From Bdellovibrionales bacterium (GTDB taxonomy: Bacteria > Bdellovibrionota > Bdellovibrionia > Bdellovibrionales > UBA1609), in the NCBI GenBank assembly GCA_965261545.1, contig CBDHDF010000010.1, positions 384,001-448,000 on the forward strand: a stretch of DNA of 64,000 nt. Reading direction: 5' to 3'. The notes beneath the pieces are model-generated. The model had not been told where the DNA came from and searched no databases. It saw nothing but the letters and a program-made list of their open reading frames with translations. Shown here piece after piece: positions 1 to 64,000 of this stretch; position 1 is the first letter of the stretch; each line of letters begins with the position of its first letter. The translations under genes and the position numbers were made by a program.

Positions 1-710
1 AGAAGTTGGTCTCCCCAACTCCATGGGTGCTTTTTTCGACCAAAAGTTAAGGACCACCCATCATCCATCAGCTTTATCTTTGCGTAAGCCTCAAGAAGAT
101 TTATGTAAGCTTTATGTTCTTGAAAACTATGAAAAGCATTGAAATGTAACTTATAGCTATAATCGCCTCTTTCCTTAAAGGAATCGAGTTCCAAACCCAT
201 TTTCACAAATTCACTGGAAACTCCCTTGGATCTCAAAAAATCTTTCGACAAATTTGTATAGTTTTCCATCCCTACATGGAACCTACTATGAATATAAGAC
301 GAGTGATCCTTGTGCAACAAAGCTTTGGATGAATGAGGGCGACCGCTCGCCTCAATGGAAGGTGCCTCCTCCCGCCAAATGATAGCCCCAGGCTCACCTT
401 TCCTCAAAGTGGTGGAAGGCTCACCTTCCCACAAAGCAGTGCCCCCTCCTTCTGAATTCATACTTTCCGAAGAACCACCCGAAGAGCCATTTAAAGCCAG
501 TTGTCCCAAGGATGCTTCCAGCAAATCCAAAGAAGTTTGAGTCAATTCATGGACCCATGGAAGTGAAATATTGTGCGATGAAGCTGTTCCTTGGGGGTGA
601 TAAATATAAATGGGCCGCTGGTTCTTTGTAAGGCCAAAACCTGTGGCACCATAAAATAAAAATACCAAGAAAGTGGAAAATAAAATGAATAAACAATGTA
701 AATAAAGCAT
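1..710 (-). CDS. Exported hypothetical protein, possibly outer-membrane beta-barrel; runs off the window start (missing from ORF track)
   Basis: Manual translation from ATG at 710 (GGGAG upstream) stays open to position 1: MLYLHCLFILFSTFLVFLFYGATGFG...WSLTFGRKKHPWSWGDQL; hydrophobic N-terminus. Confidence 0.65.
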   Translation of the reverse strand, partial: MLYLHCLFILFSTFLVFLFYGATGFGLTKNQRPIYIYHPQGTASSHNISLPWVHELTQTSLDLLEASLGQLALNGSSGGSSESMNSEGGGTALWEGEPSTTLRKGEPGAIIWREEAPSIEASGRPHSSKALLHKDHSSYIHSRFHVGMENYTNLSKDFLRSKGVSSEFVKMGLELDSFKERGDYSYKLHFNAFHSFQEHKAYINLLEAYAKIKLMDDGWSLTFGRKKHPWSWGDQL

Positions 711-1392
711 ATAACTCCCGTTATCCCTAGAAGACTCACCAACGAGCCACACACCACATAGGTGAAGACTTAGATCCCCCTCAGGAGGCGCAGGGTCTCC
801 ACCCACCCATGAATCCCTGCGAAGAATCATGCGAAGAAAGATATTCGAGTGACTCTCTTCGCCAATTCAATTCAGCAGAAAAACAAAACCACCATATACA
901 CGAAAACCCTTGATACTACAACATGGAATGGACCGCTCCTTGGTGTCGTTTACTTATGACCCAATACGATGACCCAATACGATGACCCAGCGCGCCATTA
1001 ATTAGTTTACTTAATTCTTATTTACTTATTACTTTTTCTTTTACTTAAATTTTTTCTTTTTTACTCATAGGTGGTTGACATAATGCCCACTGAACACAAA
1101 CTTAATACGAACATAAGCTTGACCGCCGCCATGTCGCATGGCGGCGCAAGAGGAAAGATATCTCAACATTTTTCTGAGTTGACATGGATGTAAAATATGC
1201 CAATAGAAAACAATGCATTAAGTAAAGAGTACAAGAAAGATTTAGAGATAAAGTAAAGATATATAGCTCAATGAATGCGACGGAATATAATGCATCGCAA
1301 AATAATAATAGAACTCTTGAGTACAAATTTCTTTTCATTATAATTATTAATTGATCTATTAATTGATCTGATGAATGCTGAAAGGAGAACAG

Positions 1393-2130
1393 ATGATTAA
1401 AGTTTGCTCTGTCACCAAGTTCTTTGGAGATTTAACAGCCGTAGACAATGTGTCATTTGAGGCGAAACCGGGGGAGGTTCTCGGCTTTCTCGGTCCCAAT
1501 GGAGCGGGCAAGTCCACAACCATGAAAATGATTACAGGTTTTCTTACGCCAAGCCATGGAGGTATTGATATCTGTGGGCACTCCGTGGAAAAAGCCACCC
1601 AAAAAGCTCAAAAAGAAATAGGTTATATGCCTGAAAATGCACCCCTCTACGAAGAAATGTACACCCGAGAATTTTTAGAGTTCATTGCCGAAATGAGGGA
1701 AATGACACCAGAAAGTATCCCCTCTCAAGTGGATAAAGTCTTAAAAACCTGCTCCCTCCAAAGCGTAGAGTACCAAAAAATTGAAACCCTTTCCAAGGGG
1801 TATAAAAGAAGGGTCTCCCTCGCCCAAGCACTTATTCACAACCCAAAGGTTCTCATTCTCGATGAACCCACGGATGGCTTAGACCCCAACCAAAAACACG
1901 ATGTCCGCAAGCTCATCAAAGATCTAGCCAAAGAAAAATGTATTCTCGTTTCCACTCATATTTTAGAGGAAGTCGAAGAGATATGCAATCGCTGCATCAT
2001 CATTGGTCAGGGAAAAAGGCTTTTTGAAGGATATCCAAGCAAACTCAAATCCATGTCTGAAAGTGGGCGCATTCAAGATGTCTTTAGAGCACTCACCACA
2101 GGCCAACCTGTAAAAGGAGTGACATTATGA
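1393..2130 (+). CDS. ABC transporter ATP-binding protein, GldA-like
   Basis: Walker A GPNGAGKST, signature LSKGYKRR, Walker B LILDEPT; start placed at ATG 1393 after AAAGGAG. Confidence 0.9.
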   Translation: MIKVCSVTKFFGDLTAVDNVSFEAKPGEVLGFLGPNGAGKSTTMKMITGFLTPSHGGIDICGHSVEKATQKAQKEIGYMPENAPLYEEMYTREFLEFIAEMREMTPESIPSQVDKVLKTCSLQSVEYQKIETLSKGYKRRVSLAQALIHNPKVLILDEPTDGLDPNQKHDVRKLIKDLAKEKCILVSTHILEEVEEICNRCIIIGQGKRLFEGYPSKLKSMSESGRIQDVFRALTTGQPVKGVTL

Positions 2131-2873
2131 TGACGAAGCCTGCCAAAAAACTATTTTGTAAGGAACTCACCAGTTACTTTAAGACACCCATTGGTTATGT
2201 TTTTCTCGTCATTTTTCTCTTTGGAATCGGATACCTCACTTTCGAGCCCGGTCGAGGCTCCTTTTTTATTATGAGACAAGCCTCACTCACTCCCTTTTTT
2301 CAATACATGCCCTGGATGTTTGTGTTTTTAATCCCAGCTGTCAGCATGAAGCTTTGGGCAGAAGAAAGGCGGTCTGGAACCATTGAGCTCCTTTTGACTA
2401 TGCCCATAAATGTCTCCCAAGCCGTCATCATGAAGTTTTTGGCCTCTTGGGCTTTTATTGGAATTGCTCTCCTTGGAACTCTCCCTATGGTCTTCACTAC
2501 CTTATACTTGGGCCAACCCGATCTTGGAGTGATTTTTCTTGGATATATGGGTTCTTTTTTCATGGCGGGGACGCTGCTTGCCATCAGTGGATTTTTTTCA
2601 GCCCTCACAAAAAATCAAGTGGTCTCCTTTATCCTCAGCCTCGTTGTCTGTTTTGCCTTTATCATGGCAGGCTCTCCCCCCGTTCTCAATTTTGTATCCA
2701 CCGTTTTGCCTTCTTACTTTATTGACCTTCTAGAATCCGTCAGTATCCTCAATCATTTTGAGATGATGGAAAGAGGTGTTTTGTCCCTCAGTCAATTCTG
2801 GTTCTTTGTCGTAATGATCACATGCTGGATCTACGCAAGCATCATTCTCTTGGAGGAAAACAAAGCTGTGTAA
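2127..2873 (+). CDS. ABC-2 type permease, GldF-like
   Basis: Multi-TM protein with AEERRSGTIELLLTMP motif; overlaps the ATPase stop. Confidence 0.85.
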   Translation: MMTKPAKKLFCKELTSYFKTPIGYVFLVIFLFGIGYLTFEPGRGSFFIMRQASLTPFFQYMPWMFVFLIPAVSMKLWAEERRSGTIELLLTMPINVSQAVIMKFLASWAFIGIALLGTLPMVFTTLYLGQPDLGVIFLGYMGSFFMAGTLLAISGFFSALTKNQVVSFILSLVVCFAFIMAGSPPVLNFVSTVLPSYFIDLLESVSILNHFEMMERGVLSLSQFWFFVVMITCWIYASIILLEENKAV

Positions 2874-3002
2874 GATGAGGTTACGACAAAGATATGTGAA
2901 TAAGATGTAAAAATATGTGAGAAAAATAGAATAGAACAAAATATTAAGAAAAGAAGATCGTATAAGATAAAGAATAATAAAAGAAGAATAGGAAGTAAGA
3001 AC

Positions 3003-5054
3003 ATGGCAGACAAATCGACTCAGAGTGCAAAGAAAAATGTCAAAATAAATCTAAAAAAAGAGGGAGCCACCTGTCGAAACGAAAATTTCCTCAAAACTAT
3101 TTTGAGCCTCCTCTCTATGCTTTTTCTTATCTATATTGGCTCTCACACCCTTAAGTGGATAAAGGTAGATATCACAGAAGAAAAACTCTACACCATATCT
3201 TCAGGTACAAAATCTATTCTTCAAAAACTTGACACCCCCATTAAGCTCAAGCTCTATTACTCCAAAATCGCAGCCAACAAAGGCTCCGAGGGACTAAGAA
3301 ATTTCAACAACCATTTTCACTACGTCCACGAACTTCTCAAAGAATACCTAAGACATTCACGAAACAATCTTCAACTTCAAGTCATCGACCCAAGACCCGA
3401 CACCCCTGAAGAAGAAGATGCCATGGCCTATGGACTCAACCAATTTCAGCTTACAGATACGGAGAAATACTTTTTTGGTCTTGTCGCTGAGAATGAATCG
3501 GGAACAGAAAAAATCATCGAATTTTTCAATCCCAACGAAAAAGACCGTGTTGAATACGATCTCACCAAGCTTATTTACACCATTCAAAACCCCAAGAAAA
3601 AAACCATTGGCATTCTGTCTTCCCTCGATGTTATGGCTGACAAAGACCTCAGCCCCTACATGGCTCAAATCATGCGTATGCAAGGCCAAGCCACCCAAGA
3701 ATCTTGGATCATCACTCGCCTTCTTAAAGATCTTTACGAGATTAAAAAAATTCCAAAAGAGACAGAAAGTATTGCCAGTGTTGACTCCTTGGCCATCATA
3801 CACCCCAAAGGGTTTTCAGAAAAAACTCTTTTTGCCATCGATCAGTACCTCATGAGGGGCGGTAATTTGATTGTTCTCGTTGATCCCCACGCCGTTGTCG
3901 ACACAACCTCTCAACAAAGTCTGGACGGTGGTTCTCCCGACAAAGGCTTTCAAAAACTCATGGATAAATGGGGTGTGGAAGCACCCAGCCATATGTTTGC
4001 AGGCGACAAATACCTAAGTGGCGTAGGCCAGGTTAGTCGCCGCCAAAGACCTCAAAGGCTTTTAGCCCTCCTTCGCTGCAATGATAAATGTTCATCTTCT
4101 TTCAAGGACCCTATTTCATCGAGCCTGAACAGTCTCTCTTTCATTTACCCCGGAGTTTTGCGAGCAAAAGAACTGGAAGGTCTCACAGTAACTCCCATTC
4201 TTTCTACCTCTGACAAAGGCAACAGCTACACGGCACATATTCACGAGTTGAACAACCCCTCTCGTCTATGGGAAAATTTTTCTGATGGGAATAAGCCGGT
4301 CATCATTGCTCAAAAAATTCTTGGTAAATTCAAAACGGCCTTCCCAAAAGGTTTAGAAAATGAGGAAAAGGGTAAGAAAAAGAAGAAAGTAAAAAATCAA
4401 GAAGCGCCCCCCAGGGAAGAACTCATCCAAGAAAGTCAGAAAGAATCAGCCATTATTGTCTTTGCCGATGTTGACTTCATTGCCGATCCCTTTGCTTTCA
4501 AACAATCTTTCTTTGGAACAGCCTTGGCCAATAACAACAGCACCCTTCTCCTCAACGCCATTGAGGCCCTCTCTGGAGATGTCAACCTTATGTCAGTTCG
4601 CTCAAAAGTAAGAATCAATCGCTCCTTTGATGTGATTGAAAACATTGAATTTGCCGCTGAAAAAAAGACAGAAGACAAGGTCAAAGAGATCAATGCCAAC
4701 ATTGCAAGGGTTCAGGCTGAACTTAACCAACTGGGCAAACAAGCCAACGAAGGCAACATTGCCATCCTACAAAATGAAGGACTTAAAAAGCAAAAAAAGC
4801 TTGCTAAGCACATAGCCCTAATGAAGAAAGAACTCCGCTCTGTCAAACGCGAGGGACGAGAAAAAATTGAAACTATAGGTACAATCTTTCTTTACATCAA
4901 TACTCTTTTAGGTCCCCTCCTTGTCATCCTTGGGGGACTTTGGTATTCAAGAAAACGAAGAAAAAAAATGGCTAGCCCCCAAGAGGCTCCCCAAAAATTA
5001 GCAACTCCATCATCAGATCTTAGAAATATGGAAACCATAGGAGATAAAGCATGA
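3003..5054 (+). CDS. GldG-like ABC transporter auxiliary component
   Basis: N-terminal TM, DITEEKLYTIS motif, EYDLT, IDQYLMRGG, C-terminal coiled coil and TM; follows GldA/F-like genes. Confidence 0.8.
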   Translation: MADKSTQSAKKNVKINLKKEGATCRNENFLKTILSLLSMLFLIYIGSHTLKWIKVDITEEKLYTISSGTKSILQKLDTPIKLKLYYSKIAANKGSEGLRNFNNHFHYVHELLKEYLRHSRNNLQLQVIDPRPDTPEEEDAMAYGLNQFQLTDTEKYFFGLVAENESGTEKIIEFFNPNEKDRVEYDLTKLIYTIQNPKKKTIGILSSLDVMADKDLSPYMAQIMRMQGQATQESWIITRLLKDLYEIKKIPKETESIASVDSLAIIHPKGFSEKTLFAIDQYLMRGGNLIVLVDPHAVVDTTSQQSLDGGSPDKGFQKLMDKWGVEAPSHMFAGDKYLSGVGQVSRRQRPQRLLALLRCNDKCSSSFKDPISSSLNSLSFIYPGVLRAKELEGLTVTPILSTSDKGNSYTAHIHELNNPSRLWENFSDGNKPVIIAQKILGKFKTAFPKGLENEEKGKKKKKVKNQEAPPREELIQESQKESAIIVFADVDFIADPFAFKQSFFGTALANNNSTLLLNAIEALSGDVNLMSVRSKVRINRSFDVIENIEFAAEKKTEDKVKEINANIARVQAELNQLGKQANEGNIAILQNEGLKKQKKLAKHIALMKKELRSVKREGREKIETIGTIFLYINTLLGPLLVILGGLWYSRKRRKKMASPQEAPQKLATPSSDLRNMETIGDKA

Positions 5055-6091
5055 ACGTAAAAACCCTTGCCGCCATTACAGGAACTCTTTTTATTCTCTC
5101 CCTCGGAGTTTTTTATTTTGAAAATCGCCGAGGCACAGATCTTATTGAAGGCAGTGATTATATTAAGGGCCTTGACCTTGAAAAGATCCAAAAAATTTCT
5201 CTCTCATTTTCTGGGAATGAGAAAATCACATTCAACCGCGACGGTTCTCACTTTGTCATTGAAAACCACAAGTCCTATCCTGCTTCTACAGAAAAAATCA
5301 ACAATCTTATCTTTAAGATTGCAAGCCTTCAAGTCAAAGAAAAAATCACTTCTAAGCCTTCCGAGGAAGACCTTAAAAACTATAGCCTCAACCCAGAAAA
5401 TCGACAATATCTTGTTGAAATCTTTGATAATGACAAAAAAAAAACAGTCGCCTTTTCTGTGGGAAGATCTCGCAAAGGCAAGGGAAACTATCTTTATAAA
5501 GAAGGTGGAAAATATGTTTATCTCAGCAAAGACTCCATCTGGCTTAACTCCTCCTACCGGGATTTTATTAGCACACTCATTCTTGACCTTAAAAAGGATG
5601 ATATTGAGTCCATTCAACTGGCCATGAACGGCCCCACATCTCTACCCATTGAGCTTATGAGAAAAGATAATGATTTTACCCTCGTCAAACCTGAAAAAAA
5701 AGATTTTAAAAAAGAAAAAATTGAAGAATACTTTACCCACTTTGCTAACCTTAAATTTGACGAATTTTACAAGTATAACGACAAAGAAGTCCAAAGTCTC
5801 TCCTTTGATAAAGGAGTTAAGATTCTCCTTAAAAACAAGTTAACTTACAACCTAAGCCTTTCAAAAAAAGAAGATAATCACTTTATAAAAATCACGGCTA
5901 TCACCCAAGACATTCCCAAAACTGTAACTATTGATCAGAAGATGGATCAAGAGAAGATGAAAGAAATTGAGAATATGGCCAAAGCTCAAAGCCTTGCCCA
6001 AAGGTTTAACTTAAAAAAGGGAACATGGGTTTACAAAGTGAGTCCCTCAACTTTTTCAAAACTCGTCAAAAAAACCAAAGACTTTTTGTAG
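5051..6091 (+). CDS. DUF4340-like exported protein of the Gld-like ABC operon
   Basis: N-terminal anchor, ATGA overlap with the GldG-like gene, usual fourth position in such operons. Confidence 0.6.
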   Translation: MNVKTLAAITGTLFILSLGVFYFENRRGTDLIEGSDYIKGLDLEKIQKISLSFSGNEKITFNRDGSHFVIENHKSYPASTEKINNLIFKIASLQVKEKITSKPSEEDLKNYSLNPENRQYLVEIFDNDKKKTVAFSVGRSRKGKGNYLYKEGGKYVYLSKDSIWLNSSYRDFISTLILDLKKDDIESIQLAMNGPTSLPIELMRKDNDFTLVKPEKKDFKKEKIEEYFTHFANLKFDEFYKYNDKEVQSLSFDKGVKILLKNKLTYNLSLSKKEDNHFIKITAITQDIPKTVTIDQKMDQEKMKEIENMAKAQSLAQRFNLKKGTWVYKVSPSTFSKLVKKTKDFL

Positions 6092-6171
6092 TTAATGGAC
6101 TTTTTGTATTGTATTGTATGGTATGGTAAATGCTCATCGCTGCTTTCTGAGACTTTTCGGAAAGAGACCCT

Positions 6172-7290
6172 TTAAAACAAATATTTCCTATAAGAAACAG
6201 AGCTGATAAGGCCAAGACCAAACATAGTGGTCAATAAGCTAGATCCCCCATAGGATAAAAGAGGAAGCGGTACACCCACAACAGGTAATAGACCAATAAC
6301 CATGCCTATATTGATAAACATGTGCCAAAAAAGAAATGATAGAACTCCAACAACAACAAGAGCACCAAATTTATCGGTCGCCTGCCCAGCAACTCTGATT
6401 CCAAGTAGATACAAAATGACAAAAAGACCAATGGTTGTGAAACTCCCCACAAACCCATGCTCCTCACTCAGAACGCTAAATATAAAATCAGAATGCCGCT
6501 CAGGAATAAACTCCAACTGAGATTGAGTTCCTTTGAGAAAGCCCTTTCCGAAAACACGTCCACTCCCCACAGCAATTTTGGATTGAATACTATTGTAGCC
6601 TGTCCCCCTGGGATCACGCCCCGGATAGACAAAAGTCAAAACACGATTTTTTTGATACTCTTTGAGCCCAAACTTCCAAGCTACAGGCAAAGCAATAAGA
6701 CTGATAATAAAAGTCACAATAAGAATGGGAATTCTAACCTTAACAAAAATAAGCATAGAAAAAGCCACCGCCATAATAAGAAGACCTGTCCCCAAGTCAG
6801 GTTGCTTAACTGTGAGCGCAAAGGGCACAAGTGTAAGTCCTAGGGGTAACAACAAATCTTTGAGATTCAATCCGTCATTTGTATGAACTTTAGAGAGGAT
6901 TCTTGCTAAAACTAAAATAATGGATAACTTGATTGTTTCCGAAGGTTGAAAGCGAAACCAACCAAAATCCAACCAGCGTTGGGCTCCATAAAATGATTTT
7001 CCCCAAAAAATAACTGCCACAAGACAACCTAAGTTGAGCAAATAAAACACATAGGCAAACCGACGAAAAAAACTATAATTAATAAATGTCACTACAATAA
7101 AAATGCTCCAACCTCCAAAGAGCCAAATCAACTGTTTCCAAAATTTAGATGTCAATGCAAAATTCACTCCATGGGTTGCGCTGTACAAATTAATAAGACC
7201 TATACAATTTAAAGAGACAACAGTAAGCACCAAGTTAAAATCGACTTTCTTGAACAAAGTTCGGTCTTGAATAAAAGCTTTAGTTCCCAT
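6172..7290 (-). CDS. rodA: Rod shape-determining SEDS glycosyltransferase RodA
   Basis: GAQRW, FQPSE, QPDLG, PERHSDFIF, SYGGSS motifs; directly downstream of PBP2. Confidence 0.95.
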   Translation of the reverse strand: MGTKAFIQDRTLFKKVDFNLVLTVVSLNCIGLINLYSATHGVNFALTSKFWKQLIWLFGGWSIFIVVTFINYSFFRRFAYVFYLLNLGCLVAVIFWGKSFYGAQRWLDFGWFRFQPSETIKLSIILVLARILSKVHTNDGLNLKDLLLPLGLTLVPFALTVKQPDLGTGLLIMAVAFSMLIFVKVRIPILIVTFIISLIALPVAWKFGLKEYQKNRVLTFVYPGRDPRGTGYNSIQSKIAVGSGRVFGKGFLKGTQSQLEFIPERHSDFIFSVLSEEHGFVGSFTTIGLFVILYLLGIRVAGQATDKFGALVVVGVLSFLFWHMFINIGMVIGLLPVVGVPLPLLSYGGSSLLTTMFGLGLISSVSYRKYLF

Positions 7291-9307
7291 AACTCAGCCC
7301 CCCCCCTGACTTCGTGATTTTGAGATTCGACTTCCTCGTTGTTTGTTTACGGACAGGCTTCTGAAAGGAAGAGTTTTTCTTCGCATCCAAAAGAGCAGGA
7401 TTGTAAATATTAAAGTAAGAACGAACAATATCTCTAAATACGGGCGCCCCTCCCCCTGACCCCGAACAACCGTGTTGGGCAAAAACAGCCACCGTCACTT
7501 CAGGAGCTTCTACAGGGGCAAAACCTACAAACCAACCATGATACCTTTGCTGAAGTGGCCTTTCCAAACATTTTTTATAAAGCTCCTTGGAAGAGAAAGA
7601 CATGGTTTGAACAGTTCCCGTTTTGCCCGCCATATTCAAGCCATGAACTTCGTACCACCTCGCCGTACCATGGGATCCTAAAAAAACTTGGCGTAAACCT
7701 TTTTTAATGGTTTGAAAGTGAGCACGTTCAATGAATGCTCTCCCCTCCTTGGCTTGAGTGATGTTATCTACAAATTCAGGCTGGTTTATAATAGTCTCTT
7801 TGCCGTCAAAGCCAATGTTTTTTTTCACTAAGAAGGGTTTGTAAGACACCCCTTCCATGGCAATCGTATTGAAAGCGTGAACCAACTGGAGAGTTGTGGC
7901 CAAAACAAAACCTTGGCCAATGGCATGGCTTAGATTTTCTCCTGGCTGCCATGGCTCTCCCCTGTTTTTCAGTTTCCACTGAGTTGTTGGCATTAGCCCT
8001 GGAGTTTCGTGGAACAGTTGAATACCTACTTTACGTCCAAACCCAAAGAGCTTTGCGTATTTGGCCATCCTATCAATACCAAGCTGCATACCCAGTTTGT
8101 AAAAAAACACATTGCTAGAGTGGGCAAGAGCGGTCACAATATTAATATGACCATGACCCGAGCGTCGAGCATCATGGTACGTTCTTCTCCCATAAACTAT
8201 GGAGCCTGGAGAAAAAACCTTAGTATTCTCCTCGACAATATTTTCTTGAAGAGCAGCCAAGGCGACAAAGGGCTTAAATACCGACCCTGGAGAGTAGTGA
8301 TCTTGTATCACCTTATTGCGCAGTGGATAAAAAGGATTGCTCACCAATTTGGACCATACCTCTTTAGAAATTCCATTGGTAAATTCATTGGGGTTGAAGG
8401 AGGGTGTGACCACCCAAGCAAGAATCTCTCCATTGCTCTTCATAACAACAGCACTGCCAATGCGAGGTCCAACCTTATCATTTCTCAGCATAGCTCGATA
8501 AGCCGCCTCTTGAATCTCTCTATCAATGGTAAGAACAAGGCTTGAGCCAGAGTTTGGATCCTGGCGCTCCAAATGAAAAGGGCCGACCCCCGAAGAGTAG
8601 GTTTTTCTCCCTCGTGCATCCACTTCTACAAGCTCAATACCATCCTTTCCTCGAATCTTCTGCTCCCAAATCTTCTCCAAACCATTCTTTCCAATAATAT
8701 CTCCTTGTTTAAAAGGAATTTCATTTTTATACTTTTTATTATATTGCTCTATTTGTTGTTTCGATATTTCCCCAACATAGCCAAATAGCTGAGCGCCGTT
8801 TTCGTTGAGAGGATAATGGCGTACAATAACTTGGGTGATATCCAGCCCTGGGTGGTTTAAACGCAATTGCCGAATTTTAAAAATTTCATCATGAGTCAAA
8901 CCTTCTTTAATGCGCACATCCCGAAAGGGACCGTTGAGACGGCGCCCCCTCCTCACCATTTCGATAATCTTCTTATCCTCCATATCCAATATTGGTGCTA
9001 TGGCAGTGGAAGTTTCTTTCAATTTCTTGGCATATTGAGGAGAAATAATCACAGCGTAATCGGGCCTATTCTCAACAAGCACGCGCTTTTTACGATCAAA
9101 GATAAACCCTCGAGATGCAGGAATCGTTGTCTTTTTAATCCGATTTTTTTCTGAATACTTCCTAAATTCTTGACCATAAATAATTTGTAAATACCACAGA
9201 CGCATAAAAATAATCGTTACTAAAAGAGCCAATGTACAATAAAGGATTTTATATCTTGGTTGATAGCTCTTTACTTCTTGCTGAGGGTTTGAAATTGTTT
9301 TGTTCAC
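7280..9307 (-). CDS. mrdA: Penicillin-binding protein 2
   Basis: N-terminal TM, RGFIFDR, SxxK (SVFK), SxN (SSN), KTG; between mreD and rodA. Confidence 0.95.
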   Translation of the reverse strand: MNKTISNPQQEVKSYQPRYKILYCTLALLVTIIFMRLWYLQIIYGQEFRKYSEKNRIKKTTIPASRGFIFDRKKRVLVENRPDYAVIISPQYAKKLKETSTAIAPILDMEDKKIIEMVRRGRRLNGPFRDVRIKEGLTHDEIFKIRQLRLNHPGLDITQVIVRHYPLNENGAQLFGYVGEISKQQIEQYNKKYKNEIPFKQGDIIGKNGLEKIWEQKIRGKDGIELVEVDARGRKTYSSGVGPFHLERQDPNSGSSLVLTIDREIQEAAYRAMLRNDKVGPRIGSAVVMKSNGEILAWVVTPSFNPNEFTNGISKEVWSKLVSNPFYPLRNKVIQDHYSPGSVFKPFVALAALQENIVEENTKVFSPGSIVYGRRTYHDARRSGHGHINIVTALAHSSNVFFYKLGMQLGIDRMAKYAKLFGFGRKVGIQLFHETPGLMPTTQWKLKNRGEPWQPGENLSHAIGQGFVLATTLQLVHAFNTIAMEGVSYKPFLVKKNIGFDGKETIINQPEFVDNITQAKEGRAFIERAHFQTIKKGLRQVFLGSHGTARWYEVHGLNMAGKTGTVQTMSFSSKELYKKCLERPLQQRYHGWFVGFAPVEAPEVTVAVFAQHGCSGSGGGAPVFRDIVRSYFNIYNPALLDAKKNSSFQKPVRKQTTRKSNLKITKSGGGLSYGN

Positions 9308-9843
9308 AATTTATCCAGCCTCAACTCCGGGGGAGATTCCTTAGAAGTTAATATATCAAAGGCTCGAAAGACAAAGAAGAGAAAACGACTGAATAAAGCT
9401 GTCAAGCCACAGGCAAGAGCCCATTGAAAGACAGCTGGAAAACGCATGGGATTGGATTCAAAAATCCAAGAGACACCAAAGTGAACAAATGGAAAGGAAA
9501 GGGCCTGAAGACCGGCCAAAAACATCAAGTAAGAGGGGCCCGGCCAAAAAACATTTCTTTTTATTAAAAGTCCACCACCAAACAACAACATATTGATCAA
9601 AAGAACCATGCTCAATGACATAACTGTCAGAGAGGCTACAAGAAAAGATAAAAGATAAGTCATAATAATACCTTCCATCAGTCGTCTTGCCATCACCCAA
9701 TAGGCCAAAGTCACTATCCATAACTGAGGGAGGGGAATGCCTTGCAGTAATTGTGACCAAATAGGCTTGAGCAAGGAGAGCAAAAAAAGAGTCAATACCA
9801 AAAAAAGAAAATAATTGAGAACAATGAGATGGCGGCTTCTCAT
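9304..9843 (-). CDS. mreD: MreD-like membrane protein
   Basis: 179-aa multi-TM protein between mreC and mrdA, overlapping both; call rests mainly on synteny. Confidence 0.65.
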   Translation of the reverse strand: MRSRHLIVLNYFLFLVLTLFLLSLLKPIWSQLLQGIPLPQLWIVTLAYWVMARRLMEGIIMTYLLSFLVASLTVMSLSMVLLINMLLFGGGLLIKRNVFWPGPSYLMFLAGLQALSFPFVHFGVSWIFESNPMRFPAVFQWALACGLTALFSRFLFFVFRAFDILTSKESPPELRLDKL

Positions 9844-10718
9844 ATCCTCTCTTTCGGAGTTCGATCTGATTTTTCGTTAAAATCTTTTTCGTTAAAATCT
9901 TCATTGCGGCTATTCAAAATAATAAATATTTCTTCTAGATTAAGGGGATTAACAACAGGATTGAGTAAAATCTCAGAATTAACATGCATAAGAGTCTTTT
10001 CGATTTTTTCAACAATGGCAATGGGAAACCCCTTGGGAAAAATATCTTGTAACCCACTTGTAACGACCAAATCTCCTTGGTGCACAAACTGATTCTTGAT
10101 GTAATTGAGCTGACAAGACTCTTTATTGAGACCCTCCACAATCCCACGGGCTCGCGTCCTTTGCACAATAGCATCAATGGATGCATAGCGGTCGGTGAGC
10201 AAAAGCACCTGAGAAGTCAAATACTGGGGACGAATGACATAGCCCACAACTCCCCCTACAGTGATAGCTGCCATGTGGCTTTTAACTCCATGCTTTGTCC
10301 CTCGATTGATGGTCAATGTATTGTGTTCGGGAAGTAGATCATTCCCAATAACCCTCGCGGCCAGAAGCTCCATCTGTGTATCTTGCTTAAACTCAAGTAG
10401 CTTTCTCAATCTTTCATTTTCTAACTTAAGCTCTGTCACAGAACCAAGCTCAGCTCTCAATTTGGCATTTTTATTGAGTAGCCCACGGTTTTCCTTACTT
10501 ACATTCACGAGATAAAGATAATCATTCGTGGTACCACGAATTCCTGAGGCAAAGTTTGAAAACAAACTCTGTATGAGATTAGAGGCAAAGGCAAAGGGGC
10601 GAACAGCCCAAAAAACCTCCTTTTGGGGAATCTTTTCTATACTGATAGAAAGCAGAGGAACTCCTACAATAAAAACCACAGCCATCCATTTGCGAATGTC
10701 TAACTTAGAAGAATTCAA
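9840..10718 (-). CDS. mreC: Rod shape-determining protein MreC
   Basis: N-terminal TM, ENERLRKLL coiled coil, INRG, GDLVVTSG, FPKGFPI. Confidence 0.92.
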   Translation of the reverse strand: MNSSKLDIRKWMAVVFIVGVPLLSISIEKIPQKEVFWAVRPFAFASNLIQSLFSNFASGIRGTTNDYLYLVNVSKENRGLLNKNAKLRAELGSVTELKLENERLRKLLEFKQDTQMELLAARVIGNDLLPEHNTLTINRGTKHGVKSHMAAITVGGVVGYVIRPQYLTSQVLLLTDRYASIDAIVQRTRARGIVEGLNKESCQLNYIKNQFVHQGDLVVTSGLQDIFPKGFPIAIVEKIEKTLMHVNSEILLNPVVNPLNLEEIFIILNSRNEDFNEKDFNEKSDRTPKERI

Positions 10719-11042
10719 TCCGACCTCTTTCTTTTTTCTATTTTACTATCAACTTTATTTATTATTCAGTAAATACTTACTCCCCCTTGATCTACAAGGG
10801 ATATATATGCTACAGGGTTATGACAACTCATGTAATTCATTTGTACTCAATGGAGTTCAAATAATCAAGTCACCAAGTTCTCCATGCCCCAACTGCTCAC
10901 CACAACCATGGGCGCCTGCGAGTGGATAAAGCTAGGGAGAGTAAAAAAATTGAGAAAAATGAGAAATCTACTTGAAAATTTCTTTAAAAATGGCCAATCT
11001 AGAGCTGTTTGCAGTTGTTGGAATGAACATTTGGAGTGAGCG

Positions 11043-12575
11043 ATGTTAAAAGATGTGCGTAAACCCTTAAGTTTAAAAACTCTCATGGCCTACGTCATTT
11101 TTGGCATGATTTGCCTCACATTTGTCTTTGTGGGACTTGGGGACGGCAGGCTGGGAAGCAGTGCCGCTGGGGGAGCGGCAGCCATAGTCAATGGTTCTGT
11201 GATCTCCATCGCAGAATTCCTTAAAAGAGTCCAGGCCCAAGAAGAGCAATTCAGCATGTTTTTCCAAAATCTTTCCCCCACCATGCGACGCGAACAATCA
11301 AAGGCCCTACGAGTCCGTGTTCTCGATGGGTTAATACGCAGTGAGTTGATGACCCAATTGGCTATGGAGACAGGTCTCACGGCCTCAAATACTGAGATAT
11401 TGAACTTTATTTTACATGAAGATGAAATGAAGTTTCTCCAAAAAAATGGTCAATTTCAACCCGAAATATACGAAAGGTTTTTACAAGTAAGTCGAATGAC
11501 AGCGGGGGCCTTCGAGAACAAAGTTCGCAAGGTGTTGCTTTCTCAAAAACTCCAAGAAGCCTTTTCTCAAGCCCTCCAGGCTTCTCATCTTGAACTCCAA
11601 AAACAGCAGGAGGTCAAAGACTCAAAAATGAAGCTCAGCTTTGTCACCTTTAGCAGCGAGGACATCAAGAAGAAATACCACCCCCAAGCCCATGAAGTGG
11701 AGGATTTTCTCAAAAACTCCTCTGAGACTGTGCAGAATTATTACGACACCCATGGAAGTGAATTCACCTCGGGGGAGCAAGTCAAGGCCAAGCATATCCT
11801 CATTAAGACAAAGCCCGGTGACAAAGAGTCAGAATCCCAGGCTTTAGAAAAAATCAAATCTTTAGCAGGTAGAGCCAAAACGGAGGATTTTGGGAAACTG
11901 GCCCTGGAATTTAGCGAAGACCCTGGCTCAAAAGCCAAAAAAGGAGATTTGGGATACTTTTCCCGTGGAACCATGATGCCCGCCTTTGACAAAGCCGCCT
12001 TCTCAGGAGTTGTTGGTGAAGTCAGCAAACCCATTAAAACTCCCTATGGGTACCACATTGTCAAGGTGGAAGATAAAAAGGCCACTGAAAAACAACCCTT
12101 TGAATCTGTGAAAGACCAAATTGTCAATAAGTTGATAGCAAAAAATGCTGTTTTCAACATCATAGAAAGCTTGCGTGAGAAACTCAAAAACCAAAACGAG
12201 CCTGAAGTTCAGAAGTTTATTCGCAACTATAAACTGAAGTGGGAAGATACGGGGGAATTCTCCATAGATCGCAATAATATTCCAAAAATAGGCTTGGGAG
12301 ATACTATATACAAGGCCCTTTTGGAAAAACCTCCCTCCCAACAACAAGGAAAACTTCTCAAAACCCTCGTGGAATCCAATGGCAAGCTCTATGTTATTAA
12401 GGTGGCCAAAGTCAAAAAAGTATCTTTTTCAAAAGAATCACCGAAGAGGTCTTTTAAGTCACAACGACAAACCGAAGGTCAACCACTTGCTGGGCAAAGT
12501 GCCCTTGAAGCATGGCTAAGCGAACGAGAAAAAACAGCAAGCGTTCAAAGAAATCATAGCCTTGCCACTCAATAA
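11043..12575 (+). CDS. PpiD/SurA-like membrane-anchored parvulin PPIase chaperone
   Basis: N-terminal TM, SurA_N-like region, rotamase motifs KHILI, SEDPGS, GDLGYF, TPYGYHIVKV. Confidence 0.85.
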   Translation: MLKDVRKPLSLKTLMAYVIFGMICLTFVFVGLGDGRLGSSAAGGAAAIVNGSVISIAEFLKRVQAQEEQFSMFFQNLSPTMRREQSKALRVRVLDGLIRSELMTQLAMETGLTASNTEILNFILHEDEMKFLQKNGQFQPEIYERFLQVSRMTAGAFENKVRKVLLSQKLQEAFSQALQASHLELQKQQEVKDSKMKLSFVTFSSEDIKKKYHPQAHEVEDFLKNSSETVQNYYDTHGSEFTSGEQVKAKHILIKTKPGDKESESQALEKIKSLAGRAKTEDFGKLALEFSEDPGSKAKKGDLGYFSRGTMMPAFDKAAFSGVVGEVSKPIKTPYGYHIVKVEDKKATEKQPFESVKDQIVNKLIAKNAVFNIIESLREKLKNQNEPEVQKFIRNYKLKWEDTGEFSIDRNNIPKIGLGDTIYKALLEKPPSQQQGKLLKTLVESNGKLYVIKVAKVKKVSFSKESPKRSFKSQRQTEGQPLAGQSALEAWLSEREKTASVQRNHSLATQ

Positions 12576-12710
12576 AATAACCCAAGCATTCAAAATCAAA
12601 GTCAAAGTCACAATATCACTATCTATTCATTCCATTCTTCCGTGGAGCCTTCTGCCCATTGGTGAGTCAAACCCATTGTGTGGTGAGTAAAAAGCAAGTG
12701 TCAGTCAAAA

Positions 12711-14795
12711 TCAGATGGCAGGCTTACTCACCTTCTTTTGCTTTTGAGGTGCCACAATGGCAGTGTTTTGATCTATAGCAATCGTGCTGTCATCAAGAGC
12801 CATCGTATTAAAATCCAATGATTTACGACCCGCCCTCTTTTTGAGAATAATAACCAGTATCACGGCCGCAATGAGCAGAAGCCCCCCGGCAACAAGTGTC
12901 ATCAAATCGTCCTTTTTTCCCTCAGCTTTGATCTTGTCGGTATCTTTAGAAGTAACTTTTCCATTATCCCCCGGCATTTGCTCTGAGGAAGCAGGTGCAG
13001 CAGGTCTCGATTTTTTTCCCTCCCCACCACTCAAAAAGGCAGCACTGCCAGGGCCTGCGGGCGGTGGAACCTGGGCCTGGGACTCAGGAAGAGAGGGCGG
13101 TGGTGGAACCGCTTCACCCAAGTCTGCGGGAGGCGGCGGAGTCGCTTCACCCAAGTCTGAGGGAGGAGGTGGAGTTGCTTCACCCAAATCTGCGGGAGGT
13201 GGAGTCGTCCCTCCAAAACCTGCGGAATCCCCTGGTCCAGGAGTTGGCAGCGCATCGCTACTAAGCCCCTGGGGTTGGCTTGCTTGAAGCGACGGATCTC
13301 CCCCCGATCCTCTTTGAGGCAAATTTGCAGGCTGGCCTGCTGGCGGCTCTGCTGGCTGACCTCCTTGGGGCACGAACTGGCTTGCCGACTCTGGAAGAGA
13401 GGGCGGTGGTAGTGGAGTCGCTTCACCCAAATGTGCGGAATCCCCCGGCGCAGGAGCTGGTAACCCACCATTACCAAGATCCTCTTGGGGCAAGCTTGCC
13501 TGCGGATCAGGAAGAGGGGGAGGTGAAGTTTCTTGAACCAAGTTCGTTTTCGTTGGGGGGGCCAAAGATTCCAATGGTTTTGAAGAGGCCACTGAAGGAG
13601 CGCTTATACCATTGGGCCAATACTTTAACTCGATTCCCGCAGAAATTTGACCTTTAGATTCCACATGAGGATTTGTCGCCCAAATTTCTTTCCAACTATC
13701 TTTGTCACCAAGAAGTTTCATGGAAACAGCCCGAATGTTATCCTTCTCCTGTGAGGTGTAGGCTTTAGAGGGAATATTAAAGTCTTCATAATACACAAGT
13801 ATTTGATTCTGATCATTGGGCCTTTGGGGAGAGTTGTAGTAAACTTTGTCTCCCACTTTAGGGCCCCTCATCAAAGTTGGGTTCACACGAAGTAGTTCTT
13901 GCTCTCGATCACTTGTGCCATAAATTTTTGTGGATACTGAATTTATACTATCGCCAGGTCTTACCAAGTAAACCCCATTGGCCAAAATACCATTCTTACG
14001 AAAAGGAGCTTGATATACTTTTTTTACAGGAACCCAAGTTTTTTGCATGGAAGTACCACTCACTTCAATCGCAGATGCTAGGCTTCGCTTTGCTTCACCT
14101 TCACTTGTTGCTTCGCTGAACCTGCCCTCCTCTTCTGAATCCATCTCCTCTTGCGCCAATTCTTCTTCGGAGTCTACCTCCCTCTCATCAAGTTTATTTT
14201 CGGTGACTTCATATTCATCCAGTTCACCTTCACCAAAACCTTCTTCGTCCCCATCATCAGCATCTCCGGAGGCCAAATCAGCGGCTTCTTCAGCGGCTTC
14301 CAAAACACCCTCATCAACTTGCTCGCTTCCTTCAGCAATACTCGTTTCTTCTTCATCAGGACTCTCATCCCAATCGTCCTCTTCTTCGGCAATGCTAACT
14401 TCTTCTCCATCAAGATCTTCATCCAAATCGTCCTCTTCTTCGGCAATGCTAACTTCCTCTCCATCAAGATCTTCATTCAAATCGTCCTCTTCTTCGGCAA
14501 TGCTAACTTCCTCTCCATCAAGATCTTCATCCCAATCGTCCTCTTCTTCAGCAATACTCGTTTCTTCTCCATCAAGATCTTCATCCAAATCGTCCTCTTC
14601 TTCGGCAAAACTAGCTCCGGCCTCATCAGACCCATCATCCCCTTCACCACTCTCAATATCTGTAGTATCAACCACCTTACTCAATTCAGCCTCAAAGTCC
14701 TTATCTAAGCCTTTATCTCTAAAAGAGCAGCTATTAAGTGCAAATATCGCCAGTGATGCCGCAACAGTAAGAAGCAAGTGAAACCTAAGAAACAT
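12711..14795 (-). CDS. Lipoprotein with acidic repeats, LysM-like domain(s), Pro-rich stalk and C-terminal TM helix
   Basis: Start at ATG 14795 with GAGGA RBS; lipobox-like LNSC at Cys23; YLVRPGDSINSVSTKIYG LysM-like segment; TM LVAGGLLLIAAVILVIIL followed by KKRAGRK. Confidence 0.7.
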   Translation of the reverse strand: MFLRFHLLLTVAASLAIFALNSCSFRDKGLDKDFEAELSKVVDTTDIESGEGDDGSDEAGASFAEEEDDLDEDLDGEETSIAEEEDDWDEDLDGEEVSIAEEEDDLNEDLDGEEVSIAEEEDDLDEDLDGEEVSIAEEEDDWDESPDEEETSIAEGSEQVDEGVLEAAEEAADLASGDADDGDEEGFGEGELDEYEVTENKLDEREVDSEEELAQEEMDSEEEGRFSEATSEGEAKRSLASAIEVSGTSMQKTWVPVKKVYQAPFRKNGILANGVYLVRPGDSINSVSTKIYGTSDREQELLRVNPTLMRGPKVGDKVYYNSPQRPNDQNQILVYYEDFNIPSKAYTSQEKDNIRAVSMKLLGDKDSWKEIWATNPHVESKGQISAGIELKYWPNGISAPSVASSKPLESLAPPTKTNLVQETSPPPLPDPQASLPQEDLGNGGLPAPAPGDSAHLGEATPLPPPSLPESASQFVPQGGQPAEPPAGQPANLPQRGSGGDPSLQASQPQGLSSDALPTPGPGDSAGFGGTTPPPADLGEATPPPPSDLGEATPPPPADLGEAVPPPPSLPESQAQVPPPAGPGSAAFLSGGEGKKSRPAAPASSEQMPGDNGKVTSKDTDKIKAEGKKDDLMTLVAGGLLLIAAVILVIILKKRAGRKSLDFNTMALDDSTIAIDQNTAIVAPQKQKKVSKPAI
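14334..14603 (-). repeat. Coding tandem repeat, 5 x 54 bp (EEEDDxxExxDxEExSIA)
   Basis: Five consecutive 18-aa units, also visible in the DNA. Confidence 0.9.
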
Positions 14796-14824
14796 AATTT
14801 TATCCTCTTTTTTAGTTAAAGAAG

Positions 14825-14840
14825 ACTTCGTTAACGAAGT
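14825..14840. promoter_or_regulatory. Perfect 16-bp palindrome ACTTCGTTAACGAAGT upstream of the LysM gene
   Basis: Palindrome seen directly ~30 bp upstream of ATG 14795; function inferred. Confidence 0.35.
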
Positions 14841-15213
14841 TTTCATCTCACACAAAATATCTAGATTTATTTTAGCGGACATATCACTTTGAGTAAAGTT
14901 TAAGTAAAAAATGAATCCACTCAAAACAGCAATATTAGACATAAGATGGGATCTTAGAAGTTAATCCTAACAACTGGCAGAGATCGAGGACTTCCCAAAG
15001 CACACAACCCCACGACTATAGTTGAGGTTATGGATCAGGTATGGTGAGTTTTTTAATAATGCAATGTAGTCAAATAAAGATTCACAGATGCAACCCTTTC
15101 TTCAATTGACTCTCTTTGTAATACAGTTTTAAATGAAACATTGTCCACACTGAGTGTGAGCAGTTCTTGCTAACCTCACACTCTTACACAAACCTTCACC
15201 TCATTTTTCTTAA

Positions 15214-16269
<1,056 letters not shown>

Positions 16270-16357
16270 GTTAGATCCGTTGAAATTGAATAAGTTGACC
16301 CCGTTGAGTAAACTGAACCCACTGACATTGAAGAATATGATTTAAGGTGAGGTAGTT

Positions 16358-16903
16358 ATGAAATTTTTGTTCTTTTTATACTTAACCCTTCTTTCCCTAT
16401 CCGTGGCTTCAGCCCCTATTCCTGGAACCTCAAGTTCATCCTTTTTAAGATCTGATAGGGGACTGTTTTGGTCTCAGCATGGCTTTTCCGTTCACGCAGG
16501 AAAGACCTCTTGGCAACATAAAATTCCTACTGGTTCGAACAAATCCTTCATAGAAACTCTCTATAGCGCTCGCCACTCAGCCAACGGTGTTCAAGCAAGC
16601 CTTACTGTGAGAGTCGACAAACTTAAAGAAAAAATGAGTCTTACAAGATATGCACATCAGTGGAAAAAAGACTACCCCCGTCTTGGCTTTAATGTTGTAC
16701 TGGCCAAGTCCTTTTCCCTAAAGAAAGAAAAACTCTTCTTACTTGATATGGTCAACCCCAACACCAACCGCCAAGTTCGCCAATACCTTTTTCTAAAAAA
16801 CCAAAAGGCTGTTATTTTAACCTGCCGGGATCATACCGCCACTTTTCGCTCCTCGGTGGAAAGCTGCAATAGAATTGTAAGAAACTTCTCATGGGTAAAG
16901 TAA
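16358..16903 (+). CDS. Exported hypothetical protein
   Basis: Signal peptide, GAGG RBS, 181 aa. Confidence 0.7.
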   Translation: MKFLFFLYLTLLSLSVASAPIPGTSSSSFLRSDRGLFWSQHGFSVHAGKTSWQHKIPTGSNKSFIETLYSARHSANGVQASLTVRVDKLKEKMSLTRYAHQWKKDYPRLGFNVVLAKSFSLKKEKLFLLDMVNPNTNRQVRQYLFLKNQKAVILTCRDHTATFRSSVESCNRIVRNFSWVK

Positions 16904-17033
16904 GGTCGTAGGGTCATAAGAAAAAGAACCCCTTAATAAATTAGGGGCCCGTATAAGTAGAGATTTCTTGGTAAGTCGGGATTCCATGGCAAATAACGGA
17001 TATACCCCAAATAACCACTTCTCAGTAAGTTTC

Positions 17034-18233
17034 TCAGTAAATGCAAAAGGGACTCCTTGCGACTCTCCACTTTTGTTCATCTTCACAGAGCCTCTGTTCG
17101 AGGTCATCCACACTGGCCCCAGGGTCTTCCACCCAATGTCTCAACTCCGATGAACCACTTAAAATATCAAAGGGCAAGTGTTTGGTTTCATACTCATAAG
17201 GAGGAGGTTTCCATAAATCAAACTCTGGAAACTCCCTTCGTGTGGCTTTGAGCAAAAGAGCTACAAGGCGATAGGGGTGAAATTCTTGAGGCTGAAACCC
17301 AGAAATATCCACGTGGATTTGAATCCCTGAACATAGCTTTCCACAATGTTTTTGAAAAGTCGGCTCAAAAAAACAAGGGCGCAAAAGGCAGGACTTCATC
17401 CACTGAGGAGCCCACTCCTCCATGGTTTTAAGAACTCTTTGGGTGGGAAAGTCAGGCGCCCCTACCACTTCCAAGGGAACCGTCGTGCCACGCCCCTCAG
17501 ATAAGTGAGTTCCCTCTAACAAAACCGTTCCTGGATAAATATGGGTGCCAAGAACCCTGGGGAGATTGGGGCTGGGATTCACCCAAGTTCGCCGGGGGTC
17601 CCAACCGTATAAGGGAGAAGTTTCCATACTGTAGCCTGACATTTCGACAACATGGTATTCCAAATTCAAGTTGCGGTGGGCTTTGTACCATAGCCCTGCC
17701 TCGCCCAAGGTCAAACCATGGCGCATAGCTATGGGGGCGGCCCCCACAAAGCTCTCATAATTCATATCCAGAAGAAGCCCTTCCACCCCTCGTCCTGCGG
17801 GATTGGGACGGTCCAAGACATAAACGGCCTTTCCCTGCCGGGCACTATCCTCCATGACATAAAATAAAGTTGTCAGAAAAGTGTAAATTCGGCAGCCTAC
17901 ATCTTGAATATCCACCAATAAAGCGTCAAAATGATCCATCATCTCGGGAGTAAAGTGTCGAACCTTTCCATACAAACTGTACACAGGAATATTATAGAAA
18001 GAATCATACTCGTCACCACTTTCAACCATATTGTCTTGCTTATCGCCTCGAAAACCATGTTGAGGTCCAAAAGCCACCGAGATATGAAGGCCGGCATGAC
18101 AAAGTAAATCCATGGAGTGCTGAAGAGTCTTATTCACAGAGGCGGGATGGGCCAATAAGCCCATCCTCTGTCCAGAAAGTTTCTTAAGAGTTTGTGAGTC
18201 TTTAAGAAGTTGCTCTAAACCAAAGGACAACAT
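17034..18233 (-). CDS. namZ: Exo-beta-N-acetylmuramidase NamZ family (DUF1343)
   Basis: FGPQHG, DIQDVGCRIYTF, LDRPNP, RHGLTLGE, NPSPN, SEGRGT. Confidence 0.88.
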   Translation of the reverse strand: MLSFGLEQLLKDSQTLKKLSGQRMGLLAHPASVNKTLQHSMDLLCHAGLHISVAFGPQHGFRGDKQDNMVESGDEYDSFYNIPVYSLYGKVRHFTPEMMDHFDALLVDIQDVGCRIYTFLTTLFYVMEDSARQGKAVYVLDRPNPAGRGVEGLLLDMNYESFVGAAPIAMRHGLTLGEAGLWYKAHRNLNLEYHVVEMSGYSMETSPLYGWDPRRTWVNPSPNLPRVLGTHIYPGTVLLEGTHLSEGRGTTVPLEVVGAPDFPTQRVLKTMEEWAPQWMKSCLLRPCFFEPTFQKHCGKLCSGIQIHVDISGFQPQEFHPYRLVALLLKATRREFPEFDLWKPPPYEYETKHLPFDILSGSSELRHWVEDPGASVDDLEQRLCEDEQKWRVARSPFCIY

Positions 18234-18372
18234 CTTTTGATTATGTCACTTCAAGTTCCCATCTTCAAGGCTGAAGCTCCCCAAAAAAGGAAGTTCTTTG
18301 AATTGAGAAATATGAGACCAAAGCGTCCCCAGAAGGGTGACCATTGAAAACGAAACACAGATATTATCAAGC

Positions 18373-19269
18373 TTAGGGCTGTATCACTTGATAACCATAG
18401 AGATACTCACTTTGGGGCCCCATCATGATAAACTTGGCTTTGGCCACAGGATTGTTCTCTTTGTCGAGAAGCTCATAGACCTTTTCACGAAGTTCCTCCT
18501 GGCCACTCTCTGTGGAAGACTCCTCAAGAAAAACCAATTGAGTGACTTTCTTTGGAAAAATAAATCTATAGGAACTAAAAAAGTCCATGGGAGTCATCTT
18601 AAGCATGCCCTCTGTGGACTCCATAGGTCCCTTAGATTCTGATTCTCTAGGTTGTTCCATGCTCATGCTGGAAATGTTACCGTGGGGTGGAACCTCCTCC
18701 TGGGATTTATGGGATTCATGGGCCCTTTTTGACTTATAGCGCATACTCCGCAAATAATGATCTATATCATCAAATTGAAACACATAGCTCTTTCGATAAT
18801 CTAAGAAGTCTCCGTATAAAAAATGATCCTCAGATGTGGGCTTCTTTCCAACAACGGCAGAGGGTCGTCCATGGGGCCTGGCCAACTCATCCATCAGATC
18901 CTCTTGTTTGACCACCAACCCATTGGTTTCTTGACTGGCAATATGACGACCACCTGAAGAAGGTGCCTTGTGAATCACATAGACATCGCTCACTTTCTTC
19001 TCCCTATGGAAGGAGACATTGAAGAGAGTTACAAGTAAAATAACAAAAACCAAGGATGTATAAGCTGTCACTCTTTTGTGTTCAAACTCAAAGTGAAACC
19101 CACTTTTCACCCCTTGGGCCACCTCTCCTTCATTTTCATTCCCAACATGGGAACTCCTCCCCTCAGAGAAGTGAGCCTGTGAAATTTCAATCACATTATG
19201 ACCTTTGGACTTATCGTCCGGCTCTGCCTTGTCACAACCATTTTTCTTCATTCCCACTGTTCCCCTCAC
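18373..19269 (-). CDS. Hypothetical single-pass membrane protein
   Basis: 298-aa ORF with one TM segment; start uncertain. Confidence 0.6.
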   Translation of the reverse strand: MRGTVGMKKNGCDKAEPDDKSKGHNVIEISQAHFSEGRSSHVGNENEGEVAQGVKSGFHFEFEHKRVTAYTSLVFVILLVTLFNVSFHREKKVSDVYVIHKAPSSGGRHIASQETNGLVVKQEDLMDELARPHGRPSAVVGKKPTSEDHFLYGDFLDYRKSYVFQFDDIDHYLRSMRYKSKRAHESHKSQEEVPPHGNISSMSMEQPRESESKGPMESTEGMLKMTPMDFFSSYRFIFPKKVTQLVFLEESSTESGQEELREKVYELLDKENNPVAKAKFIMMGPQSEYLYGYQVIQP

Positions 19270-19575
19270 CCCTTGAGATCACCACCCAGAATTCGCAAAA
19301 CTTTCCCTCTCCCTTGTCATCACCAAAATCATTCCCCCCCACCATAATGATACGAAATCACAGGTATAGCTTTTCTCAGCCTCAGACTATGACTATCTTG
19401 TTCTTTTTCGGATGGGTGCCCCTAGAACTAGAGGAAAAGTCCTTCAATCTATCTCAAAGGCGAGGCCAGTTAGCCTTGTTTATTCCTAAGATCATAGAAA
19501 ATCCCACGACAGACCCTCTATATAAGAAAGCTTCAAAGAAGGTGATTTGTGGATAAAAATGTCTTAAAATAAAGT

Positions 19576-20796
19576 ATGTGGAAAATAAATAAACTCTCCT
19601 GTCCCTCCCACAAACTGACCACCACAAACACCCCGTGGCCAGCTTTCCAACATAAGAAGGCTATACCCTTTTCAAAATCCTTTTCAAAAAGAAAAAACTT
19701 CAGTCTCAGTCTTGCAACACTCTTAGCCGCCCTCATAGCCCTTTGGCTCCACACAACCTTTTGGCCCCTTATCCCCATGGCCAGAGGTAACGAAAGTGGA
19801 AAGAATAAACAGAAAGCCTCAGATCAAGCCTCCAAGCACATAAAGTCACTACAATTAGCTATAACTAAAGCTCAATCCCTTGCCCAGAAAAAGAAGTGGA
19901 AAAAAGCGATTGCCCTCCTTGAACCCTTGGCAGATGAGCTTCCTGAAAGTGCCCTGCTCCAGTTATCAAGTTACTGCAAAGCCATTAAGGATTTTCCCTC
20001 CGAAATAAGACACCTCAACACTCTCATCAAAAAGCGCCCCCAACGAATGATTTACCACTTTCGGCGCGGCCACTCCTACAGTCAAATGCGTTCCCAACGA
20101 AAATTAGAGCAAAAAAAAATGAACCAAAAAGCTGTGACAAGCCTACGCAAAGCCATAGAAATCCAACCCTCATTCAAGTCCTCCTACACTTCCCTCCTAA
20201 ATATCTTCCAACGCAGTAAAAACCACTTTGAAGCTCGCACCCTTGTTATGGAAATGATTCATCGCTTTGGAGACAATCCCCAGTATTTCACAGAGTTATG
20301 TCACTTATATCTCATAGATGGTTATATTGATGATGGAATACGAATATGCAAAGAGGCAACCCACCGAGATCCCAAGGAGCCTAAAAACCATATTCTCTTG
20401 GCCAAGGGGTATATGAGTCAGGGCGAAGAAAGCAAAGCTGAAGCCGTGCTTATGCAGGCCTCAAAATCAAAAATCTTAGGCCGCTCCACTGAAGTACAGG
20501 AGGCCAACGGAAAGCACTACTTAGATAAAAAGAGCTTTACAGTTGCCTCTAAGTACTTTCAAAAAGCCATCGCCATCGACCCTAAGCACTGGGCCTCCCA
20601 CTTGGGTTTAGCCACAAGTTATTTTGGACGTCAAAAATACACGAAAGCACTGGCCTCTTACGTAAAAGCTTGCCAGTTGAGTCGCTCCACCATCAAACCC
20701 TATCGCTTAGCTATTACAAGGCTACGAAAACTCAATAAAATGAAGATGGCTAACAAATACGAAAGTCAAACATACAAGTGCACCACTCAACTTTAG
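19576..20796 (+). CDS. Tetratricopeptide-repeat protein, probably exported
   Basis: Hydrophobic segment near the N-terminus, repeated A..L.KAI.I.P-type helices; start uncertain. Confidence 0.75.
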   Translation: MWKINKLSCPSHKLTTTNTPWPAFQHKKAIPFSKSFSKRKNFSLSLATLLAALIALWLHTTFWPLIPMARGNESGKNKQKASDQASKHIKSLQLAITKAQSLAQKKKWKKAIALLEPLADELPESALLQLSSYCKAIKDFPSEIRHLNTLIKKRPQRMIYHFRRGHSYSQMRSQRKLEQKKMNQKAVTSLRKAIEIQPSFKSSYTSLLNIFQRSKNHFEARTLVMEMIHRFGDNPQYFTELCHLYLIDGYIDDGIRICKEATHRDPKEPKNHILLAKGYMSQGEESKAEAVLMQASKSKILGRSTEVQEANGKHYLDKKSFTVASKYFQKAIAIDPKHWASHLGLATSYFGRQKYTKALASYVKACQLSRSTIKPYRLAITRLRKLNKMKMANKYESQTYKCTTQL

Positions 20797-20861
20797 GTGA
20801 AGTGATAGGCCATGAATACACAAATTTTAATTCTAACCCATGGCTACAAAGTCCAAGTCCA

Positions 20862-21260
20862 CTAAGCAGCACGACGCCGTGCTTCTGTAGGATCGATGTT
20901 GTACTGCTTAACTTTTCTGTAAAGAGTGGCTCGCCCAATTCCCAAAGCCTTGGAAGCCTCTGTAAGGTTCCCATTGAAAGCAAAAATAGCATTTCTAATG
21001 GCCACACTTTCAAGCTCATTGATCGTACAGACCTTGTTACGGCCGGCCCGAAAGGGTAAGACTGTTCCTCCCTCAGATTCTTGAGAGCTACCGCCCTCAC
21101 TGCCCTCATTGAAAGGCACAGATAACTGTGGAGATTTATTAGATTTCCACTGATCCATTGAGTAAGTCTCTATCTCTAAGTTGTGATTACAGGCAAAAGA
21201 CTTCGCACTTTCAATAACTCCATGGTCATCACTCACTAAAATAAGTACTGAATGCCTCAT
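20862..21260 (-). CDS. Fis-type HTH protein without AAA+ domain
   Basis: C-terminal GNLTEASKALGIGRATLYRKVK; GGAG RBS. Confidence 0.8.
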   Translation of the reverse strand: MRHSVLILVSDDHGVIESAKSFACNHNLEIETYSMDQWKSNKSPQLSVPFNEGSEGGSSQESEGGTVLPFRAGRNKVCTINELESVAIRNAIFAFNGNLTEASKALGIGRATLYRKVKQYNIDPTEARRRAA

Positions 21261-21606
21261 ATATAACTCCCATCTATATCTATAAAGATAAATAGTTGCA
21301 CTTTATTTTATTCTTTACTTTTTATTCTTTCTTTAATTAATCCTGAGGATATCCTATGAAATTCATCGGACTGTCATAGAAAAATAATGAGGCAAAAAAT
21401 CATTTTTTAAGGACTTTTGTCCTATAAGCCCAAGGAGCCACAGCAAAAAGCTCTCCATAGCATAGAAATGTTGTCATTGCAGCCTTATAGCAAAGCCTTA
21501 TTAATTGGAAGGTAAATTTCCCTTTCATAAGGAGCGTCTCAGAATGAGCCTTCAATACCTACAAGCCCCAATGGATAAATAAGCCGGAAACCAAACTTCT
21601 GCCAAT

Positions 21607-22077
21607 CTATCGGCCTCCATTTGCATTTGATTTAATATTAGTCTGCATCTTAGAAATCAACTGGACAGCCATCTTCTCATGAACCTTACACATTTTGAGT
21701 TCATCACTACGATAGGAGCGCTGGGAGGGAGTAAGAGCCCCTGTTTCAAGCTCCATTTCATAGTCCAACTTGTTGGCACGAATTCCTTCAAGCTCTTTGG
21801 TTTGCTGCTTAAAGAGTTTATTCACTCCACTTAAAGGAGCGACTTCCAACCAAGCCTCTTTCGCCTTATACCAACTAAGCATTCTGGAAAAGCGAGCCTT
21901 ATTTTTAGCCAGTGTAAAGATTGGGTACTGTGCTTCTTCCAATTCCAAAATATTTTCAATTCTATCAATCGCTAAAAGATCACTGTCGACCATATCCATC
22001 ATAGGAACCTGCGAATCCTGTGAATTTTCTACAGCCCCCACCTCATCACTTTTTATCACATCCATCGGTTCAATCAC
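21607..22077 (-). CDS. Hypothetical protein
   Basis: 156-aa ORF with GAGGAGG RBS. Confidence 0.7.
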   Translation of the reverse strand: MIEPMDVIKSDEVGAVENSQDSQVPMMDMVDSDLLAIDRIENILELEEAQYPIFTLAKNKARFSRMLSWYKAKEAWLEVAPLSGVNKLFKQQTKELEGIRANKLDYEMELETGALTPSQRSYRSDELKMCKVHEKMAVQLISKMQTNIKSNANGGR

Positions 22078-22312
22078 AATAACCTCCTCAATCTCACTAA
22101 AGGTACTATTTCTAAGGTAACTACCCTACCTTCTAAGGCACTCATTTTCTAAAGCATTATTCCAATCGTAAGTTACCCAACCTTAAATTATCCATTCCAA
22201 ATCTTAAGGTCTATTGCAAATTCACATGCAAATTCAAATAATTCAGACTATGATTCCCAACTCATACAACACTATAGCTATAAACTCAATGTTTGGGCGA
22301 ATACAATTTAAC

Positions 22313-23065
22313 TCATCGCATTGTTTTGCGGTAAATATCAACAAAGCTCTCCACTTCGAGGCTTGCTCCTCCAACAAGAAAGCCATCTATGTTTTCTTTG
22401 GCCCAAAGATCCCTGGAGTTGGCTGGCTTGACACTCCCCCCATAGAGAATATGTATTTGCTCCGCCACATCAGCCCCTGCAAAAATGTGAACCTGTTTGC
22501 GAAGGAACTGATGGGCCTCTTCAGCCTCCAAAGGAGTGGCAACCTTTCCTGTGCCAATAGCCCACACAGGCTCATAGGCAAGAAGAATTGGCTTTGACCA
22601 GTCGGCATGGCAAGCTCCCTCTTTAAGTTGAGTGGCCAAAATTTCATATGTTTTTCCCTCTTGCCGCTCCTCCAAGCTCTCTCCCAAACACAACACAGGA
22701 GTCATTTCAAGACACTGAATCAACTTCAATTTTGAGCCACATCCCCATTGGTCTCAGCGAATAGTGCTCGCCTTTCGCTGTGGCCCAACAAGCATATACT
22801 CCCTCCCATGGACTGAACCACCCCAGCTGAAGTTTCACCTGTAAAGGCTCCACTTATTTCAAAATACACATTTTGTGCCCCCAAGATACAGAGGTATTTT
22901 TCAAAATCTCAGAGAAGACTCCAAAATGGGTGGCGGAGGAAAAATAAAAAAATGTTTTTGCTCTTCCTCTTCCAATTCATTCAGAAATTCACAGAGAAAC
23001 TTCCTGGCCTCCACAGGATTTTTGTGGAGTTTCCAATTGGCAGCGCACAATACTTCTCGAAACAA
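22313..23065 (-). pseudogene. tpiA: Triosephosphate isomerase with three single-base deletions (pseudogene or assembly error)
   Basis: AANWK, GAFTGE, GHSERR, AYEPVWAIGTG, YGGSV, LVGGASL lie in different frames; adding one base at ~22935, ~22880 and ~22731 gives a 251-aa TPI. Confidence 0.85.
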
Positions 23066-23376
23066 TGATATGTCCCTTCTTAGGGCTTGTAAAAAAAATA
23101 ACTTGAGCTTATTCAATTAGATATTAAAGTAAAATAGTACAATTTTAGTTCAATTTATTTTTTTTCCAAGTCCTTAGCCTTGAAATGAACTTAAAGAAAT
23201 GATAACAAATGGCAATGATAACGAAATAGTAAAATCATCATAGTAAAATCATCTAAGTCAAGCGCCAACCTAGCACACAAAATCCACCCCCACCAAAACG
23301 AAAACCAACAAGATTCTAACATTCTAGCACAAATAGAGAAATATATGAAGCCATTACAGAGTTTAATTCACCCATC

Positions 23377-24129
23377 ATGTACTTATTTACAGATATTGAT
23401 GACACCCTCACTCATCAAAACGGCCTTCTCCCAAAGGAGGCTTTTACAGGACTTTGGGAGCTTGACGAGGCGGGCATTAAGGTGATTCCCGTCACAGGTC
23501 GCCCCGCAGGTTGGTGTGAACTCATTGCCCGCCAATGGCCTGTCCACAGTGTCATTGGAGAAAATGGAGGCTTTTATTTCAGATATGAAAGACAACAGAG
23601 GCAAATGAAAAGACACTTTGCCTTAGATACAAAATCCCGCAAAGGGAACAAGCTCAAACTCCTTGAGATCGAACAAGAAATTCTCCGAGAAGTTCCAAAG
23701 GCCGCCGTCGCCTCCGATCAATTCTCAAGGCTCATGGACCTAGCCATCGACATTTGCGAAGATATCCCCCCATTGCCTGACAAAGAAATTCATAAAATTA
23801 TAGAAATTTTTCACAGACACGGAGCTCAAGCCAAGCTCAGTTCCATCCATGTCAATGGTTGGTTTGGTGACTACAACAAATTGAGTATGTGTCAAATTCT
23901 TTGTGATAAGGAATTTCATCTCCACTTTTCAGAGGCCCTCCATAAAATGGCCTATGTGGGGGATTCGCCTAATGATGAACCTATGTTTAAAGCTTTTACA
24001 CACTCTTTTGGTGTAGCCAATATTCAAAACTTCACCCACAAAATGAAGGCACTACCCGGATATGTCACCCAAAGTGATGGAGGAATGGGATTTATCGAAG
24101 TGGTTCGGCGCCTCTGCAAACTTATCTAA
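23377..24129 (+). CDS. HAD superfamily IIB hydrolase
   Basis: FTDIDDTLT, VTGR, GDSPND motifs. Confidence 0.85.
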   Translation: MYLFTDIDDTLTHQNGLLPKEAFTGLWELDEAGIKVIPVTGRPAGWCELIARQWPVHSVIGENGGFYFRYERQQRQMKRHFALDTKSRKGNKLKLLEIEQEILREVPKAAVASDQFSRLMDLAIDICEDIPPLPDKEIHKIIEIFHRHGAQAKLSSIHVNGWFGDYNKLSMCQILCDKEFHLHFSEALHKMAYVGDSPNDEPMFKAFTHSFGVANIQNFTHKMKALPGYVTQSDGGMGFIEVVRRLCKLI

Positions 24130-24219
24130 AAATGATCTGTGAATTCTTAAGTCACTAAATCATTTTAACTCACAACAAATGACTCTGATTCAAAGGAAAT
24201 ACATCTGATTCACCTAAAA

Positions 24220-24870
24220 CTATAAACTTTCTTTAACCCCATGGTATTGTTTATATAAAATATACCCTCCCCACACAAAGGAGAGAAAAAGAGTAAATGT
24301 TCCCATCCGAACCATAAAATAAGCAATTTCATCGTATTTTTGCAAGTAACCTGTTTCAGACAAGATAAAGTGCCAATCATGAGAGTCAGGGTCATCTTGA
24401 CCTGTGTGTCCCCCTAGAAGAGTCAGCTTCTTATCCCAAGCATCATAAATATAAGGAGCCACATCTAAAAAATTTTGCCCCAACCACCACAAAGCAATAG
24501 AGGACTCAAAATTATCCTTTTGTCTCAAAAATTGAACAACAACCACCAAAGGTACAATACACTGCATAAGACTGCCACCCGCTACCAGTAGCAACTCATA
24601 ACCAAAAATCATAAAGATAAAATGACCCGCCTCATGAAACGCTAAATTCGCACCACCAATGAGAAAAGTTGAAACACCGTAGGGGTTTTCTTCAAAATTA
24701 TTTTGATCCAGAAAGCTCAGGCCCCAGATTACAAATACCACATAAACAACGCACTTCACCTTAAAAGAAGTAGGCTCGATTTTTTTGGCAAAAAACATGT
24801 TATGAAACAAAAGGCAAATCTTATCATATATTTTATGATATATATCGTACACATAGTTTAAATGATTCAC
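24220..24870 (-). CDS. Membrane protein with HExxH motif (putative intramembrane zinc metalloprotease)
   Basis: FHEAGH within a hydrophobic region and a downstream HDW. Confidence 0.6.
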   Translation of the reverse strand: MNHLNYVYDIYHKIYDKICLLFHNMFFAKKIEPTSFKVKCVVYVVFVIWGLSFLDQNNFEENPYGVSTFLIGGANLAFHEAGHFIFMIFGYELLLVAGGSLMQCIVPLVVVVQFLRQKDNFESSIALWWLGQNFLDVAPYIYDAWDKKLTLLGGHTGQDDPDSHDWHFILSETGYLQKYDEIAYFMVRMGTFTLFLSFVWGGYILYKQYHGVKESL

Positions 24871-25745
24871 TGAAATGCTTTTATCCTTTTAAGCTCTTTT
24901 ATCTGATCTTCTTTCAAATTCGCAGGTTTTCCAATAGGCTGGTCCACTTGAAAAACAGCCAAGTCATTGAGGACACTTTCATTAGAGGCAATAAAGCCAC
25001 TAACCTTTCCTACCTTCCCGCCAAAGTTAACAACTTCAATGGTTTGATGAATTCGAAATTTTCTAAGAAGAAATTCTTTTTCTCTATGTCCACGAACCAT
25101 AAATCGATGATTTGTTATAAATGTGCCAAAACCAACAACTTTTCCATCAATCGTGATTGTCGCAAGGGAACCATTGGAGGTTAGAGATTTTTGTACAGAT
25201 GCGGGAAGACGCTCTATCAATCCATGCACCTGTTGATATCCAAGCGAAGATACTCCCTTGTAACCAAGAAATAAAAGACAAGCAAAACCACAAGCAAATA
25301 ATTTAAATCCTCGTGATAAATCATAATAATTACATTCTCCGTATTTATTATCATAATGATGAGAACCCTTAAATAAAAGATAAAGATAAAACAATAAATT
25401 AAATATCGGAACAAAATACAAAAGAACATACCACCCACTATGGCCAAGATCATGGAGTCTCTTCATAGTTAATACACAATAAGCATAAACAGTGAAAAGC
25501 ATGATCCCACTAACAATAAGCTTAGTAATGGCTTCAGAAAAACCAGAAGAGCCAGAAGAGCCAGAAGAGCCAGAAACATATGCTATCAGATGGATCAATA
25601 GAAACATCACTGAAAGAGCAAGAAAATTCAATAGTACAAGAAGAAGAATGGAAGAAAAATATGTTGAACGAGAAATCCTACCTTTGTGATCAAATAAAAG
25701 ACCCTTTATATTTTCAAAAAGTGACAAGTGCGAAGCATAATTCAT
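24867..25745 (-). CDS. DUF805 (YhaH-like) membrane protein with C-terminal extension
   Basis: GRISRSTYF, KRLHDLGHSGW, NKYG motifs. Confidence 0.8.
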   Translation of the reverse strand: MNYASHLSLFENIKGLLFDHKGRISRSTYFSSILLLVLLNFLALSVMFLLIHLIAYVSGSSGSSGSSGFSEAITKLIVSGIMLFTVYAYCVLTMKRLHDLGHSGWYVLLYFVPIFNLLFYLYLLFKGSHHYDNKYGECNYYDLSRGFKLFACGFACLLFLGYKGVSSLGYQQVHGLIERLPASVQKSLTSNGSLATITIDGKVVGFGTFITNHRFMVRGHREKEFLLRKFRIHQTIEVVNFGGKVGKVSGFIASNESVLNDLAVFQVDQPIGKPANLKEDQIKELKRIKAFQ

Positions 25746-26043
25746 ACAAAATCCTCCATAAACTTCAAGTAAGAAATATTTTTATAATTCATTCTACATA
25801 TTAACACATTAATATGTTAATATATGAAATATACCTAATTATTTTTTATCGGCATAAATATTTATGGGGTAAATACTAATATGAATTGATCTGTGATCTA
25901 AATGATTTGCGCCTCCTTGAGGTCGTTTATTTAAAAGTAATACAGTCAATTAATTTTTTTTATATTTATAATATTATGTATAAAGGATGTTGAAAAACGC
26001 ATTGGTATCAATAATTTATGAACCAAATAACCTCACCCATAAA

Positions 26044-26105
26044 AAGTATCTCAAAATGAGATACTTCTTCATTCCCCCTCAACTTTAGGCTGATATTGCC
26101 GATTC
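26044..26105 (+). promoter_or_regulatory. Palindromic operator plus sigma28-like promoter upstream of the S8 protease
   Basis: AAGTATCTCA-AAA-TGAGATACTT at 26044-26066; TCAACTTT-N11-GCCGATTC at 26079-26105 versus consensus TAAAGTTT-N11-GCCGATAA. Confidence 0.45.
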
Positions 26106-26214
26106 CTTTATTAAGAATATATGCATTTAATAATTTGTATGCACTAAGAATAAATATTACATAAGAATATCTCATATTAATAAAAAGAATATAATTTATG
26201 AGCTTTAACTGAAG

Positions 26215-28122
26215 GTGATAATGAGTGACTCTTTCCGATTATTATTCCTATTTATTCTATTTTTTCTTATACCCACATCTTTATTATTATTTATATCTTT
26301 TTTTCTCCCAGGAGAGGCCATTGCCAATGGGCAACAATCCTACGTTGAAGGTGAAGTGATCGTCAAGTTGAAAGACAGGTCTACAGAACAAGAGACCCAC
26401 ACTTTTTTAGGCAAAGCCCAAGCATCTCGGGGAATGAGCCTAAAAGCTTCTTTTCCACAAATGCAAATGTATCATTATGCCCTCAGAAAGGGGCAAACTG
26501 TTGAGCAAATGGTTCAAGATTTAACAGAAGATCCCAATGTCGAATATGCAGAACCTAATTACCTTTTATATAAGGCTAATTTGCCTGCTGGAATCCAAAC
26601 TATGTCTGTGGAAGATATGGAAATTCTTGCTGAAGAAAGGTCCAACTTAGCCACCGATGCCGCTATTAATCCCATTCAACATTCGTCACTAGAGACATTT
26701 GGTGTAACCTCTAGAGACTCAAGCTCTGTACCCAAGCCTCGTGTGGCTATCATTGATACGGGTTTAGACCCTAATCACCCCGTCTTTGTGGACAGTGAAG
26801 CCCTGTGGGTCAACGAAGGCGAAATACCTGACAACAATATAGATGATGATGGCAATGGTTATAAAGATGATATGTATGGGTGGAATTTTGTCGATAATTC
26901 CGGCACCATTTACGATGATGATGGCCATGGAACCCATGTAGCTGGAATCATTCTGGGCGTCACTCAAGATATATTTATAGAACCATTTGAAGAAGCAAAA
27001 ATTGAGATTATGGCTTTAAAATTTTTAAATGCAGATGGTGTGGGAAGCACTTCCGATGCCATCAAAGCAATCCACTACGCCGTGGAAAATGGAGCTCACA
27101 TTCTCAATAACTCTTGGGGGGGAGGCTCCTATAGCACAGCTCTGCACGAAGCTGTCGCTTACACCTATAAAAAAGGGCTTGTCTTCGTCGCAGCGGCTGG
27201 CAATAGTGGCAAAAACAATGACGATGAGCCCACTTATCCCGCAAGCTACGATGTTCCCCATATTATGTCTATTGCGGCAACAACCTCCCAGGATGGACTG
27301 GCCTCCTTTTCTAATTTTGGAACGGGTTCTGTGGATATGGGAAGTCCGGGGGTTCTCATCTTGAGCACAATTCCTGATGAGCGCTATGGGCTTTCTTCAG
27401 GAACAAGCATGGCGGCGCCCTTTGTTTCGGGTGTCGCGGCCTTAGCTCTTCGTAAGTCTCCAGAAATGCTAGGCTACCAGGTGAAATCCATTATTTTTCA
27501 AGCTTCAGATCCGATCAATGCGCTTGTATCTAAGGTCTCCCAGGAAAGCCGGGTGAATGTAGCCAGCGTTGTGAATCTGGCCCAAGACGCTACTGTAGAG
27601 ACAAGTCAACCTCATTACTCCTTTTCAGCCGCAGAAAGGGAGTTGGCCTCAATCCTTGGAAATGCAAGCTGTGGAAGGGTCACTTATTTTCGTAGTCAGG
27701 GGGGAGGCCCCAGTATGCAAAATCCCCACCATGGAGGAAGAGCTTTGGTATTCTTTGGAATCATGCTCATTCCTATTTTAGTGATCTATGGATTGCGTCG
27801 ACGTCAATTTAAAGGTCAAGGGGAAAGAAAGCATGAGCGTCTTCACTTGGAGTCTGAGGTCAAGGTGGCCATAGGTGACAGTCACTTGGTGGGCTCTATC
27901 AGTTCAGCCTCTTTGGGTGGTGTTCAACTCAACACAGAGGCCATGCTCGAACAAGGAGGCATTGTCACCATGAAAATCACAAGCCCCGATGGCAAAGAAC
28001 AAGTGGAAGTGCAAGGTCAAGTGGTCTGGCGTAAAGAAAAAGAGGCCTACGGTGTTCAGTTTGCCCAGCCGCAGAAAGCCGCCTTTGCTTGGATTTCAAG
28101 CTGTAGCCATCAACCTAAATAA
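26215..28122 (+). CDS. Subtilisin-like S8 serine protease with C-terminal TM and PilZ domain
   Basis: Triad IIDTG / HGTHVAG / GTSMAAP; TM ALVFFGIMLIPILVIYGL; PilZ-like RKHER...SASLGG...GQVVW...YGVQF. Confidence 0.88.
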   Translation: MIMSDSFRLLFLFILFFLIPTSLLLFISFFLPGEAIANGQQSYVEGEVIVKLKDRSTEQETHTFLGKAQASRGMSLKASFPQMQMYHYALRKGQTVEQMVQDLTEDPNVEYAEPNYLLYKANLPAGIQTMSVEDMEILAEERSNLATDAAINPIQHSSLETFGVTSRDSSSVPKPRVAIIDTGLDPNHPVFVDSEALWVNEGEIPDNNIDDDGNGYKDDMYGWNFVDNSGTIYDDDGHGTHVAGIILGVTQDIFIEPFEEAKIEIMALKFLNADGVGSTSDAIKAIHYAVENGAHILNNSWGGGSYSTALHEAVAYTYKKGLVFVAAAGNSGKNNDDEPTYPASYDVPHIMSIAATTSQDGLASFSNFGTGSVDMGSPGVLILSTIPDERYGLSSGTSMAAPFVSGVAALALRKSPEMLGYQVKSIIFQASDPINALVSKVSQESRVNVASVVNLAQDATVETSQPHYSFSAAERELASILGNASCGRVTYFRSQGGGPSMQNPHHGGRALVFFGIMLIPILVIYGLRRRQFKGQGERKHERLHLESEVKVAIGDSHLVGSISSASLGGVQLNTEAMLEQGGIVTMKITSPDGKEQVEVQGQVVWRKEKEAYGVQFAQPQKAAFAWISSCSHQPK

Positions 28123-28171
28123 TTAAAATAGATTCAAACTAAATAGTAAATAAATTCAAAAAGGAAAAAGT

Positions 28172-29131
28172 ATGAGATCATACAAATTAATGACAGTTGT
28201 GCGCCCTGTGAAGCCCAAATTCTCACATCCAATCTATACAAACAACGGATTCTCTTTAACCTCAGTGCTTATAGCAGTGACTATGTTGTCTCTGGCTTTG
28301 ATAGCCATAGGTATGATTCACCTTCAGCACCTAGAAAAAAAATCAACTCATCAACAAATGGAGCTGAAAAACATCTCCTTGAAATATAATATGTTACAAA
28401 CTTTAATAACGCCTGAAAACTGCACCTGCGAAATTCAAGGGAAGAGCACAAAAGACATCCATGAATTAAATTTAGAAAAAGCAGGATTTAAAAGCCACTT
28501 AAATCACTTAAAAGCAACAAGCAAGTCAAACATAGTAGAAATCAAGCGAAATATCGCAACAGCCAAGCCAGTTATGGCAGCCATACCTACAAAAAGAGGA
28601 CATAAAAAAAGAAGCAACAAAGTAAATAAGAAATACAAAAGCTACTCTGTACCTACGCCCACGATCACCTCAAGTCTCCCTCCGCAAAAGAGGCCACGGC
28701 CACGAACAATTCAAGTCACATCTACGCCTTGCCAAGCTGTTGGAGAGCTATGGCAAAAGCCATCTACTTTACACGAAGGCAAATATAGACGTCACGGAAG
28801 ATCTGAGCGCCTTTATGTAGATGCCTATGGGTTTGGTCGCAGCTATCCAAATCCACAAACAATTTGTAACTGGTCAACAGTAAGCAAATTATATATGGAT
28901 ATAGGGACAGGTCAGATTTCAAAATACAATCTAGAAACAAATGTTTGGTCCACGCTGAAGTGTCCCCCTGGGTACCATATCTTGCAAGGCAGTTCCAGAA
29001 GACAAAATATTGTTTGCAATACTCCTTCAGAAGATGCCACAAAAGTAAGAAGCACCTACGACGAACCTCCACCTGGAAGACTCTCTGTCAAAACTCCTGG
29101 CTGTACAAAGGTGTGCACCCTTAACCCTTGA
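28172..29131 (+). CDS. Prepilin-like (type IV pilin/pseudopilin N-terminus) protein
   Basis: G|FSLTSVLIAVTMLSLAL class III-like signal (Ser instead of Glu at +5); Cys-rich C-terminus. Confidence 0.55.
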   Translation: MRSYKLMTVVRPVKPKFSHPIYTNNGFSLTSVLIAVTMLSLALIAIGMIHLQHLEKKSTHQQMELKNISLKYNMLQTLITPENCTCEIQGKSTKDIHELNLEKAGFKSHLNHLKATSKSNIVEIKRNIATAKPVMAAIPTKRGHKKRSNKVNKKYKSYSVPTPTITSSLPPQKRPRPRTIQVTSTPCQAVGELWQKPSTLHEGKYRRHGRSERLYVDAYGFGRSYPNPQTICNWSTVSKLYMDIGTGQISKYNLETNVWSTLKCPPGYHILQGSSRRQNIVCNTPSEDATKVRSTYDEPPPGRLSVKTPGCTKVCTLNP

Positions 29132-29229
29132 TTTCACTGCTTGCACAAGGCGGCTCCCCTTTAAAGCAACTTGACCCCACTCCTTCTTTTTGATAGTTAA
29201 GGAGTTACCCTTTAAAAAGGAGCACCATT

Positions 29230-30597
29230 ATGAAAATCCCTAAGCTCTTTGGAACTGATGGCATACGCGGCCCAGCCAACCTCCACCCCATGACAGCAGA
29301 CTTGGCACAAAAAGTGGGCCAGGCCATGGGCTATATTCTACGCAACTCCTCAGAGGGCAGAAGAAACCTTCCCATGGTCCTTATAGGCAAGGACACAAGA
29401 GTCTCTGGCTATATGGTGGAGCAGGCCCTTGCCAGTGGCTTCAACTCCATGGGTATCGAAGTCAATGTCACAGGACCTCTCCCCACCCCTGGCATTGGCT
29501 TCTTAGCCCAAAATATGAGAGCTTCAGGGGGCATTGTCATCTCTGCCTCCCACAATCCTTTCTACGATAACGGCATTAAAATTTTTGGTGCCGATGGCTT
29601 TAAAATTCCCGATACCATGGAAAGAGAAATTGAACGACTTATTCACGTAGGAAAACTCAATGACCTGCTCGTAGAGCCCGATAAAATTGGGAGAACTCGC
29701 CGCATTGATGATGCTGCGGGCAGATACATTGTCTACGCTAAAAATGCCTTTCCCCTAAATATGAGCTTAGACGGAGTTAGAATTGTGCTCGATTGCGCCC
29801 ACGGAGCGGGCTACAAAGTCGCTCCCAGTATTTTTGAAGAACTAGGAGCTGAAGTCATTGTCATGGGCAATCAACCCAATGGATACAACATCAACAAAAA
29901 ATCAGGGGCTCTTTTTCCAGATAAAGCCTGTGAAGCTGTACAAAAGTATCGCGCCGATGTGGGTATTTCCCTAGACGGCGATGCCGACAGAGTGATTATG
30001 GTGGATGAAAAGGGGCGCATTGTGAACGGAGACCATATTCTCGCCATCTGCGCTATTCATATGTCTCGTCAAAAAAAATTACCCAAAAACACGATTGTAA
30101 CCACTCAAATGAGCAACTTGGGTTTGGTGAAGGCTCTCAAAGAACATAAAATTTCAGTGGTTCGCACCAGTGTCGGCGACAAAAATGTGGTTGAAGAAAT
30201 GAGAGAGTCTGGCTATACACTTGGGGGTGAACCCTCGGGGCATATTATTTGCCTCAACCACAGCACCACTGGAGATGGGTGTATTGCCGCCCTCAACGTA
30301 CTGGCCGTGATGAAGGAAAAGGGCAGGAAACTAAGTGAGCTTAAGGACTTAATGATAGATATTCCACAGACACTGACAAATGTGCGAGTGAATCATAAAG
30401 AGGACCTACACCATGTCCCTGGCTACAATGATCTCATTGCAAACATTCATAAGAAATTAAATGGCGAAGGTAGAATTTTTGTGCGCTTCTCTGGAACAGA
30501 GCCCGTCATCAGAATTCTTGTGGAAGGCCCCAACCGAAGGTCTATCGAAGCCTATGGAAATGAGGTTGCCCAGTTTTTACAATCAAAATTGATATAA
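29230..30597 (+). CDS. glmM: Phosphoglucosamine mutase
   Basis: FGTDGIRG, ISASHNP, DGDADR, GGEPSGH, RFSGTEP. Confidence 0.96.
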   Translation: MKIPKLFGTDGIRGPANLHPMTADLAQKVGQAMGYILRNSSEGRRNLPMVLIGKDTRVSGYMVEQALASGFNSMGIEVNVTGPLPTPGIGFLAQNMRASGGIVISASHNPFYDNGIKIFGADGFKIPDTMEREIERLIHVGKLNDLLVEPDKIGRTRRIDDAAGRYIVYAKNAFPLNMSLDGVRIVLDCAHGAGYKVAPSIFEELGAEVIVMGNQPNGYNINKKSGALFPDKACEAVQKYRADVGISLDGDADRVIMVDEKGRIVNGDHILAICAIHMSRQKKLPKNTIVTTQMSNLGLVKALKEHKISVVRTSVGDKNVVEEMRESGYTLGGEPSGHIICLNHSTTGDGCIAALNVLAVMKEKGRKLSELKDLMIDIPQTLTNVRVNHKEDLHHVPGYNDLIANIHKKLNGEGRIFVRFSGTEPVIRILVEGPNRRSIEAYGNEVAQFLQSKLI

Positions 30598-32311
30598 AAA
30601 AAGGTAACTAGTTTCTGTCCAGAAAGGCCCATTTTTTGTTCTCTGACACTCCCCATTGAGCCTCCCAATGCCTCAATGGGGGAGTGAGAGTTGGAGATTT
30701 GCCACACAAACTCTACAGATTAAGGGGAAAAAGGTCTTTAAGCGACTTGCGCCCTAGTTTTTTCGATTTGAAGACGCACCCCTACCTTTGGAAGATTTTA
30801 GCACCTTCGACCTGGTCCATTGCTGTTATTCCTAATGGATAAATTTAGGTGACAGTTGATAATTCATGTCTTGCCAAGACAACAAAATTATAGGCACAAA
30901 CGGCATTCTTTACATACCTCTTAAAACCATCATGCCCTTTCCAGTAAGCAACTCTCATACCAAAACATCTCTTAAGGAATGAAATAACAGCCTCTATTCC
31001 GGCTCTCCAATTGAGAAGATTTTTAAAGACCCAAGCACTTTTAACCATCTTTAATATTTTCATTCCTTTTTTTTCTGGGAAGCAAACATCTTTAGCCCCC
31101 ATCTCTTTGGCCTCTTCAAGATTTTCTTTTGAAGCAAACCCACCATCTGCACTTACTTTTACAGGGCAAGCCCCATAGGTTTGTGTCACTGAATTCATAA
31201 CTTTTAAAAACATATCAGAGTCTGCGGGGTTGCCATCAGGGATCTGACAATCTAAAATCATGTTGCTTTGCCCTGAGGTCAGAAAGATTTTATGCCCAAA
31301 CTCGACTTCTCTTTGCCCCTTTACAATAATGTCTGTATGCGGTTCAAAGATGGATAGGACCTTTTTTTCAGAAGATACTTTTTTCCCCTCAATAACTCTT
31401 TTTTGAGTTTGAAAGATGATTTTTTCCAGGTAGAAGGCAACATTTTCTAACTGTTTTAGACTCTTTTTCAAAGCATTCATCTTCACACATTTTTGTTCTT
31501 TTTTTATCTTTCTGATGGTATCAGGTAATCCTTTGTTCAATTTGGTAGCGATTTTTAAAAGCTCCTTATAGCAAGGTAGTCTTTCCGCATCATTTTTGGA
31601 ATTATTAATTTTGTAAAGCAAGGTTTTTGCTCTCTTAAGATCTTCTCTTGAAATAAGTCGCCAAAAATCTTTCATGACATTTTTACGAACTTTTTTAAAT
31701 TCTCTTTCTGTAACTCTTATGCAGTCATATAAAAGCGATGCATCCGTTGGATGATGAATATTTGATTTCGTCACTGTACTGTCCAATCTCATTTTCTTAC
31801 ACGGCTCAATCTTTTGATCTCTTGCATCTGAAACTAAAGAGGCGCTAATAATTCCCCAAGTTTCTTCACTTATTTGAACAATCAAGTCCTGTAAGGTGGA
31901 GTGAGCGTAATTTTCTTCCAATTCAAGGCCCAGAAAAGCTCTGGTGGATACTGAATCGACAAGATTAAAGGCTAACGCACGATAGGAAAGACCTCTTATG
32001 GATTTAAGAATAGCCACCTTGAGAACTTGCTCCGATGTCATACCAATATCACCAGAATCTTTCTTTTCTTTAACAAGGTCTTCATGAACCATATGGGCAA
32101 ACTCTGGATGGCGATCAATGATGTTATTAATTTGGGTATATCCGAGTTTCTCAACAGAAAATGGGCCTAATTTCGACGTTGCAGAATTACCGCATTAAAA
32201 ACCAAGAAAATAATTCAATTTCCATGATTTATCCCCCTCATTACTTTACCCATAACAAAACCATGGTTTAATCTCTTAATTTACTTATTGGAAAATAATA
32301 CAGGAGATGCC

Positions 32312-33553
32312 ATGGTCTTGAATAAGTTTATTATAAAGATGTTGAAATTATCATTCTTAAAAGTGACTTGGGTTAAATTTAAAAATCGAAATCAAGAACT
32401 TCACTTAGGGGTTAAACCCCATAAGAATGGCTGCCGCTGTCCTCATTGTGGACGCCGCTGTAAGATACTTAGATGCTTAGAAGAAAGAGTGTGGCGAGAT
32501 ATCGTCGTGTGCGGTACCCCCATTTATTTCCATTATTCTCCGAAGGAAGTTCTGTGTCCCACTCATGGTCGTATTATGGAGAGAATTCCTTGGGCCGACC
32601 ACTTCAGTCGAGTCACCTATCGTCTGGAACTAACAATTCTGACCCTGACCAAGCAGATGACCCAAAAAGCCGTTTCAGAGCTTGTCAAGATACCCACATC
32701 CACCTTATCTGATCTTATTCATCGAATCATCCACAGGGAACGAGATGGTCACAAAATTCGTGGTTTGGAGGTCATTGGAGTCGATGAAATTTCTTATGCT
32801 AAGGGAAGGAAGTTTATTACCTTGATTTACGACATGAAGAAAGGCTGTGTCGTTTGGATTGGAAAAGGTAAGGGTAAGGAGACAATAGACTCCTTTTTTA
32901 CAAAGGAACTCAGCCAATATCAGCGAGACAAAATTAGAGTGGCTTGTTGTGATATGGCTCAAGGCTACATCTCCTCTATCAAGGAGCATTGTAAGAATGC
33001 TACTCTCGTTTTGGACAAATTTCACATTATTCAATCCCTCAACAGGGCTGTGGATGAGGTGAGAAAAGAAATTTGGAGAGATGCCTGCAAGAAGGACAGA
33101 AAGGCTATTAAGGGAACTCGCTGGTTGATAGCCTACAGTTCATCCTCTCGTAGTAAGGCCCAAACTCGTAAAATTAACCTCATGGAGAAATCTAACAATA
33201 AAATATTCAGAGCATGGCTGCTTAAAGATAATTTTGAGCATTTCTGGGATTATGTGAGTCCAGGTCATGCTGCGAATTTTCTGAATGCCTGGATCACTCG
33301 TGCCTTAAGATCACGCATTGATTCTATGAAAAAGTTTGCCTTGATGCTCAGGAAGCACCAAGAAAATATTCTTTCCTTCATTAAAGATCCTGTCACAAAT
33401 GCCAAGGCTGAGGGAATCAATCGCCTTCTAAAGATCATAAAAAATCGGGCTTCAGGATTTAAGAACCTACAGGGTTTTGAGAATATGATTTACTTGTGTG
33501 CTGGGGATTTGGATATTGTTGGAAGTTTCCCCAAGCGTTTTTGTACATTATAG
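32312..33553 (+). CDS. ISL3 transposase, apparently intact
   Basis: CPHC zinc finger, IGVDE, CDM, DKFH, TNAKAEGIN; AGGAG RBS before ATG 32312. Confidence 0.92.
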   Translation: MVLNKFIIKMLKLSFLKVTWVKFKNRNQELHLGVKPHKNGCRCPHCGRRCKILRCLEERVWRDIVVCGTPIYFHYSPKEVLCPTHGRIMERIPWADHFSRVTYRLELTILTLTKQMTQKAVSELVKIPTSTLSDLIHRIIHRERDGHKIRGLEVIGVDEISYAKGRKFITLIYDMKKGCVVWIGKGKGKETIDSFFTKELSQYQRDKIRVACCDMAQGYISSIKEHCKNATLVLDKFHIIQSLNRAVDEVRKEIWRDACKKDRKAIKGTRWLIAYSSSSRSKAQTRKINLMEKSNNKIFRAWLLKDNFEHFWDYVSPGHAANFLNAWITRALRSRIDSMKKFALMLRKHQENILSFIKDPVTNAKAEGINRLLKIIKNRASGFKNLQGFENMIYLCAGDLDIVGSFPKRFCTL

Positions 33554-33621
33554 TTTTTATTGTCGATCAACATTTCTTTTTCCAATTCACCTCCCCATAC
33601 TAACTCCGCCAAGATGAGTCA

Positions 33622-33713
33622 GTTATCCACAGACTCATCCATGGCGACGCTGCGGCTATGGCCCTCGGAGCCACAATAAAGCAGCGCTGCTGTGGGTGAG
33701 TCTTGTGGATAAC
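33622..33713 (+). other. Conserved hairpin with paired DnaA boxes, copy 1 (in ISL3 3' region)
   Basis: Long imperfect inverted repeat; TTATCCACA 33623-33631 and TGTGGATAA 33704-33712; homologous to 36309-36406. Confidence 0.75.
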
Positions 33714-34522
33714 GGCGGCTCTCCACACAAGTGATTTGGTAGCCCTGTCCTCCGTGTTTTTATGTACAAATCTTAGGAATAACCTGTACATCCAGTTTTT
33801 AGCTATTTCCCTAGGGAATTTGGACTTTAGGCTCCGAGAAACTCGGATATAGCCATTAATTTGCTGCAATTCTGTACTGAGTTGGTGGTTAGGATATTGG
33901 GAAAAGAGTCCCAACTGTGTCTTCTTCAAATGGCGCATAGTCCCCCCTTTGGTGAAAGTTTCTCTTTAATTTTTATATTAACATACGTTTTTTTGAGGGA
34001 AAAAAGTGAGCAAGGATGTCTTTTAAGAAGAAAAAAATCAGAGAGGTTCTCGGAGAACATGGATAAGAATTCTACCTCATAGAGAGGTTCCCACGCCTCC
34101 TAAAACCTACATAAAAAATAAATGAAGAATAAAATATCAAAAATTATTTCTCTGAAAAAACACGTCAAGTATTTTTTGAAGTTGATGCGCAACGTAATGT
34201 TATTTCCCTGAAGGAGGTTTGAAATCACCACGGTGGAAACACAGGTTGATCCAACTCTTCCTCTCATATCAAGTAACCAGTTGATAGCCACATAAGTCAC
34301 TGAAAGGGAGGGGCTGTGAAAGGTTCGTCAAGAGAGGGGGGGGAACTTATTTTATTTTTCCGTTTTATGTAAGTAACTGAATTTACACGGATTATGTTTG
34401 ATGGACTCCATTTTAAAGCATAAAATCTAAAGGGAAGGCATGTAAATACTTAAAACTACTTAACTTTCTTCCCTGGACAGGAACTAACTAGTCGCTGTCG
34501 CGAAATAGACTTAAGAAATCCA

Positions 34523-34963
34523 TCATTCAGCTTCAAGGTGGTCTTTTTGATAAATATAATTTTCAATTTGCATAAGATTTTTAAATGGACTCCTCTCCTG
34601 AAGATAGCGAGTAGAGAATTCTGGGTCAAAATGGTTCATTTTACACATATCCATGATGATTTTTGCTTTTGGCCCCACTGTCCTTTTTGATGTGTTGAAG
34701 TGCTCAACAATCTCATCCATGGAAACATATGGTGACGTCTTGCTATCATAAAGAAAGTTAATTCTCCCAATGGCATGAATAATCCCCGCAGCCCAAATTT
34801 CTACTCTTCCTGTCATGTAAGGGACTTGTCTTTTTCGAGACATTCTTGCTACTACACCGTGACAGAGGTTTTTATACTCATCGTTTATATATTGGTCACA
34901 AAAATCACTAATAGCCTTTTCAAGTTCTTTCCTTCTTGGTTGAATGATTTGCTTCTTTTTCAT
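34523..34963 (-). CDS. Passenger protein resembling DUF6398
   Basis: AGGAGG RBS; FCDQYINDEY...RKR..P...G....WAAGIIHAIGRINFLYD pattern recognised from memory; lies inside element B IRs. Confidence 0.65.
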   Translation of the reverse strand: MKKKQIIQPRRKELEKAISDFCDQYINDEYKNLCHGVVARMSRKRQVPYMTGRVEIWAAGIIHAIGRINFLYDSKTSPYVSMDEIVEHFNTSKRTVGPKAKIIMDMCKMNHFDPEFSTRYLQERSPFKNLMQIENYIYQKDHLEAE

Positions 34964-36308
34964 TGGGCCTCCTGTTAACCTTATTACCATGTTTCACCTC
35001 ATGATAAAGGATTATCGCTATGAGTTTATGCCCAGAAGGCCTCGAAACCAAGGTCCACCCTGCCAAGGTATCTATTATCGTCACAGAATCCGATCCTCTG
35101 ATTCAACTGGCCAACCACGTCGATTGGAGCTATCTGTCGTGTCTTGTCATGCCCGACTTAAAAGCCACGACTGCAAAGGGTTTTTGGTGGCTAGGAAGAA
35201 AGCTCTTTTTAAGAGTTCATCTAGCCGTGCTGCTGCTTCAGGTTCTATTCAAACTCACGGATCGAGGGGTGGAGCAACGGATAAAAGAGACGGCCAGTTA
35301 TCAGCTTTTTTGTGGTCTAAATATCCTCAAAAAATGGTGTTGTCCCGATCATACGAAAATAGAAAAATTTCGCAATCGACTGACGGAAGAGACTCACAAA
35401 GAAATAGGAGATTATATTCTTCGCTTGGCTCAATCCCTGGGGTTTGCAGACGCCTCTCATTTGGATGTCGATTCGACCGTTCAGGAAGCCAATATGGCTT
35501 ATCCCTCCGATGCCAGTCTTTTGAAAAAGTTGGCTCAGAAGTGTTACAAAATTCTTTCGTATCTTCAAGAAAAGCAGAAGACCTACTTACCATCGGGTAT
35601 AACCATAGATATCAAAGCCATCATCAAGGCCGCTCGAAAGTATTTTTTTCTAGCCAAAAATTGTGTATTAGAGAAGAAGAGGGAGGTATTTTCAGACCTT
35701 CACAGTCTTGTAAAGTCAGAGTTAAAAGCCTTTATAAGGTTTGCAGAAAATCTTTCTCCACAGGCTCTAGCGAGTCTTCCTTGGAACCACCGAGAAGCCG
35801 TCACAGAAGTGAGAGACAAGGCTTGGAGATACCTTTTGGACGTGGCCCATTTTGTAAGAACTCACACCATCAAGCCTGGCAAAATCCTTGCCTTCAAATT
35901 GTGTGCGGTCGCCTGTATCAAAAAGGGGAAGTTAGGCAAAGACAAGGAGTTTGGGAGGGTCTTCCAAGTCGGGCGGATTGGTGGAAATTTTATTGTTCCC
36001 TATTGTTAGGCGCCAATTAAAATTGGCCATTTTTAGAAGCCGTCGCCAATGAAAAACGGCCAGTTGATGATGTACTGATTTAGTTATTCTTCGTTCAGAG
36101 TTTAGTCAAGTGTCTTTATTTTGCTCATCATTTAACTCGGACTATGCCACAAGATTCTGAGGAATGATTTTCTGCCCACCACTTTTGGCATGACCCCAAA
36201 TGCATCCTTCAGCCCTATGGCAGAGGTAAATGGAGTATTTTTCAGGATTCCTTGGCGCAGCTAATGTCTAAAGCTCCGCGAGAGTGACGAGCAAATAGTA
36301 CGGTAAAA

Positions 36309-36406
36309 GCCAGTTATCCATAAATTTATCCATGGCGACACTGCGGCTGTGACCCCGATGTCTAGCAACGCAGTGCTGCTGTGGATAAATTTTGTGGATA
36401 ACTGGC
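36309..36406 (+). other. Conserved hairpin with DnaA boxes, copy 2 (in IS21, downstream of istB)
   Basis: Imperfect inverted repeat homologous to 33622-33713; TGTGGATAA at 36380-36388 and 36393-36401. Confidence 0.75.
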
Positions 36407-36814
36407 GAGTTCCTTCCCCAAAAGTGGGGATCTCTAATGAACTTCTTTGGTTGAACTTTCCTCTTTGCTCTGTTTAGACTTGGCTTTTGCCGATTCGGTT
36501 CTCCAACTTTCTTTTCCTTCAATGTTGAGGGTTTCACAGTTGTGAATAATTCGATCAACAGCAGCAGCGGTGGTAATAGGGTTAAGAAACACCTTATCCC
36601 ATTCAGAGTAAGTTAAGTTTGTAGTGATCATGAGACTTTTCCTTTCATATCGCTGAGATATGAATTGAAAGAAAAGATCAGCACCCTCTGTGCAGGAAGC
36701 TGTATAGCCAAGTTCATCACAAGCAATAAGATCAAAACGGTCTAATTTCTTAAAAAGAGCATTCAATGAGAGTTCTTTCTTGCTTTCACGCATTGTTTCA
36801 ATAAGTTCATGAGT

Positions 36815-38231
36815 CAATGCCGTTTCCTTAAGCCACCACACCCCTCTGCCTCTGCGTTAAGCTATTTCTTTTAAAAGAACTCCCAGCGCTTTTGATAGAC
36901 CTTTCATAGCTTCTTTTGAAGTGCCTCCTCTTCTCCATTGAAATCTTCATCAGCAACTTTATCTGCTTCCTAAATTTCTGATAGAGCCCCGCAACAAAAA
37001 GAGGGATGCTATCCATTATGAAATCAAGAATCAGTTTAAAGTTAGGTTTTTTGTAGTCATTTTTTACCAACTGATTCACACTGTCTTCATCCTCATTTAT
37101 GCTCATTTGAATCTTTGTATAATTGAAGAGCCAAAAATAAGAATACAGCTCTTGCAATATTCCATTAAGGCTTGTTGAGTGCCACTGCTCCATTTTCATT
37201 GTCGATGTAAAATCACGAAATGTCGTTTCTATTTCCCAACGACGAGAGTAAAGAGCAACCATATCCTTCTTGTCCAAGGAGCCATGCGGAAGATTAGTGG
37301 CCAAAACAGAGAACTCCCCAGTCTTTGGGTTTTTATACTTATAGAGATGAATGACCACCCCCTCAATAACCATTCGTGAATACCAACCTGGGCCATTAAA
37401 TAAATTTACAATGGGGATAAAAGTAGAGCCTCGCTTACAACGCGCAATAAAGAAGTTACTGGCTTGAGCATGGGCCTTAATAATCTCTGTAGATAAATAA
37501 AGCCTATCGTAGAGAGTTATGCTATTACTCTCAAAACTACCTATCATTTGAATAGCATTGGCGATTTCGTTGAGAGCGGGAGAATAGCAAAGATTCTTTG
37601 TCACACCCGATAAAACGTCATAAGCATGAGATAGATACATACGTAAGAAATGAGTTTCCATCTCATTTGGGCAAGGGTACCCACAATAACCCTCCTTTAA
37701 AAGATCTTTAGAGCGAGGAAGTGCTAATTGGTCGCCATCTATGGCATAGATATAAAAACCATGAAACGTTTTTCTCAATGGTTCGTAGTCTGTAATCAGA
37801 GATTCAAAGATATCTTTGAAAAATAGGTAAGAAATACTTTGACGTATCTTGCTGAGACTGCTTTTGACTGGCATGAGAAGCAGGTCACCAAAATGAGTCC
37901 ATACCGTCTTAAGAGCGATTTGGTAGCCTTCGTAATTTGTTCCGGAAATAAGATAGATAATGGTAAAAAAGAAAATTTGAGGATTAAATTTTCGATTCCT
38001 TTTTTGTTTTTCTGGATCGACAAGGTGCTCTGGCTTGAAGGAAGAATCAAGTTTTGGTAGAATAAAATGGTCATCTGTGACGCGAACTCGTCATTTGGGG
38101 GCTTTCGAGATCAATATTGGATTGCATGTGACTTACTCCTTGGTTGAGGGTTGGGTGTAAAATAAAACAAGTCTTATTCTTGTCGATTTATCTAATGATT
38201 TCAAGAGATTTTTCTTAAGGAAACGGCATTG
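36815..38231 (-). mobile_element. IS4-family insertion sequence, 1417 bp
   Basis: Perfect 18-bp IRs CAATGCCGTTTCCTTAAG; 10-bp DR GTTCATGAGT at 36805-36814 and 38232-38241. Confidence 0.94.
36828..38090 (-). CDS. IS4 transposase; 5' end out of frame with the RBS-linked ATG at 38127
   Basis: AIDG, YDRLY, YSRRWEIETTFRDF; frame open from 38090 although the first in-frame ATG is 37874; stop codon lies in the IR. Confidence 0.8.
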   Translation of the reverse strand, partial: RVRVTDDHFILPKLDSSFKPEHLVDPEKQKRNRKFNPQIFFFTIIYLISGTNYEGYQIALKTVWTHFGDLLLMPVKSSLSKIRQSISYLFFKDIFESLITDYEPLRKTFHGFYIYAIDGDQLALPRSKDLLKEGYCGYPCPNEMETHFLRMYLSHAYDVLSGVTKNLCYSPALNEIANAIQMIGSFESNSITLYDRLYLSTEIIKAHAQASNFFIARCKRGSTFIPIVNLFNGPGWYSRMVIEGVVIHLYKYKNPKTGEFSVLATNLPHGSLDKKDMVALYSRRWEIETTFRDFTSTMKMEQWHSTSLNGILQELYSYFWLFNYTKIQMSINEDEDSVNQLVKNDYKKPNFKLILDFIMDSIPLFVAGLYQKFRKQIKLLMKISMEKRRHFKRSYERSIKSAGSSFKRNSLTQRQRGVVA

Positions 38232-38642
38232 GTTCATGAGTGGTGACCCATAAACATCGATAGCCTTGTTCACAGAGTGAACGAACTAGGGACATGGCCA
38301 AATGACTTTTCCCCATTCCAAAGCTTCCGTAAAACACAACATTACAGGCTTTTCTGACCCACTCTCCCTCTGCCATCCAATTAATTTGCTGAGCTGTCAC
38401 TCCCGTTCTTTTCTGGAAGTTATAAGTTTGGAGTGATTTAAGTTGAGGAAGCTTGGCCCCCTTAAGCAATCTTTTCACTCTCTGGGAATGCTTGTCAGCA
38501 AGCTCATTTTGAACGAGTATACCTAAATACTGTTCATACGTCTTTTTTGTTTTTTCGGCAACTCTAGCCGTTGCAACATATTCATCCGCCATCGCTGGAA
38601 GTCGGAGTTTTTTAAGAGAACCTATAAGTTCTTCGTGATTCA

Positions 38643-40109
38643 TTAAGAACCTCCTATGTTTGGAACAAGACTGTCATATTGAGACAATCTAGGTTGAAGT
38701 GGTTTTTGTTGGTCATTCAAATTAATTTTGGTGGGATTGCCTAAGAGCAAATCTTTTATGGATTTAAAGTCGAAAATCTCACGACTTTCTAATTGAAGCT
38801 CCATGGCTGTAGATAAGTCCTGCCAACTCACATGCTGAATCAAGTTGATAACTCTTAAATATTCATGCTCGGCACGGCTTGAATCTTGTTGCTTGAGGTA
38901 TTGATAAAAATTTTCAAACACATTTGTTGGAAAAAGAATGGATCGGTGAGCCCATCTTACCATGGCTTGCGGCTTACGAACTAAAGAGGGAAGGATATGT
39001 TCAAGAAGAAGACTATGCTCCCCATCAGGTTTTCTTTGATGGCGAGCGACAATTTCTTGCTTCCCTCCTGCACGATAGATCGTGACATGATAGGGACCCT
39101 GTACGGTTTTACAGGGAGATTGGATCACCTCATCAGGTATGGAATATGTGGTTTTACCTATTCTCAAAGTCCCATAACCATTACTTTGACAAATATTCAC
39201 CTTACAGAGAATATCTTCATCTCGTGGAGGCAAAGGCTTAAGAACTTTGGCCTCCTCCTCAAAGCGAGATTTGGTGGAGTCACTCTGATGCTGATCCATA
39301 TAAGACTCTAAAAACTGATTCAAATGATCCCAGTCTTTAAAAACAATTCCTTTGTTTCTAACAATATTTTTTATCCGAGAACTGAAGGTTCGAATATCAC
39401 GCTCCACATCTCCCTTGTCAGAGCCCTTCCCTGCGCGGCAGGGAAGAACCTTAAATCCATAGTATTGGATGGCTCGATCAAAAGATTGGGTGTAAATTCG
39501 CTGATTTCCTTTAAGAACTTTCTTCACACAGGGAGATAAATTATCAATACGGATGTTCGCACTCATCCCACCTATCTTTTCAAAAAAAGCATGCACCCCA
39601 TCGATGAAACACTCATAGACAAGAAAGGGGTAGGCACGAACCCAACAGGTGCCACTACAAGGCAATGTTCCAAAATGGAGATGAACGATCTGAACACCAT
39701 CGGCAAATGGTAAAGCAACCTTCTCCTTAAAATCAAACTGAGCCTGTTCTCCAGGATCATATCTTTGGCTGAAAAAACGCTCCTTGGGGCGAGAACCAAG
39801 AATCTCACAAACTCTTCTCTGAACCGTTCTCTCACTCCCACGATAACCCTCCTCAACTAATAGCTCATATATTTCACGGGCGGTGTTACTTGGGTTCAAC
39901 TTCAAAAAGTACTTCACCCGATCCATATATCCATTAAGGGGATCTGGGCGAGTTCTTTTGGACCTCGCCTTGTACTTCGGTGGGGTGTTGGACTCACAGT
40001 ACTTGCGCACCGTCTTACGATTGATCCCTAATTCACGAGATATTTCTGTCTTATTTTTACCACTGTGACTCAGGTCACGAATGCGGCCGAAAGTGTATTG
40101 ACTAATCAT
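38643..40109 (-). CDS. istA: IstA transposase (IS21 family)
   Basis: HTH EISRELGINRKTVRKY, PGEQAQFDF, DN, KGDVER; AGGAGG RBS before ATG 40109. Confidence 0.92.
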   Translation of the reverse strand: MISQYTFGRIRDLSHSGKNKTEISRELGINRKTVRKYCESNTPPKYKARSKRTRPDPLNGYMDRVKYFLKLNPSNTAREIYELLVEEGYRGSERTVQRRVCEILGSRPKERFFSQRYDPGEQAQFDFKEKVALPFADGVQIVHLHFGTLPCSGTCWVRAYPFLVYECFIDGVHAFFEKIGGMSANIRIDNLSPCVKKVLKGNQRIYTQSFDRAIQYYGFKVLPCRAGKGSDKGDVERDIRTFSSRIKNIVRNKGIVFKDWDHLNQFLESYMDQHQSDSTKSRFEEEAKVLKPLPPRDEDILCKVNICQSNGYGTLRIGKTTYSIPDEVIQSPCKTVQGPYHVTIYRAGGKQEIVARHQRKPDGEHSLLLEHILPSLVRKPQAMVRWAHRSILFPTNVFENFYQYLKQQDSSRAEHEYLRVINLIQHVSWQDLSTAMELQLESREIFDFKSIKDLLLGNPTKINLNDQQKPLQPRLSQYDSLVPNIGGS

Positions 40110-40234
40110 AAGATCCTCCTCATTGCTAACCTTTTGAGTTGCAAAAGGGAGGGACTCTGTGAGCTTAGTATCTATATCAGAAGAAGAGACTTCATTGTCT
40201 AGTATTTGAACACTCCCTGAAGATTGGTCACTTT

Positions 40235-40609
40235 TCATTGGCGACAACCTCCATATTGAAAGTGGGACATTTTAATTGGCGACGGCTTTAAGGGAAGCCT
40301 GTCTTCAGAAAGAAATTCCATGAAAATTGAGGCAAATGTTGGAATCTTGTGGAATTTAAATACTTTAGAAAATGGGCACAGCCTAAACAGGCTTTTCTTG
40401 ACTATATATTTAACCTCATTGAAATCCAGAAACAGTCTACAAAGGAGAAATATGGAACCTGAATAGGCTGTCATGGAAGGACTCTCCAACACGGAGCCCC
40501 TTTCCAGGTCGACAAGAACCCAAAAGGAGTTCTTATCAGCTCGGAGCCTTTTTATGAGTAATATCAATTGATTATATGCGTCTCGGTTGACAATGCCAAA
40601 AATCACCAT
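40235..40609 (-). CDS. Possible passenger ORF inside the IS21 left end
   Basis: 124 codons with GAGGAGG RBS; no recognisable domain; 3' end overlaps subterminal repeats. Confidence 0.3.
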   Translation of the reverse strand: MVIFGIVNRDAYNQLILLIKRLRADKNSFWVLVDLERGSVLESPSMTAYSGSIFLLCRLFLDFNEVKYIVKKSLFRLCPFSKVFKFHKIPTFASIFMEFLSEDRLPLKPSPIKMSHFQYGGCRQ

Positions 40610-41215
40610 AGGTCCTCCTCTGAAAAGTGGCCACTTTTCATTGGCGACGGTGGGGCATTTTAATTGTCAGCTAACACCTATACTTGCACTTCTGTGAGAA
40701 TGGACGACAAGGAGTCATTGCCAGCTATATTGGAAGAACATCAAAAAATATTTGGCGAAGATATTTTAGAGTCAGTTACAACAGACAAGGGGTATTATTC
40801 ACAAGCCAACGTCAATCTCGTCAAAGATGTTGTGGGAAATGCAGATGGAATTCAAAGACCTGCCAACGTAAAAGAACAGGTCGAAGCCCCCCAGAAAGAA
40901 GAATTATACAATCGCAGGTCGGGGGTCGAACCTCTCATAGGGCATGTCAAAAACTTTGGATTAGCAAGAAGCAAGATGAAAGGGGATGGGGCCACACTGG
41001 CTTCGGGGTATCGCTCGACCATGGGGTTCAATCTGCACCAAATTATGAGAAATTTAGCGGTGACGATGCCAACTCCAAGCTTCAAGGGTGGGTAGAACAA
41101 GGGAAAGTTAAAAAGAGGCTACTTCAGAGCCCAAGTCCAAATGAGGGCACATAAACGGCCCTTTTTAATTTCGCGACAGCGACTAACTACTCCCGATCTG
41201 AATATTTGAAGGCAT

Positions 41216-41239
41216 GTAACTCTTCGTGCGAAGAGTTAC
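41216..41239. terminator. Hairpin between the convergent glmM and purE genes
   Basis: GTAACTCTTCG-TG-CGAAGAGTTAC; no clear U-tract. Confidence 0.5.
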
Positions 41240-41277
41240 TATAAATCCCAGGGTTAACTTATAGAAAACTATCCATT

Positions 41278-41880
41278 TTAAATTTCAAACTTCTTGCGGA
41301 TTTCAGCATCTATTTTTCGCACCTTGATTTTTTGATTTTTCTGAAACTCCAACACTTTTCTCTGAAGAGTTGGCTTTTGCAGGCCAATAATTCGAATCGC
41401 CAAAAGTCCTGCATTCATAGAATTATCAACAGCCATGGTCGCCACAGGAACACCTCGAGGCATTTGGGCAATGGACAGAAGTGAGTCAAGACCTTTCAGT
41501 TTCTCTGAACTTACGGGAACTCCAATCACAGGAAGAGGTGTTACCGCAGCCACCACTCCAGGCAAGTGGGCGGCTCCCCCGGCCCCCGCAATAATAACTT
41601 TCATTCCCCTTCCGTGAGCCCGAGATGCATACTGAAGCATAAATTCAGGTGTTCTATGGGCTGAAACAATACGAACTTCATAGTTCACAGAAAAATCATT
41701 CAGGATATCCATAGCTCCCTGCATTTTTGGAAGGTCTGAATCACTCCCCATAATCACAGCCACGGGGCCTATTCCAGAATTTTTTCTGCCAACCACCTGT
41801 CTTCCAGACTTTCCAGCCTTCTTTCTTTTCAACTTTCCAATCTTCTTTCTTTCCAGCCTTCCTTCATTCTTTCTTTTCAT
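41278..41880 (-). CDS. purE: N5-CAIR mutase PurE with basic N-terminal extension
   Basis: [34 protein letters not shown]. Confidence 0.95.
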
Positions 41881-43052
41881 AACTGAAAGCCTTTATGGAC
41901 ATCTAACAAAAATCGAAGAGCCTCCTCACCTGTGGAGCCCACAGCGCTCATATGCCCCATCTTACGATTCACACGATGGCTTTTTTTTCCATACCAGTGC
42001 CATTTCACATGGGCCATTTTTTTTGCGACCTCAAGAGGAGCCTCCCACTTAGGAGCGAGACCCTTTCCCCCGGCTCCCACTTCACACCCCAGCAAATTCA
42101 CCATAGCATAACCTCCTGCCACCTCCATGGGGCGAGAAGGTAGAGCTTGGTTTAAAATACTTAAAAGGTGCACCGTGAATTGGTCGGGGCACAGAGCCTC
42201 TAAGCTGTAATGACCCGAATTATGCACCCGAGGCGCCACCTCATTCATTAATAAGTCATCCCCTTGGTCAAAGAGTTCAAAAGCCATGACTCCTTCATAG
42301 TCATAGGCCTCTAAGTAGGTGATGATCCCCTTTTTCAAATCCTCCAGTTGTTGGTGCTCCACAGGCCCCTTGACCCAAAAACACTGGGCATTCCTTTGTC
42401 GAGTTTCCACCAATGGAAAGAAACATATTTCACCCCGGCGATTTCTCGCCGCTAAAATGGCCAACTCCCTCTTAAAGTTCTCAAAGGCTTCTGCCACGAG
42501 GCCATCTTTAAGAGCCTCGTGGGGAATATTAAAAGATTGCAACTCTTTTTCGGAATGGATGATAAATGTTCCATACCCATCGTAGCCAAATCGCCGTTTT
42601 TTAAGCACCATCCCCCTGTTTTGAAATTTTCTCCAAGCTTGTAACAAATCGTCCCTGTGATCCACTTTATAGAAAGGTGCCACGGGCAAACCAGCCTTTT
42701 GAAGTCCCACCTTTTGACTCCAACGGTCTTGAACTTGAGACATAGCAAGAGGATGCGGACAAATAAGAGTACGGGATTTTTTAGACACCTGTTGCAATAA
42801 TTCAGCATTCAGAAATTCACTTTCAAAGGTCGCCACATCAACAAGAGAAAGAAACTTTTCCAAAGAAGGAGCCTTGAATGGGTCTCCTTGAAACCAATGG
42901 GAAGTCACCTGAGCCGCAGGGTCTTCCTTAGACTTGGATAGAACGTACATTTGTAAGCCAAGCTCATGCCCCTTCATAGCTAGCATCCGAGCCAACTGAC
43001 CTCCCCCCAACAGGCCAACTTTCACTTGGGTGAATCTCTCCATAACTCTCAT
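41877..43052 (-). CDS. purK: N5-CAIR synthetase PurK
   Basis: [31 protein letters not shown]. Confidence 0.95.
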
Positions 43053-43100
43053 GATCTCATTTGAATTCCCATGATCTCATTTAAATTCTCATAATATTCA

Positions 43101-43310
43101 CTATGAAGAACTTTTTAGAGACTTCCCCTGGGCAGATATACGTAAAAGAATTTCATGGGCTTCTTTTTGTAGGTTATTTTTCAATATAAAATGATAAAAG
43201 TCCTTAATTTCAGTACTTTGGCGAAATTTCTTGACAGAATTTGAAAGGATTTCAGACCGTGTAAAATGAATATAACTCCCATCTTCGGAAAGATACACAT
43301 TATTTTTCAA
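43101..43310 (-). CDS. Small hypothetical protein upstream of purK
   Basis: 69 aa, TTG start with AGGAG RBS. Confidence 0.6.
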   Translation of the reverse strand: MKNNVYLSEDGSYIHFTRSEILSNSVKKFRQSTEIKDFYHFILKNNLQKEAHEILLRISAQGKSLKSSS

Positions 43311-43553
43311 GATAACTCCTTCGCTTTTTTTGGTAACTGTTCAGGGGGAGGCAGAGTTCAAGAAGTCAAGCCCGACCTTGCCAGAAAAACGTAAACCTCT
43401 TTTTATAAACTCGTGCCCCCCTCTGAACAGTTACTTTCTTTGTAAGAGTTCCCACCTTAACCCACCAACTCCCTCTTGTACCACAAACCTAAAGTGCAAC
43501 CAAGCCCCATTTTCTTAGTTTTTGCCGGTAGCTTTTGCTACCGGACAGTTCAT

Positions 43554-44804
43554 TCAACCTCTCCCCCTTCCCTTATGCCCACCAAATAAAGATTCAATTT
43601 GAATATAAATACCTGGGGTAGGGCGAAAAGAGCGCTCCCGGGGAAGTATAAGTTCAGGGCGAACTTGCACAGACACCCAACCTCGATAAAAGGACCTTTG
43701 ATAGGCGGCATAAATTCTATAACGCTCCACCATCAAATAAGAACTTTCATTGTTTCTCTCGCTTTCAAAAAGGCTTCCATAAATCAAAAGATTCTTCGAA
43801 TCAATACGGTGAGTGATACTAAGGCCATGGAAGAGACTCAAAGTCTCCTCAGAAATGGTCCACAAAAGATGATTATCAAAATGAAGTAAATATTTTTCAG
43901 AAATTCTACGATCTATTTCAAAGCCTGTCCTATACTCCCATCCTCTGGATTTAAACCAAGAAATACTCCCCTCTAACAACAATTCAAGCTCACGGGTGGG
44001 GAGCCAAAGCTTTCTCACACGCCCCCTCATAAAGGGGTCTAACTTTCGAGACTTCATCCGAATTCCTAAATCTTGGTCCCAGTGAAGCCCATAGCCCCCA
44101 AAAAAATTTTTTAAATGATTATTTTTTTCTTCACTCTGCAAAAAATGGCTCCCTTCGCCTTGACGCTTTAAACAACAAAAATGGTGCATACGCCGCCCTA
44201 TGGCCCTTATTTTTTTTTCAAAACGCGGGAAAACTAACCTAAATGAAGGTTTAACATCACCTTCAAAACCCTCCCCCTCCACGAAAGAAGACGTAAGTCT
44301 CACTCTTAGCCTAGAGGCCTTCTTCCTCTCCCCCACCTCTTCATCAACAAAAAATGTATCAATAGACTCAGATAGACCTATAACAGAATTACTTAGAGTA
44401 TGGTGCACTTGAAAAAAAACGTCTCCGTTAAACAAAGATACTCCAGAATAAGGGTCCCCACGGAAAAGCACTAAGTCCTCATGCTGCGAAGAATGAACAT
44501 ACGGCAACGGCTGTGCCTTTAAATAGCAAATGGATTCTAGTAACTGATCCTTTGTATAGCAGGAAAACCCTGGGTTCCCCTTAGGAACCTGCTCTAAGGT
44601 ATGAAGAAATGGGTCTATGGACTTATATTTAAATCCACCATAGGAGGAAAAAGAGGTCAAAGTAAGAGAAAGTAGGCAAAAGCCATAAAGATAAAGTTTG
44701 ACCATAAACCTACAAGGTAAAAGGTTTTCAAAACGTATCAACTCATCTAGACTCTTTTTCATTAGTCCCTTCCTCCCCTCTACAGGAAAGGAAGGGACTT
44801 TCAT
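43554..44804 (-). CDS. Hypothetical exported protein, C-terminal part beta-barrel-like
   Basis: Signal-like segment, alternating-residue strands, YIQIESLF near the C-terminus; start uncertain. Confidence 0.55.
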   Translation of the reverse strand: MKVPSFPVEGRKGLMKKSLDELIRFENLLPCRFMVKLYLYGFCLLSLTLTSFSSYGGFKYKSIDPFLHTLEQVPKGNPGFSCYTKDQLLESICYLKAQPLPYVHSSQHEDLVLFRGDPYSGVSLFNGDVFFQVHHTLSNSVIGLSESIDTFFVDEEVGERKKASRLRVRLTSSFVEGEGFEGDVKPSFRLVFPRFEKKIRAIGRRMHHFCCLKRQGEGSHFLQSEEKNNHLKNFFGGYGLHWDQDLGIRMKSRKLDPFMRGRVRKLWLPTRELELLLEGSISWFKSRGWEYRTGFEIDRRISEKYLLHFDNHLLWTISEETLSLFHGLSITHRIDSKNLLIYGSLFESERNNESSYLMVERYRIYAAYQRSFYRGWVSVQVRPELILPRERSFRPTPGIYIQIESLFGGHKGRGRG

Positions 44805-44841
44805 ATTTGCATCGTGGAGCCTAACCTTAATCTTAATCTAG

Positions 44842-45174
44842 TTACTTCTTTTTTTTGGGACGACCTACTTTTTTTGCCCCCACCTTCCTAGTGGCTCGTT
44901 TTTTGGTCGCTTTTTTGGCAGTTTTTCTAGTGGTGCTCTTTTTTGGACGGCCTACTTTTTTTGCCCTTACCTTTTTAGCGGTTTTCTTCTTTATAGTCTT
45001 TTTTGTTTTTTTCTTTGTAGTCTTCTTTGTGATTTTCTTAGCAGCCCTTTTGGTGACCTTCTTTTTTGGACGACCTACTTTACTAGCTCCCCTACTTTTA
45101 GCCGTCTTTTTTGTTGTTTTCTTCTTACTGCCTCTCTTCTTAGAAGTTTTAGCTTTTGCTTTTGTTTTAGGCAT
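44842..45174 (-). CDS. Histone H1-like basic protein with three KVGRPKK motifs
   Basis: 47 Lys + 10 Arg in 110 aa, no acidic residues; GGAGG RBS. Confidence 0.75.
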   Translation of the reverse strand: MPKTKAKAKTSKKRGSKKKTTKKTAKSRGASKVGRPKKKVTKRAAKKITKKTTKKKTKKTIKKKTAKKVRAKKVGRPKKSTTRKTAKKATKKRATRKVGAKKVGRPKKKK

Positions 45175-45350
45175 TTTCCCTCCATTTTTTTTGTTTTACG
45201 CCGCTGTTTACGCCGCTTATTTGCGCCACGAGACGCATACTAATATTAATTCATGTTAACGAAACATCTGCATAAATCAAGAAATAAATCAAGATGATGA
45301 TAAAAAAATTTAAAAAACAGACTTTTTCCAACAAAATTCTTATCCATTCA

Positions 45351-47027
45351 TCATTGCAAACGACGATATTTTAGACGACGAGGAGTTAATGTTTCAACAC
45401 CCAATCTCCCCTTTAAGTCCGCCTCATACTCACTATAATTTCCAATAAACCAATAAACCTGACTATTCCCTTCAAAAGCTAAAATATGAGTGCAAATACG
45501 GTCTAAAAACCAACGATCATGACTAATCACCATAACACAACCCCCATAGCACTCCATCGCCTCCTCAAGAGCGCGCATTGTATTGACATCAAGGTCGTTG
45601 GTGGGCTCATCCAAAAGCATCAGATTACAACCCGTTTTAAGTATTTTTGCTAAGTAAACACGATTTCGTTCTCCCCCAGAGAGTTCCTGTATTTTCTTTT
45701 GCTGATCCCCACCATTAAAATTAAACTTCGATACATAGGCGCGAGAGGACAATTCACGCCCACCAAGTTGCAGTATATCCTGCCCTTCAGAAATTTCTTC
45801 CCAAACTGTTCGGTGGACCTGAATACTTTCGCGAGCCTGATCCACATAAGCCATTTGCACTGTGGAACCTATATGGACACTCCCCTTATCTGGTGAATCT
45901 TGTCCTGTAATCATACGAAATAGTGTGGTTTTTCCTACACCATTGGGGCCAATCACTCCTACAATAGCTCCCTTAGGCAAATCAAAATTCAAATGATCGA
46001 TCAATAGTCGATCACCAAAACCCTTAGAAACTCCCTCAAAGCGAACTACAGAACTTCCAATACGAGGTCCTGGGGGAATATAAATCTGCATTTCTTTAAG
46101 TCTTTCATGGCTTGGTTCTTTAAGTAGGTTTTCATAGGACGAAATTCTCGCCTTGGATTTGGATTGCCGTCCCTTGGGGTTCATACGAATCCAATCCAAT
46201 TCACGCTCAAGGGTTTTCACTCTCCTATCATCAGATTTTTGATCTTGCTTTAACCTCCGCTCCTTTTGCTCCAACCACGAAGAATAATTTCCCTTAAAAG
46301 GAATCCCCTCACCACGGTCGAGTTCTAAAATCCAACCAGCCACATTATCGAGAAAATAGCGATCATGGGTCACGGCAATAACTGTTCCAGGAAATTCAGA
46401 TAAAAAATGCTCCAGCCACGCTACAGATTCTGCATCCAAATGGTTCGTGGGCTCATCGAGCAATAAAATATCGGGGGAGGAAAGCAGCAAGCGACAAAGA
46501 GCCACACGGCGAATTTCACCCCCCGACAGAGAACCTGGTATAGAGTCTTCAGGTGGACACCGAAGAGCCTCCATGGCTCGCTCCACTTTTTGATCAACTT
46601 CCCATCCATCAAGAGTCTCAATTTTTTCCTGAACAATACCTTGGCGATCCATCAAGACTTCCATTTGATCAGGACTTATATTTTCATCACAAAGATCCTG
46701 ACTGATCTTTTGGAATTCCTGTAGGTAGTCATTCAAAGGCCCCAAACCATCGAGAATATTTTCTTTGACCGTCTTTTCGAGGTGAAGTTTAGGCTCCTGC
46801 TCTAGGTAGCCCACCCGATAGTCTTTGGATGGAAGGGACTCTCCGATAAACTCCGTATCAACACCTGCCATAATCCTTAGAAGCGTCGACTTCCCCGATC
46901 CATTCAGACCCAAAACACCAATTTTGGCTCCATAAAAATAAGATAAGTAAATATCTTTCAAGACATACTTCTGCGGAGGATAAACTTTCCCCACACCCTT
47001 CATCGTATAAATAATTTCTTCAGCCAT
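45351..47027 (-). CDS. ettA: Energy-dependent translational throttle ABC-F protein EttA
   Basis: IYTMKGVGKVYPP, GAKIGVLGLNGSGKS, two ABC domains, PKGRQSKSKAR linker. Confidence 0.93.
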   Translation of the reverse strand: MAEEIIYTMKGVGKVYPPQKYVLKDIYLSYFYGAKIGVLGLNGSGKSTLLRIMAGVDTEFIGESLPSKDYRVGYLEQEPKLHLEKTVKENILDGLGPLNDYLQEFQKISQDLCDENISPDQMEVLMDRQGIVQEKIETLDGWEVDQKVERAMEALRCPPEDSIPGSLSGGEIRRVALCRLLLSSPDILLLDEPTNHLDAESVAWLEHFLSEFPGTVIAVTHDRYFLDNVAGWILELDRGEGIPFKGNYSSWLEQKERRLKQDQKSDDRRVKTLERELDWIRMNPKGRQSKSKARISSYENLLKEPSHERLKEMQIYIPPGPRIGSSVVRFEGVSKGFGDRLLIDHLNFDLPKGAIVGVIGPNGVGKTTLFRMITGQDSPDKGSVHIGSTVQMAYVDQARESIQVHRTVWEEISEGQDILQLGGRELSSRAYVSKFNFNGGDQQKKIQELSGGERNRVYLAKILKTGCNLMLLDEPTNDLDVNTMRALEEAMECYGGCVMVISHDRWFLDRICTHILAFEGNSQVYWFIGNYSEYEADLKGRLGVETLTPRRLKYRRLQ

Positions 47028-47199
47028 ATTATATATCCTTCTGATCCTTTTGATCCCTTTGTTTCTATTTTTCTATCTTTGCCATCTTTCTATTTTATAG
47101 AGAACCATTATCCACAAGTAATGCACATACTTAATCACAATCTTTACCTGATGTACTTTTCACTTGTCAAAAGTAGAAATTCCGTTTTTACTTTAGATT

Positions 47200-47379
47200 A
47201 TGACTTTACCCAAAAGAAACCACCCACTTTCACATACAAGTGAGCCCATTCAGAAGGCTCTCAAAAGCTTTGAAAGCCTTATACCTCCTCACCGTACTCC
47301 CCCCCCTCCCAACTCCTTGGGTATCACCCCAAAAAGACTCCAAAGAATTAAAAAGCTTATTCATGAACTATCCCAATAA
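47200..47379 (+). CDS. Putative 59-aa small protein (below ORF-track cutoff)
   Basis: MTLPKRNHPLSHTSEPIQKALKSFESLIP...RLQRIKKLIHELSQ; TTGTCA -35-like hexamer at 47164; no SD. Confidence 0.4.
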   Translation: MTLPKRNHPLSHTSEPIQKALKSFESLIPPHRTPPPPNSLGITPKRLQRIKKLIHELSQ

Positions 47380-47682
47380 TCCCCTCATTTCTCACCCCTA
47401 GATAAGCCACAACAACAAACATAGAAAAACAAAAAAAAATTAAGTCCAAAAAGAGAGAAAGAGAGTGAGAAAAACGAAATAACCATACCTAAGACCAATC
47501 TCCACTTGATGCTAAGAGTTATTTATTCCTTTAAATTCACTCACTATTTATATTTTTATATACTTAGTAACAGTGTGAAAATATCCGCCGGGTGATTATT
47601 ATAAGCCTCATTATGGTCATAAACTTTATTTATAGTCTCCAATGATTCAGTTATAAAGAAAGGTATTCAAAAGGTACTCAAC

Positions 47683-48255
47683 ATGAAAACATGGCCCTAC
47701 TTTTTAAGCATATTCATCATACTTACCACAGTTTTCTTCTCCTCTCTCCCCTTTTCCATGGCTCAACAGGGGGCAAACTCAAATGATAAACAACCTCAAA
47801 GCCAAGAAGAAAAAGAAGGAGATCAGAAGGATCACTCGCCCCATTCCAATATCCCAAGTTCCGCCATCATGGACCTTGCTCAATCCATGGGAATGCTCAA
47901 GGAAATTCAAGAGCTACATAACCAAGACGGAAAAATTCCGCTTTGGAAGCAAATCACCCATGTGATTACAGACCCCTCATTTTTAGCTTCCATTCGAACC
48001 CTAGGCACAAGCCCTGGCGCTGAGCTATTTATCTTTCTTGAGGGTATCGCCTGGGTTCTTATTCTCTTTTTCAGGAGTTGGAGATTTTCCAGCCGTCAAA
48101 TCTCCTTTCTACAATGCTTGTGGATAGATACATGGACAATTTCCATGGGCCTTTTGATTCTGCTTTTTATTATCCCCTTGGCTCTCTTCCAAAAAAGTTT
48201 TTTAGGGCTCATCATTATTATCAGTACCCTATGGGTGGGGCAAAGCCTTGTATAA
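47683..48255 (+). CDS. Hypothetical membrane protein
   Basis: Signal peptide plus C-terminal TM segments; AAGG RBS. Confidence 0.65.
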   Translation: MKTWPYFLSIFIILTTVFFSSLPFSMAQQGANSNDKQPQSQEEKEGDQKDHSPHSNIPSSAIMDLAQSMGMLKEIQELHNQDGKIPLWKQITHVITDPSFLASIRTLGTSPGAELFIFLEGIAWVLILFFRSWRFSSRQISFLQCLWIDTWTISMGLLILLFIIPLALFQKSFLGLIIIISTLWVGQSLV

Positions 48256-48389
48256 CATGTCGCCATCGCAACAAACCCTTGCCTTGCTCACACCACTAGA
48301 ATTTAATTGACTTAAACCACTTTTCTCAATAGGAAGAAAAAAGAGTTGCTCAAGACAAGAAAGAGCTTCTCAAGACAAGAAAGAACTTC

Positions 48390-50105
48390 TCAAAGCGAAG
48401 AATTCGGCGATGAGGGCAAGCTATCAAGCCAATGGGCCAAGCACTGAACGGCCTGACCACTCCCTCCCACCTCCTGCAAAGCACCCTTGGCTCGGTCATT
48501 CCAAGCATAAATATCTAAATGAGCCCAGGGAATATCTTTCACAAAAGACTCTAGGAAAAGAGCTGCTGTGACAGCTCCCCCAAAACCATCTGTACAATTG
48601 GATATATCTGCAAATGTGGACCCAAGCCTCTTCCGCTCGCTTTGAATCAGAGGCATGGGCCACATGGGATCACCACTGTTCAGAGAGGATCTATAAATCT
48701 CATGAACCAAATTCTCACGATTGCCAAATAAGCCCCCCACACCACAGCCCAACGCCATCTTGATAGCCCCCGTAAGAGTCGCTACATCAACCACAACGCA
48801 AGGGTCCCCCTGAGTCACAGCCACATCAAGAGTATCTGCAAGGGCAAGGCGCCCTTCTGCATCTGTATTATGAATCTCCACAGCCATGCCACTTCGAGAC
48901 GTTAAAACATCACTGGGCCTCATCGCTCTTTCAGACACGGAGTTTTCAGCTATGGCCAAATAAAAATCTAACTTCTTTTCGAGACCCGAATGGCAGGCCC
49001 AGTGGGCCAGACCCACCACCACCGCTGACCCTCCCATATCCTTTTTCATCAAGCGCATCCCACGAGAAGGTTTTAAATCGAGTCCTCCCGTATCAAATGT
49101 GACTCCCTTGCCCACAAAGGCCACAGGCTTTCCTTGAGCCCCTGGTGGCCTATACCGAATATGAACCATACAAGCCTTTTCGGTCGCTCCTTGACCCACT
49201 CCCAACAACAGACCCATTCCCTCTTTTTTTAAGCGCCCTTGGTCCCACACAACAACCTCCACCGACGTCTCCTCTTGAAAAAGAGACTCCACGGACGAAG
49301 CATATGTTTGAGGGTTCAATTCTGAGGGAGGAATGTTCACCAAGTGTCGTGCTATATTCACGGAAGCTCCTAAAGCAAGAGCCCTTTTCTGCTCTTGCTC
49401 AGTGACCTCTTCTCCTCCCAACTTATGGAGATACAAGCTGGGACCAAGATTTAGGTGTTTAAAATTCTTATATTTATAAGACCCCATCTCTAGACCCACC
49501 AATCCCCCCACGACTTGGTCTGAATGACAATCCACAAAGCAAACCTCCATGGAAGAAAGACCTTCTGAAAAGACCTGCGTAAACATAGATCCCAAGCTAT
49601 CCCTCGCCCCAGAATAAAGACTTATGTCATTCACGGTTTTAGGGGATATGCAAAGCCTTGATGCCACCCATAAGTTCACAACCCAGATCGGCCCACTCCG
49701 AACTTCGAAGCGAGTTGTCACACAAACACTCCCTTTTCCTCTGCCGACCTTAACTTCTTTCTTACTTCTAGCCTCGCTTTCTATCTCATACCCTGTCCCA
49801 CCTTCTACCTTGCTTCCTGCCTCGCTTTCCCTCCCTTGACAACGCTCCCACTGCCAGGGATGCAAAACATCCTTCAACACCCTCATCCCACCTGTTGTGA
49901 CAGAAGAAGGCTTTTTACCGAACACGAAAATGCGACCATGAAGCGAGTCACCCGGGGACCATGATACATTGGTAGAAGAAGAAGTGGGAATGGGAGAAAT
50001 GGGAAACTTAGGAACCTGATTCCATTTTGCCCACCGAAGAATAGATGAGACTGCAAGGGGTGAAGAATTTGAAATCATATTTTCTGAAATCATGCTTGCA
50101 GTCAT
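48390..50105 (-). CDS. M17 leucyl aminopeptidase family protein
   Basis: VGKGVTFDTGG, MKKDMGG, NTDAEGRL, ATLTGA, WAHLDI; start uncertain. Confidence 0.92.
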   Translation of the reverse strand: MTASMISENMISNSSPLAVSSILRWAKWNQVPKFPISPIPTSSSTNVSWSPGDSLHGRIFVFGKKPSSVTTGGMRVLKDVLHPWQWERCQGRESEAGSKVEGGTGYEIESEARSKKEVKVGRGKGSVCVTTRFEVRSGPIWVVNLWVASRLCISPKTVNDISLYSGARDSLGSMFTQVFSEGLSSMEVCFVDCHSDQVVGGLVGLEMGSYKYKNFKHLNLGPSLYLHKLGGEEVTEQEQKRALALGASVNIARHLVNIPPSELNPQTYASSVESLFQEETSVEVVVWDQGRLKKEGMGLLLGVGQGATEKACMVHIRYRPPGAQGKPVAFVGKGVTFDTGGLDLKPSRGMRLMKKDMGGSAVVVGLAHWACHSGLEKKLDFYLAIAENSVSERAMRPSDVLTSRSGMAVEIHNTDAEGRLALADTLDVAVTQGDPCVVVDVATLTGAIKMALGCGVGGLFGNRENLVHEIYRSSLNSGDPMWPMPLIQSERKRLGSTFADISNCTDGFGGAVTAALFLESFVKDIPWAHLDIYAWNDRAKGALQEVGGSGQAVQCLAHWLDSLPSSPNSSL

Positions 50106-50277
50106 ACAAAAATTTTTCTGTATTCGATAGTGATAATGCGTAAATAATAATGCGCAAAGTTAAAGCTTGCCTACTTCTCAAGCCTAGGGTTAGTTAATCC
50201 TACTCTTAAAATAGGGAGGAGAAATAAAACACTTAAAATCTGATCTCTCAGTTCTTCTCTCAACTCTTCTTTCAACT

Positions 50278-50916
50278 TTGCTCATCTCTGTAACTATGGT
50301 GGCTATGTCTGCTGTTGTAGTTATGCCATTGGAGGTCTATGCCTACCACTCCGTCATGGATACAGGAAATATTATTGAAAGAGGCACATTTAAAGCACAG
50401 GTGGAAAATCAAATCGTTAGCTCTCCTGAAAACCGGCTCAATATCAATGCTCGCTTAGATATGGGATTAAACGAAGAAGCTGAATTTCGTGGTGTTATTG
50501 GAATAGGCGCCACAGACCTCCATGTGGGTGTGTTTTATAAGTGGATCCCCATTCCCGACTTCAGCCAACAACCTGCCGTCGGCCTACTTTCTGGGCTCAC
50601 CTATGCCTCATCAACAAAAGATAATAGCCTCACCCTCCACTTTAACCCCATTGTTAGCAAAACCTTTGAGATGGAACTTGGGGAAATCACTCCCTACGCC
50701 TCCCTCCCCATAGGTCTTCGCTCAACAAGTCGATATAACTCTAGCACCAAATTAGATATTCCCGTTCACCTCACCTTGGGGGGAGAACTTCGAACCACCC
50801 CGTGGGATAAGGTGCGGTTTATGGCTGAAATAAGCTTCAATATCCAAAACACTTTTAACTATTTTAACTTAGGTGCCAATATTAGCTTTGACGAAGAAGG
50901 CATGCTACTCAGATAG
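50278..50916 (+). CDS. Exported protein, probable small outer-membrane beta-barrel
   Basis: Signal-like N-terminus, alternating strands; start uncertain. Confidence 0.6.
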   Translation: MLISVTMVAMSAVVVMPLEVYAYHSVMDTGNIIERGTFKAQVENQIVSSPENRLNINARLDMGLNEEAEFRGVIGIGATDLHVGVFYKWIPIPDFSQQPAVGLLSGLTYASSTKDNSLTLHFNPIVSKTFEMELGEITPYASLPIGLRSTSRYNSSTKLDIPVHLTLGGELRTTPWDKVRFMAEISFNIQNTFNYFNLGANISFDEEGMLLR

Positions 50917-50996
50917 GATTCAGGCAAGGCAATAGCCAAATCACAAATAAAAAATTTCAAATATCAATATCAATATCAATATCAAATAGGAATTGA

Positions 50997-52079
50997 GTGC
51001 AACCTCTACGCATAGCCCACTGGAATATTGAAAATCTTTTTGTCTACCTCCAAGGTCTTCACACCCAAGGTCCTCATTTAGATGCTCATACTGCTTTAGA
51101 TACTCGTGATTTTAGCTTAATGAGTGAAAAGCAATGGCAATCCATGTCCACCAAAGCCAGCGTTAAAAACAAGTCCCTAAAGAAACTACAACAGGTCAGA
51201 GATGTCATCCTTGATATAAATCCCGATATTCTCATGCTCAATGAGGTCGGTGGAGAAGCTTCCTTAAGAAACTTCACACACTACTTCTTAAATAATCAAT
51301 TTAATAACCATATCATCGAGGGCAACTCCCACCGAGGTATTGACGTAGCCTATTTAACTCGCAAAAACCTTCCTTTAAAAACATATCTCAACACCCACAA
51401 ACATCACCCTATTCCCTTGCATTATCCCTCCGATCCCCCCCTAACAACCTACTACTTTTCAAGGGATGCCTGTGAGCTCCACCTCCACGATGCCCAAAAC
51501 GACCAATTGAAGCTCATTTTGATTCTCACTCATCTTAAGTCAAAATTAGATCCCAAAAATATAGACCCCAAGGGAAAATTTCGAAGGGAGGCTGAACTCA
51601 AAGCTCTTGTGAAAATTTACAACAAGGCCCTCAACAAATACCCCGGCACACCTATCATCGTCGGTGGCGACTTTAACGGATGTGCCCAAAGAGACCATTT
51701 TGACTCTGAATATGAAGACCTTATCCTTCAAACAGACCTTATGGATGTTTTTGACCTTTGCCACCTTAAACCCAACCAAAGGTACACCCAAGTAGATTTC
51801 CCATTTAAAAGGGAGCCCCCACAATTTCTCCAACTGGATTATATCTTTGTTTCAAAGGCTCTTGAAAAAAGAGTCCAACCCCAAGAAACCTATGTTTATC
51901 GCTTTAAAGATCATAGAGGAAAAGAGCTGCCACCACCTAAGACCTACAGAGAAAAGCAAGACCTCCCCTCCGACCACTACCCCGTACTGACAAGTATTCT
52001 CTTGGATGAAATAGGTTGGATGAAAGAAATTGATGAAAGGCAGGACAATGTCTCAAGTGCCCCCAAAAAGAACTTCTAA
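50997..52079 (+). CDS. Endonuclease/exonuclease/phosphatase (EEP) family protein
   Basis: WNIEN, LNEV, HLKS, GDFN, LDYIF, SDHYP. Confidence 0.9.
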   Translation: MQPLRIAHWNIENLFVYLQGLHTQGPHLDAHTALDTRDFSLMSEKQWQSMSTKASVKNKSLKKLQQVRDVILDINPDILMLNEVGGEASLRNFTHYFLNNQFNNHIIEGNSHRGIDVAYLTRKNLPLKTYLNTHKHHPIPLHYPSDPPLTTYYFSRDACELHLHDAQNDQLKLILILTHLKSKLDPKNIDPKGKFRREAELKALVKIYNKALNKYPGTPIIVGGDFNGCAQRDHFDSEYEDLILQTDLMDVFDLCHLKPNQRYTQVDFPFKREPPQFLQLDYIFVSKALEKRVQPQETYVYRFKDHRGKELPPPKTYREKQDLPSDHYPVLTSILLDEIGWMKEIDERQDNVSSAPKKNF

Positions 52080-52467
52080 AAAAAAACGAAGAGGTTATTT
52101 ATCCTCCTCTTCGGAAATACTACAAAGTGTACTTCAAGAGAAAAGCTCCCCCATATCAACTCAGTTCACACGCTGGAAACTCTGGCATTGTTGGGAAAAT
52201 GTGGTGGGCAAAGATATGGCTCAATATACAACACCTGTGGGTTATTTGAGAGGGCGGCTCTATATATGGGTTCGTCACCCCACTCACATGCAAAATTTGA
52301 TTTTCATGGTGGGACCCATTCGAGATAAAATCAATCAATTTATTGGGAGGAAGTGGGTGCAATCTATCCGCTTTACCTTGGATCGTCGGTCTGTCCCTGA
52401 GCAAGCTGAAATGAGTGAAGAATTTCGAAAATTTCTCTCCATGCCCTCTCCTTCAAAAAAAGATTGA
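52030..52467 (+). CDS. DUF721/DciA-like protein
   Basis: WENVVGKDMAQYTTP...G.LYIWV...IRDKINQFIG...IRF pattern. Confidence 0.75.
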   Translation: MMKGRTMSQVPPKRTSKKKRRGYLSSSSEILQSVLQEKSSPISTQFTRWKLWHCWENVVGKDMAQYTTPVGYLRGRLYIWVRHPTHMQNLIFMVGPIRDKINQFIGRKWVQSIRFTLDRRSVPEQAEMSEEFRKFLSMPSPSKKD

Positions 52468-52469
52468 AG

Positions 52470-53612
52470 TCACAAATACCCCTCTCTATCCATAAGACGA
52501 ACAGCTTGGGACTGCAAGAGTCCCGCTTTGACAATATCAACACGATCGGCCTTAAAGGGACCCAATTTCTTTAAAAAAGGTCCCCAAGGAACACGACTAT
52601 TCACAGGATACTCCATATTGGCCTCTACAAATAATTTCTGAGCCACAGGCTCCGAAAGCCACTCAAGAAGCCTTTGAGCCAATTGAGGTTGCTTTGACGA
52701 CTTCAAAAGGCCAGCTCCAGAAATATTGATATGAACTCCTCGCCCCTTCTGATTGGACCAGAAAACACGCACAGGTATGTGAGGTTTTTTCTTTAAAAGC
52801 TGCCCATAGTAATAGGTGTTGGCCACCCCCACATGGCAGAGCCCTGAACCAATAGCCTTCAATAATCGGGAGTCACTTGAAAAAACGGGAGCCACTAGGT
52901 TTTTCACCCAAGCACGAATGACTTTTCCTGTAGCATCTTCCCCATTGTGGGCAATCATAGTTGCCACGAGAGACTGATTGTAAACCTTCTTAGAAGTACG
53001 CAGGCAAAGTCTTCCTCGCCACTTCGAGGAGGCTAAATCTTCATAGGTTGAAAGCTCCTTCACATTCACCTTATTTGGATTGTAAAATATAGTGCGGGCT
53101 CTTTTTGAAAAACCAAACCAGTGATTTTCAGGGTCTTTTAAAAATGAAGGAATATTCTTTGCAAGGGGGATGGATGAAATACTCTGAAAGAGCCCCTCTT
53201 TACGAGCCAAGTATAAGTTCCCAGCATCCACTGTCATAAAAATATCCACAGAACTTGATTTCCCCTCACGAATCAATTTTTGAATCAACACCCCCGCTTT
53301 ATCCGTAAGATACTTCACTTGGATTCCCGTTTCTTTTTCAAAAGCCTTAAACACAGGTTTAATCAAATGCTCTTTGCGAGAGCTATAAACTGTCACTACC
53401 CTGGGAGTTGAAGGCGAAGTGGCCTTCTTAGAAGGATTGGAAGGGACGGCCGAGGAGGGCGCAGAGGGAGAGGCAAAAGGGGACGCGGAGGGTGCAGAGG
53501 CAGAAGGGGAGACAGAGGGAGAAGAGGCAAAGACCGGAGACTCAATGATAGAAGTCCAAGCAAGAGACAAAGTAAAAAACAAAATATGCGAAAGATAAAA
53601 TCTCATGCCCAT
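52470..53612 (-). CDS. Fe(III) ABC transporter substrate-binding protein (FbpA/FutA-like)
   Basis: VYSSR, TVDAGNL, RAR, VANTYYY, HINISGAG, NMEYP; Ser/Pro linker after the signal peptide. Confidence 0.88.
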   Translation of the reverse strand: MGMRFYLSHILFFTLSLAWTSIIESPVFASSPSVSPSASAPSASPFASPSAPSSAVPSNPSKKATSPSTPRVVTVYSSRKEHLIKPVFKAFEKETGIQVKYLTDKAGVLIQKLIREGKSSSVDIFMTVDAGNLYLARKEGLFQSISSIPLAKNIPSFLKDPENHWFGFSKRARTIFYNPNKVNVKELSTYEDLASSKWRGRLCLRTSKKVYNQSLVATMIAHNGEDATGKVIRAWVKNLVAPVFSSDSRLLKAIGSGLCHVGVANTYYYGQLLKKKPHIPVRVFWSNQKGRGVHINISGAGLLKSSKQPQLAQRLLEWLSEPVAQKLFVEANMEYPVNSRVPWGPFLKKLGPFKADRVDIVKAGLLQSQAVRLMDREGYL

Positions 53613-53621
53613 ACAAGCCTC

Positions 53622-54992
53622 CTATTCAAGAATATATTCTAAGCAAGAAAAAGCATTTTTAAGGAGGAAATACTCTTGGGTCTCCACCACTGTATTTTCT
53701 TTATAATACTCTTTTCTTCGTTCATCCAAATGGACTTGGAAAGCAACTAGGTCTCCTTTCTGTTCCTTAAAAACTTCACAATTGTCAAGAGAGAAAAGGT
53801 CATATTTTTTTTCTGTGGCCGCTTCCCCTGCGGTTGCTTCTCCTGAAGATTTTTCTATGAGTTTTTCTATGGGTTCTTCATCTTTTTTATTGACCCCAAT
53901 TTCGTCCTCGAACAAAGCATCCCAAGATGATTGAAGACGTTTTTGGTATTGAATGGTGGCTTTTTCCACATGAGCAAAATATTCTCTCGTTAATGGATTG
54001 CTGCTATTTTTTAGTTCTTCTATGAGTTGAAAGAGTTCCTTCGGTTTTTTCTGAAGCTGTGAGTGGGCGTGAAACTCCACAGAGCTCAATGCCGTATTTT
54101 CAGTGATTTGAAGAGCCATTTCCGTAATCTCTTGAAGAGAAGATTCAGAGATACCATAGCTATCAATATATTCCTGCGCAACATCCACAGATCTATATAT
54201 GCTATAAACGGTTCCCCATGATATCTCATTCATGTCCAAGCGAGGCCCAAGCAAAGAAGAGTAGCGCCCCCCCACAAAAGAACCTAAAAGCCTGTAGAGA
54301 GACCTAATGGGTCCCACCTGATTGTGGCCGTCTTGAGCTAAAAGCAACATTCCGTGAACCTCAGCAAATATTTCAGATTTATGAATATATTCTTCATCAA
54401 AATAGGCGAATCCAATGTTGAGTTCTACCATATACTTGTCATCAAGGCAGTGGGAAATTTCATGATAATCAGAAAGTTTACTTGCAATTTTTCTTGAAAG
54501 GATGTGCTTGACCTTCTTATTTTTATACTCTGGTACGTTCTTAAAATAAGACCAACGGAGAAGTCGATGTGCCTCTTGGTGAGCATTACCATTGGGGCTT
54601 GAAGGCAAGACAACACAAACCTCTTCAGGTGTTCCATAGTAAAGGGGAATACTCACGCGAGCTTCCGTTTCATAGTATCTCCTGATAAAATCAGCATCAT
54701 TGGATGAAAAATCCAAACCAGAATGCTTCTCTAGGAAATCTTCGACAATTTGATTGAGGTTTTTGCCCGTTATACTCTGCTGAACTTGCAATTCATCTCT
54801 ATCCACAATAACAATGGGCCGATTTGCTTTCACGGAACCAAAGCGTCTTTGAAGCTGAGCGATATACTTAGAGTACTCTGTCTGTGAATAAGAATTCCCC
54901 ACTGTCTTTGAGTGCGAGTAGGAAAATGTTAGAAAGACAAAAGAACCTACTAGCATGAATTTAAAGGTCTTTAAAAAACCAGTTTTTATCAT
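53622..54992 (-). CDS. Exported hypothetical protein with HExxH zinc-metalloprotease-like motif
   Basis: Signal peptide, YHEISHC followed by SEIFAE. Confidence 0.6.
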   Translation of the reverse strand: MIKTGFLKTFKFMLVGSFVFLTFSYSHSKTVGNSYSQTEYSKYIAQLQRRFGSVKANRPIVIVDRDELQVQQSITGKNLNQIVEDFLEKHSGLDFSSNDADFIRRYYETEARVSIPLYYGTPEEVCVVLPSSPNGNAHQEAHRLLRWSYFKNVPEYKNKKVKHILSRKIASKLSDYHEISHCLDDKYMVELNIGFAYFDEEYIHKSEIFAEVHGMLLLAQDGHNQVGPIRSLYRLLGSFVGGRYSSLLGPRLDMNEISWGTVYSIYRSVDVAQEYIDSYGISESSLQEITEMALQITENTALSSVEFHAHSQLQKKPKELFQLIEELKNSSNPLTREYFAHVEKATIQYQKRLQSSWDALFEDEIGVNKKDEEPIEKLIEKSSGEATAGEAATEKKYDLFSLDNCEVFKEQKGDLVAFQVHLDERRKEYYKENTVVETQEYFLLKNAFSCLEYILE

Positions 54993-55330
54993 AATTACCC
55001 CCCTTGTTTATAATTCCCTCTTTATATGGTTATCTTTTTTTGTTACTCCTAGTTTTTTATTTCTATTCTGCTATTTTGTATTCATATTTTGTATTCACTT
55101 TCTAACCCCCAGAGGGGCAAACTAGGAAAGTGGTATCTGAAAACCCATAGTAAGACAAATACTTCATGGGAATTTAATACAAAATTGAAATATTTCATGT
55201 AACAATTTGTGTTAATTCATAAGCACAATAAAGAAATATGAGGTTCACTCTACGACTCCCCCCCAAAAAAATATAAAACGACCCTCATCCCTCTGCGTGG
55301 GCCAAAAGTGGACTTCCTTCCACAGGAGCC

Positions 55331-55359
55331 TTGACCTCCCCTAGGGCTTAAGTTAGCTT
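55331..55359 (+). promoter_or_regulatory. Sigma70-like promoter of metG
   Basis: TTGACC-N17-TAGCTT. Confidence 0.45.
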
Positions 55360-55415
55360 ATTAGGGCCACTTTTAGGACCCACTTTCCATTCTTAGCCCT
55401 TAGCTGGGAGGCTTC

Positions 55416-57059
55416 ATGAACCATCGCACAATCATCGCCACATCTGCTCTTCCCTATGCCAATGGCTCCATTCACATAGGCCACTTGGTGGAATACCTTC
55501 AAACAGACTTTTGGGTGCGATTCCAAAAGATGCAGGGGCACCGGTGCCTCTATATATGTGCCGATGACACCCATGGAACTCCTATTATGATTCGAGCCCA
55601 AAAGGAAGGAATCACTCCCCAAGAGCTTATTGCTCAAAGTCAAAAAGAGCACCTTAAAGACTTCAAAGACTTTCAGATTGAGTTTGATGAATATTCATCC
55701 ACGCACTCCTCCACCAACCGAGAGCTTGTTTATAAGATCTTTGCCGCCATGGAAAGTAAAAAGCACTTATATGTAAAGAAGGTCCAACAAAGCTTCTGCG
55801 AACATGACAATATGTTTTTGCCCGATCGCTTTGTGAAGGGAACTTGTCCCCACTGCGAGGCCCACGATGAGTATGGAGATTCATGTAGTCAATGTGGTGC
55901 AACCTATTCGCCCACAGAGTTGAGCAACCCCTACTGTACCCTCTGCGGAAACCCTCCCTCTAAAAAAACCAGCGAGCATTTATTTTTTAAGCTCAATGAT
56001 TTTCATTCATTTCTCAATAGCTGGGTCCCTCAACACACCCCCAAGGAGGTTTCCAACAAACTTAGGGAGTGGTTGGACGATGAATTAAAAGACTGGGATA
56101 TCTCACGGGATGCCCCCTACTTTGGCTTTGAAATTCCTGGACATCCCAAAAAATATTTTTACGTTTGGGTGGATGCTCCTGTGGGCTACTTATCCACAAC
56201 AAAACTTTGGTGTGAAAAAAATGGTAAGAATTTTGAGTCCTTTTGGAACCATGAAAACACTGAGATATTTCACTTTATAGGCAAAGATATCGTTTACTTT
56301 CATACGCTGTTCTGGCCAGCTATGCTAGAAAGTGCTGGGTACCAAAAACCTCGCCAAGTTTTTGTCCATGGATTCTTAACGATCAATGGTGAGAAGATGA
56401 GCAAATCCAAAGGGACCTTTATCGGGGCTCGAAATTACCTCAACCACCTCAATCCCACCTACCTTCGCTACTACTATGCCTGCAAGCTCCGAGGTGTGGA
56501 AGATATTGATCTCAATCTTACAGATTTTAGACAAAGAGTGAATGCTGATCTGATTGGAAAGATCACCAACCTTGGCTCCCGTGGAGCCCAAATGCTCAAC
56601 AAAAAATTTCAAGGAATGACTTTAGAACTTTCCACAGAGGGGCGCACTCTTTTTCAGGAGATTCAGGGCTTTTCTAGTACGATGGCTGAATTTTACGAGA
56701 ATCTCAATTTTTCAAAGGCTCTTAGAGAAATTTGTCACCTTGCAGATAAAGCCAACCGTTACTTTGACCAACAGGCTCCTTGGAAACTTATGAAAACGAG
56801 CCAAGACGAAGACAAAAAACAAGCCCACAAGGTTCTTACCGACGCTCTCAATATGTTTCGTCTTCTGGCCATTTACCTCAAACCCATTCTTCCCGAATAC
56901 ACAAAGAAAGTAGAAAAACTTTTTGGAGAATCTCCCTACCAATGGCCTTCTTTGCAAAATGCTTTTGAACACAAAGCCATTCATACCTACGAACATCTCG
57001 CCACCCGTATAGAAGCCGAAAAGATAGAAGAAATGATCAAAGTTGCAAAGAAGACATAG
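55416..57059 (+). CDS. metG: Methionine--tRNA ligase, short form without C-terminal tRNA-binding domain
   Basis: ALPYANGSIHIGH, zinc knuckles, WDISRDAPYFG, KMSKS. Confidence 0.96.
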   Translation: MNHRTIIATSALPYANGSIHIGHLVEYLQTDFWVRFQKMQGHRCLYICADDTHGTPIMIRAQKEGITPQELIAQSQKEHLKDFKDFQIEFDEYSSTHSSTNRELVYKIFAAMESKKHLYVKKVQQSFCEHDNMFLPDRFVKGTCPHCEAHDEYGDSCSQCGATYSPTELSNPYCTLCGNPPSKKTSEHLFFKLNDFHSFLNSWVPQHTPKEVSNKLREWLDDELKDWDISRDAPYFGFEIPGHPKKYFYVWVDAPVGYLSTTKLWCEKNGKNFESFWNHENTEIFHFIGKDIVYFHTLFWPAMLESAGYQKPRQVFVHGFLTINGEKMSKSKGTFIGARNYLNHLNPTYLRYYYACKLRGVEDIDLNLTDFRQRVNADLIGKITNLGSRGAQMLNKKFQGMTLELSTEGRTLFQEIQGFSSTMAEFYENLNFSKALREICHLADKANRYFDQQAPWKLMKTSQDEDKKQAHKVLTDALNMFRLLAIYLKPILPEYTKKVEKLFGESPYQWPSLQNAFEHKAIHTYEHLATRIEAEKIEEMIKVAKKT

Positions 57060-57117
57060 TTCACCTGACTTTCTTGCTTGCTTGCTTTCTCTGGAAAGAT
57101 ATGACATATCATGGCCT

Positions 57118-57576
57118 ATGGAGCCTCGTTTAAAGCCCTCTTCAAAATGGACCTCTCTTCCCAAAGAGCAGCTTCAGCAAATCAAAGAGGCTTTTGCTGA
57201 AAAATTCAAAGAAGCTCTCCAGGGGGGAGCCATTTTAGTGGAGGGGCGAATTTACTCAGAAGAGCTTATTTTGTGTGTGGGTTACGCCAAATCCCTGGCT
57301 TTGAAGCAGAGCAGCTTTGAAGTTTCCTTGCAATACGACAAAGACAAACAAAATGCACTGAAACTCATCTATAAGGCCGTGGATTGTATTGAGTCCATGA
57401 TGCATGAGTATTTTTCCCACCAAGAAAAAATAGAACTCCCTAGATCATGGCACCCCCTCAAATTTGAAGGACAAGAGGTGTTTGTTCAATATTCCACGGT
57501 CAATACAGAACTTGAAGCTTGGGCCAACCAACTTCTGGGTAAGTCCTCCTCCAATGGCCTTATTCAAGACACCTAG
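57118..57576 (+). CDS. Hypothetical protein
   Basis: Open frame; start placed at MEPRLK to avoid overlap with metG. Confidence 0.65.
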   Translation: MEPRLKPSSKWTSLPKEQLQQIKEAFAEKFKEALQGGAILVEGRIYSEELILCVGYAKSLALKQSSFEVSLQYDKDKQNALKLIYKAVDCIESMMHEYFSHQEKIELPRSWHPLKFEGQEVFVQYSTVNTELEAWANQLLGKSSSNGLIQDT

Positions 57577-57642
57577 TTTCTAGGAAAAAGGAGGTATGGG
57601 GGCACTTGTGGGTAACTAACTTGCGGGCAACTTGTGAGTAAC

Positions 57643-57978
57643 TTACACTAGCTTCTTCAAACGATAACCTAAGGGGGCTCCGCTCAATGCCAATATCCCC
57701 CCCAGCGTTCCCACAAGGAGATAACATGAATAGAGATAAAGCGTGGAAGAGGGCACTCCCAGAAGCCCTGTGATTCTTTGGCCCATAAGGTATTGAGAGC
57801 GAAAGTCAAAATAACAGCAAAGGCTTGTCCAAAATATAAAGTAAAGAGCAAAAGGCAAACCCAAGGACTGTTTCCAAGATGAAGAGAAATAACCTATGAA
57901 CACTCCCACGAGACAAGGCCCCCACCAAGGAAGCCAATACGAACATAAAACAAGGAAAATCGCAATCCAGTAAATCAT
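57643..57978 (-). CDS. Small membrane protein
   Basis: 111 aa, hydrophobic, LPWW motif; starts 1 bp after the acylase stop. Confidence 0.65.
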   Translation of the reverse strand: MIYWIAIFLVLCSYWLPWWGPCLVGVFIGYFSSSWKQSLGLPFALYFIFWTSLCCYFDFRSQYLMGQRITGLLGVPSSTLYLYSCYLLVGTLGGILALSGAPLGYRLKKLV

Positions 57979-57979
57979 T

Positions 57980-60463
57980 TTATTTGGCTCCCAGGGGTTT
58001 GAGGATCGTCAAAGAAGGGAGCGAAGTAGAATCCGAAGAAGAACCCTCAACCTGAGATTGAAAAAATAGAGGCGGCGGCGGTGATTTATAAAAAATCATT
58101 TCCCTCATTTCTCCTCGAGCCCAAGATTCTACAAACGCTGAGTAGTCGGGGTCAAAGGGGTTTCCAGAATGGCCCCCTGGGTAATTGATCCACCCTCGAA
58201 TGTCATCTTCTCCAATTTCCACCACCATTTTCCAGGAGGGGCCATGAACTCCATTGTTCGCCAGTATGCTGCTACCCGTGCCCCCCATGGTCACCACCTC
58301 TGCAAATCCAGGAATACGTAAAAGATGGGGCAACTTTGTTTCTTGCATCTTTTCCCATAACCAACCTTTGGAGTCAGGACCTAATTTTTTTTCTAAGTCG
58401 GACCAAGCTTTAAAAAAAGACTCATGCAAAAGGTCCTTAAAATCTTCCACCTCGGGGCTGTGGATATCATCCACCCACTTGAGAGACCATGGATCCCCTT
58501 GAGCTGCTTTCACAACAGTCTGAACCGTAGAGGACTTAGGTGGTTTCATAAAAGCCCCACCAATAGATAGCTGATCTTCCCAAATCATGTCCCTCAAATG
58601 CCGATACCAAACCATAAAAAGAGATGGCTCTGCAAGGTCAACTCTGTAATCACCCTCCCATTTTCTTAAACTCTCTAAAGCTTGCAACTGCTGGGGCTTT
58701 AAACGATTTGGATCCATGTTTTCCACCATAGATAACTTGACATCCTGGGTAAACAAATCCGATGCATCATTTTGAATATTCATCATCCCTTGGGGGGTGT
58801 GCTGACGGCTTGCCTTCAAGTGGCGATCAATGGCCAAGGCTCGATAAGAGTCCTTGTAATCCCAACCTAGATAAAGATGACCTTGGGGGCCCACACCTAG
58901 CTGGTTGGCCGAGAGGACGTAACCTCTCAAAGGGTTGATCTCAGAAGGCAACTCATCTTTATCCAACCATTCCCCCCAGTCGTGGTCCAAGCGGCGGCCA
59001 TTGAGAATATAGCGACCTTGCTCGCTCCACTTACGAGGGAGCAAACCATTGTGCCAAATACCTATGTTATTGGCATCCGCACAAATAATGTTCATCGCAG
59101 GGGAATCCAAGTGAACACGAGCCTCCTTGCATTCTTCAAAATTTTTAGCTCGATTTAAATTTAAAAAAGCCGAAAACTCATTGGACGCCTCGTGAAGAGC
59201 CGTTTTAAAAACCAAGGCAAGGGGACCTTTTCTATCAAAAACCACTCCGTGGTGAGTCCAAATGAGGTCCATCCACATGGGTTCTTTTCTTCCACGAATG
59301 AAAATTTTCTCTTGAATTTTTCTAGCCTTTTTCCACACACCATCATGTTTGTACTCAAGACTATTCTCGTCTTTAAACTCGACTTCATACCAATCGGAAA
59401 CATCAGATCCTACATTGGTAACAGCCCAAGCCACTTTTTCTGTCATACCCAAAACAACTCCAGGTGCTCCTGGTAGGGCTGCCCCGTAAACATTGAAGTC
59501 TGGTGTGTGAATCTGAAGTTCATACCAAATAGAGGGAAGGATGTAGAGAAGATGAGGATCATTGGCCACAAGGGTTTTTCTGTTTTTGGTATGACTTGGA
59601 TGAATGGCCCAGTTATTACTGCCGCTAGCTCTGTATTTCTTTGAAAAAGGGTCGACAGGTTCACCAGTACCGAGCCCACTGAGAAACTTATCCTGAAGAG
59701 AGGGAGCAAGTTTTTTGGAAAATCTAAAATTTCTTGCTATTGGCAGTGAGTTGTAACGGAATGTGGGGAAAAGCTTTTCTACTTTTTCAAACCCATACTT
59801 TTGAGCCAATTTTGTTAACTCGCGATCATAACCCCCTCTTGTTAATATCCAACCCATATACTGCATAATCCCAATGAGACGAATGGGTTTCCATTTTTCT
59901 GGAAAGGCTCCAATAAATTTATACTCCACGGGAAGATCCCCTGCTCTTTTGATTTGATCAATATAGGCGTTGACTCCAGAGGTATAAGCCACAAAAGCCT
60001 GTGAAGAAATGGGGTTTTTCATGACTTCTTTTATTTTTCTTCTGGCCACCTCTTTAAAGCCAAGCCTTGTGGTCAAAATATCTTTTTCTATCAAAATAGA
60101 TTTAGAATTTAATTCAGAAAGGGTTCCAAGCCCAATGCGTGTCACCACATCCATCTGAAACAAGCGATCTAAGGCCAAAAGGTAGCCCTGAGTAAAATAG
60201 GCATCTTTAATATTTTGTGCAAAAATATGGGGAACATTGTGAATATCCCAATAAATTTTAACAGGAGCCCTCAAACCCTGAAGTGCCAACTCCGTGGGAC
60301 GCTTTCGGGGAATATTTTGCCATAAACCTGAAACAGGGCTTAAAAGAGGACCTATGGGAGGAACCGGCCCCCAAGACCTTCCCAAAGCCAAAAGCACTGT
60401 CATCGCCACAAAAACATGTATAAGCCATAGGAGAACCCCACGCTTAAAGGGCATCACTTGCAC
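57980..60463 (-). CDS. Penicillin acylase family Ntn-hydrolase
   Basis: VPHIFA, DRLFQMD, GSNNWA, ANDPHL, SANQ, PGGHSG. Confidence 0.92.
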   Translation of the reverse strand: MQVMPFKRGVLLWLIHVFVAMTVLLALGRSWGPVPPIGPLLSPVSGLWQNIPRKRPTELALQGLRAPVKIYWDIHNVPHIFAQNIKDAYFTQGYLLALDRLFQMDVVTRIGLGTLSELNSKSILIEKDILTTRLGFKEVARRKIKEVMKNPISSQAFVAYTSGVNAYIDQIKRAGDLPVEYKFIGAFPEKWKPIRLIGIMQYMGWILTRGGYDRELTKLAQKYGFEKVEKLFPTFRYNSLPIARNFRFSKKLAPSLQDKFLSGLGTGEPVDPFSKKYRASGSNNWAIHPSHTKNRKTLVANDPHLLYILPSIWYELQIHTPDFNVYGAALPGAPGVVLGMTEKVAWAVTNVGSDVSDWYEVEFKDENSLEYKHDGVWKKARKIQEKIFIRGRKEPMWMDLIWTHHGVVFDRKGPLALVFKTALHEASNEFSAFLNLNRAKNFEECKEARVHLDSPAMNIICADANNIGIWHNGLLPRKWSEQGRYILNGRRLDHDWGEWLDKDELPSEINPLRGYVLSANQLGVGPQGHLYLGWDYKDSYRALAIDRHLKASRQHTPQGMMNIQNDASDLFTQDVKLSMVENMDPNRLKPQQLQALESLRKWEGDYRVDLAEPSLFMVWYRHLRDMIWEDQLSIGGAFMKPPKSSTVQTVVKAAQGDPWSLKWVDDIHSPEVEDFKDLLHESFFKAWSDLEKKLGPDSKGWLWEKMQETKLPHLLRIPGFAEVVTMGGTGSSILANNGVHGPSWKMVVEIGEDDIRGWINYPGGHSGNPFDPDYSAFVESWARGEMREMIFYKSPPPPLFFQSQVEGSSSDSTSLPSLTILKPLGAK

Positions 60464-62011
60464 TTATTTTTTTACCTTCATCGTTGGAAATAAAATAACA
60501 TCACGAATGCTCGGCTGACCTGTTAACAACATGACAACCCTCTCAATGCCAATGCCCACCCCCCCCGTGGGAGGCATACCCACCCCTAAGGCCGTGACAA
60601 AATCCTCATCCAAGAGATGCCAATTTTCTTCATCTTTATCATTATTATCATTATCATTACTATAGTGGATTTGATCCATGAGCCTTTTGAGTTGCTCCTC
60701 GGGATCATTCAACTCCGTATAGGCATTGCCAATTTCCATTCCGGCAATAAATGGCTCAAAACGCTCCACAAGTCCCTTGGCACTGCGATGTCTCTTGGTC
60801 AAAGGAGATACATCCACAGGGTGATCCATAACAAAGGTGGGTTGCCATAGATGCTTTTCTACGGCAAGTTCAAATATCTCCATCTCTAGAACCCCTCTGG
60901 AGAAAAACTCTTCCACCTTTGAACCCAAATTTTGAGCTTTTTCAAGAAGGTCCCCATCGCTCAAATCGCAAGAACGAAGCCCCGTGTACTGAAGAATTCC
61001 CTCTTCAATGGTCATGCGCCGCCACGGAGGAGTGAGGTCAATTTCTTTGTCCATAAAGGACACTATCATAGAACCATTTACTTCTTGGGCCACAGATGAA
61101 ATCAAGTCTTCAAATTGCTTCATCTGGTCATTGTAATCTGTATAGGCTTCGTAGTATTCCAACATGGTGAATTCAGGGTTATGGGACCGATCCACACCCT
61201 CATTGCGAAAATTCTTTCCAATCTCATAAACTTTTTCAAAGCCACCGACAATAAGCCTCTTTAAGTACAGCTCAGGACTGATCTTCATATACAGTTTCAT
61301 ATCCAAAGCCCGGTGGTGGGTTGAAAATGGGTGAGCTGTGGCTCCTCCATAGATAGGTTGTAGAACGGGAGTTTCCACCTCCAAAAAGCCCTTGTTATCC
61401 AAGTAGCGACGAATGGTCCCAATGATCTTGGCTCGCTTTTCAAAAATACTGCGAGACTCAGGGTGCATGAGAAGGTCTAAATATCTTTGACGGTATTTCA
61501 TCTCAATATCTGTAAGACCATGGTATTTTTCAGGCAAAGGTTCAAGACTTTTGCAAAGGAGTGTGAGGTCTTGACAACGGATAGACAATTGAGCCTTTTT
61601 TGTTTTAAAAACAAAGCCTCTCACACCGATAATATCTCCAATGTCCAAGAGTTTAAAAACCTCTTGCTGCCCTTTGGAAAGCTCGGCAAGTTTGACATAA
61701 ATTTGCAGAGTCCCGGAGGCATCTTGGATATTAAAAAAGGAGGCTTTTCCCATATCTCGCATGGTCATCAAACGCCCTGCCAAACAGACTTCTTCACTCT
61801 TCAAGGACTCTCCCGCCTCAAGGCGACTATCAAAGGCTCCTATGAGTTCCTTGGACCGGTGGGTGGGATTGTAACTATGGGGGTAGGGATCAATTTTTTG
61901 ACCACGAAGAGCCGCAAGCTTGCGACGCTTTTCTGCCTTAAGGGAATTTTCCTTGTTTCCCTTATTTCCCTTATCTTCTTTTTTATTTTCCTTATTTTCC
62001 TTATTTTCCAT
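60464..62011 (-). CDS. lysS: Lysine--tRNA ligase (class II)
   Basis: YRQRYLDL, EVETP, SPELYLKRL, FRNEG, HNPEF, GMPPTGGVGIGIER. Confidence 0.97.
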   Translation of the reverse strand: MENKENKENKKEDKGNKGNKENSLKAEKRRKLAALRGQKIDPYPHSYNPTHRSKELIGAFDSRLEAGESLKSEEVCLAGRLMTMRDMGKASFFNIQDASGTLQIYVKLAELSKGQQEVFKLLDIGDIIGVRGFVFKTKKAQLSIRCQDLTLLCKSLEPLPEKYHGLTDIEMKYRQRYLDLLMHPESRSIFEKRAKIIGTIRRYLDNKGFLEVETPVLQPIYGGATAHPFSTHHRALDMKLYMKISPELYLKRLIVGGFEKVYEIGKNFRNEGVDRSHNPEFTMLEYYEAYTDYNDQMKQFEDLISSVAQEVNGSMIVSFMDKEIDLTPPWRRMTIEEGILQYTGLRSCDLSDGDLLEKAQNLGSKVEEFFSRGVLEMEIFELAVEKHLWQPTFVMDHPVDVSPLTKRHRSAKGLVERFEPFIAGMEIGNAYTELNDPEEQLKRLMDQIHYSNDNDNNDKDEENWHLLDEDFVTALGVGMPPTGGVGIGIERVVMLLTGQPSIRDVILFPTMKVKK

Positions 62012-62939
62012 TTTCTGTATTTTCTTTGTAAATGTCCATCACCTGGTGCAAAAGTTCGATAGCTTTTTTCTTAGGTCTTTGGAAGGCATTGCGCCCCATA
62101 ATACTGCCAAAGGCCCCCCCTTTGGCAAGCCCTTGAACTTCTTCAAGCACCTGATCGTCATTTTTGACAACCCCTCCACTAAAGATCACAATACGACGAC
62201 CATGAAAGGCGGCATCCATGATATGTTTGGTGCGCTCCTCAATGGTTTGAACAGGAATGCCATTTTGCACATAGGGGTTTGCAATTGCACTCCCCTCTGT
62301 CAAGTGGGACGTACTGGGCTTAACTTTAATAATATTGGCCCCCAATTGAGCTGCTATCTGCGCCGCATAGGCCACAACAGCCACACTGGTTTCTTCCGCC
62401 TTTGAAAGCCACTTTCCCCTAGGATAAGCCCATATGACCACAGGAAGGCCCACCCGCTTGGCACACCTGGTGACCTTGGCTATTTCTTCATACATACGCT
62501 TGCGCTGGGAACTTCCGGGATAAATCGTAAAACCAATGGCCGTACAACCCAATCGAAGGGCGTCTTCCACAGAGGCTGTCACAGCCGAAATAGGTCCCTC
62601 TGGGTGGGCAAAAAGGGAGTCTGAGTGGTTTATCTTTAAAATCAAGGGGATATCCCCCGCATACTCATGGGCGCAAGCTTCGATAAATCCTAGGGGAGCT
62701 GCGTAAGCATTGCAACCAGATTCTATGGCGAGTTCAAAGTGATAAGCTGGGTCGTAGGCCCCAGGGTTTTTAGAAAAACTCCTTCCCGGGCCATGTTCAA
62801 AACCTTGATCCACAGGAAGAATAACCATTTTACCCGTTCCACCAAGGCACCCATGATTGAGCATACGAGCCATGTTGGAAAGAACTCCTGGATTTTCAGA
62901 GCCATACCAACTCAATATTTCTTGCACTCTGTTTGTCAT
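62001..62939 (-). CDS. fbaB: Class I fructose-bisphosphate aldolase
   Basis: ILPVDQGFEHGP, AYAAPLG, WAYPRG, IIKVK, GRNAFQR; start placed at MTNRV (62939). Confidence 0.9.
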   Translation of the reverse strand: MTNRVQEILSWYGSENPGVLSNMARMLNHGCLGGTGKMVILPVDQGFEHGPGRSFSKNPGAYDPAYHFELAIESGCNAYAAPLGFIEACAHEYAGDIPLILKINHSDSLFAHPEGPISAVTASVEDALRLGCTAIGFTIYPGSSQRKRMYEEIAKVTRCAKRVGLPVVIWAYPRGKWLSKAEETSVAVVAYAAQIAAQLGANIIKVKPSTSHLTEGSAIANPYVQNGIPVQTIEERTKHIMDAAFHGRRIVIFSGGVVKNDDQVLEEVQGLAKGGAFGSIMGRNAFQRPKKKAIELLHQVMDIYKENTENGK

Positions 62940-63011
62940 TGCTTTTGCTACTTTCTGTTTGTCATTGCTTTTGCTACTTTTGCCATAAAGATCATAAAAA
63001 ATCATGAAATA

Positions 63012-64000
63012 TCACAAAATTTCTGTGCCTCCTTTGTGGGCAAGTTTCTCAATAAATCGCTCTATTCCCACAGAAATAGCCTCAGAAATAACATCAGAAA
63101 ATTTCTTTTTAGACTTCGTCGAAATTCTTAAAATACGAGCCGTCTCCCTTTGTGAAAAGAGATACTCATCACTCACCATAAGCTCATCAATGAGCTTGAG
63201 CTTGAGGGCACGCTGACCAAACCAATATTCCCCCGTGGCCACTTCATCAATGTCCACAATGGGACGATGGGTTTTAACAAACTCTTTAAAGAGTTCATGG
63301 GTATCTTGAATTTGTTCCTGAAATTTTGTCTTTCCCTCATCGGTGACCTCACCAAAAATGCTAAGAGTGCGCTTGTATTGACCGGCAGTGATCTCTTGAT
63401 AGTCGATATCATGCTTCTTCAAAAGCTTATTCACATTGGGAACTTGGGCAAGGACTCCAATGGAACCCATAATGGCAAAGGGAGAAGCCAAAATCTTATT
63501 GCCCGTACAAGCCATCATATAGCCCCCGCTCGCTGCCACCTTATCGACACAAATCGTTAATGGTATTTTGTGCTCTCGTATTCTCAACAACTGAGCTGCG
63601 GCAAGCCCATACCCATGGACCACTCCCCCAGGGCTTTCCACACAAACCACAACTTCATCTGTAGACTGAGCCACGCTGAGAATCGCAGAAACTTCATTTT
63701 GAAACTGTTTGATACCACTGGCTTTGATATCGCCCTCAAACTGGAGGACAAAAATATTTTTCTTGTCACCAATGTTTTTTTTGTCGCCCTCTAGGGAGAG
63801 AGCACCTTCGCCCTGTAGAGAGAGATCACCCTCATCCCTGGGGGAGAGATCATCTTTTTGCTCCCCTCTGTCTTCTTTAGACTTTTTCTCCTTTTGCGCT
63901 TTCTTTTTTTCTTTCTCTTCTTGCTTTTCTTTTTTCTTTTGCTCCTTTGCTTTATTTTTCACGGCCTTCTTATCGAGAATATGGGCCTCTAGGAGAGTGC
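63012..64000 (-). CDS. sohB: Protease SohB (S49), 5' end beyond the window
   Basis: FEGDIKAS, ESPGGVVHGYGLAA, DKVAASGGYMMAC, TAGQYKRT, ATGEYWFG; frame open to the window edge. Confidence 0.92.
   Translation of the reverse strand, partial: TLLEAHILDKKAVKNKAKEQKKKEKQEEKEKKKAQKEKKSKEDRGEQKDDLSPRDEGDLSLQGEGALSLEGDKKNIGDKKNIFVLQFEGDIKASGIKQFQNEVSAILSVAQSTDEVVVCVESPGGVVHGYGLAAAQLLRIREHKIPLTICVDKVAASGGYMMACTGNKILASPFAIMGSIGVLAQVPNVNKLLKKHDIDYQEITAGQYKRTLSIFGEVTDEGKTKFQEQIQDTHELFKEFVKTHRPIVDIDEVATGEYWFGQRALKLKLIDELMVSDEYLFSQRETARILRISTKSKKKFSDVISEAISVGIERFIEKLAHKGGTEIL

Follow-up and report, generated by a model that had tools for sequence, protein, structure and literature searches.

A DnaA-box hairpin acquired by IS21, ISL3 and IS110 insertion sequences in a Bdellovibrionales genome, and its candidate role in their replication

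In this study, we observed that a 95-base hairpin with a 33-pair stem and DnaA boxes at its base is carried by four types of insertion sequence (IS) in the genome of a Bdellovibrionales bacterium, namely an ISL3, an IS110 and two unrelated IS21 elements (referred to as IS21-A and IS21-C), and that it is an acquired insert in all of them. A preliminary description, based on the two copies found in a window of 64,000 nucleotides (contig CBDHDF010000010.1, positions 384,001 to 448,000), had proposed a portable module swapped between the ISL3 and IS21 families; this proposal is borne out and widened here to IS110 and to a second IS21, with relatives of these elements lacking the hairpin. The module is real and wider than first described, and so far restricted to one organism. 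It is a new arrangement built from known parts, and the replication role that we infer for it is testable. The features of the two copies and their carriers are as follows, in coordinates of the window.

32134..33854, + strand: ISL3-family element with hairpin copy 1 (IR arms 32133-32152/33836-33855; DDE_Tnp_ISL3)
32288..33553, + strand: ISL3 transposase ORF
33554..33854, + strand: 3' tail of the ISL3, 301 bp; the tails of relatives are about 230 bp shorter
33596..33773, + strand: block common to the ISL3 and IS110 3' non-coding regions, 84% identity (hairpin with about 25 bp before and about 55 bp after it)
33622..33713, + strand: copy 1 of the hairpin, inside the ISL3, with 33 stem pairs (variant B)
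33623..33631, + strand: outer left DnaA box of copy 1, perfect consensus match
33635..33643, + strand: inner left box-like 9-mer of copy 1, three mismatches, 3 nt off the outer box
33691..33699, - strand: inner right box-like 9-mer of copy 1, two mismatches
33704..33712, - strand: outer right DnaA box of copy 1, perfect consensus, folded partner of the outer left box
36004..40676, - strand: IS21-family element A (IS21-A) with hairpin copy 2
36004..36065, no strand assigned: right-end repeats of IS21-A
36309..36406, + strand: hairpin copy 2 (variant A), antisense to istB
36314..36322, + strand: outer left box of copy 2, one mismatch, which is a G.T pair in the + fold
36367..36382, + strand: site in copy 2 targeted by an ORF-less group II intron of 647 nt, here empty
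36380..36401, - strand: two perfect DnaA boxes in tandem in copy 2 (36380-36388 and 36393-36401), 4 nt apart
38215-38643 plus 36434-36841, - strand: istB of IS21-A, interrupted by an IS4 (about 36815-38231)
38643-40247, - strand: istA of IS21-A

Counting those that are nearly complete, the genome has 16 copies of the window ISL3. IS21-A sits in an IS5/ISNCY-type transposase gene, and the window ISL3 likewise in an IS5/ISNCY-type element; altogether, five nested ISs occupy 10 kb of the window (30845-41194). A second set of end repeats was noticed about 400 bp inside the left end of IS21-A (40217-40290 and 40620-40676), and the two left-end sets bracket an ORF of 124 aa with no Pfam match.

The earlier positions of both copies were reproduced, at 68 bp past the ISL3 stop and 27 bp past the istB stop, as was the difference of 5/33 between their right arms, and the difference of 6/41 between their left arms is true for 33620-33660, with two other alignment offsets giving 7. 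Four G-C/A-T double changes were confirmed at columns 24/94, 26/92, 28/90 and 41/77 of the alignment, in which the wobble-compatible single changes, the three common G.T pairs and the A.C mismatch were all seen as well. One bulged T per 3' arm had also been described for the window copies; as a general feature it does not hold, being lacking in two of the five variants found in the genome. The stem-base boxes are as first described, with a perfect pair in copy 1, and a one-mismatch left box together with a second perfect box in copy 2. A further, degenerate inner pair of box-like 9-mers is harbored by the hairpin, with 0-3 mismatches across variants. An alternative hairpin of 6-8 pairs, which loops out the outer left DnaA box (window 33614-33640), was seen in the ISL3 and IS110 variants only and is absent in the IS21 variants. 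Folding of the + strand was said to be favoured, and it indeed has the lower energy in all five variants, though by just 0.7-3.5 kcal/mol as DNA. As originally noticed, this better-folding strand is the sense strand of ISL3 but the antisense strand of the window IS21; it is likewise antisense in the second IS21 and in IS110, a distribution which fits a role as DNA rather than as mRNA.

A BLAST census of the 4.3-Mb genome disclosed 110 hairpin loci, distributed as 64 in IS21-A (three of them the right halves of intron-split copies), 18 in IS21-C, 25 in ISL3 or ISL3-tail remnants and 3 in IS110. Tallied by IS family, 110/110 loci are tied to ISs. No copy stands free in the genome; the three that lack a long repeated flank are remnants of ISL3 tails. 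The hairpins fall into five variants, 75-91% alike and each uniform within its own IS, and they always lie within 27-81 bp of a stop codon. The two IS21 carriers share only 25% identity in IstB. About 30 IS types were recognized in this genome, 37% of whose bases lie in repeats of at least three copies, and the same hairpin variants are present in contigs of DNA runs from three studies.

The genome contains 298 perfect DnaA boxes, of which 202 lie in the hairpins, compared with 48 expected genome-wide from base composition. The outer box pair follows the consensus at 17/18 aligned positions, and each variant, A included, harbors exactly two perfect duplex boxes. In the folded stem, a fully paired box is formed in variants B, C, D and E, whereas variant A, the commonest with 64 loci, has a G.T or C.A pair; judging from its boxes, variant A would be a better duplex site than hairpin site. 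The host dnaA is intact with a Bac_DnaA_C domain, and the dnaA-dnaN origin-like region displays the same box consensus, with tandem boxes at the 3-4 nt spacing of the hairpin arms; PriA, DciA and SbcD are also encoded. Perfect boxes were seen elsewhere in ISs: IS1634 (38-39 copies; G000:C6:173520-175181, L325) carries one over its stop codon, in a small hairpin, and accounts for 38 more of the 298, and the hairpin-bearing IS110 has a further one upstream of its gene.

Comparison of the variants showed that the stem is kept while the flanks and loop drift. Between the ISL3 siblings, differences amount to 3/68 in the arms, 5/25 in the loop and 54/204 in the flanks (arms versus flanks, p=3e-5), and between ISL3 and IS110 to 3/68 in the arms and 14/79 in the flanks (p=0.018); IS110 and the sibling ISL3 remnant differ at 4/68 and 11/82 positions, respectively (p=0.17), with no arm excess. 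Across the variants, 99.4% of the cells of the 33-pair stem are paired. Four stem pairs changed on both sides and four on one side, the latter all to or from G.T on the + strand, and the 41/77 double change is found in one member of each lineage; this covariation comes from five related variants of one genome, too few for a formal covariation test. Folding z-scores range from -4.9 to -11.1 against dinucleotide shuffles, for both strands and with RNA or DNA parameters. Conversion between copies could mimic the apparent conservation of the arms, and a mosaic copy, described below, shows that they can be homogenised in this way.

The hairpin was recognized as an acquired insert because the tails of ISL3 relatives are far shorter and the IS21 and IS110 relatives are without it. 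The ISL3 sample consisted of the best 80 of 551 metagenome loci, at 49-67% identity, 72 of which show the right end; 70 of these 72 have 59-80 bp from stop to end, against 301 bp in the window ISL3, a comparison that covers relatives at 49-67%, the nearest ISL3 proteins being 78-85% identical. The other two have tails of 261 and 354 bp with different hairpins. Similarly, the hairpin is absent from 12/12 IS21 tails, including those of a 55% relative of IS21-A and a 52% relative of IS21-C, and from 5/5 tails of IS110 relatives; in the 50% IS110 relative, a shared motif lies 458 bp from the stop as against 763 bp here, that is, about 305 bp nearer. Some other tails are of interest in their own right. 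The two ISL3 tails, lengthened independently (L166:1419-1780, L183:1788-2050), hold long hairpins without DnaA boxes, their inserts gave no convincing match to plasmids, and a strong hairpin was also seen in the tail of an IS110 relative (L317). IS tails may therefore pick up hairpins repeatedly.

As shown by the unequal shared blocks, embedded IS ends and IS21 mosaic, the hairpin spread through nested insertion, deletion and recombination among elements resident in the same genome, rich as this is in multi-copy repeats, and not by self-mobility. Taken by pair, the hairpin only is shared among IS21-A, IS21-C and ISL3, about 180 bp are shared by ISL3 and IS110, and a 355-bp block occurs in a chimera which, at three loci, joins an IS21-A end to the final 355 bp of ISL3. 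The hairpins of the two IS21s are 91% identical with unalignable flanks, and the IS21-C tail holds an A-type terminal repeat about 100 bp off the hairpin, well inside the own end of IS21-C. The mosaic copy combines the IS21-A upstream flank with the exact IS21-C hairpin (0/73 differences to C, 7 to A). At the chimera loci (G000:C10:250246, C10:111673 and C11:121617), which are 80-94% alike, an XRE-like gene (204-211 aa) is followed by the fusion; one locus adjoins a tRNA-like sequence and one a tyrosine-integrase-like ORF.

Searches for homologues covered samples of genomes, many of them incomplete. BLAST against 400 genomes of the phylum gave seven short matches at chance level and no homologue, the four-box pattern had no match in 300 phylum genomes, and the relaxed stem pattern had none in metagenome contigs; plasmids, queried with each copy, and phages yielded no homologue either. 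A covariance model run on overlapping samples of 150 genomes of the order, 150 of the phylum and 5 chosen ones returned three weak matches (one in an origin region, one to a pair of boxes within recF and one to a hairpin lacking boxes) and no homologue, and weak matches at 2 of 45 fetched loci. Comparison with Rfam produced only chance matches to microRNA hairpins (E 3-8), with no family gathering threshold reached. The ISL3 protein matched one distant locus in all-species genomes, and single-protein scans of viral sequences found nothing. Among viral contigs, the pattern matched clusters of DnaA boxes or hairpins unrelated to this one. That IS tails widely carry a hairpin with inward-facing boxes could not be shown: none of the 10 viral loci lies beside a transposase (27 ORFs scanned), and plasmids gave no match. 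On the viral side, contigs L289 (1975-2060) and L296 have a long hairpin with four box-like 9-mers in opposite (inward) order, with a weak RepL-like ORF some 650 bp away, and many phage contigs among the matches listed (L008-L128) display dense DnaA-box clusters with an extended 11-base consensus. The full-text literature searched, subscription journals aside, describes no DnaA-box hairpin common to IS families.

The hairpin also serves as a landing site of another element. The 647-nt ORF-less group II intron has seven 5' ends in the genome, all within ISs (G000:C2:47275-47908, L003, L007), with five in the hairpin 3' arm and two in terminal repeats of IS1634; the insertion point in other copies corresponds to that between 36381 and 36382, and the target of 16-17 nt hardly differs between the hairpin arm and both IS1634 ends. 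A hairpin-reading intron of class IIC, compared by the class features in the consulted sections of PMC8643678 and PMC3753933, was rejected owing to EBS1-/EBS2-like matches to the target and to the same target at 75 hairpin-free IS1634 ends. Because of these exon-binding-site matches and IS1634 targets, the intron is no evidence that the hairpin folds. The 5' end of a second, different group II intron, whose start we take to be IIC-like, was found at the junction of loop and 3' arm of an ISL3-type hairpin (G000:C10:111604, L004).

With regard to IS types, the hairpin is carried by 4/11 circle-forming types and by 0/14 others (Fisher p=0.026), the acquisitions not being independent. This tally derives from 54 multi-copy ORF clusters, with 38 proteins annotated as one set and others separately; it disregards recombinases, host genes and four clusters of no assigned class. 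ISKra4 and IS481 were added to the circle-forming types. The remaining nine of the 11 follow the list in the part consulted of bioRxiv 2023.06.07.543989. Seven circle-forming types are without the hairpin; among them are IS256 with 63 copies, an IS110 with 30 and two further IS21s. Copy number does not track carriage, the hairpin-bearing IS110 having 3 copies only. Orientation displayed no bias relative to local GC skew (32/69 and 46/83), the skew being patchy in this rearranged genome.

We tentatively propose that the hairpin is a candidate DnaA-loading DNA structure which aids IS replication and travels as a passenger module of IS 3' non-coding tails, a reading that we regard as possible and still short of probable. 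The arms would fold whenever an IS strand is left single-stranded, be it during copy-out or on the circle, and a double-stranded DnaA box would be rebuilt at the stem base. DnaA at this rebuilt box could then bring in the replicative helicase and the primase, in the manner of the ABC-primosome A site, and the circular intermediate would be completed faster; such faster completion would lead unrelated circle-forming ISs to retain the hairpin in either orientation. The A site is said to have been described by Masai in 1990 as a DnaA-box hairpin on single-stranded DNA. The loading of a helicase by a DnaA box in a single-stranded hairpin has a precedent in the consulted part of PMC6127211, and by analogy an ABC-type priming signal is plausible. 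This priming reading is weakened since variant A is without a fully paired box, the host has DciA and PriA, and no orientation bias is seen; with PriA and DciA available a DnaA route is not needed, and it would differ from the DnaC-based system of E. coli. Circles of IS110 arise by recombination, with no obvious priming need in that family. The mismatched inner boxes, the seven circle-forming types that thrive without the hairpin, the dependence among the four acquisitions and the lack of a homologue outside the organism among the genomes searched also count against priming. A more far-reaching version, in which a portable DnaA-priming cassette of circle-forming IS21, ISL3 and IS110 elements would load the replisome on the single-stranded intermediate, be the first cis-acting replication signal of copy-out transposition, and, with two thirds of the perfect DnaA boxes of the cell lying in these hairpins, turn IS expansion into a DnaA sink acting on host initiation, is somewhat unlikely.

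Several known systems resemble this hairpin in part. Like the A site of the ABC primosome, it would have a consensus DnaA box rebuilt in a single-strand hairpin stem, fully paired in four of its five variants; as compared with the text consulted in PMC6127211, it differs by its 33-pair stem, its second, degenerate box pair, its place in chromosomal ISs and not in a replicon, a host with DciA, and the imperfect box duplex of its commonest variant. The outer end of Tn5/IS50 also gives an IS a host DnaA site, though that element moves by cut and paste and, according to the sections consulted in PMC3347997, its single box overlaps with the 19-bp end to which the transposase binds. The present paired boxes belong to a hairpin of their own, 140-300 bp inward from the end, and are common to several families. 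REP/BIME and TIRYT repeats and the subterminal hairpins of IS200/IS605 (Y1 HUH) are similarly repeated, imperfect hairpins with strand asymmetry that are targeted by other mobile elements (PMC6006769, as consulted in part). REPs are 21-65 nt, and the present hairpin is longer and never free in intergenic DNA, and TIRYT repeats, as far as the consulted part of that source goes, do not resemble DnaA boxes, unlike the present hairpin. An intact Y1 HUH transposase, as is cognate to REP, TIRYT and PATE repeats, was not found in the genome, which has four fragmentary Y1 matches, none with an adjoining hairpin. The non-coding region of IS110/IS1111 that gives the seek/bridge RNA is comparable by position, since the IS110 carrier has the present hairpin in its 3' non-coding region; the sections consulted of PMC11187229 mention neither DnaA nor a hairpin. 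The present hairpin differs in being an extra insert, absent from the 50% relative and found also in DDE-type ISs, and its absence from 5/5 relatives rules it out as a part of the conserved seek/bridge RNA.

Somewhat unlikely, in our estimation, is that the hairpin is a functionless or selfish hitch-hiker, which arose when an origin-like fragment with two boxes was duplicated in inverted orientation. Such a fragile palindrome would be cut in replication and repaired from other copies; gene conversion would then spread and homogenise it across ISs, and arm-to-arm correction would yield the seemingly compensatory changes. This agrees with the mosaic of IS21-A flank and exact IS21-C hairpin, with the chimeric relics (the A-type IR in the IS21-C tail and the fusions of IS21-A end and ISL3 tail), with SbcD and the large repeat content of the genome, with the occurrence so far in one organism, and with the weak model matches in relatives, which are origin-region box pairs. 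However, the five variants persist and are uniform per IS, indicating that conversion is not wiping out their differences; the loops diverge where the arms hold, and the mismatches (six G.T and one A.C on the + strand) are kept instead of being corrected to a perfect palindrome. A potentially fragile palindrome has, moreover, been retained four separate times.

We consider it unlikely that the convergent, tandem boxes act in double-stranded DNA, with bound DnaA blocking transcription that reads into or out of the IS at its 3' end or tying transposition to the cell cycle in the way of the Tn5/IS50 outer end, and with the symmetry reflecting two facing binding sites. This reading would draw on the two perfect duplex boxes of every variant, on a tandem spacing equal to that of the host origin, on the perfect boxes that occur without the hairpin in other ISs (38 at the IS1634 stop codon and one upstream of the IS110 gene), and on the DnaA site in Tn5 ends reported in the consulted part of PMC3347997. 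It leaves unexplained the compensatory changes in the spacers and in the box-free inner stem, and the boxes lie outside the transposase-binding repeat.

A function as RNA, whether a 3' stabilising or terminating hairpin of the transposase mRNA or a small antisense RNA, appears quite improbable. The constant nearness to a stop codon, the G.U-type wobbles favouring one strand and the strong RNA folding energies would suit it, whereas the favoured strand is sense in one carrier and antisense in three, no conserved U tract or promoter rises above shuffle level, Rfam has no match, and the DnaA boxes lack an RNA rationale. As for a Rho-independent terminator, the full stem gave no call in either copy, and at most 4 T follow variant A, on the minus strand.

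Very improbable and largely refuted is a self-mobile mini-element (a REP, MITE or attC-like cassette) targeting IS tails, as the preliminary description had entertained: the hairpin alone is common to the IS21 pair and to IS21/ISL3, as it would be for such an element, but free copies are absent, no common ends or target duplication exist, the shared block extends over about 100, 180 or 355 bp by pair, which also rejects a MITE, the Y1 transposase fragments of the genome are all broken, and the GTT ... AAC order on both strands is opposite to the attC consensus (RYYYAAC ... GTTRRRY), which rules out an integron attC.

The link of the copy-out step of circle-forming ISs to the host replication machinery is poorly defined. 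The candidate DnaA-loading hairpin is present in some members of these families and missing in close relatives, which offers a plus/minus test across three transposase chemistries. Even without a replication role, it is a structured non-coding block that moves between IS21, ISL3 and IS110 elements, with the relics of recombination still visible, and the expansion of its carriers multiplies the perfect DnaA boxes of the cell about fivefold.
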